IMG/VR virus record: IMGVR_UViG_3300050120_000230
Coordinates: 248,001-312,000 of that record
Length of the DNA stretch: 64,000 nucleotides
Strand: one strand, 5' to 3'
Position numbers and translations under genes: made by a program. Shown one piece after another: positions 1 through 64,000 of this stretch (within the stretch, counting starts at the first letter, position 1; the number at the start of each line of letters is the position of its first letter). Below the pieces are notes generated by a model. That model searched no databases and was not told the origin of the DNA. It worked only from the letters and a program-made list of their open reading frames with translations.

Positions 1-2
1 CT

Positions 3-236
3 CTTGCGTTCAAGCTGGTGTTCGGTTTCCGGCAGGCGCTCGATGGCGCCGTGCGGCGATTGTCGCCCAAAGAGATCGCCGATCACGCCTACGATCTCGC
101 GCAATCCTTCTCGAAGTATTATGCGAACACGCAGATCGGAGAATCACCGTCGAGGGTGGCCCTCTCTGCCAAGGTGTTGGCCCAACTGGAATGCTGCTTG
201 GGTCTGATGGGTATCGATATCCCCGAGCGGATGTGA
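3..236 (+). CDS. argS: Arginyl-tRNA synthetase, C-terminal DALR anticodon-binding domain (5' truncated by window)
   Basis: Frame open from nt 3; AYDLAQSFSKYY...RVAL...CLGLMGIDIPERM matches the ArgRS C-terminal pattern ending LLGI.xPERM. Confidence 0.85.
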   Translation, partial: LAFKLVFGFRQALDGAVRRLSPKEIADHAYDLAQSFSKYYANTQIGESPSRVALSAKVLAQLECCLGLMGIDIPERM

Positions 237-496
237 TGCGCTGGTTCTGGGAAATGCTCTATCGCCGCCAAGCGGTAGAGGTTGTCCTTGATCGAGATTG
301 CATCAGAGTTCTCGGCGGTGATGGTCCCACGACCTTGGCCAGACTACGAGATGTCGAGCGCGAATGGTGTCGTCACAACGTTCGCAGGCCATTCGGTCTA
401 TATTGCCGATGGCGAGGCGTAGGGGGCGGATACCATGCGTATCTGTGGTTCATTGAGCCGAAAGATGCTGCACTCTTCAAAATGTTTCAAACGTGA
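236..496 (+). CDS. DAxxFK[LM]xW-family small protein
   Basis: Start overlaps the argS stop (TGATG); ends DAALFKMFQT. Confidence 0.7.
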   Translation: MRWFWEMLYRRQAVEVVLDRDCIRVLGGDGPTTLARLRDVEREWCRHNVRRPFGLYCRWRGVGGGYHAYLWFIEPKDAALFKMFQT

Positions 497-502
497 CGTG
501 TC

Positions 503-509
503 CTAAATA
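503..509 (+). promoter_or_regulatory. T4-like late promoter CTAAATA, 4 nt before ATG 514
   Basis: The same motif precedes many structural and CTS-bearing genes. Confidence 0.7.
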
Positions 510-513
510 GTGG

Positions 514-1650
514 ATGCGTGAGTTCATCAATCTCCTAGAGCAAGCCGACAACGTCACGCTCTATCGCGGCGACAGCGGCCCTGTGGAGAAGTTCGAACTG
601 GCCAAGACCGATTCAGGAGCTTTGCTCGGCATCGGCATCTATCTCACCGATAGCCCGGAAGTGGCTGGCGACTATACCGTCAAGGGTTCCCAAGACATCG
701 CCTATCCGTCAGGGCGCCGGGGCGAAGACAATTCGTTCAACGATCCGAAGCAATTGACCGCTGGGTATCTGCGGAAACTCATGAACGATGCTGGTTTCCA
801 ACAGCAAATGGACGACACGAAAAATCAGTGGCAGGACAAATATTACAGCCTGTCGCGAGATATCGATTGGACCGACCATGAACGTGCTCGTAAGGAGCGC
901 GACGAAATGCAAGCCAAGTTCCAAGCGGACTATCAGGTCGTCCGATCCAAGATGATCCGCGCCGCCGTGGCCAAGGCCAAGGCACAGTTCAAGGCGATTC
1001 GACCGAACCTACGGATGGTCAAGCTGACCACTGGGGAATACATCTTCACGAAAGTTGGCCGGGCGGCCAGCATCGCGAAGTTTATCGTGCCTACGGCCTA
1101 CCTCGAACGATGCCTTCATGCTGAGCGGCCTCTGCCTGATGATCTTCTTCCGATCATGAAAGCGGCTTTCGCTCGTGTGGCTCATGACAAAAACCCCGAT
1201 CAAAAATGGGACCTACGGGTTCGGAATCCCAAGGGGAACAACGGCGACGAAGACATTGGCCTTTCATTCGATGAGTTCATCGCAGGCTTTCGTAAAGCGG
1301 GCGCTCGCTACGCGTGGACGGACGAAGTTCGTGGCGGCAAGGGTGAGAACCCTTCGCTCGACATCCTCTGGAACGGCACGCACAGCGGCTATCACGTCTT
1401 CCAGAACAAAGAAGCACAAGAGACCCTCATGCATGAACTCATGGCCATGGGCTACGTCGGCTACGCCTACGACGGCGGCGTTCGTCTAGCTGGCACCGGT
1501 GCTCGTGGTGGCGGTGGCATTCGTCACAACGCCTACGTTCTTTGGGACGAAAATGCCGTTCATTCTTTCCGCGTCGAGGGCGGCGGGGTGACTGATGACG
1601 AAGTCGGTGACTTGGAAAAAGGTATCAAGGCAGCAAAAGTCCTGCGTTAA
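514..1650 (+). CDS. Putative virion-packaged ADP-ribosyltransferase-like protein (ART-PolyVal-like) with insertion
   Basis: N-terminus MREFINLLE; LYRGD...GIYLTDSPEVAGDY...GYAY...YVLWD motifs. Confidence 0.55.
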   Translation: MREFINLLEQADNVTLYRGDSGPVEKFELAKTDSGALLGIGIYLTDSPEVAGDYTVKGSQDIAYPSGRRGEDNSFNDPKQLTAGYLRKLMNDAGFQQQMDDTKNQWQDKYYSLSRDIDWTDHERARKERDEMQAKFQADYQVVRSKMIRAAVAKAKAQFKAIRPNLRMVKLTTGEYIFTKVGRAASIAKFIVPTAYLERCLHAERPLPDDLLPIMKAAFARVAHDKNPDQKWDLRVRNPKGNNGDEDIGLSFDEFIAGFRKAGARYAWTDEVRGGKGENPSLDILWNGTHSGYHVFQNKEAQETLMHELMAMGYVGYAYDGGVRLAGTGARGGGGIRHNAYVLWDENAVHSFRVEGGGVTDDEVGDLEKGIKAAKVLR

Positions 1651-1664
1651 ACACTAAATAGTTC

Positions 1665-2063
1665 ATGTTTTCGATGCGTGAACTGATGTTGATGGTCGAA
1701 ACCGAGCGTCCGAGAGAAGGGCCGCCGGTTCCCGACACGTTGTTCCATGGCACCGGTGAAGAAGCGTGGAATAGCATCCAAGAGAGCGACACCATGTATT
1801 CGTCGGATCACAGAGACGAAGACGCTATTTCCTTCACCACCGATTGGCACACTGCAAATCGCTTCGCACAAGCCGTAGCCAAGCGAGAGGGCGGCGCCGG
1901 AGTCATCATCGAGTTCAACGGTGACGATCTGGCTCGCAAGTTCAACGTCGAGCCATTTTCAGATAGTGGGCTGGTTCACGCCGAACAAGAATGGCTAGTC
2001 AAGGTTGGCAGCATCACACAGGTCACCCGCTATATCATTGGCGTGGAAAAGGTGTCCGCGTAG
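1665..2063 (+). CDS. Putative ADP-ribosyltransferase-fold protein with capsid-targeting-like N-terminus
   Basis: CTAAATA at 1654; LFHGT...SFTTD...A..FA...EQEWLV. Confidence 0.55.
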   Translation: MFSMRELMLMVETERPREGPPVPDTLFHGTGEEAWNSIQESDTMYSSDHRDEDAISFTTDWHTANRFAQAVAKREGGAGVIIEFNGDDLARKFNVEPFSDSGLVHAEQEWLVKVGSITQVTRYIIGVEKVSA

Positions 2064-2286
2064 GCGTAGTCATCAGATGAACAGTGACGCGGGCACGCAC
2101 GGCTTCGTGTCGTTGGTGATGTTCGGTGGGCGTCATTCTTGCCGCCTGATATTCAAGTTCTTGTAGGTCTTCTTGCTTCAAAACAACTTCGAAACCCCAG
2201 TCTTCTAGTTTTTCATGGATCATTTGCAGCAAGGTAGTCTTGCCAGCAGCATTCGGACCACGGATGTCGATGACAATTTCGTTCAT
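2035..2286 (-). CDS. Small protein with Walker A-like motif
   Basis: GPNAAGKTT near the N-terminus. Confidence 0.5.
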   Translation of the reverse strand: MNEIVIDIRGPNAAGKTTLLQMIHEKLEDWGFEVVLKQEDLQELEYQAARMTPTEHHQRHEAVRARVTVHLMTTPTRTPFPRQ

Positions 2287-2348
2287 TTTGCTTGACCAAC
2301 TCAGAATGTGGGATATCTTCAGGGCATAGGAACCAAGGAGATTATCCC

Positions 2349-2741
2349 ATGACCGAGGCGACCAGAACAGCGAAACTTGTTTGGGGTGAACCCGGTACGG
2401 GCAAATCGGAAATGGTCCGCCGCGTCATGGAGGCTCAAGCCGACGCCGAGGCGGTAGCGAAAGTGCCGCTCATCGACGTTCGACTGTCCAAGATGGACCC
2501 CGAAACGCTCGCCGCCGCCTGCCCGGCAGTTCCCGTCATCGCCACCGAAGCCAAGGATCACATCCTTCACGCCGCCTTCAAGTCCGGCAACGGCCGCCGC
2601 GTCACGCACGACTTTCCGATCACCGAATTCCAAGCCAACGATACGGCGGCCCGCGCCTCCGCGATCAGCAACGCCAGCGCCTACGGCTTTGGCCGGGGCT
2701 ACAAGATGCTGGTGAACTGGACGATCAAGAAAGCCAAGTGA
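2349..2741 (+). CDS. Hypothetical protein with an AAA-ATPase-like N-terminal fragment
   Basis: VWGEPGTGKSEMV...LIDVRLSKMDP; downstream of promoter TTGACC at 2292. Confidence 0.55.
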   Translation: MTEATRTAKLVWGEPGTGKSEMVRRVMEAQADAEAVAKVPLIDVRLSKMDPETLAAACPAVPVIATEAKDHILHAAFKSGNGRRVTHDFPITEFQANDTAARASAISNASAYGFGRGYKMLVNWTIKKAK

Positions 2742-2887
2742 TGCTATCTCGCTTCTTCAGGAAGTTCGGCTACGAGCGCGCCGTTTCGATTCTCTCGATC
2801 ATAGCCGCCGTGGGCGCCATAGTGTTTGCCGCCTTGGCCATGTTCTTCCTGAACCTGTTTGAGAAAATGGTGTCGGGGCTGGGATGA
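2741..2887 (+). CDS. 48-aa single-pass membrane protein (absent from ORF track)
   Basis: MLSRFFRKFGYERAVSILSIIAAVGAIVFAALAMFFLNLFEKMVSGLG; start overlaps the upstream stop and stop overlaps the next start. Confidence 0.6.
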   Translation: MLSRFFRKFGYERAVSILSIIAAVGAIVFAALAMFFLNLFEKMVSGLG

Positions 2888-3192
2888 TCCATCTCGTCTC
2901 TACATCAAGCGAAGCGGATCAACTTGGGCGAAGGATTCCTCGCTCCACGGCTACACACGCGGCCCTCGAACTGATTCAACGTGTTCGAGGTAACGAGCGA
3001 GAAATACCGCTACTGTTTGGTCTCGACACGTCTCACGCAATTCTGAAGCCGTGGCGAATACAGGGTATAGCGGCATCGTTGCATACCGCAGAGTGGCAGT
3101 TTATCTGGGAATCTATTGGCTTCCTACTCATCGGTGACTTAGAGGCGTTTGAGCGAGATTGTCTCTATATCAAACTGGCGTTGGACACGTAG
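2884..3192 (+). CDS. Hypothetical protein
   Basis: ATGA overlap with the upstream ORF. Confidence 0.55.
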   Translation: MIHLVSTSSEADQLGRRIPRSTATHAALELIQRVRGNEREIPLLFGLDTSHAILKPWRIQGIAASLHTAEWQFIWESIGFLLIGDLEAFERDCLYIKLALDT

Positions 3193-3752
3193 CCCAAGAG
3201 AGTGCGAATCGCCTGTTTGCCATTGGGTAGCAGCTTGCGGCTACCAATTCCTGCCCAGACGCCGTGCGGCTTAGGCACATCGGTGACCGCAAGCCACCCG
3301 TCTTCACCGGCCCACATAAACCAAGCTCCCGTGATCTGATCGAAGACGTAGGCTTCACATGCCTCTCCATCAAATCGGTCGATGAACATCTGAACGGCCC
3401 AAGATGTGCCACCGGTTACGATGCCGTCCTCGAAGCTTGCCACGGCGTAGACGCGCTCCGCGTCTTTGACCTGATACCAGTTTCGCCGCAGCAAATTCTT
3501 GACGAACAGACTCTTGGGCGGGAACCAGCGTTTAATGCCCTTGCTAGCGGCCTTGCAGGGGCCGTCAGCGGCCTCAAGCTGTTCTGGGGTCAACACCACT
3601 AGCTCAGCCTCCGGGGCCGCTGAGCGGTGTCCTGAGAAGCTAAAATGGACAACCATGTGACCGATCATGCCAGCGCACATGCCCCATTGTAGATCAGCGC
3701 CTTCGGCGCCGCCACTCAGGCAGATGTCATCTAGGTTCGAAGTCGTAGTCAT
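3165..3752 (-). CDS. SLOG/YspA-like nucleotide-binding protein
   Basis: CLSGGAEGADLQW glycine-rich motif; GGTSWAVQM; GIGSR. Confidence 0.55.
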   Translation of the reverse strand: MTTTSNLDDICLSGGAEGADLQWGMCAGMIGHMVVHFSFSGHRSAAPEAELVVLTPEQLEAADGPCKAASKGIKRWFPPKSLFVKNLLRRNWYQVKDAERVYAVASFEDGIVTGGTSWAVQMFIDRFDGEACEAYVFDQITGAWFMWAGEDGWLAVTDVPKPHGVWAGIGSRKLLPNGKQAIRTLLGYVSNASLI

Positions 3753-4035
3753 AGGTCACGGTTACCAGCCCTCTAGCACAATTATCCGAGATAATCCAGT
3801 CGTAATAGACCATCTTGAATAGTGTTGCGTCAGCAAGACTCTTAAAAGAAAGGAAGACGAGGGTCGTTTGTTTCGTCCAACCGTCATTGTCCGGTTTGCC
3901 ATAGCCAGTTTTGGCTTTGGCTTTTATTCTGAAGTTGCAATTGGTGTTGAGCCACAGGATCATTTCATCGATCCATTCAGCAAACTTGGTGTCCTCGCTC
4001 GGCCCATCTAGATAGAACTTTGACCATTGGGTCAT
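3727..4035 (-). CDS. DAxxFK[LM]xW-family protein
   Basis: DATLFKMVYY. Confidence 0.7.
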   Translation of the reverse strand: MTQWSKFYLDGPSEDTKFAEWIDEMILWLNTNCNFRIKAKAKTGYGKPDNDGWTKQTTLVFLSFKSLADATLFKMVYYDWIISDNCARGLVTVTYDYDFEPR

Positions 4036-4547
4036 AGGAGAGCACGGCGCGTATTTTCTAGCATTTGCTCCGTCACCATTTGCTTCAGGATTTGACGTTT
4101 CGCTCTACGCTTTTGTTTGCTGCCTCGCGGCGCCTTTCGATATCGCACACGAAGCGCAAAAATCGCGGCCGTAGGTCCGGTCATCGGTTGCACGCCACAA
4201 ATGTCATAAGCGATGACATTCGGCATAGCACGGCGAACGAGCGAGATAAGAACGCGATTGAGTTTCTGTTCGTCGGTGATGATCTCCCCAGAGAAGAACA
4301 GCTTGAACAGAGTGGCGTCACGATTCGAGCGGAACTTCACCTGAATGAACGACGGCCATTTGAACTGTTCCCACGTCTGGCCGCCGCCAGAACTGCCGAT
4401 CTTCGCGACCTTGGCCGTCTTCGTTTTGTTGGCGCGCAACCATTCTTCAATGCGGTCGTGCATTTCGCGAAATTGATCGACGATTGCGTTCGCCGATGAA
4501 TTGGGACGCAGATCGGGCCGGAGGCAGAAAGTGGACCACTTGGACAT
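4032..4547 (-). CDS. DAxxFKL-family domain fused to a major-capsid (gp23) Gol-like segment
   Basis: DATLFKLFF followed by VLISLVRRAMPNVIAYDICGVQPMTGPTAAIFALRVRY. Confidence 0.75.
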   Translation of the reverse strand: MSKWSTFCLRPDLRPNSSANAIVDQFREMHDRIEEWLRANKTKTAKVAKIGSSGGGQTWEQFKWPSFIQVKFRSNRDATLFKLFFSGEIITDEQKLNRVLISLVRRAMPNVIAYDICGVQPMTGPTAAIFALRVRYRKAPRGSKQKRRAKRQILKQMVTEQMLENTRRALL

Positions 4548-4552
4548 TTGGT

Positions 4553-5113
4553 TTACGATGTCACGAAATTGAACGGAGCGCAAACGCCTCCGCTGAACTC
4601 GGCCGCTGCCTCAAGTGCCGCTTCAAGTCGCCATTTCGGCTTCAGGTTGGCATGAGTTCCGGTCGTGTAGAGCGAACCAAGCGCGTAGCTTTCTCCGCAG
4701 CCCACAGCAGCATACTCCATGAGATTTTCGCCGACTTGAAAATCTGCATCGATCTGGAAGAGGCGGCCCTGAGTCCCAACGAGGAAACAACCGCCGGTTT
4801 CTTCGTTGGAATCGATACGGCTGAAACCATGTTCTTTGAATGATTTTCGCAAGGCCGTAATGAACTCCCGCACCATGAACTCCATCAGCGGGTCATCGGT
4901 CTTGGCTTTATCGAAATCTTCGAACTTCGGTGGCTTGAAGTCATATTGAAGAATCTGACCCATCCGAAACGACGAGGTGAAGCCCATCGCGAAGTCCCCA
5001 TTGGTGAAAACCTTCTTGTCTTTGCGGATGACGATGTCGAGGCCAGACACACCGGCGCTGTCGCCTGCTAGATGCGTCTTACCCTTGTGGGCGATCCCAA
5101 CAATGCAAGTCAT
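4553..5113 (-). CDS. HslV/proteasome-type Ntn (Thr) protease
   Basis: Starts MTCIVG (N-terminal Thr nucleophile); AGDS; AVGCGESYALG. Confidence 0.75.
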   Translation of the reverse strand: MTCIVGIAHKGKTHLAGDSAGVSGLDIVIRKDKKVFTNGDFAMGFTSSFRMGQILQYDFKPPKFEDFDKAKTDDPLMEFMVREFITALRKSFKEHGFSRIDSNEETGGCFLVGTQGRLFQIDADFQVGENLMEYAAVGCGESYALGSLYTTGTHANLKPKWRLEAALEAAAEFSGGVCAPFNFVTS

Positions 5114-5122
5114 GAGGAACTC

Positions 5123-5776
5123 TTACAGGCAGACGCGGAGGACTTCCGCGTGAAGATGGGCGATGCTGAGATCATTGCTGATGGTCTCGTCGAGCGGGGC
5201 GCCGATCCATGCCCATTCCGACTCATGGATGTTATATTGCGTCTCCATGTGCCAACGCGCGACTTGTGCCGTTCCAACACCGGGAAGCGATCCACCGTGA
5301 CCGTTGGCGATCTTGGCACACTCGAACCACTCCGGTTCAGGGCCACGCTTTACGCGAACGACCTTGCCACCAAATTTTCGACCGAGATCAAGTTCGTTCG
5401 GGAACCTGCCGTCGCACAGGACGACGCTCGCATCTTCGGAAAGAAGACTGATCTTCCGTTCGATGTTCAGAATCCAAAGGTCCATGTTGAAGTGCTGGCG
5501 GAACACATTGGTCCCGACCAACTGCATAGCCAGACGTGGGGTAAAGTTCGGGATATTAAGTTTGTCGGACCACCACTGGTCCACAGTCTCGCGCCATGCT
5601 CGGCTTTCGCCGGTGTCTCCTTCCAGCAAGGCCCGCTCCCAGCAAAAGATGGAAGCCAAGGCATCCTTCAAGCTTTCTGCGAAGCTGAAGTTCTTGTATC
5701 CGTAGTTCTCTACTAGAAACCTACCGGCAGTGTCCTTGCCACTACCTTTGAACCCCACCAAAGCGACCAAATTCAT
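5123..5776 (-). CDS. Deoxynucleoside monophosphate kinase (T4 gp1-like)
   Basis: GFKGSGKDT, FAESLKDA, TPRLAMQLVGT, DGRFPNE, HESEW. Confidence 0.9.
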   Translation of the reverse strand: MNLVALVGFKGSGKDTAGRFLVENYGYKNFSFAESLKDALASIFCWERALLEGDTGESRAWRETVDQWWSDKLNIPNFTPRLAMQLVGTNVFRQHFNMDLWILNIERKISLLSEDASVVLCDGRFPNELDLGRKFGGKVVRVKRGPEPEWFECAKIANGHGGSLPGVGTAQVARWHMETQYNIHESEWAWIGAPLDETISNDLSIAHLHAEVLRVCL

Positions 5777-5797
5777 TTCGAGAAATACCCATATGCA

Positions 5798-6346
5798 TTA
5801 AGTATTCCTCACTTTAACCAAGCCCTTTGGGAATGTCATTATTCCGAGCGCATAGGGGATGTTCTTTTCGCTGTAGCCATTCCAAACCCGAGGAATCTCG
5901 AAGTTCATCGTGATCCACATGCGGTAACGCTCTGCATCTTCTTCATTTCGGAAAGCAGCGTTGTTGATTTGCGAATCTGACCCGATGCCGTGAGCGTTGT
6001 AGACATCAAGTTCGATGCCCCGCCCCTCATAGTTTCCGCAAAATATGGAGATATCTGGACTGATTTCGTAGAGCGGATTGATGGATTTGAACCCGGCGCC
6101 GCTGTTTCGCATGATAAAGCCACCCACTTCATGGGGCGTCAGGTGCGTCATTCGGGCAAAGTCACGAAACCCTTCTGCTCTACCAAAAGTACCGGGTCTG
6201 CGGATGTTGACTTCTTGGCCCACGAACCAGACGGTTTGTCCAAGCATGGTCTTCATCTCCATCAGCGTAGAGATGCGACCGTGGGCTTGGTCGAGACAAT
6301 ATTCAGGCGGGTGGATCATGGAATATTTTGTATAGCACCATGTCAC
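5798..6346 (-). CDS. Hypothetical protein
   Basis: Part of a packed minus-strand gene run. Confidence 0.55.
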   Translation of the reverse strand: MTWCYTKYSMIHPPEYCLDQAHGRISTLMEMKTMLGQTVWFVGQEVNIRRPGTFGRAEGFRDFARMTHLTPHEVGGFIMRNSGAGFKSINPLYEISPDISIFCGNYEGRGIELDVYNAHGIGSDSQINNAAFRNEEDAERYRMWITMNFEIPRVWNGYSEKNIPYALGIMTFPKGLVKVRNT

Positions 6347-6644
6347 GCTCGCTGGCGAATTGTAGACCGTAGCGATAGCAATTCCGCCCGCCGCCTACCC
6401 AAAACACGCGCACAACTTTGAAGCCGTCTGCCAAGTTGTCACAACACCAGCCGAGATGCTCGGGTGCGATATGAAAGGAATGGGGGTAGGTCATGCCTTT
6501 GCTTTTCTCGCCGGATGTGCGGCGATATCGCTTGGCAAGCCAGAGCACCATCGGTGGACAGTCGCGATCCGAGGCAACCGGCACGTCGTCGAACAATACG
6601 TTCGCGTTGAAGATGTCCCGCACCATCCCCAGATTTTTAGTCAT
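6303..6644 (-). CDS. DAxxFK[LM]xW-family protein
   Basis: WCCDNL...F.SERDMVLYKIFH. Confidence 0.65.
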   Translation of the reverse strand: MTKNLGMVRDIFNANVLFDDVPVASDRDCPPMVLWLAKRYRRTSGEKSKGMTYPHSFHIAPEHLGWCCDNLADGFKVVRVFWVGGGRNCYRYGLQFASERDMVLYKIFHDPPA

Positions 6645-6976
6645 CGGAAAGCGCGGGGCACCGGAGTTGTGGCATCATGCAGAACGACCGCCAGACGCGT
6701 CAGGCCGACCCACGCAAGGAACTGCATGAGCGGATGCCCCACGATGTTGTGGAACGCCCACGCGCCCTTCTTCCACTTCAGACGACGACCTTCCACGGCA
6801 CTGGGTTTGAATGCCCAAATCGCCTCGATTGCATCGAAGCCCATGGCTTTGAACGTCTCACCATCATTGGTCACGATATCGACTTCAGCGTGTTCGATGG
6901 AGCCGATGTCGATCCGCTTGATATGGTGCAGGGGGATGAGTTGATCCCCGGCTTTCAGCGCGAGAGGCCGCCACAT
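6641..6976 (-). CDS. Hypothetical protein
   Basis: Overlapping gene run. Confidence 0.55.
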   Translation of the reverse strand: MWRPLALKAGDQLIPLHHIKRIDIGSIEHAEVDIVTNDGETFKAMGFDAIEAIWAFKPSAVEGRRLKWKKGAWAFHNIVGHPLMQFLAWVGLTRLAVVLHDATTPVPRAFR

Positions 6977-6977
6977 C

Positions 6978-7235
6978 TCAGGAAAACCGAGACTGGCGCC
7001 AGTTGAACCGTTCGCACACGAAGAAGCGCCCCTCCGTCACGCAAACCCACGCCCATGCCCCGTAGCTGGCGGCCAGCAGGAAACAGTCGAAGGCGACTTG
7101 CCAACCCGGAGGATGAGGTCGATCAAAAATTAGCGAGAGCGGAACGAGCAGCGAGAGAATGACGCTCATCTGCGCGGAGTAGAAATAGGCGAAACGATAC
7201 ATCAGTGTTGCTCTTTGCTGTATTTCACGAGCCAT
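6978..7235 (-). CDS. Small membrane protein
   Basis: Two hydrophobic segments. Confidence 0.5.
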   Translation of the reverse strand: MAREIQQRATLMYRFAYFYSAQMSVILSLLVPLSLIFDRPHPPGWQVAFDCFLLAASYGAWAWVCVTEGRFFVCERFNWRQSRFS

Positions 7236-7567
7236 TCAGGAGGCGGACTTGGAACTGACGGTGCCCGGAGACGCAAACTGGCCGAAGGATAGAACGAAAC
7301 CACCACGTTTGCATCATTTTCGTCTTCGCAATAGATCGTGAAATAGGCCGTCGTATCGGTCATCTGATCTTCATGGGCCAGCAGTACCCACACCCGCTTC
7401 TGAGTGAGCATCACGACTTCGCTGATGACTTGGTCCCATGTCGCTTGATAATCATCGTATTTTTCTTGAGTGACGGCGATGTCAGCACACGCCCACTGCG
7501 TCATCAACCGCATGACTTCGAAGCCACCGATTTCTTCAAGATCATGTTGGGACAGGTTGTAGCCCAT
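7202..7567 (-). CDS. Hypothetical protein
   Basis: Overlapping gene run. Confidence 0.55.
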   Translation of the reverse strand: MGYNLSQHDLEEIGGFEVMRLMTQWACADIAVTQEKYDDYQATWDQVISEVVMLTQKRVWVLLAHEDQMTDTTAYFTIYCEDENDANVVVSFYPSASLRLRAPSVPSPPPEWLVKYSKEQH

Positions 7568-8070
7568 CAGGCGATCATTTTCGTTTCTTCGATCAGATCG
7601 TTCAGGTGGTTGACAATCTGGTAGAGTTGAACGCTGAGATTTAACATCTGGTGGAAATCAGAAACCACGAACACGTTCGGCATCGGGTTGGCTGCGAGGT
7701 GAGCGGAGACCAACGTCCGCGCTCGCAGGCTTTCTTTGTAGGCCGTCTGATCGGCCTTCAGCGCCTCGTCGAGATCGGGGACGATCATGACAATCACGAA
7801 CCGAGTGGAGTTGCTCTGCACAGCTTGGAGGATCGAGAAACCAGTCTCCGCGAGCGAGCCGGTGCCGTAGGTTTCGCTGGTCACCGGGAACAGAATGATC
7901 TCGTCCCGCTTCAGATGTTGGGCCTCAATATCCGCCAATTCCGGCGACCAGTTCTCGACTTGCGGATTGAAATAGTTGATCCCCAATTTGGAATACTGAC
8001 GGATGAAATCTGCCCGCCAAGTGCTGGTGCCGCATGTTCCGAACAGACCAATGCATCCGATATTTTTCAT
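7567..8070 (-). CDS. Nucleoside 2-deoxyribosyltransferase-like protein
   Basis: GLFGTCG.STWR...YFNPQVENW...E.....ILFPVTSETYGTGSLAETG. Confidence 0.75.
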   Translation of the reverse strand: MKNIGCIGLFGTCGTSTWRADFIRQYSKLGINYFNPQVENWSPELADIEAQHLKRDEIILFPVTSETYGTGSLAETGFSILQAVQSNSTRFVIVMIVPDLDEALKADQTAYKESLRARTLVSAHLAANPMPNVFVVSDFHQMLNLSVQLYQIVNHLNDLIEETKMIA

Positions 8071-8414
8071 GGCGTTCGCGGCGGCTGCACGGCTGGCATA
8101 GGGACGCTCGCGTTGAACGGCGGGAACATGGATTCGCCTGCATCCATTCTCGCTTTCGATTCGCGCTGACGAAGTTCAGAGCGCATCCAGCGGGGAATAA
8201 CGAGCAGGACGCCAAGCGCCATGATAATCGTGATGGCGAAAACGCCGCCCAGAACCACCATGTCGTTAATACGATGCTCACCCAGAGCGGCCACGGCGAA
8301 GACGGCCGCAATGCAGCCGTAGCAGAACCATGGAGCGATTCGCTGAGCCTTTGTCGGCGGGGGAAGCGGGGGCGCCTTACCCGTGAACATTTCGCTGAGT
8401 TCTTCTGGGGTCAT
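8067..8414 (-). CDS. Membrane protein
   Basis: Two TM-like segments. Confidence 0.55.
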   Translation of the reverse strand: MTPEELSEMFTGKAPPLPPPTKAQRIAPWFCYGCIAAVFAVAALGEHRINDMVVLGGVFAITIIMALGVLLVIPRWMRSELRQRESKARMDAGESMFPPFNASVPMPAVQPPRTP

Positions 8415-9721
8415 GCAACCATGCCGCCCGTTTTCTTTTCGAGATCGAAGTTCGCATTGATGAACTCGATCACGTCGTTCGCGGGCGTATGGCGAGAGAA
8501 AACGATGTTCGGCCCGTGACCATCGAGCATGACGACCTTCATGTCTCGGCGATAGTTCACGGCCGACAGGTTGCGGCTGGTGTTCTGACCGCATTGGTGA
8601 CTGCCACACTCGTTCTCCCATTGCGACGCCACGGGCACGGCGTCGGGATGATTTTCACGCAGGGGCGAATGGAAGTGGACGATGCAGTCCAATTCGGGAT
8701 GTTCACGGAACACGACGCGTTGCGATTGGCCGCCGACCGAAGGCTTCGCGCCGTAGGCGATCACCTTGTTGTCGCCTTCGTATTCGACCAGCACGAGACC
8801 TTCCTTGGAAAGTTCGTTGAAGTTCCGCTTACGCTTGGACGTGATGATCCGGCCTTCGTCCAGCTTCACAGCGAAGTGCCCAGCGGTGACCCCTCGGAAC
8901 GGCTTGTAGGCGCCTCGTTCGATGCAGTAGTCCACGACGGCACGAAGGTTCTCGGGGATCATCGGCGAATCCCACGAAACCGAATCGCCCTCGACGACGG
9001 TCGAGCGGGTGTAGGTGTTCTCGATCCGACTCCTGACCATCTTGGCCAGAGCCGCGAGGACTTCGGCGCGGTCGGTTGTCTCCGAATAGCGGGTTTCTTC
9101 CGGCGCCACGATCATGTTGTTGCGGGTGACCGTGTCATTGGCCAGCACGAGGTTCAGACTGTCGCGCTTCAGCATGTCGAGCGCGATGCGGTATTGTTCG
9201 TCGGACGTTGCATCCGTAGTGGTTTTGAAACCGACGACGAAGATGTCCTTGCGCTCTTTCCTGATCTTGCCGATCAGCTTGGAAGCTGGTTGGAGGGTGA
9301 GCATCTGAGTGCCATCAGATGTCTTGAGACGAGGGGCGTGCGGGCCGGATGCAATGTTGGCCGGAGGGCCTTCACCTCGAATATGGGCAAGATGTTTGTC
9401 TTCCCACTCCTGATCCATTGTCTGGACCACACTGCCAGTATAATCACAGAGGGCCGCGTTCAGGATGATGCAACGCGTGTCCGGGTCGGCGACGAGCTTT
9501 TCCAGCAGCGTCGAAACGTCGGCGTTGGTGACCAGAGGACTGCGGTAGTCCGCCATCTTCGTCAGATGCAGGTTCACGTCGTAGTCGTGTGGGTCGCCGA
9601 TATGCGGAGCGAGGTGCTCATGTAGCGCACGAGCAGAGTTACCGAAAGCGGGCGCGGCGAGGGCCAGATGGTTGCGAACGTAGTTGAAAGTTCCGCCGCC
9701 GATGATGTGGATTTTCTTCAC
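8411..9721 (-). CDS. CoaB-like (DFP C-terminal) domain fused to a class II aldolase/adducin-like domain
   Basis: IIGGGT, ILNAALCDY, VVGFKTT, LVLAND (CoaB-like); GHFAVK..IITSKR, IVHFH, VMLDGHG (aldolase II-like). Confidence 0.7.
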   Translation of the reverse strand: MKKIHIIGGGTFNYVRNHLALAAPAFGNSARALHEHLAPHIGDPHDYDVNLHLTKMADYRSPLVTNADVSTLLEKLVADPDTRCIILNAALCDYTGSVVQTMDQEWEDKHLAHIRGEGPPANIASGPHAPRLKTSDGTQMLTLQPASKLIGKIRKERKDIFVVGFKTTTDATSDEQYRIALDMLKRDSLNLVLANDTVTRNNMIVAPEETRYSETTDRAEVLAALAKMVRSRIENTYTRSTVVEGDSVSWDSPMIPENLRAVVDYCIERGAYKPFRGVTAGHFAVKLDEGRIITSKRKRNFNELSKEGLVLVEYEGDNKVIAYGAKPSVGGQSQRVVFREHPELDCIVHFHSPLRENHPDAVPVASQWENECGSHQCGQNTSRNLSAVNYRRDMKVVMLDGHGPNIVFSRHTPANDVIEFINANFDLEKKTGGMVA

Positions 9722-10233
9722 GAGGGTTCTTTCATGAGCTTGGCGATGGCTGCTTTTTCCTTCGCCTGCAAGTCGTGTTCTTGTGAAATGTTTACGCGCT
9801 CGCGCCACCGCATGAACGCATTGAAGATGATGACTTGAGCCACGGTCGTGTTCGTGTTTCCGTTCTCACGACGAAATCCGGGCATGTCCGTTCCATCGAC
9901 CTTGACAGAAATAGATCGAATTTCAACCGGACTGTTGCCGATTGGATCGGCCCCGACGAAGATATTGATGCCGAGTTTATCGTTCCCAATTCCGAATGTT
10001 TCTTCTTTCCAATCCGCAGGATGGGCGTCAAGAAGGTCCGATATTTTCTGCGCGAGTTGATTTGCGGTCGCCTCTTGCATCGTAGGGGGCACGGGGACTT
10101 CCGCTTGATGGTGAGGCGTCATACCAATCCACACCGCATAACCTACCGCACAGACCAAAGCCACGATCCCACACGTTTGCAGGATGAGCTTGAACATCGG
10201 GCTGGGTTTAGGGAACTCGCGGATGATCTTCAT
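9718..10233 (-). CDS. Membrane-anchored protein
   Basis: N-terminal TM helix. Confidence 0.6.
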   Translation of the reverse strand: MKIIREFPKPSPMFKLILQTCGIVALVCAVGYAVWIGMTPHHQAEVPVPPTMQEATANQLAQKISDLLDAHPADWKEETFGIGNDKLGINIFVGADPIGNSPVEIRSISVKVDGTDMPGFRRENGNTNTTVAQVIIFNAFMRWRERVNISQEHDLQAKEKAAIAKLMKEPS

Positions 10234-11231
10234 GGCATCAGGGGGAACTTACCGACGAACGGGCGGGCTTCGCCCTTCTTGGCGAACACGTAGGCACAAG
10301 TGTCGAGCGGGATGAGATGGAAGCTGGCGCCGTCGCGCAGCGGATAGCTCGGATCATGCGTGACGCCCGTATGCAGTCCAGCCGCATCGGCGGTCTCGAC
10401 GGCGTCACGCATTTCGCTCTCGGTCACCGAGAGGACGATGCAAGTCCCGAAGCCATAGGCGGCGGTCTCCCACGAATCCAAAAGGTCTTCCAGCGCGTCG
10501 CCGAGTTGATTCGGGACGGTTTCCCCCGCTTTCTTGCGGGCCTCAAACACCATCTGGTTGGCGGCGTGGGTGCCTTGCGCGACGGCTTTGCCCGCGTTCA
10601 TCGACGCGAGATCGTTCCGCATCAGAATGTAGAGATACGGTTCGGCATCCTGCGAATCGTCCACTTTGGGGTTCAGGGTTGCCCAGAGCGCCGTCACGGC
10701 GGGATCGAGGCTGTCACCGAACATCTTGTGCGCTTTGTGGGCGCGGACGAACGTCGAAGCCGATTCGACCAGATCAGGTTCACTGGCAATCTGGCCTTCG
10801 GTTTCTTCCAACAGGGCATCACGCAGGTTGTGCACTGCCTCTTCGATCAGGTCTTTGTCGCCACCCTTAACGATGTCAACGACCGACCTTAGACGGCCGC
10901 GAAGAGATTGCGGATTTTCGGCCGCCCACTCCGCAGGCGTGATGACGCTTTCCGGGGGTTGCGGAAGATCGGCCGCCATCGCCAAGGCGATTTCTTCCTT
11001 CAGCCCGTTGATTGCCGCTTCCACATCCGTGCGATTCGGGCGGGTCTTCGACGACACGTTGGAGTAAATGGCCAGTGCCGAATAGAGGTTCTGTTCGACC
11101 GGGCTCCGTGTCTCGCGAACATCTTGTTCCGAAAGGCGATATTGCCGGAAAATGGACAGGAGGTTCACGCCAGCGAGTGCATCGGACAGGAACATCCGGG
11201 TCGCGACGATAACATCGGTGAAAGAAGTCAT
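10230..11231 (-). CDS. Peptidyl-tRNA hydrolase 2 (Pth2) domain with long unknown N-terminal extension
   Basis: YLYILMRNDLASMNAGKAVAQGTHA...FGTCIVL...HDPSY...DTCAYVF. Confidence 0.75.
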   Translation of the reverse strand: MTSFTDVIVATRMFLSDALAGVNLLSIFRQYRLSEQDVRETRSPVEQNLYSALAIYSNVSSKTRPNRTDVEAAINGLKEEIALAMAADLPQPPESVITPAEWAAENPQSLRGRLRSVVDIVKGGDKDLIEEAVHNLRDALLEETEGQIASEPDLVESASTFVRAHKAHKMFGDSLDPAVTALWATLNPKVDDSQDAEPYLYILMRNDLASMNAGKAVAQGTHAANQMVFEARKKAGETVPNQLGDALEDLLDSWETAAYGFGTCIVLSVTESEMRDAVETADAAGLHTGVTHDPSYPLRDGASFHLIPLDTCAYVFAKKGEARPFVGKFPLMP

Positions 11232-11279
11232 TGGATGCCCCTCAGTGAGCAACCAGAATAACTCGTAAACGAGATCAGG

Positions 11280-11543
11280 TCAACGTTTTCTACGCCGTGC
11301 CAACCAATGCGGGCGATGAGGGTGATGGAAGTATTGCCAGACTTTCAGGCAGCCCCAAATTCCTTCCAGAAGACCGAAGGGCCACGCACCTTGCATGAAC
11401 CCATAGGCCGCCCCCGCCCAGCAAGAAAAGGCGAACACCATGGTGAAACGATAGTGTCGTTTCTCAACCATATCGCTGAACATCATCGCACTCACCGCCA
11501 ACAGACCGAAGATAGTCAGCAGATCGACGTGCGGAATGCTCAT
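11280..11543 (-). CDS. Small multi-pass membrane protein
   Basis: Three hydrophobic segments. Confidence 0.6.
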   Translation of the reverse strand: MSIPHVDLLTIFGLLAVSAMMFSDMVEKRHYRFTMVFAFSCWAGAAYGFMQGAWPFGLLEGIWGCLKVWQYFHHPHRPHWLARRRKR

Positions 11544-12094
11544 TTTTCTCTAACCTTGTGGTGGTCCACGGACAGATAGCTGGGTTGTTTGCGTAGATAG
11601 CGGCGGATTTCTTCCAGTGTTACTGGTTTCAACCCCATGTTGTCTACCCCCACATCACACGATTGATCTGTGCCGGGCAGCGATCCATGCGAGTGCCCGT
11701 AGAGCATGATCGCACCTCTGTGACTTTTGTTCCACACGCGCATGGAGTAATGGCACAGGACGATGAACTGCCCATCGAGATTGATCTCAAGATAGGGCTG
11801 GGACGATGTCCACTCGGGGAGTTGGCGAACCTGATTGCTGTCGTGGTTGCCCCAAATCAAGTGCTTCCGGCCGTTCAGCCGAGACAGAATTTGCGGCGCC
11901 GGAGTCTTACCCATGGCGAAGTCGCCAAGGTGGTAGATGTCATCGTCTTGATCGACGGCGGCATTCCAGTTTGCGATGAGGGTCTCGTCCATTTGGACGA
12001 TGGTGTCGAACGGGCGGTTCGAATAGTTCTTGCCCTCGTTCGTCATGTTGCGATGGCCGAAATGCGTATCGCTAGTAAACAGTGTCTTTTTCAT
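11540..12094 (-). CDS. Calcineurin-like metallophosphoesterase
   Basis: SDTHFGH, HLGDF, GNHD, LCHY, GHSHG. Confidence 0.9.
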   Translation of the reverse strand: MKKTLFTSDTHFGHRNMTNEGKNYSNRPFDTIVQMDETLIANWNAAVDQDDDIYHLGDFAMGKTPAPQILSRLNGRKHLIWGNHDSNQVRQLPEWTSSQPYLEINLDGQFIVLCHYSMRVWNKSHRGAIMLYGHSHGSLPGTDQSCDVGVDNMGLKPVTLEEIRRYLRKQPSYLSVDHHKVREK

Positions 12095-12128
12095 AATGAC
12101 ACTATATATCCAGAAAACTAGGCAATAG

Positions 12129-12452
12129 TCAATCTACAGCGGCGAGCCTCTCCGCAAAATGCATTTTGAAAATCACCGCATCGGTTTCTCTCGGGAAAGA
12201 AATGGCTACGTAGGAATGCGCGTTTCCCCACTCTTTCTTTGCATGAGTAGTCACCAATGTGAAATCATGCTCCATGTTATAGGTCCGCAAGAATTCACGG
12301 AGGCCCGACCACTCTTCATCCATCATTCGACTCAGCGAAACCACTTCGTAGACCGTCATAGGTCTAGTAAAGATGGTCCCTTGTTTTGTGGAATTCAGCT
12401 CATCGATGGTTAATGTGGCAGAAAACAACCTGAACTCAGTCTTCAACTTCAA
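12129..12452 (-). CDS. DAxxFK[LM]xW-family protein
   Basis: DAVIFKMHF. Confidence 0.65.
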   Translation of the reverse strand: MKLKTEFRLFSATLTIDELNSTKQGTIFTRPMTVYEVVSLSRMMDEEWSGLREFLRTYNMEHDFTLVTTHAKKEWGNAHSYVAISFPRETDAVIFKMHFAERLAAVD

Positions 12453-12897
12453 GACCTTTCATGACGGACAATTGCCCCTTCTCTGGGATCGGGCCGTCGA
12501 TGTCGAGCACTGTCACCACCATGGCTTGGCTCGTCTTATCGGCACGGTTGCGTCCTCGGATCACGATGACGGCTTTTTCTTCCTGAGAGATAATCACATC
12601 GTGGTCATCGTTTGGATCATATCGCCCGGCCGCCATAGCGCGGATGCGATCACGGACAGATTGTAGGTCCACGCCGTCGATGCGTTCAAGCCATCGGACA
12701 ATGGCATGGTCACTCACCATCAGGTCTTCAGGTGTGGTTTCGCTTTGTCGAATGGCGCCGTTCACAGCTTCGAACCGCGCAGCCATCATCTTTTGATCGC
12801 GAATCAAGCCGCGATTGGCCAAGGTCAACTCTTCCCTGATCCGATACAATTCGTTCAATGGAAGTCCGGCCAAGATCAAGGGATTGTTCTGCGACAT
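12436..12897 (-). CDS. Hypothetical protein
   Basis: VSDHAIVRWLER motif; downstream of TTGACG early promoter. Confidence 0.6.
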   Translation of the reverse strand: MSQNNPLILAGLPLNELYRIREELTLANRGLIRDQKMMAARFEAVNGAIRQSETTPEDLMVSDHAIVRWLERIDGVDLQSVRDRIRAMAAGRYDPNDDHDVIISQEEKAVIVIRGRNRADKTSQAMVVTVLDIDGPIPEKGQLSVMKGLEVED

Positions 12898-12937
12898 ACC
12901 TCCAATGTGGAGTGTCGGGTAGTTTTCGTCAACCAGA

Positions 12938-13543
12938 TTAGCGAATCTGTTCCACGCCGATGATATTCACCGGAGAGTTTTCGCGGATGCGAATTTCTTT
13001 TTCGTCTTCATAGTCAGGCATTATGTTCATCGCCAGCGTCGTGGTCCAATCCACTACCGACATGTTGACCTCGGCGGCGATCCGCCATTTGACGTTGCCT
13101 TCACTGAAATCGCCCCAGTGAGCATCAGCAGCATTCTTGTCCCATGACCAATAGATGCCGGGATGACGGGCATCTGGTTTCCAATCGGCCGGAGCGGTGA
13201 TGACACGATAAAGGGTGGCGTTGCCAGACGCGTCGAACAGGTGAGCGAAATTCCCCCAAGCATCCCAGAGACGTTCTTCGACCCAACCCTTAAACCAATG
13301 TGTGAACTCAGGCGTGTTGGTGTCTACCGCGCTCGTGTCTGATCCATCGAAATTATCGTGATTGATTTCGATTTCGTGCTCACGAGCGTAGGCGTATTTC
13401 ACGCTCGCGGCGCCACCAGCCTCGGTGCTCCAATCCATGTCGTTGTAGACCAGATTGAAAACGGCCTTGGCATCGACCAAGTGATTCGGCGTGGGAAGTT
13501 CCTCGGCCAACAAATTCTCGACGAGGTTGATGAAATCACGCAT
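12938..13543 (-). CDS. Putative ADP-ribosyltransferase-fold protein with capsid-targeting-like N-terminus
   Basis: MRDFINLVE; LYRVI...GIYWSWD...EKEIRI (R-S-E-like); CTAAATA 4 nt upstream. Confidence 0.55.
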   Translation of the reverse strand: MRDFINLVENLLAEELPTPNHLVDAKAVFNLVYNDMDWSTEAGGAASVKYAYAREHEIEINHDNFDGSDTSAVDTNTPEFTHWFKGWVEERLWDAWGNFAHLFDASGNATLYRVITAPADWKPDARHPGIYWSWDKNAADAHWGDFSEGNVKWRIAAEVNMSVVDWTTTLAMNIMPDYEDEKEIRIRENSPVNIIGVEQIR

Positions 13544-13550
13544 CCGATAT

Positions 13551-14189
13551 TTAGGCGGTGGCAGGTTCCATATGACCGTGCATCGCTTCGATCAATTCGA
13601 TCTGCGTCCGCAGCATGTGCTTGATGTTCTCGTAGGCGAGCGCCTGATGCGGGAAATTGCGGCGTGCGGCCTTCAGCATCGGGAAGAACAGCTTCTCCGC
13701 TTCGCTGATGTAGGACTTCTGCTTGGCCAACGTGAAAACGCCCACCATGGATTGCAGATTGTGGATGCGGTCGCAGCCCTTGGCGATGCTGGCGATCTCA
13801 TCCTCGCCCATGGCGGCGAACAGCTTCGCTTCGTCCTTCTTGGCTCCGCGCCATTCCTTGGTCATGTTCTCGACCGCGCGACTGACACGTTCGGCGAAAG
13901 CTAGATCGGTGGCGAACAGCGACCGAACCTCCGCATCAGTGATGTGGTAATCCTCGCGCACGTCGTGCAGGAAAATCGTGGTGATAATCTCTTCACGGTA
14001 GCGCAGGTTGGGGAGCGTCAGCGCATACAGCGCGATGCTGATCTGGTGATCGAACTCCGGCGTGAAGCCGTCTTTGCGCGTGCCGGTGTGGTGCTTCGCG
14101 GCAAACTCCATCGCCACGAGGGCGTGGTAGTATCCGGCGCCTGCGAGATACTGTCGGAGCGTGAGTGCTTTCTTCTTGAATTTGTCCAT
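13551..14189 (-). CDS. RelA/SpoT-type HD domain hydrolase (Mesh1/SAH-like)
   Basis: FAAKHHTGTRKDG.TP...H, LHDVRED, V..MTK, KGCDRIHNL. Confidence 0.8.
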   Translation of the reverse strand: MDKFKKKALTLRQYLAGAGYYHALVAMEFAAKHHTGTRKDGFTPEFDHQISIALYALTLPNLRYREEIITTIFLHDVREDYHITDAEVRSLFATDLAFAERVSRAVENMTKEWRGAKKDEAKLFAAMGEDEIASIAKGCDRIHNLQSMVGVFTLAKQKSYISEAEKLFFPMLKAARRNFPHQALAYENIKHMLRTQIELIEAMHGHMEPATA

Positions 14190-14229
14190 ACCTACAGTGT
14201 GCCTGCAAGTAACCGGTTGGTCAACCAAA

Positions 14230-14529
14230 TCAGGAGACGGCCAGTTTCAAGGCGATCACGTCGTTCTTGTAGAGTTCGAAGTCACCGTAGAACGCGATGC
14301 TGTCTTTGCCACGAGGCAACCATCGAACCTGCCAAGTCCAAGTCGTGTGCGTGATCGGGTCGTCGGGCAAGAAACGCATCAAGTTCTTCGTGAACTCGTC
14401 GCCGTAGTATCGTTCTTTATTCGCCCACAGCCGGATGCCCAAAATGGTGATAGGCATCCCGACGCTACTCATGAACGGGTCCACATAATAGTGGATTTCG
14501 TCGAGCGTTCGCCGATCCAAGAAATCCAT
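14230..14529 (-). CDS. GD..F..D-x-x-x-K[LM] subfamily protein
   Basis: FYGDFELYKNDVIALKL. Confidence 0.6.
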   Translation of the reverse strand: MDFLDRRTLDEIHYYVDPFMSSVGMPITILGIRLWANKERYYGDEFTKNLMRFLPDDPITHTTWTWQVRWLPRGKDSIAFYGDFELYKNDVIALKLAVS

Positions 14530-15068
14530 CAGCGCGACTTGAGGCGCTCGACGATCTTGTAGTGGGTCTGGACGATTCGGCTCAACGTTTCATCATCGGT
14601 CAGCTTGCGGAACGAACGAGCATGGTAATCCTCATCTGGGATCACCGCTGTCAGAAACGCCATGATGTCGGCGGGTGTGTCAGGGTGTGAGGCGATCACG
14701 TTGAAGCGATCCACTGCCAATTGTTCCCCAAGATGGAACACAGCCGCGCAGGAGGACAGGTCCACAATGACCTTGTCCATCTCCGACCAGTAAATGCTTT
14801 CGGGCTGTTCGTCTTCGGTCGATAGGCCGCGTTTGTTCAGCAGTTCGACCAGCAGATCGCTGTGCCTCAGTTCATCGAAGGCGGTAGCCCGGAGCACGGT
14901 CTCGGCCGCGATATTTCCACCGGCCCATTGCTCGATGGCCGAGAGATTGTCGGCGTAGCCGCTGTATTCGGTCTTCTGAAGTTTTTGCAGCCAGCGCGCC
15001 ATGCGCTCTTCGTCAGCGAGGTTTCGTTCCCACCAGCGGAGGGCGAAGTCTGTGTCGAACTTTTCCAT
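14529..15068 (-). CDS. Ferritin-like diiron protein
   Basis: Repeated E...DExxH pattern: DELRH, GEQLA, DEDYH. Confidence 0.75.
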   Translation of the reverse strand: MEKFDTDFALRWWERNLADEERMARWLQKLQKTEYSGYADNLSAIEQWAGGNIAAETVLRATAFDELRHSDLLVELLNKRGLSTEDEQPESIYWSEMDKVIVDLSSCAAVFHLGEQLAVDRFNVIASHPDTPADIMAFLTAVIPDEDYHARSFRKLTDDETLSRIVQTHYKIVERLKSR

Positions 15069-15099
15069 AGGCTCAATCTGCAAAATTAAGCCGAAGTCG

Positions 15100-15684
15100 T
15101 CAACCAGTTTGGAACCGCGTCCGGGTAGAGCCCCATCCATCTCTGTCAGGAGCGTAAGGATCGACGATCACGAACTGATCGCCACGCTTCATGATGTTAC
15201 CCGAGTTCAAGTCCACCCAGCAGCCACCTTTCTGCGAATGAAGTTCCTGCAACGTATCTAGAAATAGTTGTTGCTCGGGCGAGAAATCCCATTGCTCGAA
15301 ATCAGCCTGTGGCTTGGAAGCAATGGACACCAACGTGTGCAGTCCGGCCGCTCTCTGCTCTTCAGAAGTGGTCTCTGACAACCGCTCGATGCGGATCATC
15401 CGCGCTTTTTCATTCAGTCGCACACCGTTGCCCCTGAACCGAGGCAAACAGGGATTGTTCCGGTGGGCTTTGCAGAATGAAATGAAACGGTCGTAGCATT
15501 CGTCATTGTAGACTTTGACGACTTCGTTGACGCGCGGGTTTTCGAAGACGAGACTAAACTCGCCACCACTGAGCATCGAGAAACCGAGGGTCTCCATGTA
15601 ATCTTCCAACTGTTCGACCGTCTCGATAGGACGAGAGGTGTGGACCTTAGCCCCGGCCAGTTCGAAAATCTCGTGAGAGCGCAT
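15100..15684 (-). CDS. Protein kinase-fold protein (T7 gp0.7-like) with capsid-targeting-like N-terminus
   Basis: SGGEFSLVF, VVKV, DLNSGNIM, IVDP; MRSHEIFE; CTAAATA upstream. Confidence 0.7.
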   Translation of the reverse strand: MRSHEIFELAGAKVHTSRPIETVEQLEDYMETLGFSMLSGGEFSLVFENPRVNEVVKVYNDECYDRFISFCKAHRNNPCLPRFRGNGVRLNEKARMIRIERLSETTSEEQRAAGLHTLVSIASKPQADFEQWDFSPEQQLFLDTLQELHSQKGGCWVDLNSGNIMKRGDQFVIVDPYAPDRDGWGSTRTRFQTG

Positions 15685-15691
15685 CCCCTAT

Positions 15692-15964
15692 TTAGGAGAG
15701 GAACATCTTCAGAATGGTCAAGTCATGCTGCATACGGTCAAGGTCGCCGTTCTGTCTGACTATCCCGCTTGGATTCCACTCCATGCTCCACACGCGGCCG
15801 ACCTGTCCATCGTCGTAGCGCATCAGGAACCAGTGCGTCTTACCCTGATGCGACGCTGAGCAGGCCCACATGACGATACCTTCAAGCTTGGCCTCGCCAC
15901 CCGCCGACAGTTCTCGCAGATTCTTCCACGCGACCTTGGCGGTCTCTAGTTGAGACTCGCTCAC
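15692..15964 (-). CDS. GD..F..D subfamily protein
   Basis: NGDLDRMQHDLTILKMF. Confidence 0.6.
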   Translation of the reverse strand: MSESQLETAKVAWKNLRELSAGGEAKLEGIVMWACSASHQGKTHWFLMRYDDGQVGRVWSMEWNPSGIVRQNGDLDRMQHDLTILKMFLS

Positions 15965-16260
15965 GTCCGGCCCGTGAATTCTTCGTTGAACCTTTCAGGC
16001 GGAACGGTGCTCCACCGAGTCCCCCACCGGCCATCGCGGGTGACTTGGAACATCGTTGGGAGTTTCACGAATTCCTCGAACAATTGCCACTTCATATCCG
16101 TTCGATCTTGCCCTCGGAAACGCTCGTCATCTGTCGTCAGGATCGTGGTGACGTATTCGAGCGTGCATCCTAGATGCCGGTGAACACCGCTCATCTTGGC
16201 CATAAGCTCGGCCTTCTCGATCACGAGAACGGCCGCCGCGAGCGTTTCCGGTTCGAGCAT
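15961..16260 (-). CDS. Hypothetical protein
   Basis: Overlapping gene run. Confidence 0.5.
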   Translation of the reverse strand: MLEPETLAAAVLVIEKAELMAKMSGVHRHLGCTLEYVTTILTTDDERFRGQDRTDMKWQLFEEFVKLPTMFQVTRDGRWGTRWSTVPPERFNEEFTGRT

Positions 16261-16695
16261 TCAGGCAACCGTGACGAACGTCAAGCCGGGTTCGTTCGCG
16301 AACTCGGCGTAGTCGTGCAGGTAACCGTCCGTGACGACGATGGCCTTGTCGGCGCCGGAAGCGCGGAAGTCGGCGACGATCTTGTAGAGCATCGACGGGC
16401 CGTCGCACCGATCAAACAGCGTTTCGATCTTGCTGTGGCGGAAGTAGCCAATCGTGCGAACGTCGTAGCTGAAAGTCTTCAGCACAGCGAACGGCTTGTT
16501 GATCGTCTGAAGCTTCTGGATCATCTTCGTCCGAACAGAATCGACGCTGATGCTTCCCGATGTATCGACGTAGATGGTGGTCTTCTGACCAAGCGTCGCG
16601 GCGATGAAGAGCACGGCGAACGTGAGCACCAGAAGAATGACGACGCAAGAAATGGTCATCGTGAGTTGGGGATGGGCGGATGCAAAAGCGATCAT
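16261..16695 (-). CDS. Membrane-anchored truncated vWA-domain protein
   Basis: N-terminal TM; YVDTSGSIS (MIDAS DxSxS), VVTDGY. Confidence 0.65.
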   Translation of the reverse strand: MIAFASAHPQLTMTISCVVILLVLTFAVLFIAATLGQKTTIYVDTSGSISVDSVRTKMIQKLQTINKPFAVLKTFSYDVRTIGYFRHSKIETLFDRCDGPSMLYKIVADFRASGADKAIVVTDGYLHDYAEFANEPGLTFVTVA

Positions 16696-16710
16696 GTGTG
16701 CGTCTCCTGT

Positions 16711-16962
16711 TCAGAGGTTGGGTTCGGCGCGGACGATGTCCATCAGTTCGCGCATCCGGGTCGGGTTGTTGAGTTGCACCCGCTTGCCGCCGGACTTCAC
16801 GTAGAAGTCCACGCCGTTGGCGTTCTTTTCCCGAGCGAACTTGGCCCGGTTCCGAAGCAGATGGAGGTAGGCGGACTCGATGTCGCCGAAACTGTCGGAA
16901 TGCTCATTGTGGGTGAGACCATCCGTGCCGCCGTAGCTGAAATATGCCGCGAAAGTCGCCAT
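16711..16962 (-). CDS. Hypothetical protein
   Basis: Follows early promoter TTGACG-N16-TACTCT (minus strand, near 17000-17025). Confidence 0.55.
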   Translation of the reverse strand: MATFAAYFSYGGTDGLTHNEHSDSFGDIESAYLHLLRNRAKFAREKNANGVDFYVKSGGKRVQLNNPTRMRELMDIVRAEPNL

Positions 16963-17027
16963 GGAATGTGCCTCCGACAGTTGAACTTACCATCAGAGTA
17001 ACATTGAACCGGAACTCGTCAACAATA

Positions 17028-17324
17028 TTACGCCCAAAACAGCTTGAAGAGCAGCGCGTCATCCTCGGACTCAAAATAGAAGATGAACGTGAAACGGTCT
17101 TCGGGCGTCCCTAAACGCTCGGACGTGTCATAGAACACCACATGCTTGAGTTTTTTGTTGCACCACTTCACGAAACCCGTTTGGAAAATCTTCAGTTCCC
17201 AGAGTGATCCTTTCCGATCAGGATGACGTAGGCGAACTGTGGGGACCATGACATAGTGTAGGCCGCGCACTTCATCCTCGCTCGGATGCTGGTATCTAAG
17301 CGGCGATTTCCGGCGAGTTCTCAT
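17028..17324 (-). CDS. DAxxFK[LM]xW-family protein
   Basis: DALLFKLFWA. Confidence 0.7.
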   Translation of the reverse strand: MRTRRKSPLRYQHPSEDEVRGLHYVMVPTVRLRHPDRKGSLWELKIFQTGFVKWCNKKLKHVVFYDTSERLGTPEDRFTFIFYFESEDDALLFKLFWA

Positions 17325-17342
17325 CCCCTCAATATACTTGAA

Positions 17343-17372
17343 TTGACTTCATCGTCCAGAGGGGTCTAAATA
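17343..17372 (+). promoter_or_regulatory. Hybrid promoter TTGACT-N17-CTAAATA for the release factor gene
   Basis: TTGACT 17343-17348; CTAAATA 17366-17372. Confidence 0.55.
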
Positions 17373-17440
17373 GCTGTAGCCCAAATATGGGCTAAAATCG
17401 AAAAGTCACCCATTTTAGGGCGACAACAAAGGAACGTATC

Positions 17441-18139
17441 ATGAAAAGGATTCTGGAAATCCGCTCCGCTGAAGGCGGCGCCGATTCTCAACTGTTCGTC
17501 CGCGATCTCTCGGACGCCTATCTTCGCCTGTTCGCCCGCAAGGGTTGAAAGTCCCGCGTCGTAAGGGAACGCCCATCTGACGCGGGCATAAGCGAGATCG
17601 CCTTCGAAATCGAAGGCAAGGGTCTCGAACCTCTCAAAAATGAAATCGGCGGACACCGCATTCAGCGTGTCCCTCCCACCGAAAGGCGCGGCCGTGTCCA
17701 CACGAGCACCGTGACCGTTGCTGTCATGGATGCGGATGTTACGATGCTGTCCACCTTTTCGGCGCGGGGGGCTGGCGATTTCCGAATCGAATGGTTTTCC
17801 GGTTCGGGAGCAGGAGGCCAGCACCGTAACAAACATCAGAACTCATGTCGGGTGCATCATGTTCCCAGCGGCATGTCCGAAGCCCGCCAAGGTCGCAAGC
17901 GCGAGGCAAACCTCAAAGATGCTATGGATGGTTTGACCAAGGCGCTCGACGCCGCTCAGCGAGGTGAACTCGGTGCGGTTGTCTCGACGGAACGCAAGGG
18001 TCAAGTCGGAAGTGGTATGCGAGGCGATAAGACCGTGACTATTCGTTTCCAAGACGATAAAGTCGCGCACCACATGACCGGCAAGACGATGTCCGCGACC
18101 CGCTACATGAAAGGGTTCATGGACGAGGTTTGGAGCTAA
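17441..18139 (+). CDS. prfA-like: RF1-like peptide chain release factor (lacks domain 1) with in-frame UGA at codon 36
   Basis: MKRILEIRSAEGG...FARKG*KSR...GGHRIQRVPPTERRGRVHTSTVTVAV...GAGGQHRNK; TGA at 17546-17548; the ORF track reports only 17711-18139. Confidence 0.85.
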
Positions 18140-18143
18140 GCCC

Positions 18144-18401
18144 GTGAAAGAGACGTATCGTTTCAACAACGGTGAACACACCATCGAGCCGGGCAAAACC
18201 CGCGTCTCGGCGGTGCGTGTCATATCCAATGAAGATTGGAAAACGGCGATGGCCCATGGCCAACGTAGCTTCGAAGTCGGAGAGCAAGCAACGCTCTCCG
18301 ATGCCATCGTCAATTTCTATGGCTCATACGCCAGAGTTCAATTCGATAACGTGGACTTCAGCGTCTACGTCAAATGGTCTGATCTCAACTGGGTCGGCTG
18401 A
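18144..18401 (+). CDS. Hypothetical protein
   Basis: Co-directional gene run. Confidence 0.55.
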   Translation: MKETYRFNNGEHTIEPGKTRVSAVRVISNEDWKTAMAHGQRSFEVGEQATLSDAIVNFYGSYARVQFDNVDFSVYVKWSDLNWVG

Positions 18402-18784
18402 TGACAACCATAAAGAAACTATCGAACCCCGTATTCCTCATCGAGACGACTCTCACGAACATCGTCTCACAATGGTTCCATGGCCAATATTGGAATGAGG
18501 AAACGAAACTTCGGGTGTCTTTGAATGCACCCGTGCACCCTAAAGACTACGATGGCTTCGATAAGCCCGGTTACGATTGGAAGGGTTGGACCATCGTCGG
18601 TCAGACGCCACTCAAGCCACAAGATCGCGGCTATGCCGGACCCACGAGCACCTACACAAGAGAAGGAACCGTGGGTTCTATTCGCGTCTACAACAGCGGA
18701 GAGATTATGCTCTTCATTCAAGAAGAGTATGGCTACATGTTTGACGACGCCATGGCGATCTATCGAAAGATGGAACGCTCTTAG
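18401..18784 (+). CDS. Hypothetical protein
   Basis: TGATG overlap. Confidence 0.55.
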   Translation: MTTIKKLSNPVFLIETTLTNIVSQWFHGQYWNEETKLRVSLNAPVHPKDYDGFDKPGYDWKGWTIVGQTPLKPQDRGYAGPTSTYTREGTVGSIRVYNSGEIMLFIQEEYGYMFDDAMAIYRKMERS

Positions 18785-19401
18785 ATCGGGCTACACGAGT
18801 AGACGAGACGGAGCCTTGCTTTGAAGGCGCCCAACACATTGTGCCACTCACCGTTCTTGAACGAGATGGCGTGCGGCCAGCCGCCCGCATGAATCTGTGC
18901 GATGAGCACAGCATTGGGATCATTTTCCTTGAGCCACACTTGAGCTTGCCGGACGTTCATCGGCGTCATCATCCATGGCATCTTGTAGTAGCCGTCCATT
19001 TTCCAGCCAAGTTCACGCATGATCGCTGATTTGTGTGCGGCGTTGAGGCCGTAGCGGCTGAAATAGGGCTTCGCCACTTCGAAGACTTCTTCCCACGTTT
19101 TTCCGGTGACTTCGGCCATGGCGATCACCGCACAGCTACCGATGTCGCGAGCTTGCTCGGGGGTATAGCTGCCTTGATTTCGATCCCGGCCGCCGCCTTC
19201 TTCGAGCTTGCTGATGCGGGGCTTGAAGAGCTTCTGATCGCCCTTGGTGGTCTTGAGGACCGGCTGATTGTGATCGTCCTTCGTGAACCCCTTGACGATG
19301 GCCTTGCGGTTCTTGAACTTACCCACCTTCACTTCATCACCGACTTCGATGGTCGGAAGTTCGAGGCTCTCGATTTCGGTCATGATCTCGTGGGCACGCA
19401 T
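18781..19401 (-). CDS. Bipartite protein: small beta domain plus putative papain-like (C39-like) peptidase; capsid-targeting-like N-terminus
   Basis: MRAHEIMTE; SCAVIAMAEVTG...GWPHAISF. Confidence 0.5.
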   Translation of the reverse strand: MRAHEIMTEIESLELPTIEVGDEVKVGKFKNRKAIVKGFTKDDHNQPVLKTTKGDQKLFKPRISKLEEGGGRDRNQGSYTPEQARDIGSCAVIAMAEVTGKTWEEVFEVAKPYFSRYGLNAAHKSAIMRELGWKMDGYYKMPWMMTPMNVRQAQVWLKENDPNAVLIAQIHAGGWPHAISFKNGEWHNVLGAFKARLRLVYSCSPI

Positions 19402-19405
19402 CCGA

Positions 19406-19422
19406 TATTTAGTCCCTAAATA
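19406..19422. promoter_or_regulatory. Back-to-back late promoters (TATTTAG / CTAAATA)
   Basis: 19406-19412 on minus and 19416-19422 on plus; each 4-5 nt from a start codon. Confidence 0.7.
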
Positions 19423-19427
19423 GCCTC

Positions 19428-20036
19428 GTGCGTATTTTTCAACTCTTCGAGGCGGCGAGTTTGCCCATGGACCCGGAATCTCGGTTCCGCCGGGCCGAAG
19501 AGCTTGGTTTCACCGTCAAAGCGTTCCATGGCACCGGAGCAGACTTCCATTCGTTCTCGCTGGCCAAAGGTAAGCCTGCGCGCGGTGGTGGCTACGCCCC
19601 GATGTTCTCGAACGTCCCCGGCGAGGCTGGCGGCTACGCCAACAAGATCAAGGGTCATGTTCTTCCCGTTCTGCTGAGAATGCAGCGGCCGATGGAAATC
19701 AGTCACCTCAAGAAACCCGGCATGGACAAGCTGCTCGCCGGTGTCCCTTCACGATGGGATGACGGCGCCAAGAGTACCCGAGACGTGATGGATTCGGTGT
19801 GGAAATACTGGTTCGACAAACTGGGTGACCAAAAGAAAGCATGGACCGAAGTGTATCGCCACTTCGCCGCGCTGGGATACGACAGTTTCGTGTTCGCCGA
19901 CATCGAGCGCGACTATCCCGATGGCGCCACGGATTCGTTGCACACGAAGTTCGTCATCTTCGATCCAAAAAATGTTCGTTCGATTTTTGCGGCATTCGAT
20001 CCCAGCAAGGCGAACTCCGCGAACCTGCTGGCTTAG
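19428..20036 (+). CDS. ART-PolyVal-like ADP-ribosyltransferase domain protein with capsid-targeting-like N-terminus
   Basis: MRIFQLFEA; AFHGT..F..F...MFS...A.GYA...VLPVLL...GYDS...IFDPKNVRSIFAAFDP. Confidence 0.65.
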   Translation: MRIFQLFEAASLPMDPESRFRRAEELGFTVKAFHGTGADFHSFSLAKGKPARGGGYAPMFSNVPGEAGGYANKIKGHVLPVLLRMQRPMEISHLKKPGMDKLLAGVPSRWDDGAKSTRDVMDSVWKYWFDKLGDQKKAWTEVYRHFAALGYDSFVFADIERDYPDGATDSLHTKFVIFDPKNVRSIFAAFDPSKANSANLLA

Positions 20037-20578
20037 CCGTGCATCATCTTGAAGACGGCCGCTGCCTGCATATCGTCGAACGAGAAAATCAAAGTCCCGT
20101 CTCGACCTTGCCACCTACGACGATTCGTCCGCAATTTCATCGACCATACTTTGGCGTTTGATTGGGTCTCGACCCACTCCGCGATTTCATCCAAATCGGC
20201 CGCCTTCGCTTCGGCAACTTCCACCTCAAACTCTTGCGGCTCCATACTGAACCTAACCGTGAATTTTTCGGGCACCGCTATCCAACAGTCCGCAGCATCG
20301 GGTTCGTCGGCCGCCGTGACCAATCGGAACATGTAGACAGGTTCTTCGTCGCGTTTTTTCGCATAGCCTTTGCCAACGACGTTCAGGAACACCGGGATGG
20401 AAGACATGCGCTCGTATTCGGCTTCCTCGGCCTTTCGCTCGGCGACCGCATTTTTGTAAGCCGGGGTCTCCTGTAGCTCTGCCATGGCGGATTGCATGGG
20501 AGTGAGTTTATATCGGTCTGTGCGGCTTTTGTTGCATAGGTCGGCTCGCATCTGAGCGGCCTCTTCTTCCTCGGTCAT
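20033..20578 (-). CDS. DAxxFK[LM]xW-family protein
   Basis: W.E...W...FSFDDMQAAAVFKMMHG. Confidence 0.65.
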   Translation of the reverse strand: MTEEEEAAQMRADLCNKSRTDRYKLTPMQSAMAELQETPAYKNAVAERKAEEAEYERMSSIPVFLNVVGKGYAKKRDEEPVYMFRLVTAADEPDAADCWIAVPEKFTVRFSMEPQEFEVEVAEAKAADLDEIAEWVETQSNAKVWSMKLRTNRRRWQGRDGTLIFSFDDMQAAAVFKMMHG

Positions 20579-20753
20579 TTGGCGGCGCCTTTCATTAACA
20601 CCACATATTTATTTCGGCCGCCTGTCACGTTTGCCGAATCTCGCCTCCTTAAAGATAGGAGCGCAACCAAACGCGTTTCTCACACACCGTAAATGTGTGT
20701 GGCCCTTATCGTTTTGCGCGCTCTGGTTATTCATCATCAGAAGGAGACGAATC

Positions 20754-20963
20754 ATGGGACAAATGCTGATCTTCCCCGAGTGGGCTTTCAAGGTGTCGAA
20801 TGCCGAGATGCTCATCATGCTCAAGGCGCTCGGTGGCCGCCTTCGAAATGACGACGAGATCGCCGAAGCGAAGGAACTGGGTGACAAGCTCACTCGCAGT
20901 CGCATCTCTGAGTTGGAGCATGTGACCACCCACCTCAAGAAGTCGATGGAGGAAAGTAGTTGA
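20754..20963 (+). CDS. Hypothetical protein
   Basis: SD AAGGAG upstream. Confidence 0.6.
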   Translation: MGQMLIFPEWAFKVSNAEMLIMLKALGGRLRNDDEIAEAKELGDKLTRSRISELEHVTTHLKKSMEESS

Positions 20964-20989
20964 CGAGAGCTAAACTCTCGGACTAAATA
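20960..20989 (+). promoter_or_regulatory. Hybrid promoter TTGACG-N17-CTAAATA with inverted repeat CGAGAG-ctaaa-CTCTCG in the spacer
   Basis: Directly visible; predicted TSS at or near ATG 20995. Confidence 0.6.
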
Positions 20990-20994
20990 GGAGG

Positions 20995-21036
20995 ATGAGA
21001 ATGACGGTCACCACGCGAACAACGACCACCGGCTGA
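20995..21036 (+). CDS. Thr-rich leader peptide MRMTVTTRTTTTG (putative attenuator uORF)
   Basis: 7 of 13 codons are Thr; stop codon inside a hairpin; 34 nt upstream of tRNA-Thr genes. Confidence 0.7.
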   Translation: MRMTVTTRTTTTG

Positions 21037-21070
21037 GCCCCTGCAAGGGTTTCAGTCGTAGAGGTTGCGC

Positions 21071-21153
21071 GCCACGGTGGCTCAGCGGCGACAGCGCGTC
21101 ATTCGTAATGACGAATACAAACACCGGGGGTTCGAGTCCCTCCCGTGGCACCA
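21071..21153 (+). tRNA. tRNA-Thr(CGT), enlarged variable loop, encoded CCA
   Basis: Acceptor GCCACGG/CCGTGGC; anticodon stem CGTCA/TGACG, loop TT-CGT-AA; T-loop TTCGAGT. Confidence 0.85.
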
Positions 21154-21171
21154 ACCTCTCATCCTCCATAT

Positions 21172-21335
21172 GCCGGTTTAGCTCAGTTGGTAGAGCAGTG
21201 GTTTTGTTTCCGTGGCGGGTAATAGCCTCGGGTCGAGCGATCTTCGGATCGCTCCCTTTGAAGGACAGAGAGCCTAAAGCTCACAAGTCCAAGGAAAACC
21301 GAAGGTCGCGGGTTCGAGTCCTGCAACCGGCACCA
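21172..21335 (+). tRNA. tRNA-Thr(TGT) interrupted by an 88-nt insert (21208-21295) directly after the anticodon
   Basis: Exons GCCGGTT...GTGGTTT-TGT and AA-ACCGA-AGGTC-GCGGG-TTCGAGT-CCTGC-AACCGGC-ACCA rebuild a canonical tRNA. Confidence 0.8.
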
Positions 21336-21541
21336 TTTTACCAGCTTTCGCCAGCAGCAATATCTTGTCGTGCAGATCGAAATGCAAAAAAACGTGGATA
21401 AATAATACCTGAAAGTCCCCACCCAAAGATGGACAAGACTCTTCAGGGAACATGATGGGGCCTATGACAGTCCTATTTAGTTTGTTCCCACACGCCAGTC
21501 ATGGCCAAACCCCAACAAACCAAAATTAAGGAACACACATT

Positions 21542-21961
21542 ATGGGAATATTACCCCCAAAATTACTGCCGCAACTGCCCAAACTTCCACCACTCGCCCC
21601 CGGCTTGACGCCCGACAGTGCCATGTTGCCGCCCGGCCTTAGAGCAATCTTTGACTCCAAGCCCAACTCTTTGTTGGAAAAACTCAGTCTTGGAGTCCAA
21701 GCACCCAAGGACGGTTTTTTCGGTAGCGATTTTCAAGCCCTTTTGAAACGCGAGACAGTTTTGAGCAAAATGTCATTTGCTCCTCCTCCTCTTGCTCCTC
21801 TCGCCCCTCCACCTCGCTCACCTCAAATCATCTACTCTCACGAATACACCCGCATCGACATAGATACTATACGAGTTACTATAACGATGCAGTGTGGTGG
21901 AAAAGTCATCCATGTGGAAAGCGAAACAGTTGATCTTCGAGAACTCAACTGGGTATCGTAA
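21542..21961 (+). CDS. Proline-rich hypothetical protein
   Basis: SD AAGGA; multiple PP/PPP motifs. Confidence 0.5.
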   Translation: MGILPPKLLPQLPKLPPLAPGLTPDSAMLPPGLRAIFDSKPNSLLEKLSLGVQAPKDGFFGSDFQALLKRETVLSKMSFAPPPLAPLAPPPRSPQIIYSHEYTRIDIDTIRVTITMQCGGKVIHVESETVDLRELNWVS

Positions 21962-21999
21962 GATAAACCAGACACCGCGCCTTTGGTAGGGCGCGGTGT

Positions 22000-23760
22000 T
22001 CACCTTCGAATGCCGTGCTTCTCGATGTAAGCCGGGATGCCCGGCCGCAATTCGATCATGTGCTTGTAGCTCATGTGCTGTTCGAAATACTCGGCGTAGG
22101 TAGCTGCGTCTCTCATCGGCAAAGACTTGAACGCCATGTCGAACGCTTTGATGTTGTGGTTCATGAGTGTCGTGAGGAAGCGTGACCAGTTCATGCCGGT
22201 GTCAGCTTCGCTCTTGTAAGACATCACGAAATATTTGTAGAGCAACTTGGGTGAGATGTTCTGCGGCGAGCGCGAACCGAATGCCATCACTTCCCTTGTG
22301 AAAGCTTGGATATCATGCGTCATCGCCCAATCAACCAGTTCGTCATTGGCCGCCCGCCCGTGATGGTTCTGCCCAATGACCTTACCGATGTAGCTGGGAT
22401 CGTTTTTCATGATCGTGATGAGTGCCTCGGTTGAGAACGGCACCTTATCGAAGTAGTAGGCGAACTTCGTGGCGTTCTCGTTGAGATAGGCAAGAACTCC
22501 GGGGCGAACGATCTCGGCATGTAGGAACTTTTCGAGTGAGTCCGGGTGCTGTTTCAGAAGAGCTACGAGTTTTTCGTCCGTCATGGGCATCCAACGGATG
22601 AGTCCGATGTAGCCGAAGTAGACGAACTCTATCCAATGCTTCTCGAAAAATTCCTGCGTTCCCTTCGGTAGAATGTCGAACGGGATCAGATGCGGCATCG
22701 ACGACAGGTTCTTTTTCATCACGTCTTCCGCGAGCCCGGCCGCAACTTTTCCGGCCTTCAAATCGCGCATGAACATGCCGGGATTTTCCGAGTAGATTTG
22801 GACGTAACCGCGTTCGCTTTGCACATCGGCGCGATTGTCTACGACTTCCAACACCCGCAGATTTTCTTTCGAGAAGAAGACCGCCTGTGTGGGTTCATTT
22901 TCATGGATGATGCCCCTGTCAGTCGGATCGACCACACCGGAGTATCCGAGCGCACGAAACAGCTTCGACCATTGAGCGCGGACGGTGGCTTTCGCTGCTT
23001 CGACGATCACACTCTCGCTGGTGTATTCGTCTTCTTCGGCCTCATCGTCGTGATCTTCCCAATCATCGTCTTCATCATCGTCGGGCACGAAGTCGTCTTC
23101 ATATTCTTCGTCCTCATCGTCGTCTTCGCCATATTTGATCTCGACGAAATCGCGAGCGTCGGGATTGCCATGAACGCCGTTGGCGATATTGGTCAAATAC
23201 ATCGCAGCGATGCGGGTCACGTTCCAGAAAGCGCCAGCAGTCGATTGAACCAGTGCATGTCGTTCGGCACGGTCCACGTCGATGCGGATGTGCAAACCTT
23301 GGTGATCCATAATAGTCTGGATTTTTTCAACATCTGCTCGCATATCGGCGCGGCTGTAGGTGGACAGGTCGAGTATCTTGCCGCCTGCACGGAAGACCTG
23401 AATGTAAGGCTCGTTGCCTGCGAAAGGCACGACGCCTTTTTCTTTGATGACGTAATCGACCGGATAGGAATAGATGCCAATCGGGGTGTCGTATTGTGAT
23501 TTCGGATTGATACCGAACTTCGTGCCGCGAACGTTGTGGGCACCCTTCTTCGAACTTACGCCGCCTTTGAAGGCAGTATCGGCGCGTAGCTTGTTGCCAT
23601 GACTGGCGACGCCAACATCAGAGACGTAGCTGACGAACACGTCTGTCTGTCCCGCATATTTGGACAATTCCTCTACGGTCGAACGCTTCGGCGCCAACCC
23701 GCCTGCTCGGCGCTTCTCACTGAGGAGAGAACGGTTGTTGAAAAGTTCGACCAGACGCAT
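22000..23760 (-). CDS. Large capsid-targeted-type protein with central Asp/Glu tract
   Basis: MRLVELF...LLSE; ATAAATA 4 nt upstream; DDDEDEEYEDD... tract. Confidence 0.75.
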   Translation of the reverse strand: MRLVELFNNRSLLSEKRRAGGLAPKRSTVEELSKYAGQTDVFVSYVSDVGVASHGNKLRADTAFKGGVSSKKGAHNVRGTKFGINPKSQYDTPIGIYSYPVDYVIKEKGVVPFAGNEPYIQVFRAGGKILDLSTYSRADMRADVEKIQTIMDHQGLHIRIDVDRAERHALVQSTAGAFWNVTRIAAMYLTNIANGVHGNPDARDFVEIKYGEDDDEDEEYEDDFVPDDDEDDDWEDHDDEAEEDEYTSESVIVEAAKATVRAQWSKLFRALGYSGVVDPTDRGIIHENEPTQAVFFSKENLRVLEVVDNRADVQSERGYVQIYSENPGMFMRDLKAGKVAAGLAEDVMKKNLSSMPHLIPFDILPKGTQEFFEKHWIEFVYFGYIGLIRWMPMTDEKLVALLKQHPDSLEKFLHAEIVRPGVLAYLNENATKFAYYFDKVPFSTEALITIMKNDPSYIGKVIGQNHHGRAANDELVDWAMTHDIQAFTREVMAFGSRSPQNISPKLLYKYFVMSYKSEADTGMNWSRFLTTLMNHNIKAFDMAFKSLPMRDAATYAEYFEQHMSYKHMIELRPGIPAYIEKHGIRR

Positions 23761-23805
23761 CCGATATTTATGTGCGTTTCGACCGGCATCTGTTAGGATT
23801 CAAAA

Positions 23806-24069
23806 ATGAGCTTTTGGCAACTCGCGAAAGAAGAATTCGCCTACGTGAACCGGTCCTATTGGATGCCGTTCACGTTCACATGGGTGCTGTGCACCAAGGG
23901 TTGGCCAGCGGCGAAGAAGCACTTTCTCGACGCATGGAACGCTCAGAGCCCGTTGCTGCGGAATCGCGAGCATCCTACACCGCCGGAAGGCTATGTGGAT
24001 GGGTGGGGCGTGGACAAGGACGACATCAAAGTTCCACCCATCGTCGTGAAGGTCCCTAAGCGACCTTGA
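23806..24069 (+). CDS. Hypothetical protein
   Basis: SD-like AGGA upstream. Confidence 0.5.
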   Translation: MSFWQLAKEEFAYVNRSYWMPFTFTWVLCTKGWPAAKKHFLDAWNAQSPLLRNREHPTPPEGYVDGWGVDKDDIKVPPIVVKVPKRP

Positions 24070-24559
24070 GCTTCGTCTTTTTTGGCATCCGCGCCGACAC
24101 CGGCATCGCCGCTTCCAACTTCCAGACTTGTTCGAGCGTGCATCCATTCATGCGCGGGCCGAAATAGCTCCGCACGAAATTGGCTCGATGAGCGATGGCT
24201 TGCCCTTCGTCGGCCGAAATGTGCTCAACCAGTATGTTCCTGAAATCGTTACCCGGCATACAAAGGAAGAAGCCGTTGTCATCGCGGAATAACGTCCAGT
24301 CGAACATCATGCTGGGAGTGGACAGCTTCAGATGTAGGTTCCGCTCGACATAGCGACTGGCGTGCATGATTGCATCATGCTTGGAAAGTCCGAAATAATC
24401 TATGGGTGTCGGTAAGCCCATCGAGTCCATCGCGACGGCCACGTAACCGTTCCCAGTTGGATGCACGTCCAACCTGAGAATGTTAGTTCCGTTTTCGGTG
24501 GCGATGTAAATCGGTTCGCCCATAACGTCACTGGCCCCCGACGACTCGAACGACGACAT
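24056..24559 (-). CDS. Hypothetical protein
   Basis: Minus-strand gene run. Confidence 0.55.
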   Translation of the reverse strand: MSSFESSGASDVMGEPIYIATENGTNILRLDVHPTGNGYVAVAMDSMGLPTPIDYFGLSKHDAIMHASRYVERNLHLKLSTPSMMFDWTLFRDDNGFFLCMPGNDFRNILVEHISADEGQAIAHRANFVRSYFGPRMNGCTLEQVWKLEAAMPVSARMPKKTKLKVA

Positions 24560-24815
24560 CGCCTTCGTTTTGATTGTCGCGAATGTGCGGGAGGGCGCCC
24601 AAGCCCTGACCCGGAAGGAACTCGCCTTCCTTCATGCCGACGATCCGAAAATCGCAGTCGTTGTTGCCGAACGGAATGCGCTTCACCCGCTCCAACGCCA
24701 TGGTGGGATCGCTATCTCCGATCTCGATTTCGACTGTAACCAAATAGCTCTTAAGCATCTGATCTCCCAACGTGCCTTGACACGCAGAAAATACCTTAGA
24801 AGCAAGAACCGTCAA
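24528..24815 (-). CDS. Hypothetical protein
   Basis: Minus-strand gene run. Confidence 0.45.
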   Translation of the reverse strand: MTVLASKVFSACQGTLGDQMLKSYLVTVEIEIGDSDPTMALERVKRIPFGNNDCDFRIVGMKEGEFLPGQGLGALPHIRDNQNEGDVVVRVVGGQ

Positions 24816-24821
24816 TGATAT

Positions 24822-25229
24822 TCAGCCAATCCACCGGAGCTTGAAGTAGAGAGCGTCATTAGACGTGGCGAACTCAACCGTATAGCGCACCATTTCTTCT
24901 TGGGTGGCGTGATAATATTCGGCGTGGCGGCGCGGATAGGCCACGTTGCCTTTCAGATTTTCCATGCACCATTCTTTGACCGGCGCCTTCAGTTTCACGC
25001 GCCATTGTTCGCGCAAGATCGAAGTCGGGATCGGCGACGATATGTCGAGAATGTCTTCGGCTTGATCCGGTGGAACGAAGATGCGGTGCGTCTTGACTTG
25101 AACGTTTAGCGGAAAGGACACGATCTTCGATTTGTCATCGTCCAGAAACCGAATCATCGTATCACTCGGAAAGTCGCTCATGCTCAGCAGACTTTTGATC
25201 GTGATTTTTTCGACTGTCATGACCACCAT
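24822..25229 (-). CDS. DAxxFK[LM]xW-family protein (tandem array, member 8)
   Basis: DALYFKLRWIG. Confidence 0.75.
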   Translation of the reverse strand: MVVMTVEKITIKSLLSMSDFPSDTMIRFLDDDKSKIVSFPLNVQVKTHRIFVPPDQAEDILDISSPIPTSILREQWRVKLKAPVKEWCMENLKGNVAYPRRHAEYYHATQEEMVRYTVEFATSNDALYFKLRWIG

Positions 25230-25531
25230 CGCATCTTGAAGTGAATCGCTGACATCTCATCCATGAACCAGATCGCGTTGACCGGATCGTCTTGGTTGAT
25301 GATTCTCGGCATCGGAATATGTTCCATGCAATCGTATCGAAATCCGGCCGGAATGTAGTGGAAGCCCACTGCACCTTTCACGTTGTCGTCCATCCATGCG
25401 AGCACGTCATCACGAAGGCGTTGGACGGTCTTTCCGCCCTCGTGGGTTCTCACGACCAGATCGTTTGGTATCAGGCAGCGGATAGCAGTTTCTATTTCAT
25501 CTACGCTCGGCCAGCGATTCTCAACCATCAT
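25217..25531 (-). CDS. DAxxFK[LM]xW-family protein (array member 7)
   Basis: SAIHFKMRWWS. Confidence 0.75.
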   Translation of the reverse strand: MMVENRWPSVDEIETAIRCLIPNDLVVRTHEGGKTVQRLRDDVLAWMDDNVKGAVGFHYIPAGFRYDCMEHIPMPRIINQDDPVNAIWFMDEMSAIHFKMRWWS

Positions 25532-25742
25532 GCTTATCTCCCCAACGTAGCTTGAAATGGAGATAGTCTTCGTCGCATTTGAAGGTGATGATGCAGACGG
25601 TGTTGAAGAAATCCATACCCCAGTGCCACTCGTCGCGCATGTTCAGTTTCAGCCACGCGAGAACCTCTGGCGAAGGCCGCCAAGTGTCGTATTTGGTGAA
25701 TACCGAATGTTCTTGGGAAATGGTGATACAACCGCCAGACAT
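25521..25742 (-). CDS. DAxxFK[LM]xW-family protein (array member 6)
   Basis: DYLHFKLRWG; start overlaps upstream TGA. Confidence 0.7.
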   Translation of the reverse strand: MSGGCITISQEHSVFTKYDTWRPSPEVLAWLKLNMRDEWHWGMDFFNTVCIITFKCDEDYLHFKLRWGDKHDG

Positions 25743-25996
25743 CAGAACCACTTCAGCTTGAAATAAATCGCATCCTTGGTTCGCATCGTAACGGCTGGAT
25801 TTCCGACCATCATCTTTGTGCCAAGTTGACCCACCAGCATGAAAGCCTGTGGCGCCAGTTTCCAATATTTGATGCGTTCAGCCCTACACCATTCGTCCAC
25901 GTCAGAACGCAAGAAAATATCATACACGCGAAACCACGATTTGCTAAGACCTTCTATCACCAATTCTCTGGGCAATTCGAAGCGTTCGCGTTTCAT
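25742..25996 (-). CDS. DAxxFK[LM]xW-family protein (array member 5)
   Basis: MKRERFE...DAIYFKLKWF. Confidence 0.7.
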   Translation of the reverse strand: MKRERFELPRELVIEGLSKSWFRVYDIFLRSDVDEWCRAERIKYWKLAPQAFMLVGQLGTKMMVGNPAVTMRTKDAIYFKLKWF

Positions 25997-26220
25997 AGCC
26001 ATCGCATCTTGAACATCAAAGCATCGTTGTCGTTGGCAAATTCGATCTCGAACGGCAGCGCGTAGTCTTTGCGTTCGGAGGACGATTTCCACGACAGATA
26101 AAAATCCTGCACCAACTCTTCGCGGCACCAAGCATCCATTTCATCCAACAGACGAACCTCAGCCAGAACGCGAGTATCATCTCGGATGAATTGAATGGGA
26201 ACAGGGACGATCATGCCCAT
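25993..26220 (-). CDS. DAxxFK[LM]xW-family protein (array member 4)
   Basis: DALMFKMRWL. Confidence 0.75.
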   Translation of the reverse strand: MGMIVPVPIQFIRDDTRVLAEVRLLDEMDAWCREELVQDFYLSWKSSSERKDYALPFEIEFANDNDALMFKMRWL

Positions 26221-26477
26221 TATCCCTCTTCTCCCCAGAACATTTTGAACAGCACCGCATCGGTGTCTTTTGCGAAACTCGCCTCCGCAGTCACCGGCCG
26301 ATTGATGCTAAATCGCGCGGTGCAATCGTTCGGATCACCCTTGCGATGCACTCGCCATTTTCCCTTTAGATTTTTCGCGACCCAAGACAGCACGTCTTTT
26401 CGGAAACGATATCGGCCGTCGCGGATTTCGGCCACGCCGTATGGGACTGAGATGGTGGCCTTCATCTTCATAGCCAT
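26220..26477 (-). CDS. DAxxFK[LM]xW-family protein (array member 3)
   Basis: DAVLFKMFWG. Confidence 0.75.
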   Translation of the reverse strand: MAMKMKATISVPYGVAEIRDGRYRFRKDVLSWVAKNLKGKWRVHRKGDPNDCTARFSINRPVTAEASFAKDTDAVLFKMFWGEEG

Positions 26478-26788
26478 CGCATCTTGAAGGCCAACGCCGC
26501 CGCGTCCGTTCTGAATCGAAAATAAGGCTGGCGATCATCGTCTAGGAAACAGCGAATGTTTCCTCCGATCATTTCCTTCGCCCATTGTTCGATTTCTGGC
26601 GCGGGCAGCCAAATTGACGGCCGCGACCACCATCCGGCCTGCATTCCGGCCGGTCCCGCCGCCCCCCGCGTGAACCACGCCAGTGGATTATGTTCCAACC
26701 CAGCAGAGGGTTTTATCGGCAGTTCGATCATGATCGAAAAACCGAAATTAGCCCAATCACCGGCGAATTCTTCTTCAGTCATAGCCAT
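26468..26788 (-). CDS. DAxxFK[LM]xW-family protein (array member 2)
   Basis: AALAFKMRWL. Confidence 0.75.
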   Translation of the reverse strand: MAMTEEEFAGDWANFGFSIMIELPIKPSAGLEHNPLAWFTRGAAGPAGMQAGWWSRPSIWLPAPEIEQWAKEMIGGNIRCFLDDDRQPYFRFRTDAAALAFKMRWL

Positions 26789-27054
26789 CGCATCTTGAAC
26801 AGCAGCATGTCGGAATCGGTTTCAAACGAGAACGTGAATTCGTAGAGGCCATCTCGGTCGAATGGGTAGGGTGCGGGAAGTTGAGCACTGGTGATTTCCC
26901 ATCCCGCGTGAAGGTTCTCCTCACACCAGACGCGGACATCGCGGCGGATCACGGTGAAGGCATGGGCCGCCTCACGATCATCGCACCAATCTATGTCCAC
27001 GCCGACTATGCCAAGGTACTCAGGCGGGGCGGCCAAACTGAACTCTGAACCCAT
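26779..27054 (-). CDS. DAxxFK[LM]xW-family protein (array member 1)
   Basis: DMLLFKMRWL. Confidence 0.75.
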   Translation of the reverse strand: MGSEFSLAAPPEYLGIVGVDIDWCDDREAAHAFTVIRRDVRVWCEENLHAGWEITSAQLPAPYPFDRDGLYEFTFSFETDSDMLLFKMRWL

Positions 27055-27100
27055 GATTAAGGGTCTAGCATAGCCCGATTTTTTCGTCTACCAAAGTGGA

Positions 27101-27727
27101 ATGGAATCCTCGGGTGGCCTGACGGCCGAACACATTGCCGGGATGTTTCGGCATTTCGAAGAGCACGGCGACGCCACGATAGGTGGGGTGGCGTTGACGC
27201 TGAGTGATCTGGGGAAATACCACGAGCCCTCGCTCGATCCACTCGATATCGACACCGGGATGTGGGTTGCCCGGCAAGGCTCTCGCAAATGGGAAACTCA
27301 CCGAATGGAGATCGGCGCCGGAGCGTGGCGCTTGGCATTTATCAGTTCTGTCAATCCCATACAAATGCAGATGGGTAAGTCCTATTGGGATGGCAAATCA
27401 TATCGTCGTGTTGAGCATGTCGAGGTGTATGGCGATCTCGAACGGTTCAAACACGATGCCACCTTGATCTTGCTATTTGCATCAGAGTGGATGCCCGATC
27501 CTGATCCTCATCCATGGGACCTATCATCGTTCAAAGGTGGTATTGGTTTTTCTTCGGGACGAAGCCTTGGAAAAAGCAGCATCACCAAATCCACCATGAT
27601 GTCTCTTCAACAAATTGGGCGGTCACAAAGAGCCGTGCAAGCAGCAACCGGTGTGCCTGCGATCTTCGTGGACACTGAGGCCAGTTATGACCGTAAAATG
27701 TTCCTGACGGTCATCAAGAACCGTTGA
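27101..27727 (+). CDS. GD..F..D subfamily protein with RecA-like C-terminal fragment
   Basis: YGDLERFKHDATLILLF, then GRSLGKSS...AIFVDTEASYD. Confidence 0.6.
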   Translation: MESSGGLTAEHIAGMFRHFEEHGDATIGGVALTLSDLGKYHEPSLDPLDIDTGMWVARQGSRKWETHRMEIGAGAWRLAFISSVNPIQMQMGKSYWDGKSYRRVEHVEVYGDLERFKHDATLILLFASEWMPDPDPHPWDLSSFKGGIGFSSGRSLGKSSITKSTMMSLQQIGRSQRAVQAATGVPAIFVDTEASYDRKMFLTVIKNR

Positions 27728-27797
27728 TCCATTATTGTTGACGGAATCTGGATCGGCTGTATTCTCATCTCAACACTGCAACAGCAGGAGATGGCAC

Positions 27798-28121
27798 ATG
27801 ACTCCGCAAGAGATTTACGAAGAAGCCGAACAATCCGCCGCCGACGCGTTTCGTCTCGCGATGATCGAGCACGATCCGATGGGTGGTCTTTGTGGCACGG
27901 CGTGGATCGTGGTCCGCCCGGCGCGGGGTCCGTTCATCAGCTATCTGAAGAGCAAGGGCATCGGTGAAACCGGCGTCTACGGTGGCTGGGAGATCACGGT
28001 GGCCACGCCCCCGGAATATCGTGGCCAGAACAGCGACATCAAGGAAGCCGGTGTCCGTGCCTTCGCCCGTGTGCTGAAGGAAAACGGCCTGAAGGCGGCC
28101 GTCTGCACGAGACTCACCTAA
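27798..28121 (+). CDS. Hypothetical protein
   Basis: SD AGGAG; early promoter TTGACG-N16-TATTCT near 27738. Confidence 0.7.
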   Translation: MTPQEIYEEAEQSAADAFRLAMIEHDPMGGLCGTAWIVVRPARGPFISYLKSKGIGETGVYGGWEITVATPPEYRGQNSDIKEAGVRAFARVLKENGLKAAVCTRLT

Positions 28122-28483
28122 TGAGCCGCGCCAAGGACATCGCCGCCAACCCGGCGAAACAATTGATCTCCGCCAAGATCGAGCACTCGTATCTCGATCT
28201 CGAAGGCAGCCTCGATTCGGCCATCGAGGAACTGCAACGGGAGAAGGCGGAATATGAAGGCAAGGGCTTCACCGGCCTGAACCTGCAAAGCATCCGCGAC
28301 TGTAGCTGCTACGGTCACTGCGATTGCGGCCCGCGCTTGCGGTTGTTCGGCTCGCGTCTGGAAACGAACGACGAGTTCGCCAAGCGCGTCGAACTCGAAG
28401 AGCAACGGGCGGCTGCCATTGAAGCCCGTGACCGCGCCGAGTTCGAACGTCTGTCGAAGCAGTTCGGCAAGCCCGCCATCTAA
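28121..28483 (+). CDS. Hypothetical protein (CSCYGHCDC motif)
   Basis: TAATG overlap. Confidence 0.65.
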   Translation: MSRAKDIAANPAKQLISAKIEHSYLDLEGSLDSAIEELQREKAEYEGKGFTGLNLQSIRDCSCYGHCDCGPRLRLFGSRLETNDEFAKRVELEEQRAAAIEARDRAEFERLSKQFGKPAI

Positions 28484-28486
28484 CCA

Positions 28487-28729
28487 ATGGCGGCCGACTT
28501 TCACATCAAAAAGCACCATGCCGCAGAGATGGAAGAGCGTCGGCGCCAATTCCCGTACTCGTTCAGGATGAGCACGGTTGTTGGCCCGAGGAAGTTCGCG
28601 ACGAAGGCCGAAGTCATGCAGTGCCGCGCGTTCTTTGAAGGCCAGAAAGTTCTCGTCAATAAGAACACCGCGTACTTCGTCAGAGTGGAAGATGCTATTT
28701 TCTTCAAGATGGGGATGTGGCTGACATGA
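28487..28729 (+). CDS. DAxxFK[LM]xW-family protein
   Basis: DAIFFKMGMW. Confidence 0.7.
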   Translation: MAADFHIKKHHAAEMEERRRQFPYSFRMSTVVGPRKFATKAEVMQCRAFFEGQKVLVNKNTAYFVRVEDAIFFKMGMWLT

Positions 28730-29121
28730 TCCGGGTCGGTGGCATTCTGCTCCAAGACGTGCTTGATCTAGGGAGCAAAGTCTTTGTCGATGGTGGGCAC
28801 GATCCTGAACGGAGCGGGGAGCTTGGTCTCACCGTGGGAGACGAGATTTCTGCTCTCACCATTGCGGTCGCTGGTGCGAAGTTCACCCACGATATTGTCG
28901 GTGGTCCGGCTGTTACGCGCTATGTTCTCTATGGGCGTCGGTGGCGGATTTGGGTCGAACTGCACAACGGGCAATTGAGCCCGAGAGACCCTGAAAACAT
29001 AGAACCCACGCTACTCCGAAAAGCGCGTGGGTTCTACAGATTGAGCGATTACGATTTCCAAGGTAATCCTTGGGATTTCGAAAGAGACATGACCATCGGT
29101 CGGATGGCCGGTCTCGTTTAG
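28717..29121 (+). CDS. GD..F..D subfamily protein
   Basis: FQGNPWDFERDMTIGRM. Confidence 0.6.
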   Translation: MADMIRVGGILLQDVLDLGSKVFVDGGHDPERSGELGLTVGDEISALTIAVAGAKFTHDIVGGPAVTRYVLYGRRWRIWVELHNGQLSPRDPENIEPTLLRKARGFYRLSDYDFQGNPWDFERDMTIGRMAGLV

Positions 29122-29396
29122 GTGCGCTTGTTACGCCAGAAGTTGCCCGTGGCGGCGAGGTGATAGCTGGTCTTGCTATCCTTGCTCACGACGGTGAACC
29201 AACCATCTTTGGTAAGTTCGTCCACGGCGGCGGCGAACATCTGGTCATCGGGACCACGACCGGAAGCAGCTAGAACAGCCGTGCCATCCTTCGATGAGTT
29301 GATGAGGTCTGCAACCTGAGTGAGGATCGAGTCCTTATAGTCCTCGAACTTGGTCATCGGCGGCGGGGTAGGAGTAGGGGTGGGGTTATTCGGCAT
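29118..29396 (-). CDS. Hypothetical protein, Pro/Thr-rich N-terminus
   Basis: SD GAGG; downstream of the gp13-like gene. Confidence 0.6.
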   Translation of the reverse strand: MPNNPTPTPTPPPMTKFEDYKDSILTQVADLINSSKDGTAVLAASGRGPDDQMFAAAVDELTKDGWFTVVSKDSKTSYHLAATGNFWRNKRT

Positions 29397-29422
29397 GAAA
29401 AATCCTCAAAATATGTTAAAAA

Positions 29423-30187
29423 TCAACCGATGATGAACCCGTAGCCCTCATTTTGATCGATGAGGTTCTTCAGTTCGTCTTCGAGTTTGTCCATCTCTGC
29501 CTGAGCTTCGTTCTTGAGAGCGTCGCCGTTCAGAGTAATGCCGCCTTGGGGACCAGCCAGAGATGCGAACTTGCTGCGGGCTTGGCCGAGCAGCATCTTC
29601 GAATTGGCGATGGCCATGCTACGCAGCCACGGCTTGGCGTAGACATCGTTCAACAGAACTTCTTCCGGGCGGGCGTTGAAGCAATGCAGGCCCACTTGTT
29701 CCACGGCGCCGAAGCGGCGGTGGAAGGTGATGCGCTTGGACGAAGAGTCCCATGTGAACTGCACGTCGCGGCCGAACATGCGGCCGATCAGCGATTGATA
29801 CTGCATGGCGAAGTCGTAGGTCGCCAGCAGACCCGCACCCGTCGTGCCCAATTGGGCCGGGTTCTGAATCATGTAGATGTTGTTCGTGAACGCGAGACTG
29901 AACGGGTCGATGGTCGAACCACCGGAGCTACCGTTCACGCGGCGATAGACGGAGCGCACTTCCTGCACTTCCGGGGGCAAGGTGTAGATCGCCACATCCG
30001 GCTGTACGTCGAGGAACACGAAACTTTCTTCGATGGCGTTACCCGAACGCTGCCGATAGCGGTCAAGCGTCACGGTGATGGCGTAGTTGTATTCTTTTTC
30101 CTCAAGTTCAACCTCCATCATCGTGCCACCGAGAGCGATCTCGATTTCTTCGATGAGGCGTTGACGAGCAGTTTGTTCGGCGGCCAT
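29423..30187 (-). CDS. Neck protein, T4 gp13-like
   Basis: LG...EVEL...Y...Y; KPWLRSMAIA..K.LLGQARSKF..L.GP.GGITLNG..L..EA..E...LE.EL. Confidence 0.85.
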   Translation of the reverse strand: MAAEQTARQRLIEEIEIALGGTMMEVELEEKEYNYAITVTLDRYRQRSGNAIEESFVFLDVQPDVAIYTLPPEVQEVRSVYRRVNGSSGGSTIDPFSLAFTNNIYMIQNPAQLGTTGAGLLATYDFAMQYQSLIGRMFGRDVQFTWDSSSKRITFHRRFGAVEQVGLHCFNARPEEVLLNDVYAKPWLRSMAIANSKMLLGQARSKFASLAGPQGGITLNGDALKNEAQAEMDKLEDELKNLIDQNEGYGFIIG

Positions 30188-30444
30188 GAGGACATCCTTA
30201 GAGGAGTTGCCCAGTATTTATCCGTGTGGCATACTCGTTCTTTAGGATTTAAGGACGGAGCGAGTAATGGGTTGGCGAGATTTGCCAAAGCTGACCATTT
30301 TGCCCGGCCACCCGGTTCCTCGGGAACCTATTTCAGCCGATACCATCTACATGCGCGGCCAGAAAATGAGCGCAGTCCGCCTCGGACAAGAATGGGAGAA
30401 TCGCAAGCTAAGTCTGGGTGTGCCCCGCCTCAATAAATAGGTGC

Positions 30445-31524
30445 ATGGGTCGTCAAATCTCAATCTGGAACAGTGGTCGTAAGGGTCTCGACTACAAATA
30501 CATTGATCGCATAATTTCTTCGTTCTTTGGAGCTTCCGGCACTGCGGTCTACGTTCACCGCTATTTGGGTGTCTACGATCAGACCGCCAATGGGATCGCG
30601 AACGCGGCCGTCATGGATGGCGGGATCACCAGCATCCAAGACCCGCTGTTCCTTGAGAACCGCGACCGCAAATATGATACGACGATCATCGAACTGCGTG
30701 GCATCTACAACGTGGCCGACGTGGACTTTGACATGCGTCAGTTCGGCTTGTTCCTTCAGAACGATACGATTTTTCTGGAAGTGCACATCAACGACATGGT
30801 CGCCATGTGCGGCCGACGTATCATTCCCGGTGACGTTCTAGAATTGCCGCACCAGCGCGACGACACCATTCCGGGTGATGCCCCGGCTATCAACAAGTTC
30901 TACGTCGTGGAAGACGCCAATCGCGCCTCTGACGGCTATTCGTCCACATGGTTTCCCCATATCTGGCGCCTGAAGTGCACGCCGATGACGGGCGGCCAAG
31001 AGTATGCCGATATTCTGTCTCAGCAGCAGACCGATCCGTTCGGTCTCAACGACGTGGGCACGCTGAACGATCTGCTGACCACTATTGGGATCGAACAGGA
31101 CATCAACAATTCTATCGTCGATGCCGCTATCGCCAACTTCAAGAACCGCAACTTTGAGACCCAGCAATTCTGGATCATGCCGGGCACCGAACTTGATGAT
31201 GAATTGCCGTGGATTTTCGCTGGTGACGGCATCCCGCCGAATGGCGAAGGCAAGCCCCTTCAGTCCGGTATGAGCTTCCCGGTGAGCCCGGCCGTTGGTG
31301 ACTATTTCCTTCGTATGGACTACACCCCGTCTACCCTGTTCCGCAGGGTTGAACACGGCTGGCAAATCCAAGAAGTGAACTACCGTCAGCAGCAATGGAC
31401 GGCAGCCCACCGCTTGCTATATGATTTCATCAACAACGACAAGATTTCGGATTTCAAGGACGGCACGAGTGCCCCCGAGAAACAAGCGTTGTCCACAGCA
31501 GTCAAAGCTCGCGCGGATTTCTAA
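30445..31524 (+). CDS. Head completion/neck protein, T4 gp14-like
   Basis: IQDPLFLENRDRKYD...YNV.D.DFD..QFGLFLQND.IF...GDVLELPH...W.PH.WR.KC.PM...QEY; ATAAATA 5 nt upstream. Confidence 0.8.
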   Translation: MGRQISIWNSGRKGLDYKYIDRIISSFFGASGTAVYVHRYLGVYDQTANGIANAAVMDGGITSIQDPLFLENRDRKYDTTIIELRGIYNVADVDFDMRQFGLFLQNDTIFLEVHINDMVAMCGRRIIPGDVLELPHQRDDTIPGDAPAINKFYVVEDANRASDGYSSTWFPHIWRLKCTPMTGGQEYADILSQQQTDPFGLNDVGTLNDLLTTIGIEQDINNSIVDAAIANFKNRNFETQQFWIMPGTELDDELPWIFAGDGIPPNGEGKPLQSGMSFPVSPAVGDYFLRMDYTPSTLFRRVEHGWQIQEVNYRQQQWTAAHRLLYDFINNDKISDFKDGTSAPEKQALSTAVKARADF

Positions 31525-31525
31525 G

Positions 31526-31723
31526 ATGGATTTTTTCAGAATGGTGTGTGCCGGGGCTTGGGTCTCCGTGCTGCCTCTGGACGTTGAGGCGAATTGGCTG
31601 GGCATTCCAAACTGGTGGAATTCTCCGCACCAAATGATCCTGTCATTGTTGGTCGGTCTCGGCCTAGCGTGGGCCGTCCACGGAGACGAAAAATGGGCAC
31701 TCAGCCGCACCGACCATGACTGA
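31526..31723 (+). CDS. Small two-TM membrane protein
   Basis: Hydrophobic segments; coupled to flanking genes. Confidence 0.5.
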   Translation: MDFFRMVCAGAWVSVLPLDVEANWLGIPNWWNSPHQMILSLLVGLGLAWAVHGDEKWALSRTDHD

Positions 31724-32297
31724 TCTCGTAAGCATCCCCGGCCGAGATATCGTCGCCTTACTGCGCGCAGAGGCGAAACGGAAGCCTGCCATCGCCGAAC
31801 TCATGGATGCCGCATCGGACATGACTGATGCGGAGATCGACGCTCTAAAAGTCCCGCTCCCGTGGTATCGCAAGGCGCTGAAGAAGTGCCGGGATATGCA
31901 GATTTCGTCTGACACGACTGCACGGGTGAGCGCCATCATCGCCAACTCTGTTGTGGAAGTTAAGCTCAACAACGTCGATGGCACCATGCGACGCTATACC
32001 GGCGATACTCAGTTCATCTCCGTGGCGCGGGGCGGGGATGTCGAGATCAAATCCGGCACCCTGATTTGGTTTCCCATGGGTGGTGGCGTCTGGGTAGATA
32101 CGCTGTTTTCCGCAAGCATCGACCCTCGGCTAGGTCTCTCTGAATATGTCGGAGATATTGACCGCCAAGGCTACATCAACGCACGCGCAGCGCAGAGGGC
32201 GGGTAATGCTCCGGCTGACATACAGGGAACGGTTGTTGATGGTGTGGGGCCAGCCGAATCAAGCGTGAAACCGTTGTTCACGATCCATCGCCACTAG
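31716..32297 (+). CDS. Hypothetical protein
   Basis: Co-directional run. Confidence 0.65.
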   Translation: MTDLVSIPGRDIVALLRAEAKRKPAIAELMDAASDMTDAEIDALKVPLPWYRKALKKCRDMQISSDTTARVSAIIANSVVEVKLNNVDGTMRRYTGDTQFISVARGGDVEIKSGTLIWFPMGGGVWVDTLFSASIDPRLGLSEYVGDIDRQGYINARAAQRAGNAPADIQGTVVDGVGPAESSVKPLFTIHRH

Positions 32298-32301
32298 GCG
32301 A

Positions 32302-32937
32302 TCAGAGGAACTCTTTGATGATGTAGTTCCCTGCGAACACAGGGGCCGCACCATACGTGAACGACTGGGATTTGTTCACGAACCAATTTCCCGCCGACAC
32401 TCCAATCCTCGCTGAGTAGGTAACCGCAGCGTTAGTCGCCGGGGAGTCCATAACTTCGATAGCCATGAAGCTCGGAATGTTCTGGGTTGTGGTGAGTGTC
32501 GCGGTGAATTGGTCGATGGTCTGGATTCGAAGACCGATCAACGTCGTATTGCGAAAAATACCGCAAGTGATGTAGGCGCCGGAAGTGCTCACGTCGATCA
32601 GAAAGTTGAGACTGATTTGAACGATGCTTGTTGCAAATGCAGGTGTGTAGGACTGCGTCATGATTTGCGTGCCTGACGCAGAGGTGATCGCCGTGTTCGA
32701 GTTGGTGATGGTCGTCGAGCCGGTCTGAGCAGCAATGCTTCCGAACACTGGCTTGATGTCGGCAGTCATCGGCAACCAAACGCCGTTGATGCACCCTTCG
32801 AAATTATTGATTGTAGTATTGTAGCGGAACGTGCCCGCGTTTGCTGTCGGACGTGTTGAAGTAGGCCCAGAGCCAACCACAATATAGGAATTGGCTATCT
32901 GTGTAATGCTGCCTTCGTTTATTGTACCTTCACGCAT
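32302..32937 (-). CDS. Putative virion/tail-fibre-related protein (Thr/Ser-rich beta domain)
   Basis: Late promoter 4 nt upstream; G.T..RP....G..RYNTT.N.FEG...G.W motif typical of fibre repeats. Confidence 0.6.
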   Translation of the reverse strand: MREGTINEGSITQIANSYIVVGSGPTSTRPTANAGTFRYNTTINNFEGCINGVWLPMTADIKPVFGSIAAQTGSTTITNSNTAITSASGTQIMTQSYTPAFATSIVQISLNFLIDVSTSGAYITCGIFRNTTLIGLRIQTIDQFTATLTTTQNIPSFMAIEVMDSPATNAAVTYSARIGVSAGNWFVNKSQSFTYGAAPVFAGNYIIKEFL

Positions 32938-32941
32938 ACCG

Positions 32942-32961
32942 TATTTAGTTCCTCCTAAATA
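32942..32961. promoter_or_regulatory. Back-to-back late promoters (TATTTAG 32942-32948 minus; CTAAATA 32955-32961 plus)
   Basis: Directly visible between divergent genes. Confidence 0.7.
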
Positions 32962-32988
32962 CCCAAAACTACTTGGGGGAACTCTGGT

Positions 32989-33627
32989 ATGGACGTTCTT
33001 GGTATTCAAAATAGGTTGGTGGCAGCAGGCTTCAGTCCCGGCAAGGTCGATGGAGACATTGGCCCGAACACTTACACCGCGATCATCAATTACGCTGCGA
33101 AGAAAGATTTGGGCGCGCTATCGGTGCTGCTTGGCCGGGCCATGGCATCCGATTTCCCGAAATATGGGATCGTCACGCCTCTACGGATCGCGCACTTCAT
33201 CGCGCAGGCATGTCACGAGACCGGCGGGTTCCACTACCTGAGCGAACTGGGGTCGGGCAAAGACACCAACCACGACGGGTATGACGACTACCTGCAACAC
33301 TACGATTTTCGCAAAGACCTTGGCGATAGCCATGTGGGCGACGGTGACAAATATCGCGGGCGTGGGCTGTTCCAGATCACAGGCATCTTCAACTATACCG
33401 TCTATGGCACACGGATCGGCGTGAACTTGTTGGCCAACCCGGCACAAGCCGCACAGCCCGAGATCGCAACGCTTACCGCGTGCCTCTTCTGGTCAGATCG
33501 CAAGCTGAACAACTATGCTGACGCCGACGACGTGACGACGATCACCAAGAAGATCAACGGCGGCCTGAACGGTCTAGTTGATCGTCAGACCATCACCTAT
33601 CGAATGAAGGTCTTGCTCGGCGCCTAA
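32989..33627 (+). CDS. Endolysin: peptidoglycan-binding domain plus GH19 catalytic domain
   Basis: LQ..L...GF.PG.VDG..GP.T; AHFIAQACHETGGF; YRGRGLFQITG..NY; INGG.NGL..R. Confidence 0.9.
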   Translation: MDVLGIQNRLVAAGFSPGKVDGDIGPNTYTAIINYAAKKDLGALSVLLGRAMASDFPKYGIVTPLRIAHFIAQACHETGGFHYLSELGSGKDTNHDGYDDYLQHYDFRKDLGDSHVGDGDKYRGRGLFQITGIFNYTVYGTRIGVNLLANPAQAAQPEIATLTACLFWSDRKLNNYADADDVTTITKKINGGLNGLVDRQTITYRMKVLLGA

Positions 33628-34262
33628 CCGTTCAGGTGAGACATCATCGTGTCGAGCGGCAACGTCGCCGACACTTTGGTCAAATCGGTCAGCGTTTTTT
33701 GATCGTCCCGGTGAAACTCCGGGTTGTGAACGAACATCTGCTTGGCCTTGGCGTGCGTGAGACCCAGAAGGCGGGCTTCGGCCTCACTGAGCTTCGACAT
33801 GGCGCTCATCCGCAGGAACTCGTTGACCGCCTGATCGTCGTGGAACAGAGACAAGGTCAGGTCTTCGACTTGCATCTTGTAGCTGACGATCCGCAGGGTT
33901 TCCGGGCGGACGCTGTCTTCCCACGGAATGGCGTTGTCGATAACGACGCGCTTCCAGATGTCCAGAAGGTTTTCGGCTTCCTCGACACCAAACACACATG
34001 GCGAGTTGTAGCAGTCGAGGCAATGTTGATTGACACGAACGTAGGTCCATTGGCCGTCGTGACGTTGCACCACAAACGTCAGATAGTCCTTGTCCGGGTT
34101 CGTCGCGACAGTCGCCCCGCCGTAAGAGCCGTGGCCGTTCACCGAGGATGGGGAACATGTCTGGTTCATATTCTGGTGGGCTTGGGCGCGGCTGCCTCTG
34201 GGAACACTGAAATGCTTCGGCCGGACGGCGCGCGCCACTTTCTTTTGGGTTTTCATTCTCAC
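33624..34262 (-). CDS. Hypothetical protein
   Basis: ORF with plausible coding composition. Confidence 0.65.
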   Translation of the reverse strand: MRMKTQKKVARAVRPKHFSVPRGSRAQAHQNMNQTCSPSSVNGHGSYGGATVATNPDKDYLTFVVQRHDGQWTYVRVNQHCLDCYNSPCVFGVEEAENLLDIWKRVVIDNAIPWEDSVRPETLRIVSYKMQVEDLTLSLFHDDQAVNEFLRMSAMSKLSEAEARLLGLTHAKAKQMFVHNPEFHRDDQKTLTDLTKVSATLPLDTMMSHLNG

Positions 34263-34368
34263 AACATCTCTTCGCTATGCATTTGATGTCAATATTTTCG
34301 TGTGGGGACAAAAACAACAACGGTCCCTTCACCGCTAAATAAAGCACATATACTATAGGCGTTGCAAA

Positions 34369-35697
34369 ATGATTCAGGGGCTCGACTACTTCTACGACCG
34401 TCAACAGCCGCGCTTTCTTGAACAGATCGTGCGAGCATTCTCGGGCTTCCAGTATATGGCTGGCAGTCGTGCCGGTTTGCCGCCTGCATTGCAGATGGTC
34501 CCTTGCCGATTGGCTTCCACGAACAACGTGGTCGCCAACATCATGAAAAATCAGTCGGAGAACACGCTCCTGACTGTGCCCATGATTACCGTGTGGCAGA
34601 CCAACATCACCGGCAGCACCGACCGTTTGCAGAACCGAAACCACATCGACACCCGCCAGATCGTCGAACGGGCCATCGATCCGAATACCGGGCAATACAC
34701 GGCCGCTCGCGGCCAGAGCTACACCCTCGAACGCATCATGCCCCTGCCGTTCGACATGAACGTTCAGGTCGATATTTGGACTTCCAACTTGGACCAGAAA
34801 TACCAGTTGGAGGAACAAATCCTCACGATCATGTGGCCGAACTTCAACATCCAAAACAGCGACAACGCGCTCGACTGGACGGCCCTCACTGAGGTTCGGA
34901 TTACGGACATCACCCACACGTCGCGCTCGATCCCAATTGGAACATCGGACGAGATCGACATCATGACGCTGCAACTCGAAGTTCCGATCTGGCTCTCGCC
35001 GCCTGCCAAGATTCGTCAGCAGAACCTCATCGAGCAAATCGTCACCAACATCAACGACACCAGCCCGTTGCCCGGCGTCCTTTCCGATGCGGCAAACCCC
35101 GGCACACTGTTGACCCAAAACATCGTCACGCCCGGCAACCATTACATCAAGGTCGATGGTGACGAGATCACGCTGCTCGGCCCGGATGGCGAGCATGAGC
35201 CGCTTCCTTGGCAACCGCTGCTGGACCTTTATGGTTTCCTACGACCCGCCATGAGCCAACTCTATCTGCGGAAAACTTCCGACATCGAAGGACCGTCGAT
35301 TATCGGCGTCCTGCAAGCGTCGGGCGATCCTACGAAGCTACTTTGGCAGATCGACCCCGACACGCTCCCGGCGAACACCCTCGATCCCGTGGATGCCGTG
35401 ATCGATCCCATGCGAACGTTCCCCGGTGACGGTCTTGCTGCTCCGGCCGAAGGGGTTCGCTACCTGCTCATCAATGAGATGGGACCGAGCGTCGCTTGGG
35501 GTCCAATCACCGCACGCTACGGCGATATCATCGAGTTCCATTCCGGCGAATGGGTCGTGGATTTCGCATCGGTGGGGCAAGGCGTTCAGCACGTCACCAA
35601 TCTGCACACCGGCCGCCAACTTCGCTGGACCGGAGATGACTGGGTTCTGGCTATCGACGGGACGTTTGGCCCCGGCTACTGGCGGCTGGCGGTTTAA
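34369..35697 (+). CDS. Tail sheath stabiliser/terminator, T4 gp15-like, with C-terminal extension
   Basis: YFYD.Q..RF..Q..R.FS.F; LTVPMI; ER.MP.PF....VDIWTSNLDQK.QL.EQIL; PIWLSPPAK; CTAAATA at 34335. Confidence 0.85.
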   Translation: MIQGLDYFYDRQQPRFLEQIVRAFSGFQYMAGSRAGLPPALQMVPCRLASTNNVVANIMKNQSENTLLTVPMITVWQTNITGSTDRLQNRNHIDTRQIVERAIDPNTGQYTAARGQSYTLERIMPLPFDMNVQVDIWTSNLDQKYQLEEQILTIMWPNFNIQNSDNALDWTALTEVRITDITHTSRSIPIGTSDEIDIMTLQLEVPIWLSPPAKIRQQNLIEQIVTNINDTSPLPGVLSDAANPGTLLTQNIVTPGNHYIKVDGDEITLLGPDGEHEPLPWQPLLDLYGFLRPAMSQLYLRKTSDIEGPSIIGVLQASGDPTKLLWQIDPDTLPANTLDPVDAVIDPMRTFPGDGLAAPAEGVRYLLINEMGPSVAWGPITARYGDIIEFHSGEWVVDFASVGQGVQHVTNLHTGRQLRWTGDDWVLAIDGTFGPGYWRLAV

Positions 35698-35960
35698 GCG
35701 GCTTCCAGCACTCGCCACGTCCGGCGGGTGTAGACGGCATACCCTTGCTTGCGGGCGCGCTGCATTAGGCGATTCGCCACTTCCTGCCTGATCCACAGAT
35801 CGTTGGGCTCGAACCCGGCCCGACCCATGGCGGCGGCCACATCCATGTTGGTGAAATCACCGCGCATGGCGCCGATCCCGGCGTCGATCACTTGGCTGGA
35901 AACGATCTTGCCTTCGACTGTCATGGGTGCGTTCAGCATTTTCCCCTCCATCTGGATCAA
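35694..35960 (-). CDS. Hypothetical protein
   Basis: Early promoter TTGACG-N16-TATTTT (minus strand, near 35970-35997). Confidence 0.6.
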   Translation of the reverse strand: MIQMEGKMLNAPMTVEGKIVSSQVIDAGIGAMRGDFTNMDVAAAMGRAGFEPNDLWIRQEVANRLMQRARKQGYAVYTRRTWRVLEAA

Positions 35961-36008
35961 CTATAAGGGAAAATACCACCAATGTGGATTCCGTCAACAA
36001 AACTCGTC

Positions 36009-36359
36009 TCAGGAATAGACACCAATATCCCACCGCCAGTAGTGATCGCCGAAACTACTCGGACCACCTTCGATCAGTCTGATTCTAGCGGACGCCAAAG
36101 ACGACGGATGACGAACATCCGCACTGCTCCGGCCATTGTCTTCGATGTTCCAACCCTCGATCATCAGCAAAGCAAGCAGACGACTGCGGCAATCGAGGAC
36201 GGTGTCGTAATCCTCGCCTTCAACGATGATGGCGTATTTGTTAACCGAGTAACGGTTCCCCAGCGGGTCATCATGCATGACCACATCGGCATCGCCGATG
36301 ACCTCGCGGGCCTTCGACCATAACCGTCTGCTCAGTTTTTTTCTCTGCGTCTCGGACAT
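36009..36359 (-). CDS. Hypothetical protein
   Basis: ORF. Confidence 0.55.
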   Translation of the reverse strand: MSETQRKKLSRRLWSKAREVIGDADVVMHDDPLGNRYSVNKYAIIVEGEDYDTVLDCRSRLLALLMIEGWNIEDNGRSSADVRHPSSLASARIRLIEGGPSSFGDHYWRWDIGVYS

Positions 36360-36439
36360 GTCTATACTTTACCGCAGGGAGTTTGGTTGACCAAACGAAT
36401 ATTTCGAGTAGATTGGCATCTTCAATTTGAGGAAATCGC

Positions 36440-37522
36440 ATGGACGTTGGCACCCGCGTGAAGATCGTTGCGAAGCAATCTTCGTGGAACCGTGCGATGT
36501 CCGCCGAACCCCACGTCGGTCTGACCGGAATCGTCTCCGAGGAATCGACCACTCCGGTGGGCAAGGTTTGCGTTGAGTTCGACGCATGGAAACTCGGCTA
36601 CGAGGGCGATGAACCCATCCGATTGTTTATCGAAACGAACACTCTCGAAGCGTGGTCACTGCTTGATGAGTTCGTGCGTCGGGCCATGCTGACTCACCCG
36701 TCGATCTATCCCAATCGTGCGCGGGTTCTCACCCACTGCTATCTCACTCTCGGCAACGGTGTCGATTGGCAAGAGGATGGCACACTGTCCTTGGACAACT
36801 ATGACGAGGTGATGGATTACAGCGATCTGGACGAACGTCTGGAACGCTGGCACCCCGAGGCCATGAAGGATCGTGAGGCGGGAAAACCGCTGAAGCCCTA
36901 CATGATCGACATGCTCGCGCAAGCCGAGGCGGACATCGTCAAGGAACGAGCGAAACGCGCCGAGACAGCGCGCAACATCTACGAACTCGCCAGCAAGCGT
37001 GCGACGGATTTTCGCTTCGTGTATGACAAGGTGAAAAGCTTCACGGCCGACAACGTCGAGGAAACGCACGGCGGCCACTACGAAGAAGCAAAGAACATCG
37101 TCGGCTATATCGAAAGTGGCTACCTCACAATCGCCAACATGCCCGACCGTGTTGAACAATCGTTCTTCATGGGCGCCCTTGACTTGATCGAGGCTGTCGT
37201 CCGCAGTCAACCGGATGGCGATCCCCATGCCGTCACACTGAAGGATTTTGCGACATTGCTCACCAAGACGCACACGACCTATGACGGCGGGGCGCCGAAA
37301 GCACGAGAACCCGTGGTCGTCCCCGCATCGGATGGGCCGCCGACGATTAGCCTCCGTGAATCCGATCCGGGTGGCCATGTCTGCGTGCTGGCGAACGGAA
37401 CCGAGGTGCGTCGGTTCAGCGAGTATCAACGCGCGGCCTTGTACGCCCAACGAACCTACAATCTGTCCGACGCGGAGTTGATGGCGATCTACCACGACTA
37501 CCGCGAAGACTACGACGCGTAA
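36440..37522 (+). CDS. Hypothetical protein
   Basis: Early promoter TTGACC-N16-TAGATT at 36387; SD GAGGA. Confidence 0.75.
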   Translation: MDVGTRVKIVAKQSSWNRAMSAEPHVGLTGIVSEESTTPVGKVCVEFDAWKLGYEGDEPIRLFIETNTLEAWSLLDEFVRRAMLTHPSIYPNRARVLTHCYLTLGNGVDWQEDGTLSLDNYDEVMDYSDLDERLERWHPEAMKDREAGKPLKPYMIDMLAQAEADIVKERAKRAETARNIYELASKRATDFRFVYDKVKSFTADNVEETHGGHYEEAKNIVGYIESGYLTIANMPDRVEQSFFMGALDLIEAVVRSQPDGDPHAVTLKDFATLLTKTHTTYDGGAPKAREPVVVPASDGPPTISLRESDPGGHVCVLANGTEVRRFSEYQRAALYAQRTYNLSDAELMAIYHDYREDYDA

Positions 37523-37531
37523 GGGAACACC

Positions 37532-39298
37532 ATGGCCAGCACCGATATCAAGCAAATCCTGACGGATCACTATCGCAACGCGACCGATCAGTATCCCGAC
37601 GACTGGAAGCGCGTGTCGAAGAAGGTCTACAAGGCCATCAACGGCAGCAAGATCGAGGTGCGCGAGTTCAGCAGCGCCATCCTGAAGATTCAGGTCGTGA
37701 CTATCGAGATCGATGGCAAGGTCGGCATCGTGGAGACCGAGGCGGCGCTGATCGCCTTCGCCGTTTCCTTGGGCGATTCTGCTGCTGACGCTGCGACCAA
37801 GGTGGCGGCGCTCGGCCTGACGTTCGGTGGTGCACCGGTGACGAAGCAGCCGCAAATCACCCAAGAAGACTTGGATACGGTTCGGGCCGAACTTAACGCT
37901 ATCGCTTCCCCCGCGAAGGCGGCTCCCAAAGCCCCCGCCACACCCAAGACGCCGAACAAGAAAGCCCTGATGAAGAAGGGCACCAAGTGGCGCGTCACGC
38001 AAGACTGCGTCATCCACGGTTGGGTGGACAATCCCGCCTACTACGTCGAGATGCGACGCCTCGATGCCGCGCACATCAGCGGCCAACCGCGTGTGGATGC
38101 TCTCCAAAAAGTCGGCAAGCACATGAAGATCGAAGTGGCCAAGCTGAAGGCTGGAACCGTGCTGACGGTTACCGGCAAGCTGGTCGCCGACTTGAACAAC
38201 AGCGTGTGGTTCAATGGCGGTCAGAAGACCGAAGGCAACGGTCACGGCGTGCCGTTTTCGTTCAAGCTCGGCGACAACGAGCTTCTGAACGCCAAGGTCC
38301 ACCGGCCGGTCTTCGCAGGGCATCAGCCCTACCTTCAGCCGGGCGAAGCGATCATCACGGGCGACGATGTCATCGCTGTGTTGGGTTACAAGTTCGTCGA
38401 ACAATTTCTGGAACAGGAAGGCGAGGCAGCCGAGCAGTATATCTACCTGCTCCGCAACAAGACCACCGGCCTGTTCTACAAGATGATCCGACACGATATG
38501 AAGCAATACATCCACGCTCCCGAGTGGGATGCGTGGACTGACGCGCGAGAAAAGGCTTTCCCGCGACAAGTCTCGTCGCAAGCTGAATCCGCACGCTGGA
38601 CTCAGTGGCATAAGGACAACAAGTTCGAGGGCAAAACCGGCCACTATGCGCTGAAGGCCGTCAAAGATGATGCCGAATATTTCGAATGGGAGGCCAAAGT
38701 CACCAAGGCCAAGCAATACGCCGACATGGGAAAGATGAAGACTTCGATTCTCAACTTCATCGGCTATCACAATGGCTTGGAAGAACCGACTCATGAATCC
38801 GGGTCGTGGGTCGAAAACATTCGCTCCGGTGATGGAGACGAAGTGGGCTACCCGTTCCTGTCCGGCTTCGAAGCCGTCAAGATGGAAAAGTTCTCCAAGC
38901 GCGAAATCGAGATCATCGATCTTCAAAGTTGGTATGAGCGAACCATCCGTCTGCGGAGGATCACGGCCACCTACGGTTCATCGGTTCGCAGCCTCTACAA
39001 CAAGCTCGACAAGGCCAGCGAGATCGACGCGTGGCCCTATGTCGTCGTGTTCAGGAGCGGCAAGAAGGATCGCTGGGACGAAACCATCGATCTGACGCCG
39101 GAGCAGACGGCTTCCATCGACGACACCATCGTGCAGCTTGGTGGATCGCCGAAGAAGGTGAAACGCGCCAAGGCGTTCGGCAGTCTCGCCGTGGCTGTTG
39201 ACAGTCTGTCGTTCGGCTTCGGCCTCAAGATGGGCGCGGATGACACCACGTCCGCCATCATCGAACTGAAGACCATGCAGGAGATGGTTCAGGAGTGA
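37532..39298 (+). CDS. Large hypothetical protein containing a TGLF[WY]-family module
   Basis: YLLRNKTTGLFY; strong phage codon bias. Confidence 0.8.
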   Translation: MASTDIKQILTDHYRNATDQYPDDWKRVSKKVYKAINGSKIEVREFSSAILKIQVVTIEIDGKVGIVETEAALIAFAVSLGDSAADAATKVAALGLTFGGAPVTKQPQITQEDLDTVRAELNAIASPAKAAPKAPATPKTPNKKALMKKGTKWRVTQDCVIHGWVDNPAYYVEMRRLDAAHISGQPRVDALQKVGKHMKIEVAKLKAGTVLTVTGKLVADLNNSVWFNGGQKTEGNGHGVPFSFKLGDNELLNAKVHRPVFAGHQPYLQPGEAIITGDDVIAVLGYKFVEQFLEQEGEAAEQYIYLLRNKTTGLFYKMIRHDMKQYIHAPEWDAWTDAREKAFPRQVSSQAESARWTQWHKDNKFEGKTGHYALKAVKDDAEYFEWEAKVTKAKQYADMGKMKTSILNFIGYHNGLEEPTHESGSWVENIRSGDGDEVGYPFLSGFEAVKMEKFSKREIEIIDLQSWYERTIRLRRITATYGSSVRSLYNKLDKASEIDAWPYVVVFRSGKKDRWDETIDLTPEQTASIDDTIVQLGGSPKKVKRAKAFGSLAVAVDSLSFGFGLKMGADDTTSAIIELKTMQEMVQE

Positions 39299-39768
39299 TC
39301 GAACCCAATATCCATGGCGTGCCCGCGCAGACGATCATGATCGTCTGTGAGCGCATCCATGTGCTTGGCCATATCATTCGACGACACCCGACTTTACACG
39401 CGCTCGAAATCATGGGGGTTAAGTTCCTCTTTGAAGAAAATGCGATCCAGCGCGGTTACCAGAACATGCGCGAAATACATCTGCGCGGAGAAGACTGGGA
39501 AGTTTGGATGCGGAGCATTCGCTTCGTCCCAGAATACGAACCGGTCGAATGGAACGTCAAAGCCGGAGCTACCACTTCATGGCCCAAGCCGCGAAAAGCC
39601 AAAGCCCTCCCCGATGACGTTGTGCGCTGGGGCCGAGAAGCATACTATCAAATCAACGGTCTTCGTTTCGACGGCGACGAAGAGACGTTCAAGAAGAACA
39701 TGGTCATAGCCAAGATGCTCGGCGATCTCGCCGACTGGCAACATGCTCTTGACGCGTTCAAAAGTTGA
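39295..39768 (+). CDS. GD..F..D subfamily protein
   Basis: FDGDEETFKKNMVIAKML. Confidence 0.65.
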   Translation: MIEPNIHGVPAQTIMIVCERIHVLGHIIRRHPTLHALEIMGVKFLFEENAIQRGYQNMREIHLRGEDWEVWMRSIRFVPEYEPVEWNVKAGATTSWPKPRKAKALPDDVVRWGREAYYQINGLRFDGDEETFKKNMVIAKMLGDLADWQHALDAFKS

Positions 39769-39804
39769 CTTCTGTCATTTGGTTGACTAAATCTAAATTA
39801 CTCT

Positions 39805-39897
39805 CTGAGTGGCCGCGCGGCGCGAAGGGAGCCTAAAGAACACGGCGCCGCTGGTTCCGGCCGGGTTGGATTCCCGGTGATCCGGCGGCGTCGTCAC
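39805..39897 (+). ncRNA. GC-rich structured element of unknown class upstream of valS
   Basis: Stems CGGCGC/GCGCCG and CCGGG-TTGGATT-CCCGG within a longer CGCTGG/CCGGCG helix. Confidence 0.35.
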
Positions 39898-39940
39898 TAA
39901 ATACGCACTTAATCGCCATACCGTAGGAGGATAGGCAAAT

Positions 39941-41422
39941 GTGGGACGTAAGCAGCTAACGAAGACCTTCGATCATCGCACCGAAGAGTCCTCGATCTAT
40001 CAGAATTGGGAGACTAGCGGTGCGTTCGCCCCTCGCGGCGACGGTCCTGCTTATTTTCTCCCAATGCCACCGCCGAATATCACCGGCATCTTGCACATGG
40101 GGCACGCACTTTTCGCGACCCTGCAAGACATCTCGACCCGCTATCATCGCATGAAAGGGGACGCCACGTTGTGGCTGCCGGGAAGCGACCATGCGGGCCT
40201 CGCAACGCAAGACAAGCTCGATGCTCTCATGATCGAGCAAGGGCTCGACCCTAACGGTCCAGAGTTCGATGCGTTCGCGGAAACCTACAAGCTCAGCCTG
40301 CAAGGCACGATCATGAAACAGCTTCGAAGCTGTGGTGCATCGTGTGATTGGTCCCGCGAGACGTTCACGCTCGACGACCGCTACTCCAACGCCGTCCAGA
40401 CGGCTTGGAAAAAGTGCAACGACGCTGGCCTGACCTACGCCAAGGAAGGTGAACTCTTCATCAACATGGAGCCATTGGCCAAGCGTCTGCTTGACCATCT
40501 CGATGCTGGTGATCTGAAGATCATTCCGGCCGGTGGAGAAGGAACTCTGCGGAACTTCCTGACCAAGATCGAGCCATGGAACATCAGTCGTAAAATCCGC
40601 TGGGGTCACAAAATCCCCGGATGGTTCCACGACGGGCACAACATGGTCTTCGATACATGGTTCTCGTCGGCACTCTGGCCGTTCGCCACGCTTGGTTGGC
40701 CAGACGACACCGAAGACATGCAGCGATTCTACCCGGCGGCCATGATCGAAACGGCTGACGACATTCTGTTCTTCTGGTGTGCGCGGATGCTCATGATGGG
40801 CCTCCTGCTCACCGACCGTCTGCCGTTCGACACGATCTTCCTGCACGGTTTGATCCGTGACAAGCACGGAAAGAAGATGTCGAAATCGGCTGGCAACGGC
40901 ATCGACCCACTCGACATCATCGAACGTTACGGCGCCGACAGTATGCGGTTTGCCTTGGCCGAAGCTGCCACGCCCGGTCAAGACATGAGGATGTGGGACG
41001 ACAAGTTCCAAGCAGGCAAAGCTCTGCGGACGAAACTGTGGAACGCCGCTCGATATTCCTTGGCCCATTACGAACGCCTAGGAAGCCCGCAGGAGCCCTT
41101 TAAGCCCTCGAAGCACTACGACGACGTTGAGATGGAAAAGAGGCTCACAGCGGCTCACAGGGACGCTACAGAGGCATTTGAAGAGCTACGTTACCACGAG
41201 GCTGCTCATGGGATCAGAAAGTTCATCTTCGAAGACTTGTGTGGCTGGTATATCGAGGCCACGAAGAGCCGTCTATACGACGAAGATGACCAAGATGCTC
41301 TTCAAACCCTGATGTGGGCTCTGGATGGCACGTTGAAGATGCTTCATCCGATCATGCCGTTCATCACTGAGCGCATTCGTGAGGCATATTCGGGCACGCC
41401 GCTCATCACAGATGCGTGGTAG
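39941..41422 (+). CDS. valS: Minimal valyl-tRNA synthetase (no CP1 editing domain, no C-terminal coiled coil)
   Basis: PPPNITGILHMGH, GSDHAGLATQ, WNISR..RWGH.IP, VFDTWFSSALWPF, KMSKS, YG.D..RF, LHP.MPFITE. Confidence 0.95.
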   Translation: MGRKQLTKTFDHRTEESSIYQNWETSGAFAPRGDGPAYFLPMPPPNITGILHMGHALFATLQDISTRYHRMKGDATLWLPGSDHAGLATQDKLDALMIEQGLDPNGPEFDAFAETYKLSLQGTIMKQLRSCGASCDWSRETFTLDDRYSNAVQTAWKKCNDAGLTYAKEGELFINMEPLAKRLLDHLDAGDLKIIPAGGEGTLRNFLTKIEPWNISRKIRWGHKIPGWFHDGHNMVFDTWFSSALWPFATLGWPDDTEDMQRFYPAAMIETADDILFFWCARMLMMGLLLTDRLPFDTIFLHGLIRDKHGKKMSKSAGNGIDPLDIIERYGADSMRFALAEAATPGQDMRMWDDKFQAGKALRTKLWNAARYSLAHYERLGSPQEPFKPSKHYDDVEMEKRLTAAHRDATEAFEELRYHEAAHGIRKFIFEDLCGWYIEATKSRLYDEDDQDALQTLMWALDGTLKMLHPIMPFITERIREAYSGTPLITDAW

Positions 41423-41708
41423 CCGAAAACGTTGTGGCAAGGGCGGCGAATCTAGGTCAAGGTTCGCCGTCCAACCACGGGAGGCATCATTGGGTAGGCC
41501 ACAGGATACCGGGTTCTTCGCAAGCCGAGACGATCTCGTTCGAGCAATCTGGGACCTACATTTTGAGGGCCTGTCGCAAGGACAAATCCGCGAACGCTGT
41601 GGCGTGAGCCAGCGCGTCTACACGCAGGCCCGCGCTGAGGCAGTCGTGTCGTTCGAACCTACCCGAGAACAAATGATCCGCCTGCAAAGTGCGCTCAAGG
41701 GCGCCTAA
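41379..41708 (+). CDS. Small HTH-like protein
   Basis: GLSQGQIRERCGVSQR; start uncertain. Confidence 0.45.
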   Translation: MRHIRARRSSQMRGSRKRCGKGGESRSRFAVQPREASLGRPQDTGFFASRDDLVRAIWDLHFEGLSQGQIRERCGVSQRVYTQARAEAVVSFEPTREQMIRLQSALKGA

Positions 41709-41726
41709 TGAAACGTTGTGCGCTCT

Positions 41727-42002
41727 TCAGAGCGTAAGGAACATTTTCGCGAAGACAGCATCGGCCGGGACCTTGCATCCCACGATGTATTCGTAGTTCA
41801 CCGAATGCATGGTGCAGAATGTCCAATCGTTCGTCATGAATGGCGCGACTGCATCTGGAAAATCAGAAGGTTTGATTTTCGAAGAGATCGTGACCGTGCA
41901 TGGGAAACCATTGTCGATCATGTATTGGAGACGTTCATCCCAATCGGCGTGTTTCTGGTAATACTCACCAGCCCATTCGCTTAGAGGAATGCACCTACTC
42001 AA
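41727..42002 (-). CDS. DAxxFK[LM]xW-family protein
   Basis: DAVFAKMFL. Confidence 0.65.
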   Translation of the reverse strand: MSRCIPLSEWAGEYYQKHADWDERLQYMIDNGFPCTVTISSKIKPSDFPDAVAPFMTNDWTFCTMHSVNYEYIVGCKVPADAVFAKMFLTL

Positions 42003-42262
42003 AACCAGAACAACTTGAACATAGTTGCATCGGTCTCACTGACCGTTTCGAATGTCGGCTTGTAGCCTATGCCAGAATACCAACTGGCATTCATGTTCTC
42101 AATGCACCAGTCCCATGTTTCATGGGCCATGAAGTAGCCGTCGTTCTGGTTGCCCTCAACGAGATGGCGAGGCAAGTCGATCTTATATACGACAGGTTTC
42201 GTCGATTGGATCAGTTCGACCCAATTGTTCAAGCCACAGTAAGATTTACCGAGAGCAATCAT
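41999..42262 (-). CDS. DAxxFK[LM]xW-family protein
   Basis: WCIEN...DATMFKLFWF. Confidence 0.75.
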   Translation of the reverse strand: MIALGKSYCGLNNWVELIQSTKPVVYKIDLPRHLVEGNQNDGYFMAHETWDWCIENMNASWYSGIGYKPTFETVSETDATMFKLFWF

Positions 42263-42576
42263 AGCCAGAACGTCTTGAAGAGCACGGCGTCGCGCTCGTT
42301 GAATAGTTGAAAATGGATATACGTCTTGGGACGGGGCTCATAGTGACAGACGTTCACCAGTCCTTCTCTATTTTCCATGAGCCAGTCATAGGCATCTTGT
42401 GCTCGCCCACTGAACATGTTCGGCCCGAAGTCATAGGACGCGCGCTTCGGTGTGGCAGCCGTTCGAAGCTTCAGGCCAAACGTCGCCACGGTCACGTTGC
42501 AGAGTTCAATGATCTCTGGCGCGGGCTCATTAGCACCATCGCCCCATCCGAAAGGAAACACCGGCCTCACATCCAC
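42259..42576 (-). CDS. DAxxFK[LM]xW-family protein
   Basis: DAVLFKTFWL. Confidence 0.75.
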   Translation of the reverse strand: MDVRPVFPFGWGDGANEPAPEIIELCNVTVATFGLKLRTAATPKRASYDFGPNMFSGRAQDAYDWLMENREGLVNVCHYEPRPKTYIHFQLFNERDAVLFKTFWL

Positions 42577-42830
42577 ATCAACTTGAACTGCAAGGCATCG
42601 CGATAATTGGGAATGCCCAGATAGAAAACATCTGCATTTGAATTCGGGTAAAACAGGTCCGCAAAATTTGCCTTTGCCCAGTTGAATGCGGCTTCCGCCT
42701 TTGGCTCCCAGTTATAGACTGCCACCGGCGCGTCGCAACATTGAATGGCTTCTCGTTGCAACGCAAATACCCAGCCCGCCGCAACTTCGACCGGCCCAGA
42801 GATTTCCAAAATCGGGTCAGAGATTTCCAT
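42567..42830 (-). CDS. DAxxFK[LM]xW-family protein
   Basis: DALQFKLMWM. Confidence 0.75.
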   Translation of the reverse strand: MEISDPILEISGPVEVAAGWVFALQREAIQCCDAPVAVYNWEPKAEAAFNWAKANFADLFYPNSNADVFYLGIPNYRDALQFKLMWM

Positions 42831-42907
42831 TAACGAAGCCTAACACGGTCGAGAGTGGTTCGCCAAAATTTCGTTGACCATTTTACCCAGCCTGCTACCA
42901 TCTCAGG

Positions 42908-43591
42908 ATGGACAAGAAGTCGATCATCATCACGGAAGAAAGGTCGGTCACTGCGGGTTCGGAATACCTCCGCAAGACCAGAGTCAGCCGCGTCAACACT
43001 TGCTGGAAGATCGTGGACACCGAAACCGGATTGTTCTGGAACGGATACAATGCCCAGTGCAATCACGTCGTTGGTACGCGTTTCGAACGGCGTTCATCGC
43101 TCGACGATGCCGTGAAATACTGCATCTTGCATGGTGGATTTCCGAAGACGTGGGACGTGGTCGAAGTTCGTCTCAGCGAGACTGAGATGGGGCGCCTGCG
43201 TGGCGAGGACGTGGTCATCGACTACCAGATCGAGACCGAACTTCCGAAAATCCTGAAGCAACGATTCTCTTGCAACGAAACTGAGACAGGACACGGCGTG
43301 ACCCTGTTTCGGCGGATGCGTCGCAAGGGTGAGTTCGATGCGTGTCCGTTCATTGGCCTGCGCTCTGGGAAATATACCCATAGCTGGCCTACCTTCAAAT
43401 CCGCCCTGAAGGGCGTAACCGGCGATCTCACGGGTAGATTGCAAGCCGAGACCGGTGGTTGGGTTCTGTTCGCCGACAAGGAAGCTGCGACGATGGCGAG
43501 GTTGACCGACACGCTGAAGGGCGTGGGGGAAATCAAAGAACTCAAGATCGCATTCTCGCGCGCCATCGGTCTCCCGGTGGATCGAATCTGA
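42908..43591 (+). CDS. TGLFW-family protein 1
   Basis: WKIVDTETGLFW. Confidence 0.7.
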   Translation: MDKKSIIITEERSVTAGSEYLRKTRVSRVNTCWKIVDTETGLFWNGYNAQCNHVVGTRFERRSSLDDAVKYCILHGGFPKTWDVVEVRLSETEMGRLRGEDVVIDYQIETELPKILKQRFSCNETETGHGVTLFRRMRRKGEFDACPFIGLRSGKYTHSWPTFKSALKGVTGDLTGRLQAETGGWVLFADKEAATMARLTDTLKGVGEIKELKIAFSRAIGLPVDRI

Positions 43592-44292
43592 TGAAGTCTG
43601 TCGCCGTAGATTTTGAAGACGGCATGACGCCCGCGAAACCGCGCGCTTACAAGACCGTGCGGCCGGTGAACAAATCCATGTTCAAGTTGCGCGATCCCAA
43701 GACCGGTCTGTTCTGGGGCGTCTCGTCCTCCAAGACGCCGATGTTCAACAATATCGGGAAAAGTTGGAGCACGCGCAAGTCGGCTATGCGGAACTGGGCC
43801 GAATACAATTTCGAGGGTATGCTCGCCTCTGACAATCGCGCGCCGCTTGAACTCGCTGTGTTCGAAGTGACGACCGTCGAACAGAACGTCATTCCGGTCT
43901 GTGACATTTCCATGGAAAGAGTGGCCAAGGTGGAAGCGGTTCTCGGTAAGAATGCCGGGCACTATGGGATGATCGAGTTCCTGAAGAACATTGCTCGGGA
44001 AAACAAGTTCAACGCGGCCTACGTCATCGACGCAGAGGGAAACCGTGAGTTCGCCACGCCGTCTCCCGTCCCGGCCAATATCAAGTTCCGGGACAATCTA
44101 CAGCGTTCTTCCGGGCTATCTACCGATCAGTCTACCTATTTGCTTCTTGCGCTCGAATCCTTTACTGATCTCGCGTTCATGAGAATGGCAATCAGTGAGA
44201 ATATTGTTGCCATCTATGACATTGATGAGATCATCGCCCGGTATGATGGTGGCGAGCGCCATGACCGGAAGAAAAGAGGAGATGCGTTTTGA
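43591..44292 (+). CDS. TGLFW-family protein 2
   Basis: FKLRDPKTGLFW. Confidence 0.7.
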   Translation: MKSVAVDFEDGMTPAKPRAYKTVRPVNKSMFKLRDPKTGLFWGVSSSKTPMFNNIGKSWSTRKSAMRNWAEYNFEGMLASDNRAPLELAVFEVTTVEQNVIPVCDISMERVAKVEAVLGKNAGHYGMIEFLKNIARENKFNAAYVIDAEGNREFATPSPVPANIKFRDNLQRSSGLSTDQSTYLLLALESFTDLAFMRMAISENIVAIYDIDEIIARYDGGERHDRKKRGDAF

Positions 44293-44906
44293 AAAAGAAA
44301 AAAGCCCCTGACGCGTCGAATCCTAACTCGGAACCACGCCTCTTCAAGTTCATCGACGAAGCCACGAATCTGTTCTGGACCGGCAAACTCAAGGCCGGTG
44401 GCTCGGACGCGCTGTTCGGAGAGCGCGGGATGGAGTTTCGTTCGCGCACGGCCGCCGAGGAAGCATTCTGTAACTACGAGGTGACCCGGCTCGGGATGCC
44501 CGACCTGAACTTGCCCGAAGTCAAGATGCTGGTGTTCAAAGTTGAACTGATCGAACTCGACCGGCGGTCGTTCGATCTGGCGCCTTCGGCTGTTCGTCTC
44601 ACCCGCTTTGCCATGACGCATGGCAAGCAAGATCGTCTGGTCGGATTCGTTCGTGCGCTGAGTGAGCGCGGTGCGGGCGACTTCATGGACTTTCGCTACA
44701 TCGTCGCCCGCAGTCCGGCAGCCACATTCGATCTCGCCGCCTTGACGAATGCCGTGCTGTCGTCGCGCAAGAGCGGCAAGAAACTGATCGCCATTCGATC
44801 CGACGCGGACCTTCTCTATCTCCGCATGTCGCTCGGCGAGGGTTTTGTCACGGCCTACGACCTCGACACGGCCGCACAGGTGGCCAAGAAGGAAGAGCAC
44901 GCGTGA
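44289..44906 (+). CDS. TGLFW-family protein 3
   Basis: FKFIDEATNLFW. Confidence 0.7.
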   Translation: MKKKKAPDASNPNSEPRLFKFIDEATNLFWTGKLKAGGSDALFGERGMEFRSRTAAEEAFCNYEVTRLGMPDLNLPEVKMLVFKVELIELDRRSFDLAPSAVRLTRFAMTHGKQDRLVGFVRALSERGAGDFMDFRYIVARSPAATFDLAALTNAVLSSRKSGKKLIAIRSDADLLYLRMSLGEGFVTAYDLDTAAQVAKKEEHA

Positions 44907-45103
44907 CTGCACAACTGACCGTCGTCCCGTCAGCCACGAAGCCCATCAACTCGATGCGCGACTGGTTGGATCAGCAGACGACAGAAGCGTTGGTGTCGGT
45001 GCGCGAATCGGTGATCGGTGATGAACGGCGGGAGATCGATTTGGAGATCACCCGCAGAGAAATCGCCAAAGAACCCGTGCGGAAGGGGCTCAATGTATAT
45101 TGA
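44903..45103 (+). CDS. Hypothetical protein
   Basis: GTGA overlap. Confidence 0.55.
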   Translation: MTAQLTVVPSATKPINSMRDWLDQQTTEALVSVRESVIGDERREIDLEITRREIAKEPVRKGLNVY

Positions 45104-45827
45104 GTCGTTCTCGTATCGGGGTTGGCGTGGGGCTGGCTTCAAGTTCAAGTTCACCAAAGGCGTAAACGTCTTGGTGGGGATGAACGGCTGCGGCAAAACC
45201 AACTCTGCCGAACTGTTGGCGATTCTTGTGGGTCACAAAGACGCGCACAAACTGTTGCGCGAAGACGACCAACTCAAATACGCCAAGATCGTCGTCGGCG
45301 AAGACGTGGGACCGTCTGCTACGCAGCGATACGTTTTGGAACTGAAGGACGGCATCGACCTTGAGAAAATCAACGCCTTCAAGGACTGTTTACCAACACT
45401 GACCAGTTTCGTGCTTCAGCAAGACGATCTGCGGGATGATCGGTTCGTGACGGCTAGGCGCGAGCCGGTTGAATGCCAAAAAGACATGCTGGAATGGCTC
45501 CGCGCGCACGATCTCGATCTGCGGCTCTACGTCAAGGATGGTGAGTACGCGACATTGCTGGTTAGCGAGACCGGCGCGCAACGCTATCTGATGACCGTGG
45601 GGATGCGGCGGGCGCCGAGCGCAACGCCGATGATCGTCGAGCATCCCGAGCGCAGCCTCCACATCATGCTGCGGAGGCGGATTGCCGATTACTATCGCGA
45701 GAGCAACGATCAGCAAGTCATCTTGACGACGCATGACCCGGAAGTGCTTAGCATGGTAGACAGTGCTCGATGGGGCACATACCACGATTGTGCCATCGAC
45801 ATGTCGGACAAGAAAATCAGATGGTAA
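45093..45827 (+). CDS. Compact ABC/AAA_15-21-type ATPase (OLD/AbiEii-like ATPase fold)
   Basis: GVNVLVGMNGCGKTN; IVEHPERSLH; QVILTTHDP. Confidence 0.75.
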   Translation: MYIESFSYRGWRGAGFKFKFTKGVNVLVGMNGCGKTNSAELLAILVGHKDAHKLLREDDQLKYAKIVVGEDVGPSATQRYVLELKDGIDLEKINAFKDCLPTLTSFVLQQDDLRDDRFVTARREPVECQKDMLEWLRAHDLDLRLYVKDGEYATLLVSETGAQRYLMTVGMRRAPSATPMIVEHPERSLHIMLRRRIADYYRESNDQQVILTTHDPEVLSMVDSARWGTYHDCAIDMSDKKIRW

Positions 45828-46285
45828 CGGTCAAGGACTTGTCTAATCTTCTCGATACGCTGGTCGTCGATGACACGCGCTCGATCATTCTCGTTCCAAA
45901 GCAAACGCCGAATCACCTAGACTCAGCGCACTCCATCCCACCGGAATATTTGTGGATGATTCCGTTGTCGGCGGCTGGACACTACATCATCCACGACCAC
46001 GCCAAAGAACCAGAGGGCATACAAGCATTTGAGCATTGTAGGTCACCGATCATTCAATACGATTTGTATGATGACCGTAGCTTCAGCTACCAGCGCACTC
46101 GTCTCCACGACATGGGCATGACACAGTGGTGCGAAGAAACCCTTCGCGGCCACTACATCGTGCGTAAGAACTATGAGGCGGTTTTGCCGCCGCCGAGCGT
46201 CAAAACGATCATCGAAGTCTGGTTCGATGACCCAGTGGACGCCGTGGTTTTCAAGATGCGATGGAAGGGCAACCCATGCGAATAG
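45821..46285 (+). CDS. DAxxFK[LM]xW-family protein
   Basis: WCEE...DAVVFKMRWK. Confidence 0.7.
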   Translation: MVTVKDLSNLLDTLVVDDTRSIILVPKQTPNHLDSAHSIPPEYLWMIPLSAAGHYIIHDHAKEPEGIQAFEHCRSPIIQYDLYDDRSFSYQRTRLHDMGMTQWCEETLRGHYIVRKNYEAVLPPPSVKTIIEVWFDDPVDAVVFKMRWKGNPCE

Positions 46286-46578
46286 AGGATCGCCCGAACA
46301 TCGCTCTTTCGCATCTTGACCTTCAAGATGGCAGGCACGAGGACATCAGCGATCTGCCTATCGTCGTCGTGCCGTTGAAAAACGTCTGTATTTCTGGTGG
46401 CAGCCTTGCATTGGCGCCCGAGACTAGGCATTGGCTAATTGCCAACGTCGGCCACCAATATCGTGGCGAGCAGATTTCGTGCTGGGATTATATCCTCGCA
46501 GAGAGCGCCACCGGGCTCGCGACGTTTCGGTTCAAAGACGTAACGCACGCCACCTTGTTCAAAATGTTCTTCTCATGA
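46276..46578 (+). CDS. DAxxFK[LM]xW-family protein
   Basis: HATLFKMFFS. Confidence 0.7.
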   Translation: MRIEDRPNIALSHLDLQDGRHEDISDLPIVVVPLKNVCISGGSLALAPETRHWLIANVGHQYRGEQISCWDYILAESATGLATFRFKDVTHATLFKMFFS

Positions 46579-46832
46579 GTTCCGATCTGGATCGCGTGGC
46601 CGAATTGAACACGTTGATGAAGATGTTCGGCATCGACGGGAAAGTCATGTTTTTCCCAAAAAACTCGCTGCCCTTTCATCTCCAAGGGATTTTTCACGGC
46701 GTGCATCAGGGAACCTCACGTAACTCGGTGGCCGAGATCGAACAGTTCGTGCAAGACCTCATCAACGAGGACAAGGCGCCGGGCTTGGGCGTGCAACTGC
46801 AAACGACCATCGCCAAGCGTGCTGCGAAATGA
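46575..46832 (+). CDS. ELNxLxKMF-family protein 1
   Basis: RVAELNTLMKMFG. Confidence 0.7.
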   Translation: MSSDLDRVAELNTLMKMFGIDGKVMFFPKNSLPFHLQGIFHGVHQGTSRNSVAEIEQFVQDLINEDKAPGLGVQLQTTIAKRAAK

Positions 46833-47074
46833 TCCGCGATGATTATTACCGCGATGTGTGCCCGCGCATTGGTAAGCTCAACGTGCTCCTTAAGCTCTAC
46901 GATCTTGGGGAGATCACGGTTGGGATGACGGCCGACTATCGCCAGCAATTCACTCATCGAATTGGGGCACCCGAGCACGAGAATTACACGGTGCGCTGGA
47001 CGCTGGATTCCATCGAACACCACGTCAATCTGCTGATCGGCATAAAACAGCGAAGGATTGCAAGTGGCGAGTAG
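46829..47074 (+). CDS. ELNxLxKMF-family protein 2
   Basis: RIGKLNVLLKLYD. Confidence 0.7.
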   Translation: MIRDDYYRDVCPRIGKLNVLLKLYDLGEITVGMTADYRQQFTHRIGAPEHENYTVRWTLDSIEHHVNLLIGIKQRRIASGE

Positions 47075-47408
47075 CGAACTCGGCGCGGCGCTCGAACGTC
47101 TTGGTGTTGAGCCGAAAGCGCATCTCGGTGGTTATCGCACGACGCTTGAGCGGTTCGACCACATCAACACGCTCTTCAAAATGTTCGGCATAAAGGCCGA
47201 AGCCGGTATCCGCGCGCCAATGCCGTTTGACGACTATCGATATTTCAACATCATCGTCGAGATCACAACGGTGCACGACAGTGGCACGCAGATCACCCGC
47301 ATGGGCTATCCCTTCAAGACGACCAATGAGCTTGCGGCCTTCGCCGACACTCTGATCCGGCGCGCTCAGGGCCTAGAACCAGAAATCGAAGAGTGGCGCC
47401 ATGCGTGA
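47064..47408 (+). CDS. ELNxLxKMF-family protein 3
   Basis: RFDHINTLFKMFG. Confidence 0.7.
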   Translation: MASSELGAALERLGVEPKAHLGGYRTTLERFDHINTLFKMFGIKAEAGIRAPMPFDDYRYFNIIVEITTVHDSGTQITRMGYPFKTTNELAAFADTLIRRAQGLEPEIEEWRHA

Positions 47409-47595
47409 TGATCGCATGGACGAATTGAACACCCTATTGAAGACGTTCGATACGGGTCTAAGCGTCGAGCCGTTTTCAGGCGGGTATCCGCCGACCAGCT
47501 ATGCCCTGCTCGAAGACAAGTTGATCGTCTTCATCGGCGCTTTTGAGGCAGTCGAGAAAATGGGGCACAGCCGAATGACAGAGCAAAACCAGTGA
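47401..47595 (+). CDS. ELNxLxKMF-family protein 4
   Basis: RMDELNTLLKTFD. Confidence 0.7.
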   Translation: MRDDRMDELNTLLKTFDTGLSVEPFSGGYPPTSYALLEDKLIVFIGAFEAVEKMGHSRMTEQNQ

Positions 47596-47891
47596 AGCGG
47601 ATGTCGATCACCGAGCGGGATGCCGAGATCAAGGCGCTCAACGTTCTTTTCAAGATGTTCGACATCCACGCCGTGGCTCATTACGACGAGGGTAAACCGA
47701 ACAGCAATGCCGGATGCTGGCGGCCGTATCCCTTTCGGATAGGGACCTTCGAGACGACCGAAGGGACTGGTGCTCGTGCCGGATCGTTGCGCGAAAAGAT
47801 GACAACGAAATACATGTTCTATTCGCTGCAAGAACTCATCAAACAGGTCCATATCATGGTCAGCGAACATCAAACGAAAGAAGTCGCGTGA
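47592..47891 (+). CDS. ELNxLxKMF-family protein 5
   Basis: EIKALNVLFKMFD. Confidence 0.7.
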   Translation: MKRMSITERDAEIKALNVLFKMFDIHAVAHYDEGKPNSNAGCWRPYPFRIGTFETTEGTGARAGSLREKMTTKYMFYSLQELIKQVHIMVSEHQTKEVA

Positions 47892-48175
47892 CCTGTCCAA
47901 TTCGTTCGGCAAAAGCGAAAGAAGCGTGGGCGAGGCGGCGGCAGAGAAACGACCGCTGCGACGAGTTGAACACGCTGCTGAAGATGTTCGACCTGAACTT
48001 CGTGACCGGCTATGCCGACCGTGAGCGGCGAATGTCGAAACAGGAGTTCAACGACTATCGCTATCGGCTATATGGCATGGGTCCGGCCATTTCGATGGAA
48101 TACTTCCACACGCTCGAAGACCTCACACGGCGAGTGAACGTGCTTATCGGAGAGGTGTCCGGTGTCCGAGTTTGA
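47888..48175 (+). CDS. ELNxLxKMF-family protein 6
   Basis: RCDELNTLLKMFD. Confidence 0.7.
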   Translation: MTCPIRSAKAKEAWARRRQRNDRCDELNTLLKMFDLNFVTGYADRERRMSKQEFNDYRYRLYGMGPAISMEYFHTLEDLTRRVNVLIGEVSGVRV

Positions 48176-48575
48176 ACACGAGCTTGCGAAGCTGCAAACA
48201 GTCTTTGATACACGAGCACACGAACTCGAAGAGCTTGGGAAACTGCAAGTCACTTTGAAGATGGCTGGCAAGGCGGGCGATGTCGCCCATTACAAATATG
48301 GGCCGGGCTTCGTCTTCCGATGCTGGTGGCAAACAGGCAGCGGTGGCAGGGGATTCGAAGAAGACGAGTATTTCGAGGAACTAGATGAACTGAAGAAGCG
48401 CGTTCACGCTATCGCCACCGGTCACATCGCGGCGAGGGCCGACCCGAAAACAAATTCCATCGACGAGACGGCTATTGAGCCGCTTTTTGTCTCAAGTTCA
48501 CGCTGGGCGCCTTTCGCCGAACTGAACATCCAACGCGCAATGCAGAAGCACAAACGTGACAACGGAGGAATATAA
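48162..48575 (+). CDS. ELNxLxKMF-family protein 7 (divergent)
   Basis: LGKLQVTLKMAG. Confidence 0.6.
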   Translation: MSEFEHELAKLQTVFDTRAHELEELGKLQVTLKMAGKAGDVAHYKYGPGFVFRCWWQTGSGGRGFEEDEYFEELDELKKRVHAIATGHIAARADPKTNSIDETAIEPLFVSSSRWAPFAELNIQRAMQKHKRDNGGI

Positions 48576-48807
48576 AATCTGGGCCGCCGTGACCCATGAC
48601 CGCGTCGAGGGATTGCGCGTCTTGGTGAAGTTGTTCGGCGGCAAACTGCACTTAGGATTCCACGACGTTTGGGTCACGCCTAACGGCCCGGTGTGGCGAC
48701 AGTTCTTTTCCGCTGTCGGAACAAACCTCACTACTTTCGACACTTTCGAAGAGCTTGAGACTCACGTCAAAACGACCCTCGCTGAAAAACTTGATGTCGT
48801 TGACTAA
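48556..48807 (+). CDS. ELNxLxKMF-family protein 8 (divergent)
   Basis: RVEGLRVLVKLFG. Confidence 0.6.
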   Translation: MTTEEYKIWAAVTHDRVEGLRVLVKLFGGKLHLGFHDVWVTPNGPVWRQFFSAVGTNLTTFDTFEELETHVKTTLAEKLDVVD

Positions 48808-48843
48808 ATAAATGTTGACGGGCCGATTCCGGTCCTTCATAAA
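48804..48843 (+). promoter_or_regulatory. Late motif CTAAATA (48804) plus TTGACG (48815)-N17-CATAAA promoter with a spacer hairpin
   Basis: Directly visible upstream of the leader ORF and tRNA cluster. Confidence 0.5.
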
Positions 48844-48852
48844 GAACATACT

Positions 48853-48984
48853 ATGACAAACGCACGCACCATTTTCGGAACCGCCAACGCGCCCCTCGGG
48901 CGCGATTGCGGCGATATGGGCGGTCGGGGCGAACGAGAACTTCGCGCCGGGATGGTTCGTCATGGTGTTCTGACCAGCTTCTAA
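48853..48984 (+). CDS. 43-aa Gly/Asp/Glu-enriched leader peptide (putative attenuator uORF)
   Basis: MTNARTIFGTANAPLGRDCGDMGGRGERELRAGMVRHGVLTSF; absent from ORF track. Confidence 0.55.
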   Translation: MTNARTIFGTANAPLGRDCGDMGGRGERELRAGMVRHGVLTSF

Positions 48985-49015
48985 AAGCAGTCACTCCCCC
49001 AAAAATCGAAACCGT

Positions 49016-49047
49016 TCCGGCGACCAGTGGAAATCCCACTGGCCGGA
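49016..49047 (+). promoter_or_regulatory. Strong hairpin between the leader ORF and the first tRNA
   Basis: TCCGG-cga-CCAGTGG-aaatc-CCACTGG-CCGGA; no poly-T tail. Confidence 0.6.
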
Positions 49048-49072
49048 CGATTGTCCAACTTCAAATGACAAT

Positions 49073-49148
49073 GGAGCGGTAGCTCAGTGGTAGCAGCGCC
49101 GGTTTGTCAGGCCGAAGGTCGCGGGTTCGATCCCCGTCCGCTTCGCCA
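49073..49148 (+). tRNA. tRNA-Asp(GTC), encoded CCA
   Basis: GGAGCGG/CCGCTTC; loop TT-GTC-AG. Confidence 0.9.
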
Positions 49149-49173
49149 TTTCATTTGAAGCTAGGTGATTTGA

Positions 49174-49245
49174 GCGGCTGTAGCTCAGTGGTAGAGCATC
49201 TCGTTGCCAACGAGAATGTCGCGGGTTCGAATCCCGCCAGCCGCT
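49174..49245 (+). tRNA. tRNA-Gly(GCC), no encoded CCA, flanked by a 13-bp inverted repeat
   Basis: GCGGCTG/CAGCCGC, U73; TCTCG-TTGCCAA-CGAGA. Confidence 0.9.
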
Positions 49246-49281
49246 CAAATCACCTAGAAGGCAATCCTCCGAGACCTTTAC

Positions 49282-49355
49282 GGAGCGTTCGACTATGGGT
49301 AAGTCATCACCCTTTCAAGGTGAGGTAGCGGGTTCGAGCCCCGCACGCTCTACCA
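49282..49355 (+). tRNA. tRNA-Glu(TTC), encoded CCA
   Basis: TCACC-CTTTCAA-GGTGA. Confidence 0.9.
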
Positions 49356-49357
49356 AT

Positions 49358-49431
49358 GGACCGTTCGTCTATGGGTAGGACACCACGTTCTCAGCGTGGG
49401 GGAAGGGGTTCAAGCCCCCTACGGTCTACCA
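49358..49431 (+). tRNA. tRNA-Glu(CTC), encoded CCA
   Basis: CCACG-TTCTCAG-CGTGG. Confidence 0.9.
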
Positions 49432-49468
49432 ATCTCAGCTTCGGTTGAGACGATCTTTGAAACTATAT

Positions 49469-49540
49469 GCGGGCGTAACTCAGCGGTAGAGTGTCAGCCT
49501 TCCAAGCTGTTCGTCGCAGGTTCGATCCCTGTCGCCCGCT
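49469..49540 (+). tRNA. tRNA-Gly(TCC), no encoded CCA
   Basis: GCGGGCG/CGCCCGC, U73; TCAGC-CTTCCAA-GCTGT. Confidence 0.9.
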
Positions 49541-49549
49541 CACTTTCAT

Positions 49550-49621
49550 GCAATCTTCGTCTATCGGCTAAGACGCCTTGCTTTCCGGCAGGAAAGAGCA
49601 GTTCGATTCTGCTAGGTTGCT
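49550..49621 (+). tRNA. Atypical tRNA-Gly-like gene with non-canonical (6- or 8-nt) anticodon loop
   Basis: GCAATCT/AGGTTGC plus U73; T arm AGCAG-TTCGATT-CTGCT; CTTGC-TTTCCG-GCAGG. Confidence 0.6.
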
Positions 49622-49623
49622 AC

Positions 49624-49911
49624 CTACATCCATTTCAGCTTGAACAACGTCGCGTCATTCAATGACTCGAAGTGCAGAAGGAAAGCGAACTCAAGGCCGC
49701 CTTCCTCTTCCCGCGAGACTTGCAGCGAGAGATAGACATCTTCGAGCATCGTCTCCCGAAGCCACGTCTTGATGTCAGGATTGAAAGCGGTGATCTCGGA
49801 ATCGCTCAGGCCGCCATCCACACAAAACGGCGAATCGCACGGCAACTCGACGCGGATCAGATCATTCACGATCTGCGGTGGGTGCGGATGTTTGATGAAC
49901 AGTTCGGCCAT
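49624..49911 (-). CDS. DAxxFK[LM]xW-family protein
   Basis: DATLFKLKWM. Confidence 0.75.
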   Translation of the reverse strand: MAELFIKHPHPPQIVNDLIRVELPCDSPFCVDGGLSDSEITAFNPDIKTWLRETMLEDVYLSLQVSREEEGGLEFAFLLHFESLNDATLFKLKWM

Positions 49912-49931
49912 GACGATCCTAAATAAAGTCG

Positions 49932-50471
49932 ATGTTTACTTTCAAGATCACCGGACTGCAAGACGCTCTCGATCTTCTCGACATGGGTTGGCCGACCAAA
50001 ACCGTGACCGTCATCCAACGTGGCGCCAACGTTTACCCGAGAGACGACACGCACATCGTCGTCGCGATGAGCGACGTGGGCGATCCGAAGATGAGCCCGG
50101 ATGCACCTCATCCGAGGCACCTTCGTTCGATCCTTGCACACACGGCCAACCTCACCGATCAGGATATGCTTCTGGTGAACTGCTGGGCGGGCCAGAGCCG
50201 TTCTACGGCCGCCGCGCTGGCAATCCTCATCCAACACGGTTGCACCCCACAGGAGGCTTTAGACCGCGTTGTGGATGAACGTCCAGTCGCGCTGCCGAAC
50301 GTCCTGTTCGTGAAGCACATCGACAAATATTTCGGGCTGAAAGGTGAACTGAACAAGATCGTCAAGGCGTTCATCAGGTCCGAACTCGCGAAACCTTATA
50401 TCAGGAACACCACACCGTCTGCGGAAAGCGTAGACGAGATGAAACGATTGATGTCGCTGTTCGGTGATTAG
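49932..50471 (+). CDS. Cys-based protein tyrosine phosphatase-like protein
   Basis: LVNCWAGQSRSTAAA (CX5R); CTAAATA at 49919. Confidence 0.85.
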   Translation: MFTFKITGLQDALDLLDMGWPTKTVTVIQRGANVYPRDDTHIVVAMSDVGDPKMSPDAPHPRHLRSILAHTANLTDQDMLLVNCWAGQSRSTAAALAILIQHGCTPQEALDRVVDERPVALPNVLFVKHIDKYFGLKGELNKIVKAFIRSELAKPYIRNTTPSAESVDEMKRLMSLFGD

Positions 50472-50878
50472 TCGTTGAGGGGCTTGCCCCAGCGAGCGAA
50501 GTTTTCGAACGCTGAGTGATCTTCGTAATCGGCCGCGTCTCTCGGATCGGGCATCCGAGTGTGCTGCATGTTGGCCGGAGCTTCCGCCATCAACTTTTTC
50601 ATCTGATCGTCCGGCTCGCCACCTTCATAGCGGCTAACGCTGTGGCCGCCGGGATTGGCAAAATTCATCGCAAGGTGTGCGCGAGCCATGGCGTAAGAAT
50701 CGAACGGGCCGAAGCAACGTGCGCTGTCGCGCCAATCCCAGCGATTGCCATAATCGTCTTCGAGAAGCGAATACCAGACACCCGGTGCGACTTCTTCGAA
50801 CGAGCACTCAAGGCCAGTGCTTTCGGTGAGGTTCTCGGCGCCCTCTGTGATGAGGGTCAAAGCTTTGCGGATGTCCAT
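50468..50878 (-). CDS. Capsid-targeted-type hypothetical protein
   Basis: MDIRKALTLITEGAENLTES; CTAAATA 4 nt upstream. Confidence 0.7.
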   Translation of the reverse strand: MDIRKALTLITEGAENLTESTGLECSFEEVAPGVWYSLLEDDYGNRWDWRDSARCFGPFDSYAMARAHLAMNFANPGGHSVSRYEGGEPDDQMKKLMAEAPANMQHTRMPDPRDAADYEDHSAFENFARWGKPLND

Positions 50879-50931
50879 CAGGTATTTAGCAATTCGGTTG
50901 ACGAAATCAACCGATCCGTTAGGTTTGAACG

Positions 50932-51237
50932 ATGCACAAGAAGGTGGAAACTCGGATGATCCGCGTGAAACTGCTCGCCGCTTTGAAGGAGCAGCGAGAT
51001 TGGAAAATCGAGAACTCAAATCGAATTCACCGATCCGATGGTCTGTGGGTTGAGAGAATTAGTGGAGAGCATTCCACCACGTTCTCCATCGGGTCTGCCG
51101 ATATCGGCGTGCCGCAAGCTTATATCGAGGCCGATTCGGAATTGATCGCCGCCTATACCCATGTGGTTGACTTGGGCATCGGCACGGACCCGGCACGTCG
51201 TCCGATCCTTGGGTTGCTAGGAATCGAAATCCCTTGA
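50932..51237 (+). CDS. Hypothetical protein
   Basis: Early promoter TTGACG-N16-TAGGTT near 50898. Confidence 0.55.
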   Translation: MHKKVETRMIRVKLLAALKEQRDWKIENSNRIHRSDGLWVERISGEHSTTFSIGSADIGVPQAYIEADSELIAAYTHVVDLGIGTDPARRPILGLLGIEIP

Positions 51238-51662
51238 CCTCCTATCAACTGCTCAAAGAGTATAAGGGCCTAGAGCCCTTCGCTGTATTCCACCCGATCA
51301 TGTGGACGAAGACTGACGACGATCTGTGCATAGGGGATCATGAACGCCGTATTCGTGAACTGTTGATGTGGCTCAATGACCGAAACGCACCATATCAAAT
51401 CATCATCAAAGAAGAACTGAAACCCGTAGAAAATTTCGACGGATACAACGGCTATCAATCCTACCGGCATTATCACAACAATTACGAACTCGTCGTCGAA
51501 GACGATGACGCCGTAGTATTGATGAAACTTTTCTTCGAAGATTTCGTGCCATTCCCGATTACACCCGAACCTGTTGTGGTTGTTGAAACTTCCACTCCTA
51601 TTACGGAGCCACCGCCAGAAAATTTCTTCGCCTTCTGGCTGAAGAGATTGGGATTTGGTTGA
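51234..51662 (+). CDS. DAxxFK[LM]xW-family protein (divergent)
   Basis: DDAVVLMKLFF. Confidence 0.6.
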   Translation: MTSYQLLKEYKGLEPFAVFHPIMWTKTDDDLCIGDHERRIRELLMWLNDRNAPYQIIIKEELKPVENFDGYNGYQSYRHYHNNYELVVEDDDAVVLMKLFFEDFVPFPITPEPVVVVETSTPITEPPPENFFAFWLKRLGFG

Positions 51663-51712
51663 CGAAAACTGGTTCGATGATAGGTTGTGTGTAGACTTCA
51701 AAGGAGTGGCAC

Positions 51713-51961
51713 ATGGCGCGTTATCAGAACTCAGAAAATTGCGCGCTGACCGGTGTTAGCGGCGCGGAACTGATCCGCCGCTCCGGCGACTGCCAACCCA
51801 TCGGCGAAATCTACAAGGGCCAAGACGGCTGGAAATCCTACGCGGGCTACGAGCTTCCGGCCGAGTTCCGGGGAACGTGGGACCTGCGGGTCGATGCGAT
51901 CTTCGCCATCAACGAGGCCGACCGTCTGCAAAATCGGGGGACCTACTATGGCGCGATCTGA
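51713..51961 (+). CDS. Hypothetical protein
   Basis: Early promoter at 51659; SD AAGGAG. Confidence 0.7.
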   Translation: MARYQNSENCALTGVSGAELIRRSGDCQPIGEIYKGQDGWKSYAGYELPAEFRGTWDLRVDAIFAINEADRLQNRGTYYGAI

Positions 51962-52190
51962 CCTGACCCCCGACTATGTCGATTTCGGCGACCACGTTCG
52001 CAACGCCGGACTTGGTCAGTGCCAGTACGTTTCGCGCTACGTTGGCGGGCGCCATGGCTACCCGGATTTTGGCGAGGGTCTGCGCTTCCAAGGCGATCCC
52101 ATCGACTATCATTTCCTCGAAATCCACAAGGATGACGTGGACACTTTCATCGAACGCGTGAAAGAGCATCTGCATCGGCGCGGGTTCTGA
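51948..52190 (+). CDS. Hypothetical protein
   Basis: Co-directional run. Confidence 0.65.
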
Positions 52191-52198
52191 GAAACAAC

Positions 52199-54136
52199 AT
52201 GACCGAACCCTACGATCACGCGACCGTCGAGCAGAAATGGCGCCAGTTCTGGGCGAAATCACGCCTGTTCGATCAGGCGCTCGCAAGCCGGACGAAGACG
52301 AAATACTACGTGCTGGAAATGTTCCCGTATCCCTCGGGTCGCATCCACATGGGGCATGTCCGCAACTACGCCATCGGCGACGTGCTGGCGCGCTACAAGC
52401 GCAGCCAAGGCTTCAACGTGCTTCATCCCATGGGCTGGGACGGCTTCGGCCTGCCCGCTGAGAACGCGGCCATTGAAAATGGCACGCACCCTGCGGACTG
52501 GACGTTCGCCAACATCGCCGCCATGCGTGAGCAATTGAAGCGTCTGGGCTTGTCCGTGGACTGGACGCGCGAAATCGCGACTTGTGACCCGGCGTACTAC
52601 GGTGAGCAGCAAAAACTCTTCCTGCGGCTGCTGTCCGCTGGTCTCGCCTATCGCAAAGAAAGCGAAGTCAACTGGGACACCGTGGACAACACTGTGCTGG
52701 CCAACGAACAGGTCATCGACGGTAAGGGCTGGCGCTCGGGTGCACCTGTCGAGAAGCGGATGCTGACCCAGTGGTTCTTCCGAATCACCAACTACGCCGA
52801 TGAACTGCTGGACGGTTTGAAGACCCTGTCGAACTGGCCGGAGAAGGTCAAGACGATGCAGCAAAACTGGATCGGCAAGGACGAAGACGGCAACACGATG
52901 CTGCGCGACTGGGGCGTGTCTCGGCAGCGGTATTGGGGTTGCCCGATCCCGGTGATCCATTGCACCGAGTGCGGCATCGTCCCGGCCGAAACGCCGGTGA
53001 TCCTGCCAAAAGATGTGGACTTCACAATCCCCGGCAACCCGCTGGCCAACCATCCGACGTGGAAACACGTCGCGTGCCCGACGTGCGGCGAGGATGCGAC
53101 GCGTGAGACCGACACCATGGACACGTTCGTGGACTCGTCGTGGTATTTCGCCCGCTTCGTCAGCGCCGACCCCGCGAACCCGATCTGCGATGCGGGCATC
53201 GATCATTGGATGCCGGTCGATCAATATGTCGGTGGTATCGAACACGCCATCCTGCATCTGCTGTATGCCCGGTTCTTCACCAAAGCGTTGCGCGACACGG
53301 GCTGTTGGCGAGTGGACGAACCATTCACCGGGCTGTTCACGCAAGGCATGGTCACGCACAAGACCTATCGAACCGTGATCGGCAAGGAATGGGTCTACCC
53401 GGAAGAAGTGACCCTCAACAGCGACGGCGTCACGGCCAAGATGACCGCCACCGGACTTCACGTCGAAATCGGCGCGGCCGAGAAGATGTCGAAGAGCAAG
53501 AAAAACGTCGTCAGTCCTGACGCGATCTTCGACAAGTATGGCGTCGATGCCGCCCGCCTGTTCGTGCTGTCAGACAGCCCGCCGGAGCGCGATTTCGTGT
53601 GGTCCGAAGCTGGTGTCAAAGGCGCCGCAGGATTCATCCAGAAAGTCTGGAACGTCATCAACGAACCCGATGGCGTGCCGGACCAAACCAACATCATCCT
53701 GACCCACCAGACGATCAAGGACGTGACCGATTGTCTGGACAACTTCAAGTTCAACAAAGCGGTCAGTCTCCTGCATGTTTTCGTAGCCGGGATCACCGGT
53801 AAGGCCGACGTGGCGACCAAGAAAATTCTGATCCAACTGATCTCGCCGATGACGCCACATCTGGCCGAAGAGGCATGGCACGATCTCAAGGGTTGCTACT
53901 CCATCGTGGATGAACCGTGGCCGACGTTCAATCCCGCTCTGTTGGTGCCGCCGAACGTCACCATGCCGGTGTCGGTGAACGGCAAGCGCCGCAGCGAGAT
54001 CGTTGTCCCGCTGGATCACGCCGACGACTTGGTCATCGCCATTGCGACGGCTGATCCCGAAGTCATGCGCTTCATCGGCGATGGTGTGAAGAAAGCCATC
54101 GTCGTCAAGAACCGCATCGTAAATCTGGTGGTGTGA
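52199..54136 (+). CDS. leuS: Leucyl-tRNA synthetase lacking the CP1 editing domain
   Basis: [89 protein letters not shown]. Confidence 0.97.
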
Positions 54137-54417
54137 TGATCTACGAACTTCGCGCCACAGGTAAGCGCATTCGTTTCTTGGATGTGTCGATTGGCAACCC
54201 ATTCGCCAAGCATGGCGCGATCTGGGTTCGCACGAGCTACGACGCGGCGACCAAGGTCGCGTCCAGCGGTCACCATGCGTCCTGCTGCAACTTCGTCATC
54301 GATCCAGAGGACGAGTGGGTTGAAGTCGTTAACGTCGTGATCGATGGCGATGAAATTGGCCCGAAGCATGGACCGACGTTGAGCCCCGAACAAATCGAAA
54401 CGTTCCCCGCACTATGA
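54133..54417 (+). CDS. Hypothetical protein
   Basis: Coupled to the leuS stop. Confidence 0.6.
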
Positions 54418-54755
54418 CGCGCGTCTGGAAGCCAGTTCCGATCCAATTCCAAGATACGCTGTTTCGGATGGATTTGATAATTCGGAATAACACTGATCCG
54501 TCGTTGGATGGCATGTTCGTATACCATTTCGGTGAAGTGAAAGTGGTCATTCGACCGATCTATCACCATCTGCATTATATCGCCGGTCGCAGCCAATGGC
54601 ATCCGCAACGGATAAGTTTTCCCGACTGGCAAGTACGGTGGGAATGGACAGATTCGCCCACCAAACATCGATCCAGCGTGCGATATCTGGCGCGCAGCGA
54701 ATCGCTCATGATTCGTGACCTGACGATGGTCAAACTGTCGGCGGAATTCGAATGA
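54414..54755 (+). CDS. RDxTxxK[LM] subfamily protein
   Basis: IRDLTMVKL. Confidence 0.6.
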   Translation: MTRVWKPVPIQFQDTLFRMDLIIRNNTDPSLDGMFVYHFGEVKVVIRPIYHHLHYIAGRSQWHPQRISFPDWQVRWEWTDSPTKHRSSVRYLARSESLMIRDLTMVKLSAEFE

Positions 54756-55231
54756 GACGTTCTCGCCTCAAACAGGCAGCGCCGGGCCTCTACCCTGAGA
54801 ACACACCGGGGTATAAAAAGCCGCCGCCGGAGCCCAAGATCATCCGTGGTGTGCCCGCTGAGTTCGCCATCAAGGTTGTGGATCACATTCTTCGTTGGGG
54901 TGATCCAACCGGCAAGACCTATGCGGCCGGGCGAGCCGACTATGGCGGTCAGGAAGAACGACACGAGCCGATCCGGTTCGCCAATCTAGGAGGCGTACTG
55001 TTCGATTGCTACATGGTGCCGAGCTTCGGAATGCACCATCGCGTCTATCTCTCTGGTCCAACGTGGTCTTGCACGCTGTTCGTCGAGCACTGGATGATGG
55101 GCGGGGCGGATTGCCATATGATCTTTGGCAAATATTTTGCAGTGGCGGACTACGAGATGAGGAACAAGCGGGGCTGGCTCATGGATATGACCATCGCCCG
55201 TATGATGGTAGCGGACTGGGCTCGTGGTTGA
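54752..55231 (+). CDS. RDMTIARM subfamily protein
   Basis: KYFAVADY...GWLMDMTIARM. Confidence 0.65.
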   Translation: MRRSRLKQAAPGLYPENTPGYKKPPPEPKIIRGVPAEFAIKVVDHILRWGDPTGKTYAAGRADYGGQEERHEPIRFANLGGVLFDCYMVPSFGMHHRVYLSGPTWSCTLFVEHWMMGGADCHMIFGKYFAVADYEMRNKRGWLMDMTIARMMVADWARG

Positions 55232-55625
55232 TCGCCCACGCCTTTTCACAATAGCCGGTGTGCCCGTCTCTCTTGTGTTCGATTTCGCAGTGGGCGGGTA
55301 TTGTATCGGGCTGCCTATCAATCACGAAAGAGTAGACCGCCAAAAACTTATGGTGGGGAACCCTCAGAAAACAGTTGTTACTCAGTTCAAGGTCGGGAAC
55401 ATGAAGTTCATCACCTTTTCCGAGTCACCATACAACGAAGATCATCGCCTTCACCTCTCTACAAGTCACTGGACTTGTGAAGTAAAAATGCGACAAGTGG
55501 CGGGAAACGGATTCGTATTCTGGGACAAATACTACGCAGTTCACGACTATACCGTTACCGACGAACAAGGATGGTTGCGCGATATGACTATCGCACGTAT
55601 GCTATCTGACGAATGGATGGAATAG
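55224..55625 (+). CDS. RDMTIARM subfamily protein
   Basis: KYYAVHDY...GWLRDMTIARM. Confidence 0.65.
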   Translation: MVDRPRLFTIAGVPVSLVFDFAVGGYCIGLPINHERVDRQKLMVGNPQKTVVTQFKVGNMKFITFSESPYNEDHRLHLSTSHWTCEVKMRQVAGNGFVFWDKYYAVHDYTVTDEQGWLRDMTIARMLSDEWME

Positions 55626-55627
55626 GA

Positions 55628-56221
55628 ATGGCCCTCGACCGTAACCAAGACGTGACAAACGACGACATCTTGGCGATGCTCGGTGGCGAACTGCTGCCCG
55701 CTGATATTCATGAACGCCGTGCCGCGAAGCAGCGCCAGAAAGCCATGGGCCGCCGCCAACGCGAGATCGAAGCAGAGCTTGCAAAATTCTCGACCGGCAA
55801 GCTTCTGAAAATGCGGAATCACAATTTCTCCGGCGATGTCGTGTTTCTTGACGGTGACGAATATCGTCGGGGACGCAACGCAGACTATCGGTCTGAGGCT
55901 GCCACGCAAGCCGAATACGATGAGCAGCTTGCCCGCCGCAACGCGCTCTATGCCGTGCTATCTCGTCGTCCACACGTCCCCAACAAGATCGAGGGACACA
56001 ACGCTCGCAAGCAGGCAGCGACAGAGCATCACGGACCCAAGAAGACCGGTGGCCGCCGATCAAAGTTTTCCACCGAACCGGCGAAGAAAAGTGCCCGGCG
56101 ACTGGAACAGGATGAACGGAAGTTTGACCGATGGTTCGCGGCCGAATGCAAGACAAATCCGAGCATGGCGAACAGTCGCAATTTCTGGCGGCGGATGTTC
56201 AAGCTTGGCTACTATGGCTGA
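55628..56221 (+). CDS. HHGP-family paralog 1
   Basis: VTNDDILAMLGGELLP...HVPNK...ATEHHGP. Confidence 0.7.
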   Translation: MALDRNQDVTNDDILAMLGGELLPADIHERRAAKQRQKAMGRRQREIEAELAKFSTGKLLKMRNHNFSGDVVFLDGDEYRRGRNADYRSEAATQAEYDEQLARRNALYAVLSRRPHVPNKIEGHNARKQAATEHHGPKKTGGRRSKFSTEPAKKSARRLEQDERKFDRWFAAECKTNPSMANSRNFWRRMFKLGYYG

Positions 56222-56609
56222 ATATCATCCGCTCGACAAAGAGCGTCCCACCACAGATGTGACGAACGAAGAGTTGATGCAAATCCTCTCGGGCGAAATC
56301 TTGCCTCGGGATGTTCACTGGCAGCGTTGGCAAAAAGAACGTGTCAAGAGGATGAAGGCTGCGCGCCTCGATTTCACGGGTCATCTGAAAACGTTTCATA
56401 CTCGCGAACTGATGCAAATGCATCGCGACGGTAGCATTCAGGGGTGGGCCAATTTCGGCATTCTCGCCGAGGTGAGTTATAGCGAAAAAATCGAAACCAT
56501 GGTGCGAGCGGAACTCGCGACTCGTGAGCACATTCCGAACAAAACCGAAGCCAAGGCACTGCGGAGGGCCGCCGCCACGAAGCATCATGGCCCTAGGAAG
56601 CGCGCATGA
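56214..56609 (+). CDS. HHGP-family paralog 2
   Basis: VTNEELMQILSGEILP...HIPNK...ATKHHGP. Confidence 0.7.
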   Translation: MAEYHPLDKERPTTDVTNEELMQILSGEILPRDVHWQRWQKERVKRMKAARLDFTGHLKTFHTRELMQMHRDGSIQGWANFGILAEVSYSEKIETMVRAELATREHIPNKTEAKALRRAAATKHHGPRKRA

Positions 56610-56956
56610 CGGCTAGCGCAATGAACACGGCTGCAATTTTGAAGATGGCTGCGAAAATACATCTCAACAGTCACTATCCGAAAATGTCCCAACGCTTCGC
56701 GCCAATCTATGGCGCCGCCACGAATTATCTGGAAGACCGGCGGCCGGACATCACGGAATATTCGTCGGCGGGCTACCGTCTGTTCATCCTGAAAACGGAT
56801 GGAGAAACTCCTTCCCCTCGCGCGGCCGAAGCCGTGCAATGGCTCAGCGACAACAAGATCGTCCATGAGTATGAATTCCAGCTTACGCGGAACTCGATTT
56901 GGATTAGGTTCCCTCGTGGAGAAGACGCCGCCCTGTTCAAATTGTTTTGGATGTGA
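56606..56956 (+). CDS. DAxxFK[LM]xW-family protein
   Basis: DAALFKLFWM. Confidence 0.75.
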   Translation: MTASAMNTAAILKMAAKIHLNSHYPKMSQRFAPIYGAATNYLEDRRPDITEYSSAGYRLFILKTDGETPSPRAAEAVQWLSDNKIVHEYEFQLTRNSIWIRFPRGEDAALFKLFWM

Positions 56957-56959
56957 GCC

Positions 56960-57160
56960 ATGCGCTTGAAAAACGCCCGCCGCCGCACAGCTAACGATGC
57001 GAGGATCATGTCGATCTGGGATGACGTGACCGACGAGTTCGACGACAAGTCCACCGAGTTCTGCATCCAGATGACTGCCGACCGCGCCATAGTGGACTAT
57101 GGTCGCGTTGTCGATGCACTGTCCCGCCAAGCCACCCAAAAGGAAACGACCAATGCGTGA
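56960..57160 (+). CDS. Hypothetical protein
   Basis: Co-directional run. Confidence 0.55.
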   Translation: MRLKNARRRTANDARIMSIWDDVTDEFDDKSTEFCIQMTADRAIVDYGRVVDALSRQATQKETTNA

Positions 57161-57413
57161 TCGCGGCCTCGTTCATTTCAGCCACCTGACGGTGCTTGCC
57201 GACTGGGCAAAAGCGCGAGGCTGGAAAGAAGAACCGGTGAAAGACACCTACGAGGTTCTGCGACTCCGAAGCGGCAAACAGTGCGCTATTTTCCACAAGA
57301 AACACGCCGCCCAAGAACATCTGACGGTGTGGGGCGACAGCGAAAAACTCGCGCGACAATTCATGCGCTGGCACAGAGAGCAAGAAGCTACCCCGCTGGA
57401 AGCAAACTCGTAA
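57153..57413 (+). CDS. Hypothetical protein
   Basis: Co-directional run. Confidence 0.6.
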   Translation: MRDRGLVHFSHLTVLADWAKARGWKEEPVKDTYEVLRLRSGKQCAIFHKKHAAQEHLTVWGDSEKLARQFMRWHREQEATPLEANS

Positions 57414-57455
57414 ACGAAAGTTGACGCTGGCGCGGTGGCGGTCTATTTTATACCC

Positions 57456-57659
57456 ATGAATGATCGCATCCATGGCTGGCTCGACGAGCACGAGTTGCTG
57501 AAGTTCCTTTTCGTCATGGTGCTCGCAATGGGGCTCAGCGTGTTTACATCGACATGGATGATCCAGCACGCCAAATGGGGCGTTGTCGCCTATCTTCTGG
57601 TGTGTATGTGGTTCGTCATCTCGCGCATGATCTACCTGCGTAAGGGCGGCGCCCTGTGA
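57456..57659 (+). CDS. Small two-TM membrane protein
   Basis: Hydrophobic segments; TTGACG promoter at 57422. Confidence 0.6.
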   Translation: MNDRIHGWLDEHELLKFLFVMVLAMGLSVFTSTWMIQHAKWGVVAYLLVCMWFVISRMIYLRKGGAL

Positions 57660-58033
57660 CCATCACGTCCGATGAAATTCGGGCGTTGTGCGACCGGGTG
57701 AAGGCCGCCGGAACGAAGATGGGACGCGTTTACTACGCGACACTGTCATCGGGCCTAGAGTTTCGCATCTACTGCACAGAAGAGAAAAAATCCGCTGATC
57801 GTTCCACGGTCATCGAAGGCCCGACACAGGCGTGGTTCCTCATTGTGAAGAACTGGCAGTTCTCGTGGGTGGGTTTGAGGATCGTCTCCACCGAGCGCGA
57901 AATGATCGCGATGTTTAGTGATGATCTGACGTTCGAAATCCGTGGCGACACCGAGCAGTTTTTGCAGGACATGGCTCTGTGCAGAATGTTCGATGATTTG
58001 TCTCCCAACAACGATGTGAGGATGGCGGCATGA
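57656..58033 (+). CDS. GD..F..D subfamily protein
   Basis: IRGDTEQFLQDMALCRMF. Confidence 0.65.
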   Translation: MTITSDEIRALCDRVKAAGTKMGRVYYATLSSGLEFRIYCTEEKKSADRSTVIEGPTQAWFLIVKNWQFSWVGLRIVSTEREMIAMFSDDLTFEIRGDTEQFLQDMALCRMFDDLSPNNDVRMAA

Positions 58034-58221
58034 AGCTCGTGGTTGGGGCGCTAACGCCTCGTGATGACGGCCGGTTCTACATCCCAATTGTGGTGATGGA
58101 ACCGCGCGATCATTCGCCGATCCTCGCCCGCGTTGCGTCTGATGCGTTCGGCGGTGATGCGGATGCCGCGACTGCTTTCGCGAAACAACTCACCGACTGC
58201 TACAACGCGTTCAATGGATAA
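58030..58221 (+). CDS. Hypothetical protein
   Basis: ATGA overlap. Confidence 0.55.
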   Translation: MKLVVGALTPRDDGRFYIPIVVMEPRDHSPILARVASDAFGGDADAATAFAKQLTDCYNAFNG

Positions 58222-58591
58222 CTTTCATCTCGATATCACCGCCAAAGGCGACCGTCTTCTCGAAGACGCGATGATGATTGCCTTCACGCGCGGAGACGGC
58301 AAGCCCACGACGGCTGAAGGTTATTTGGTGGACCCCGAAAAGGGTCTCATCTTTTTCTGGTATACGACCCTCGACAAAGGGGTCATCAAGCTACCCTTCA
58401 AGCTCGATTCGACCGGTGCTGCGGACTTTGCCAGACGATGGTTGGCCGAGCAGGACTACGGTAAAGAGCCGGGTCATGACGGCAGCAACTCCAAGGGTTG
58501 GCGGCTCTACAATACGAAGTGGAGCCGTGTTGATGACTATCAAGGAAGCATCATTGCTGTCCTGCCGAACTGGGCATGGCACGGCAAATAG
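58214..58591 (+). CDS. Hypothetical protein
   Basis: A..WL....Y...P.HDGSN.KGWRLY. Confidence 0.7.
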   Translation: MDNFHLDITAKGDRLLEDAMMIAFTRGDGKPTTAEGYLVDPEKGLIFFWYTTLDKGVIKLPFKLDSTGAADFARRWLAEQDYGKEPGHDGSNSKGWRLYNTKWSRVDDYQGSIIAVLPNWAWHGK

Positions 58592-58651
58592 TATTTGGTT
58601 GACCAATTCCAAATGCCGACTATCCTCTGACTAATGTAATCGGAGGCATCC

Positions 58652-58915
58652 ATGGACGACTCGAACTACATCGCCGAATATCCCAAGTGGACCACCGGGG
58701 CGTTCATGATCGGCATGGGCGTGCTTGGCGGCAGCTTCGTGGCGGTGATGACCGCGACCACCAGTGGCCTGCGGATCGTGGAAGCCGTTATATGCGGCAT
58801 CGATCTGATCGTCGCCGTGGCGCTGCCCACCATCGTTCGCTATCGTTTCCGCAAGAAGGCTCGCGCCCAGTTCGCGGCCAACGGCGGCGATCCCTCCAAG
58901 CTGCATTTCTTCTAG
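58652..58915 (+). CDS. Two-TM membrane protein
   Basis: Early promoter TTGACC-N16-TATCCT at 58599; SD GGAGG. Confidence 0.7.
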   Translation: MDDSNYIAEYPKWTTGAFMIGMGVLGGSFVAVMTATTSGLRIVEAVICGIDLIVAVALPTIVRYRFRKKARAQFAANGGDPSKLHFF

Positions 58916-58924
58916 GAGGGGTCC

Positions 58925-59266
58925 ATGAGCTACGCGATCAACTTCTTCGGCTGGAACAACACCGAGGGCCACGATAAGGTCTGGGGCTACGTGACCATTG
59001 GCGAAGGCTCGACGGCCGAGCTTTACAATTTCTGGGGCAAGCGCGGGAAGCGTCTGGCCTTCAAGAAGTTCCCCACCGGCTACGGGTCGGCGTTTGAACT
59101 CTCCAAGCTTTCGAAGAAGAAAGCCGAGAAGGGATATCAGGAGTATTCGGTCGCCGAGATCGACAAGGTATGCGAGGGTTTCATCGATCAGTTCGAGAAG
59201 GAACTGACGTTGGCCAAACTCTTCGACAACTTCCGGGGGCGACCGGTTGAAGGTGGATATTCGTGA
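58925..59266 (+). CDS. WGR-like domain protein
   Basis: HDKVWG...FWGKRGK...KK..KGY. Confidence 0.65.
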   Translation: MSYAINFFGWNNTEGHDKVWGYVTIGEGSTAELYNFWGKRGKRLAFKKFPTGYGSAFELSKLSKKKAEKGYQEYSVAEIDKVCEGFIDQFEKELTLAKLFDNFRGRPVEGGYS

Positions 59267-59436
59267 CGAGCAGGACTGTCGCGCTGAACGACAAGGAATA
59301 CACCATTCGTATCAATTCTGACGGCCGACCTGTGGGGATCGTGGTCGCAGTGAAACCAAGCGCCAAGATGGGCGCCCATACTCGTCGGGTAGACGTGCGC
59401 GGCACCCTTGGGCGCGAAGTGCTGAAACTGATCTAA
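59263..59436 (+). CDS. 57-aa hypothetical protein (absent from ORF track)
   Basis: GTGA and TAATG overlaps with both neighbours. Confidence 0.55.
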   Translation: MTSRTVALNDKEYTIRINSDGRPVGIVVAVKPSAKMGAHTRRVDVRGTLGREVLKLI

Positions 59437-59879
59437 TGGGCGCGCAAGAACTCTGGAAGCTGGCCAACAATTTCGACGACTTGGGCGTGGTGACATCGAA
59501 GCCGCGTATCGGCTCCATTGGCTCGCGTTGCGAGCACCATTACGTCACGCACATTCGCGACAGTGGCGATGCGGCGGCCTATGCCGACATGACCTTCCTG
59601 ACGGCGATGGATATCTTCCAGCGCATCCAGCGATTCGAAGTTCGCGACGAACGCAATCGTCTCGCGCTCGAACTGCTCAAAGCATCATCGAAATGCGAGT
59701 GCAACGTTCTGCGTCTTTGGACGCCGAGGGGCAACCCGAACGACTCCAAGGGCACCTACGTTTTTCCGAAGACCGAACACGACGCGGCGGTGTTCGCGAT
59801 CTTCTTCAATGAGACCGACCCGGCGATCTGGCGGCACGAACGTATCGGTGAACCGAGGATGTTCTTTTTCAACCAATGA
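59436..59879 (+). CDS. Hypothetical protein
   Basis: DAAVFAIFF, a degenerate family motif. Confidence 0.6.
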   Translation: MGAQELWKLANNFDDLGVVTSKPRIGSIGSRCEHHYVTHIRDSGDAAAYADMTFLTAMDIFQRIQRFEVRDERNRLALELLKASSKCECNVLRLWTPRGNPNDSKGTYVFPKTEHDAAVFAIFFNETDPAIWRHERIGEPRMFFFNQ

Positions 59880-60157
59880 CTTTCGTGCTAAGTAGGCCGA
59901 TGGATATTCGTTGTTCCCCTCGTGACTCGACCAACCAACAGGAAGACGCCTTTCTGATTGAGGGACCGTGGGCAGAAATTGCCTACGTCCTGAAATGGAT
60001 CGCGGCGAACTGTTCGACGGTATGGGAAAGCAATTTCATTCCGAATGGGAATTACGGGCCGGGAAATGTCTCCTACAACGTCAAGTTCAAGGATGAACGT
60101 GACGCTATTTTCTTCAAGATGATGTGGCATGGGCATAGTTTCTCGGAAGTTGCGTGA
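59876..60157 (+). CDS. DAxxFK[LM]xW-family protein
   Basis: DAIFFKMMWH. Confidence 0.75.
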   Translation: MTFVLSRPMDIRCSPRDSTNQQEDAFLIEGPWAEIAYVLKWIAANCSTVWESNFIPNGNYGPGNVSYNVKFKDERDAIFFKMMWHGHSFSEVA

Positions 60158-60422
60158 CGCATTCCTGAAGCCGGAATGGCAGTTCGTGGAAGGCAATAAG
60201 ATGCCTAGCGCGTGGGAGGATGAACCTCCGGCGTGCGGTGGCCTATGCTACCTCGAAGATGAAGTTGCCCAATGGTGCAGGGAGAACTACACCAAGCCTC
60301 CCACAATCTGGTTCCTCGATCTGACCGACTATGACAAGTGGGTTCAGAATTGGTTGATCGATTTTCGCTCCGAGGCCGACGCCCTGCTCTTCAAAATGCG
60401 ATGGAGTGATTATCGGCGGTAA
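60129..60422 (+). CDS. DAxxFK[LM]xW-family protein
   Basis: WCREN...DALLFKMRWS; start uncertain (60129 or 60201). Confidence 0.7.
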   Translation: MGIVSRKLRDAFLKPEWQFVEGNKMPSAWEDEPPACGGLCYLEDEVAQWCRENYTKPPTIWFLDLTDYDKWVQNWLIDFRSEADALLFKMRWSDYRR

Positions 60423-60461
60423 TTTGGTTGACCAATTCAACTATCGAGATATCATTACCGT

Positions 60462-60812
60462 ATGACATACAGCGTTCACCTGACCAAGTTCCGCGATCTC
60501 GATGGCAACAATCCGTTGCGAGGTGGCGGGCTTTTGCTGATCCGGCTTATTCGCGCCCTTGCCCCGGAGCTTTCGCTCAAAGAGTCAGGCGAGATCGTTC
60601 GAGGCCAATTTCCGCAACGGGTCACCGTCGTCGATACCTTGGCCAAAGCTACCGAAATCGTTGAGCGCCTCTACGTTTATGGGTGCATCACGAAGGTCAC
60701 CGACCTTTCTACCAGCAAAGTGGTGATGGATAGCACCGATGGGCTGCCTCGCGGTGCGGTAGCGGCACGACAAGCTGAAGCTCTTACGGAGTGGCAACTC
60801 CTGTCAACGTAG
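60462..60812 (+). CDS. Hypothetical protein
   Basis: Early promoter TTGACC-N16-TATCAT at 60428; weak resemblance to ribosomal L7/L12 C-terminal domain (LIKLIR...LSLKES..IV), not asserted. Confidence 0.6.
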   Translation: MTYSVHLTKFRDLDGNNPLRGGGLLLIRLIRALAPELSLKESGEIVRGQFPQRVTVVDTLAKATEIVERLYVYGCITKVTDLSTSKVVMDSTDGLPRGAVAARQAEALTEWQLLST

Positions 60813-60878
60813 CGATGATAACTGTCGAGTTCCGGCGACAGGAGAGCTTCGCGTGCGATCCTCGCCGCCTCTTGCTTC

Positions 60879-61649
60879 GTGCTGTTCTCGCACGGCGAAG
60901 CGGCTACACCGAAGCATAACCGTAAGAACGCGGATGCGACGAGACGTTATCAGGAGCTTATGGAACGGCAGGGCGAGTTCGTGGAATGGTGCAAGACCAA
61001 TCTGCGCGGCCTCTATCGCATTCGCACCGATGTGCAGGCGAGCATCTACATCTGCACCACTCTGGAAATCACCAACGACATCGACGCTCTCTGTGTGAAG
61101 ATGTGGTGGCAAGATGATTTCGATGAGTCCAAAGACAACGTCATCATCGGCAAATCGCACGACGAGTGGTTGTGGGCGCCGCCGTCGCGTCTGTTCGGCG
61201 ACAACGAGCCATCGTTGGCCCTCGAAATCGACAAGCAAGGCCAATGGGGCAACAGTGGCTTCGTCAAGCGGGGACCTCTCATGCATCCGAGCGGTGTCCC
61301 CTACACCTTCGCTGAAGGCGTTCAAACTGGGCTCGCGGGTGATCCCTACTTCACGCCGACCATCGAGACGAAAGATCGTCTGCTGGCGCTGGCGCCGACC
61401 GAAGAGCAACGCGAAATCTTCATCAAATACTGCTCGGACTACGTGATGGTCCATGCGTTGAGCGAGCCCATCACCGACACCATTGTGGATGACGTGATCT
61501 TCGACGCCATCGTTTCCGTCGATGACGACAAGGCTGAAGCCTTCGAGACGATCTGGGCCAGCGCCTTCCAGCGTTTCCGGCGAGACAACCTGATGACTTC
61601 GGCCCTCAGCAAACTGGCCGTGGCTCATGTGACAAGGCCGGTGTCCTAA
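60879..61649 (+). CDS. DAxxFK[LM]xW-like N-terminal domain fused to an unknown domain
   Basis: EWCKTNL.G.Y...DALCVKMWW. Confidence 0.65.
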   Translation: MLFSHGEAATPKHNRKNADATRRYQELMERQGEFVEWCKTNLRGLYRIRTDVQASIYICTTLEITNDIDALCVKMWWQDDFDESKDNVIIGKSHDEWLWAPPSRLFGDNEPSLALEIDKQGQWGNSGFVKRGPLMHPSGVPYTFAEGVQTGLAGDPYFTPTIETKDRLLALAPTEEQREIFIKYCSDYVMVHALSEPITDTIVDDVIFDAIVSVDDDKAEAFETIWASAFQRFRRDNLMTSALSKLAVAHVTRPVS

Positions 61650-61656
61650 ATATTGG

Positions 61657-62229
61657 ATGCCGACCCTGCTAGAAATGTTTGGAATTACCGAGGCCGTCCG
61701 GTCGGGGCTGCTCTATCATGGCACCGACGCGGACAATGCCGAAGAAATCCTGACCACGGATCGTCTGACAGCTTCGACACCTCATAACGCAAAACCGCTT
61801 CGGGTCGTGAAAGGGATCAATCGCGAAGTGCCGATTGGTTTCCGCAAGCATGAGATCGAGCGATTCGACAATGTCTATGGCGTGTCAATGACTCGCGATC
61901 CGAACTTTGCTCGCCGGTGGAAAAGCGGTCAGGGCATCGTGTTCTGTTTGTCCGAAGAAAAACTTCGCCACAATTATCGAATCTTGCCGATCAACTACTA
62001 TGGCGACCGCTCCGAGTCGGAAGAGTTTGTGGTCGGTCCAATTCAACCCGTCTCGCGTTATCTTGTGTCCATCGAAGTCTCTACTTCTGTGATGCAGGAA
62101 ATGATCGATGACAATGAAATCTGGCCGCCGGGCGAGGGTCGATATTCGAAACTGGTGGAGCATCCGTTGCTTCGCGTGAACGGCCAGCGATGGGATTCCA
62201 GAACCGGGATCGTGTCCCGCGCGGCCTAG
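61657..62229 (+). CDS. Putative ADP-ribosyltransferase-fold protein with capsid-targeting-like N-terminus
   Basis: MPTLLEMFGITEA; LYHGT...VSMTRD..FA...ESEEFV; CTAAATA at 61646. Confidence 0.55.
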   Translation: MPTLLEMFGITEAVRSGLLYHGTDADNAEEILTTDRLTASTPHNAKPLRVVKGINREVPIGFRKHEIERFDNVYGVSMTRDPNFARRWKSGQGIVFCLSEEKLRHNYRILPINYYGDRSESEEFVVGPIQPVSRYLVSIEVSTSVMQEMIDDNEIWPPGEGRYSKLVEHPLLRVNGQRWDSRTGIVSRAA

Positions 62230-62906
62230 CTATACTGCTCAGGCTGATCGACTACGAACCATTCGGCCTGCGGCCCGCTCATATGGCTTTCGTCGGTCAT
62301 TCGCATCCGCCACTTCAAAATATCTTCGAGCGCCACTCCCTGAATAGGACGGTTGATCTCCAAGACGACGCCGGTGCGTTCCGCGAAGTTCTCGGCCGTG
62401 CCGCGATTGGCAGACCATGAATGGAAGCCACGCTTGTTGCTTCGTTCCTGACGGAACGGTTGCTGGCCGCGATAGAGATGTTTTGTCACCAACGGGTGGA
62501 TGCGTTTCAAGATCGCAAGGAAACGAGCCGAGAGATCGAGATTTTCTTCTGCGTGATCGGCATTCCAAGTCCAACCTCGCAGGAAGCCGATCAGACCATC
62601 ATCCGCCGCAATGAGCGCGCAAGCTGTCTCGTAGCTTACGGGCCTGTCGCTTTGACGTAGGGCTGGGAGGGCTGCGATGAGTTTGTCTATGGCTCTACCT
62701 TCTGCTCGACGAAGGACACCCCGGACGCGCTCGCTCTCGATTTTTTTCAGGGCTCCATCCACGCCGCCACCCAAGCGGATGTAGAAAGCGACATCGTCCG
62801 GCGACAGCGGGTATTTTGCGAAACGATCAGCATCTTGCGGCTCGATCCCGAATGCCTTGTAGGCATCGTAATCCACCGCCTCGTTGATGATCTCGAACCA
62901 ACGCAC
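62226..62906 (-). CDS. Putative R-S-E type ADP-ribosyltransferase with capsid-targeting-like N-terminus
   Basis: MRWFEIINEA; LYRG...FHSWS...TA..FA...QAEWFV. Confidence 0.6.
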   Translation of the reverse strand: MRWFEIINEAVDYDAYKAFGIEPQDADRFAKYPLSPDDVAFYIRLGGGVDGALKKIESERVRGVLRRAEGRAIDKLIAALPALRQSDRPVSYETACALIAADDGLIGFLRGWTWNADHAEENLDLSARFLAILKRIHPLVTKHLYRGQQPFRQERSNKRGFHSWSANRGTAENFAERTGVVLEINRPIQGVALEDILKWRMRMTDESHMSGPQAEWFVVDQPEQYS

Positions 62907-62913
62907 TGGGGTC

Positions 62914-63999
62914 TTAGGATTCTTTGGTGCTCTCAAGCACGAACTGGCAGGAGCCCGAGTTCGAATCGCCTTCCTTGCCATCCCATTCCGCGAAATTGCC
63001 GCAGGCAAGCCAGAGGATGCGCTTGGCAAGTTCTTCGTCGGTGGAGTTCTTCAGTTCGTCGCGCGACCATGACCCATATCCGGCGAGGCAGTGAATGGCT
63101 TTGGCGCGATCCACAGTGAAGTTCAGCTTATCGACCCAGTAGCTAACGGCCTCATCGGCATCGCCCGGCTGGCTGCAATCGTGAATGCACTCTTCCGGCA
63201 GTTCGTCGATGTCCAGCACGTAATCAACGTGCACACCACCGCCGCCCTCACCGTCTTCATCCAATTCGCGATGCGCGGGGAACTCTCGTTCAAAATTGGC
63301 GCGCATCTGGGCAAGCGCCTCTTCGGCCGCTGCCGTCTCTTCGTCGCTCAATTCATGATGCGGGAAACGAGCCATAGGATCGCGCCCGGCTCGAATATCG
63401 GAGATCAATTCGGCAATACCCTCTTGCGGGCCACCACCGGCTTTGTAGCCAGCGAGATGTTCTTGTTCTTCGTCGCTATAGGGCGGGGCGCCATCTTCAT
63501 ACACACCTTCGTCCACCATCGCGTCCGCATCCTTGTGACAGATGTAGTCGATCACGTCGCCGCCACGGGCGGTGCCGCCGTGAAGATCATAGCTCCAAGT
63601 GAAGCGCGGGTCTTCCCCTTCTCCATCTTCATGGCGAGCCACGTCAACGACGTAGTAGGGAGCGATTTTCTCAACCCATGCATCCGCTGCGGCCTTCTCT
63701 TCGGGTTCGAGGCCAGAGTCATCACCATTGACCAGATAACTCGCCCAATAGGCGGGGCCGACAATCCGCTCAACTTCAGGAGCAGCTTCGTCGAGTTCGG
63801 ACGCCGTGCTCAGATGATCGGCATACATTTTGTCGAGATGATTTTCGTCTTCATCGACACCAACTTGGTGCATTTCACGGTGGTCGGGCATACGTTCGCC
63901 GTATGCTGCTTGGTTTGCTTCTTCTTCAGTGGGAGCATGACCTTGCCCCACGATGTGGCCGTTGACGGAGCGGGTCCAGAACCATTCACCCGAGCCCAG
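62914..63999 (-). CDS. Acidic multi-module protein with repeated [LVI]xE linkers (5' end beyond window)
   Basis: Frame open to the window edge; SELDEAA, AMVDEGV, RELDEDG, FVLES. Confidence 0.75.
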   Translation of the reverse strand: MGSGEWFWTRSVNGHIVGQGHAPTEEEANQAAYGERMPDHREMHQVGVDEDENHLDKMYADHLSTASELDEAAPEVERIVGPAYWASYLVNGDDSGLEPEEKAAADAWVEKIAPYYVVDVARHEDGEGEDPRFTWSYDLHGGTARGGDVIDYICHKDADAMVDEGVYEDGAPPYSDEEQEHLAGYKAGGGPQEGIAELISDIRAGRDPMARFPHHELSDEETAAAEEALAQMRANFEREFPAHRELDEDGEGGGGVHVDYVLDIDELPEECIHDCSQPGDADEAVSYWVDKLNFTVDRAKAIHCLAGYGSWSRDELKNSTDEELAKRILWLACGNFAEWDGKEGDSNSGSCQFVLESTKES

Positions 64000-64000
64000 T

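What the first reader, a model, noticed from the sequence alone, without database searches (positions are those of the whole stretch)
52199..54136. LeuRS with CP1 replaced by a 7-aa linker ([16 protein letters not shown])
Seen at 52865-52912: the two motifs that flank the ~190-aa editing domain in bacterial LeuRS are joined directly; the rest of the enzyme is intact. Established: Mycoplasma mobile LeuRS naturally lacks CP1 and mistranslates. Inference: independent, clean CP1 loss in both class Ia synthetases of one phage implies selection, for example for genome economy, resistance to CP1-targeting inhibitors (benzoxaboroles), or deliberate mistranslation (norvaline, Ile, Met at Leu codons).
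Basis: partly seen in the sequence, partly recalled or inferred. Interest (0 to 1): 0.75.

Follow-up and report, generated by a model that had tools for sequence, protein, structure and literature searches.

The report
Phage leucyl-tRNA synthetase lacking its proofreading domain
A giant phage from a peat metagenome carries a complete leucine-charging enzyme whose roughly 190-residue proofreading domain is replaced by a seven-residue loop, which makes it a natural test case for whether a virus needs translational proofreading.

Summary
Window 52199-54136 (+) encodes a 645-aa bacterial-type LeuRS. It scores 756 bits against TIGR00396 (cut-off 548). The catalytic motifs and all the tRNA-binding domains are present. 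About 190 residues of CP1 are replaced by K-D-E-D-G-N-T, between NWIG and MLRDW (nt 52865-52912).

It is not an artefact or a pseudogene:
- A second assembly of the run gives the same sequence.
- Two syntenic contigs (570 kb and 82 kb) share the same deletion.
- dN/dS is 0.18-0.23.
- The AlphaFold model is confident (pLDDT 94.7).

The three proteins form one clade, sister to Caulobacterales LeuRS, which have CP1. The loss therefore followed capture from an alphaproteobacterium.

The 415-kb record (72% complete) has no free-standing CP1, YbaK or tRNA_SAD domain. It encodes all five tRNA-Leu isoacceptors and at least seven synthetases. The second class Ia enzyme is a ValRS, not an IleRS. It belongs to a much larger CP1-less family that includes cultured Stenotrophomonas jumbo phages.

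CP1 loss is recurrent. At least 14 further CP1-less LeuRS clusters were found, representing 7-12 independent losses, in phages, reduced genomes and free-living bacteria.

Most likely this is an active, editing-free LeuRS that serves phage translation. Why CP1 was lost is not settled.

The parts
52199..54136 (+). Gene for a 645-aa bacterial-type leucyl-tRNA synthetase without the CP1 editing domain (P0001). The stop TGA overlaps the GTG start of the next ORF (GTGA).
   Evidence: ORF list and translation. TIGR00396 756 bits against a cut-off of 548. PDB LeuRS E 1e-187. AlphaFold model pLDDT 94.7, TM 0.86-0.87 to E. coli LeuRS.
52877..52897 (+). Linker K227-D-E-D-G-N-T233, which stands where about 190 residues of CP1 sit in cellular LeuRS. 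The flanks NWIG (52865-52876) and MLRDW (52898-52912) are the conserved strands that lead into and out of CP1.
   Evidence: Alignments A1 and A3. Only M. mobile LeuRS (3ziu) among solved LeuRS aligns across this point in one stretch, 72 query residues against 74 chain residues. Model pLDDT is about 94-95 for residues 221-240.
52346..52357 (+). HIGH signature (H50-M-G-H53) of the class I catalytic site.
   Evidence: Translation. H50, G52 and H53 are invariant in 33 sequences and at least 90% conserved in 97.
52667..52783 (+). CP1 hairpin / ZN1-equivalent region (residues about 157-195). It is retained undivided, as in bacterial LeuRS, where CP1 is inserted after it.
   Evidence: Aligned without gaps to N. 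gonorrhoeae LeuRS 157-195. The statement on bacterial topology comes from PMC4138327.
52961..53086 (+). Second insertion, with the cysteine pairs C255-x-x-C258 and C293-x-x-C296.
   Evidence: Translation. C255, C258, C293 and C296 are invariant in alignment A3.
53357..53482 (+). Leucine-specific domain (about 387-428). It is retained here, whereas M. mobile LeuRS replaces it with GKDG.
   Evidence: Alignment to N. gonorrhoeae LeuRS and A1. The M. mobile fact comes from PMC3643597.
53483..53497 (+). KMSKS signature (residues 429-433).
   Evidence: Translation. Invariant in A3 and at least 90% conserved in A5.
53702..54133 (+). Anticodon-binding domain (Pfam PF08264, residues 502-609) and C-terminal tRNA-binding domain (to residue 645).
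   Evidence: Pfam hit E 4e-15. TIGR00396 aligned to model position 842 of 843. PDB chain aligned to its last residue, 877.
39941..41422 (+). Companion gene: a 493-aa valyl-tRNA synthetase lacking CP1, the CP1 hairpin, a further insertion and the C-terminal coiled coil (P0121).
   Evidence: NF004349 ValRS 520 bits, below its 704 cut-off. T. thermophilus ValRS 1gax aligned in three stretches, ending at residue 705 of 862. More than 100 short relatives.
49073..49541 (+). tRNA cluster (Asp, Gly x2, Glu x2), part of the phage's set of 52 tRNA genes. The five tRNA-Leu genes lie outside the window, at genome 160991-161472 (- strand).
   Evidence: ARAGORN and Rfam RF00005.

Best explanation
The gene encodes a working leucyl-tRNA synthetase of a myovirus-like giant phage. 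It can activate leucine and charge tRNA-Leu but cannot hydrolyse mischarged tRNA-Leu, because the CP1 editing domain has been excised and the two strands that led into it are closed by a short acidic DG-turn loop.

The gene was captured from an alphaproteobacterium (the LeuRS lineage nearest Caulobacterales) whose enzyme had CP1. The domain was lost once, in the common ancestor of at least three related phages. The shortened enzyme has been kept under purifying selection ever since.

Together with the phage's own five tRNA-Leu isoacceptors and at least six other phage synthetases, it probably sustains or raises the supply of Leu-tRNA-Leu during infection.

The most likely reason for the loss is that proofreading is dispensable there. 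The physiological target of LeuRS editing is norvaline, which harms cells only during prolonged exposure. An infection is short, and the host's own CP1-bearing LeuRS remains in the cell.

Shown: the architecture, the single origin, the selection on the remainder, and the absence of a substitute editing module in the held sequence. Inferred: catalytic activity, lack of editing, the role in infection, and the reason for the loss.
For: - Architecture and intact motifs.
- Confident fold with a closed junction: pLDDT 94.7, pTM 0.91, TM 0.86-0.87 to E. coli LeuRS in the aminoacylation state, and TMt 0.89 to M. mobile LeuRS.
- The same deletion, with linkers KDEDGNT, QDEDGNT and IDDDGVT, occurs in two syntenic contigs of 570 kb and 82 kb.
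- dN/dS is 0.18-0.23 at dS 0.9-1.2.
- The three proteins form a clade with 100% support, sister to Caulobacterales LeuRS at 96%. All 80 nearest bacterial loci keep CP1.
- No PF13603 at E<=10, and no hit for a purpose-built CP1 HMM run with --max (best E 0.7, control 294 bits). No YbaK and no tRNA_SAD domain.
- The phage encodes tRNA-Leu for all five anticodons, each with A73 and a long variable arm.
- The record is a phage: baseplate wedge at 803 bits, plus tail fibres.
- Experimental precedent: the M. mobile nonapeptide can replace CP1 in E. coli LeuRS and still permits aminoacylation (PMC3643597).
- Norvaline, not Ile, is the editing target, and its fitness cost appears in prolonged stationary or microaerobic culture (PMC4932531).
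- CP1 loss recurs 7-12 times among 97 LeuRS representatives, so it is an easily tolerated change.
Against: - No biochemical or expression data exist for this protein.
- The record is only 72% complete by CheckV, so an editing module could lie in the missing part.
- The stem leading to the three phage proteins is long (0.91 changes per site), so altered specificity cannot be excluded.
- The sample is peat. Norvaline accumulated most under low-oxygen (microaerobic) growth in E. coli (PMC4932531). If peat hosts see such conditions (my inference), proofreading would matter more there, which argues against simple dispensability.
- Editing in trans by the host enzyme is thought to be inefficient for class I synthetases (my knowledge, not tested here).
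Confidence: 0.65

Rival explanations
1. CP1 loss is adaptive because it makes the phage enzyme insensitive to something that acts on or through CP1 or the host LeuRS. Candidates are a host defence, a competitor's inhibitor, or a phage-made inhibitor of the host enzyme. The phage copy would then keep leucylation running when the host copy is blocked.
For: Resistant second copies of synthetases are a known strategy. One example is the AgnB2 LeuRS of Agrobacterium radiobacter K84, which appears among the structural matches (5ah5); its self-immunity role against agrocin 84 is my knowledge. Several CP1-less LeuRS sit in bacterial genomes that also carry canonical class Ia enzymes, one of them 2 kb from an 847-aa class Ia synthetase. 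The phage's other synthetases (Ser, Asp) also match targets of natural inhibitors (my knowledge).
Against: No natural inhibitor that acts through the LeuRS editing site is known to me. Benzoxaboroles are synthetic. Agrocin 84 acts at the synthetic site, which is retained here. No candidate inhibitor gene was identified next to the gene.
Confidence: 0.12
2. The phage benefits from lowered fidelity: mischarged tRNA-Leu and tRNA-Val diversify or destabilise proteins in a useful way (deliberate mistranslation).
For: The only two phage synthetases that would normally edit have both lost the domain, and no editing module of any kind was found. M. mobile, which has the same LeuRS architecture, misincorporates at Leu codons at up to about 1 in 200 (PMC3553970).
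Against: The same pattern is expected from relaxed selection alone. The host enzyme stays present and would dilute any effect. In E. coli the loss of LeuRS editing yields only norvaline substitution, and that lowers fitness. The phage's own virion proteins would be hit as well.
Confidence: 0.08
3. The protein has left translation and uses the LeuRS scaffold for another job, such as supplying Leu-tRNA for a tRNA-dependent modification, sensing leucine, or binding RNA.
For: Phage enzymes that use aminoacyl-tRNA for DNA hypermodification have been reported (title and abstract of PMC13219725, seen). The stem branch is long.
Against: All catalytic and tRNA-binding elements are conserved, including the C-terminal domain. 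The score lies above the equivalog cut-off. A complete matching tRNA-Leu set is encoded.
Confidence: 0.05
4. The deletion is an assembly artefact or the gene is decaying.
For: There is only one holding run, probably the source sample.
Against: Logan's separate assembly is identical. The same deletion occurs in two other assemblies from other samples. The frame is open, dN/dS is about 0.2, and LeuRS is among the best-conserved proteins of the syntenic block.
Confidence: 0.02

Closest known systems
Mycoplasma mobile LeuRS (PDB 3ZIU), the one described natural LeuRS without CP1
   Same: It is a bacterial-type LeuRS in which CP1 is replaced by a short peptide at the same insertion point. The linkers resemble each other: KEEIDGKIT against KDEDGNT, each with a basic residue, an acidic pair, a DG turn and a final T. 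It is the only solved LeuRS that aligns across the junction in one stretch. Structural match TMt 0.89, rmsd 2.9.
   Different: The phage linker is two residues shorter. The phage enzyme keeps the leucine-specific domain, which M. mobile replaces with GKDG. Sequence identity is only about 33-34%. The origin is separate (alphaproteobacterial). It is an extra copy in a virus, beside a host enzyme, and not the cell's only LeuRS.
Engineered E. coli LeuRS with CP1 deleted or replaced by the M. mobile nonapeptide (Tan et al. 2012, as cited in PMC3643597; Boniecki et al. 2008, PNAS 105:19223, details from memory)
   Same: The architecture is the same: a full proteobacterial LeuRS body with the leucine-specific and C-terminal domains, and a short loop in place of CP1. 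Such constructs still aminoacylate.
   Different: Those constructs were made in the laboratory. This one arose naturally and has been maintained over dS of about 1. Its kinetics and fidelity are unknown.
Canonical alphaproteobacterial LeuRS (Caulobacter, Brevundimonas, Phenylobacterium)
   Same: About 60-63% identity over aligned columns, and sister group in the tree. All domains other than CP1 correspond.
   Different: These enzymes are 857-865 aa long and carry CP1 (PF13603). The phage clade sits on a long stem and differs at 66 positions that are at least 93% conserved in the 30 bacterial sequences compared.
Minimal LeuRS-like genes of published huge phages (LR756501.1, 735 kb, 508 aa; LR745206.1, 635 kb, 422 aa)
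   Same: They are phage-encoded and CP1 is absent.
   Different: Those are cut down much further: no leucine-specific domain and no C-terminal domain, and in the 422-aa form no second insertion either. The junctions differ. Identity is 40-46%. Whether they share an origin with this clade could not be resolved (AU test p 0.50).
CP1-less ValRS family of giant phages (including Stenotrophomonas phages RAS14 and CM1, WAX21612.1)
   Same: It is a class Ia synthetase without its editing domain, encoded by the same phage (window 39941-41422) and by its 570-kb relative.
   Different: It has a different specificity. The family is far larger and older (more than 100 clusters, down to about 41% identity), and the truncation is more radical.

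Membership tests
Bacterial-type leucyl-tRNA synthetase (TIGR00396 leuS_bact) | Whole-protein score above the curated equivalog cut-off | tested here: met
   756.2 bits against a cut-off of 548.4, even without CP1.
Bacterial-type leucyl-tRNA synthetase (TIGR00396 leuS_bact) | Class I signatures HIGH and KMSKS | tested here: met
   HMGH at 50-53 and KMSKS at 429-433.
Bacterial-type leucyl-tRNA synthetase (TIGR00396 leuS_bact) | CP1 editing domain (PF13603) inserted after the undivided CP1 hairpin / ZN1 | tested here: not met
   No PF13603 in the protein or in the genome. 191 alignment columns are missing. The insertion point itself is of the bacterial type: the hairpin is undivided and the flanks are NWIG / LRDW.
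Bacterial-type leucyl-tRNA synthetase (TIGR00396 leuS_bact) | Anticodon-binding domain and C-terminal tRNA-binding domain | tested here: met
   PF08264 E 4e-15. Aligned to the last model and chain residue. pLDDT above 90 over residues 470-645.
Bacterial-type leucyl-tRNA synthetase (TIGR00396 leuS_bact) | Leucylation of tRNA-Leu | not testable with these tools
   Only indirect support: conserved active site, purifying selection, and cognate tRNA-Leu genes with A73.
Naturally CP1-less LeuRS (M. mobile type) | CP1 replaced by a peptide of about ten residues or fewer at the bacterial insertion point | tested here: met
   A seven-residue linker. A single-stretch alignment to 3ziu across the junction.
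Naturally CP1-less LeuRS (M. mobile type) | Leucine-specific domain also replaced (GKDG in M. mobile) | tested here: not met
   A domain of about 40 residues is retained at 387-428.
Naturally CP1-less LeuRS (M. mobile type) | No post-transfer editing, with mischarging of tRNA-Leu | not testable with these tools
   Expected from the absence of the domain. Requires deacylation and misacylation assays.
Naturally CP1-less LeuRS (M. mobile type) | Common descent with the M. mobile enzyme | tested here: not met
   The phage clade is nested among alphaproteobacterial LeuRS. The CP1-less state needs 12 changes on the tree of 97 representatives, and at least 7 are forced by well-supported branches.
Split or trans-editing LeuRS system (free-standing CP1) | A separate gene for a CP1-like domain in the same genome | tested here: not met
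   PF13603 gives nothing at E<=10. A custom CP1 HMM against all six frames gives a best E of 0.7, with a positive control at 294 bits. Caveat: the record is 72% complete.

The most novel reading that the evidence does not exclude
Giant phages build a translation apparatus that is free of proofreading as a rule. Whenever they capture a class Ia synthetase (LeuRS, ValRS), the editing domain is removed, because speed, gene size or independence from host quality control matters more to a virus than accuracy. Infected cells would then translate phage messages with measurably lower fidelity at Leu and Val codons. This would be an undescribed general property of viral translation, and it could be tested in the cultured Stenotrophomonas phages RAS14 and CM1.
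Probability: 0.2. Interest if true: 0.8.

Novelty: new member of a known kind. Interest (0 to 1): 0.55.

Why it matters
Editing by LeuRS and ValRS is regarded as nearly universal, and M. mobile is the textbook exception for LeuRS.

Here a virus carries editing-free versions of both enzymes, together with its own tRNAs. The same architecture turns up repeatedly in other giant phages, in a 400-kb reduced genome and as extra copies in free-living bacteria. None of this was found in the searchable literature.

This gives a natural series of independent CP1 deletions with differing linkers for structure-function work. It also gives a concrete way to ask whether translational fidelity is under selection in viruses. 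The CP1-less ValRS family occurs in phages that can be grown in the laboratory, which makes the question experimentally accessible.

For annotation, such genes are currently named 'class I tRNA ligase family protein' or simply LeuRS/ValRS, with no note that editing is absent.

Tried and rejected
- Megablast of the gene against GenBank phages: no match.
- Scans of IMG/VR contigs with the protein and with an alignment: one short unrelated fragment, then nothing.
- First AlphaFold run, on 33 closely related sequences: unusable (pLDDT 53.5). It was replaced by a run on 97 diverse representatives.
The alignment was rebuilt without them, and those proteins were not folded.
- An alignment of 148 rows was too large for folding.
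- A third homology search, starting from the 422-aa huge-phage LeuRS to take a census of short LeuRS, could not be made because the database was switched off.
- Look-up of P0156: not on record.
- Whether the CP1 loss in this clade is independent of that in the 735-kb and 635-kb phages could not be decided. Both are extremely long branches, and the AU test does not reject a single clade (p 0.50). Only the different junctions and domain content argue for independence.
- Alternative genetic code: rejected. Stop codon use is ordinary (TGA 243, TAA 131, TAG 95) and 85% of the record is coding under table 11, despite a CTA-anticodon tRNA.
- Pseudogene and misassembly: rejected.
- Benzoxaborole resistance as a driver: set aside, because these are synthetic compounds (my knowledge).
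- No complex prediction was run, since no protein-protein claim is made.
Full report
**1. The observation**

The window lies at 248001-312000 of a 415,409-base IMG/VR virus record, which is linear and 72% complete by CheckV. ORF 52199..54136 on the + strand gives 645 residues.

The protein scores 756 bits against NCBIfam TIGR00396 (bacterial LeuRS, cut-off 548), but in two stretches; the second is residues 234-645 on model positions 410-842. Against solved structures, N. gonorrhoeae LeuRS aligns 1-229 to 2-229. The conserved post-CP1 motif then resumes near chain residue 418 and runs to 877. Against 30 alphaproteobacterial LeuRS, 191 columns are missing between residues 229 and 234. Pfam finds the catalytic and anticodon-binding domains but no PF13603 editing domain.

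The following are all present:
- HMGH (50-53) and KMSKS (429-433).
- The undivided CP1 hairpin.
- Both cysteine pairs of the second insertion.
- A leucine-specific domain.
- The C-terminal domain.

**2. Not an artefact, not a pseudogene**

One public run, from a peat metagenome, holds the sequence. Logan's separate assembly of that run covers 51500-55000 in a single contig with no differences at depth 19.6.

A search of 5.8 billion proteins found two close relatives without the editing domain. One has 678 aa at 75% identity, on a 569,661-base contig of NCBI assembly GCA_040384025.1. The other has 633 aa at 72% identity, on an 82-kb ENA contig. Both have the deletion at the same place, with linkers QDEDGNT and IDDDGVT. 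Both contigs are dense with small ORFs of unknown function. About twenty genes around LeuRS are collinear with the window, at 30-80% identity, and LeuRS is among the best conserved.

Pairwise dN/dS among the three genes is 0.18-0.23, at dS 0.9-1.2. The shortened gene has therefore been kept functional for a long time.

**3. What the element is**

The record is a tailed phage. It has a baseplate wedge protein (803 bits), tail fibres and a virion structural protein.

It encodes 52 tRNA genes. These include all five tRNA-Leu isoacceptors, each with discriminator A73 and a long variable arm; four of the five also encode the 3' CCA.

It also encodes at least seven synthetases:
- LeuRS (this gene).
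- A 493-aa ValRS at window 39941-41422.
- CysRS, SerRS and a full-length AspRS.
- A Glu/Gln-type enzyme and a Trp/Tyr-type enzyme.

Only LeuRS and ValRS would normally carry an editing domain, and both lack it. AspRS and SerRS are full length, so the phage does not trim synthetases indiscriminately.

**4. No substitute editing module**

PF13603 gives no hit in the record even at E<=10, while the same search hits all 14 control genomes. I built a profile from the CP1 segments of 30 alphaproteobacterial LeuRS and ran it with all filters off against every six-frame segment of at least 40 residues. The best hit was E 0.7 at 7.8 bits. A Sphingomonas LeuRS control scored 294 bits. YbaK-type (PF04073) and tRNA_SAD (PF07973) domains are absent too. 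The caveat is the estimated 28% of the genome that is missing.

**5. Origin**

The 80 best matches among 185,579 species genomes are all Alphaproteobacteria, apart from a few differently or unspecifically labelled metagenome bins. All of them span 2.48-2.67 kb, so all contain CP1.

In a maximum-likelihood tree the three CP1-less proteins form a clade with 100% support on a long stem (0.91 changes per site). That clade is sister to Caulobacterales LeuRS at 96% support, nested inside Alphaproteobacteria (quick search, SH-aLRT only). The simplest reading is capture of a normal LeuRS from an alphaproteobacterium, followed by a single loss of CP1 in the phage lineage.

A relative of the phage's ValRS lies on a 581,572-base, ORFan-rich contig in the assembly of the isolate Sphingomonas sp. 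3-13AW (WP_422513522.1). In that assembly the host LeuRS (841-aa frame, with CP1) is on another contig, and the large contig has no LeuRS. An alphaproteobacterial host is thus plausible but not shown.

**6. Structure**

A first model built from 33 close relatives was poor (pLDDT 53.5). With 97 diverse representatives the model reached pLDDT 94.7 and pTM 0.91, with about 94-95 over residues 221-240.

Foldseek places it on E. coli LeuRS in the aminoacylation conformation: TM 0.86-0.87 by query length and 0.65-0.67 by target length, the difference being CP1. It also places it on M. mobile LeuRS, at TM 0.89 by target length and rmsd 2.9 Å.

Among solved LeuRS, only the M. mobile enzyme aligns across the junction in one stretch, 72 query residues against 74. 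The phage loop is therefore two residues shorter than the M. mobile nonapeptide KEEIDGKIT (PMC3643597). The two loops resemble each other in make-up: a basic residue, an acidic pair, a DG turn and a final threonine. I read this as convergence.

**7. Likely function**

Experimental precedent says this architecture works: the M. mobile nonapeptide can replace CP1 in E. coli LeuRS and still permits aminoacylation (PMC3643597). [quoted passage not shown] In human cytoplasmic LeuRS that hairpin is needed for amino acid activation and aminoacylation (same paper). The hairpin is intact here.

Without CP1 there can be no post-transfer editing. In M. mobile this goes with misincorporation at Leu codons of up to about 1 in 200 (PMC3553970). 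In E. coli the physiological target of LeuRS editing is norvaline, Ile is not misincorporated even without editing, and the cost appears during prolonged stationary or microaerobic growth (PMC4932531).

I therefore think the phage enzyme is an active, editing-free LeuRS. It would supply Leu-tRNA-Leu for the burst of phage protein synthesis. CP1 would have been lost because its benefit is small during a short infection in a cell that still holds the host's editing-competent LeuRS. Activity, the lack of editing and the reason for the loss are inferences (confidence 0.65).

**8. Wider pattern**

The CP1-less ValRS is not a private feature. More than 100 clusters of 410-550 residues, down to about 41% identity, lack the domain. 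Many sit on contigs of 340-580 kb, including the 570-kb relative. ValRS with CP1 appear only further down the list, at or below 42% identity. The cultured Stenotrophomonas jumbo phages RAS14 and CM1 carry one, annotated valyl-tRNA synthetase. Compared with T. thermophilus ValRS, the enzyme also lacks the CP1 hairpin, a further insertion and the C-terminal coiled coil.

Two published huge phages carry LeuRS-like genes that are even more reduced. LR756501.1 (735 kb) has a 508-aa form without CP1, leucine-specific domain or C-terminal domain. LR745206.1 (635 kb) has a 422-aa form that also lacks the second insertion. LR745206.1 has four class Ia-like genes, three of them short. In none of the three phage records searched does PF13603 reach its cut-off.

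A search of 1.84 billion cluster representatives found, among the best 150, at least 14 further LeuRS in which CP1 is replaced by a short loop of varying sequence, or by none. On a tree of 97 representatives, built without the CP1 columns, the CP1-less state needs 12 changes, and at least 7 are forced by well-supported branches.

The six contexts I inspected were not phage-like:
- Ordinary bacterial neighbourhoods, with sigma factors, dnaK-dnaJ or cdaA-glmM genes.
- One copy 2 kb from an 847-aa class Ia synthetase.
- One on a 400,845-base contig with groEL, gyrB, dnaN and secA, which looks like a reduced genome.

CP1 loss in bacterial-type LeuRS is therefore recurrent and occurs in three settings: reduced genomes, extra copies in free-living bacteria, and giant phages.

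**9. Comparison and novelty**

The gene works like, and looks like, the M. mobile type of LeuRS, but it is not its relative. It keeps the leucine-specific domain, and it is an accessory viral copy. It meets the sequence definition of bacterial LeuRS except for the editing domain.

Five full-text searches found no paper describing CP1-less LeuRS or ValRS in phages. The huge-phage paper reports synthetases but says nothing about domains (PMC7162821). I rate it a new member of a known kind. The broader pattern, editing-free class Ia synthetases as a habit of giant phages, appears undescribed and is the more interesting lead.

**10.

Both editing-type synthetases of the phage lack CP1, no trans factor was found, and the remainder is under selection. 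However:
- The partner enzyme is a ValRS with a much older and less clean truncation.
- Selection for the loss itself is not shown.
- Benzoxaborole resistance is implausible.
- Ile or Met misincorporation is unlikely from what is known of LeuRS.

Interest is 0.55. The case is solid and testable, of real interest to the synthetase and phage fields, but it is one instance of an architecture that turns out to be recurrent.

Noticed in passing
window 39941-41422 (+): A 493-aa ValRS without CP1, without the CP1 hairpin/zinc finger and without the C-terminal coiled coil. It belongs to a family of more than 100 clusters on contigs up to about 580 kb, including the cultured Stenotrophomonas phages RAS14 and CM1 and a 581-kb contig in the assembly of the isolate Sphingomonas sp. 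3-13AW. I know of no described natural ValRS that lacks its editing domain.
   Followed up: partly
window 21071-21153 (+); also genome 159692-159782, 160678-160762, 160845-160933, 167291-167375: Several tRNAs with class I anticodons are 83-91 nt long because of an enlarged variable region: Thr CGT, Lys TTT and CTT, Ile TAT, Gln TTG. The Ile(TAT) gene lies directly beside the tRNA-Leu cluster and has discriminator A. Rfam confirms the Thr gene as a tRNA (53.9 bits). The meaning of the insertions is unknown.
   Followed up: partly
window 49550-49621 (+): ARAGORN calls a tRNA with an abnormal two-base 'anticodon' at the end of the Asp-Gly-Glu-Glu-Gly cluster. Rfam does not confirm it at gathering score.
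   Followed up: partly
genome 373385-373472 (outside the window): An 88-nt class II tRNA with anticodon CTA and discriminator G, which looks like a serine-type amber suppressor. Stop codon use in the record is ordinary (TAG is 20% of stops) and coding density is 85% under table 11, so no recoding is evident.
   Followed up: partly
L009:7209-12175 (genome 319209-324178, outside the window): The phage carries a complete prkA - yhbH - spoVR gene trio (1177, 521 and 736 bits). This is a bacterial stress/sporulation-associated kinase module that I would not expect in a phage.
   Followed up: no
L014:1426-2013 (-) (genome about 378727-379314): A 195-aa ORF matches only the core of class II synthetases (PF00587, 33 bits). 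It lies between tRNA-His genes and may be a HisRS remnant or a HisZ-like protein.
   Followed up: no
window 54752-55231, 55224-55625, 55613-56221 and 55836-56609 (+): Just downstream of LeuRS there are two pairs of tandem paralogous small ORFs. One pair shares the motif GWL.DMTIARM. The other shares HIPNK...HHGP.K. Both pairs have counterparts in the 570-kb relative.
   Followed up: no
L111:8001-9950 and 12112-14655: On a 29-kb ENA metagenome contig, a 649-aa CP1-less LeuRS lies 2 kb from an 847-aa class Ia synthetase, separated by one ORF and a PIN-domain toxin-antitoxin pair. This suggests a paralogue pair with and without editing in one bacterium.
   Followed up: no
L109:8001-9731: A 576-aa CP1-less LeuRS on a 400,845-base high-coverage contig with groEL/ES, gyrB, dnaN, secA and ksgA. 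This is probably a reduced symbiont genome whose only LeuRS lacks editing, a second M. mobile-like case.
   Followed up: partly
window 52259-53461 (-): A 400-aa ORF runs antisense to LeuRS. It has 'homologues' antisense to the LeuRS genes of the relatives. This is the shadow frame expected in a GC-rich conserved gene, not a gene.
   Followed up: partly
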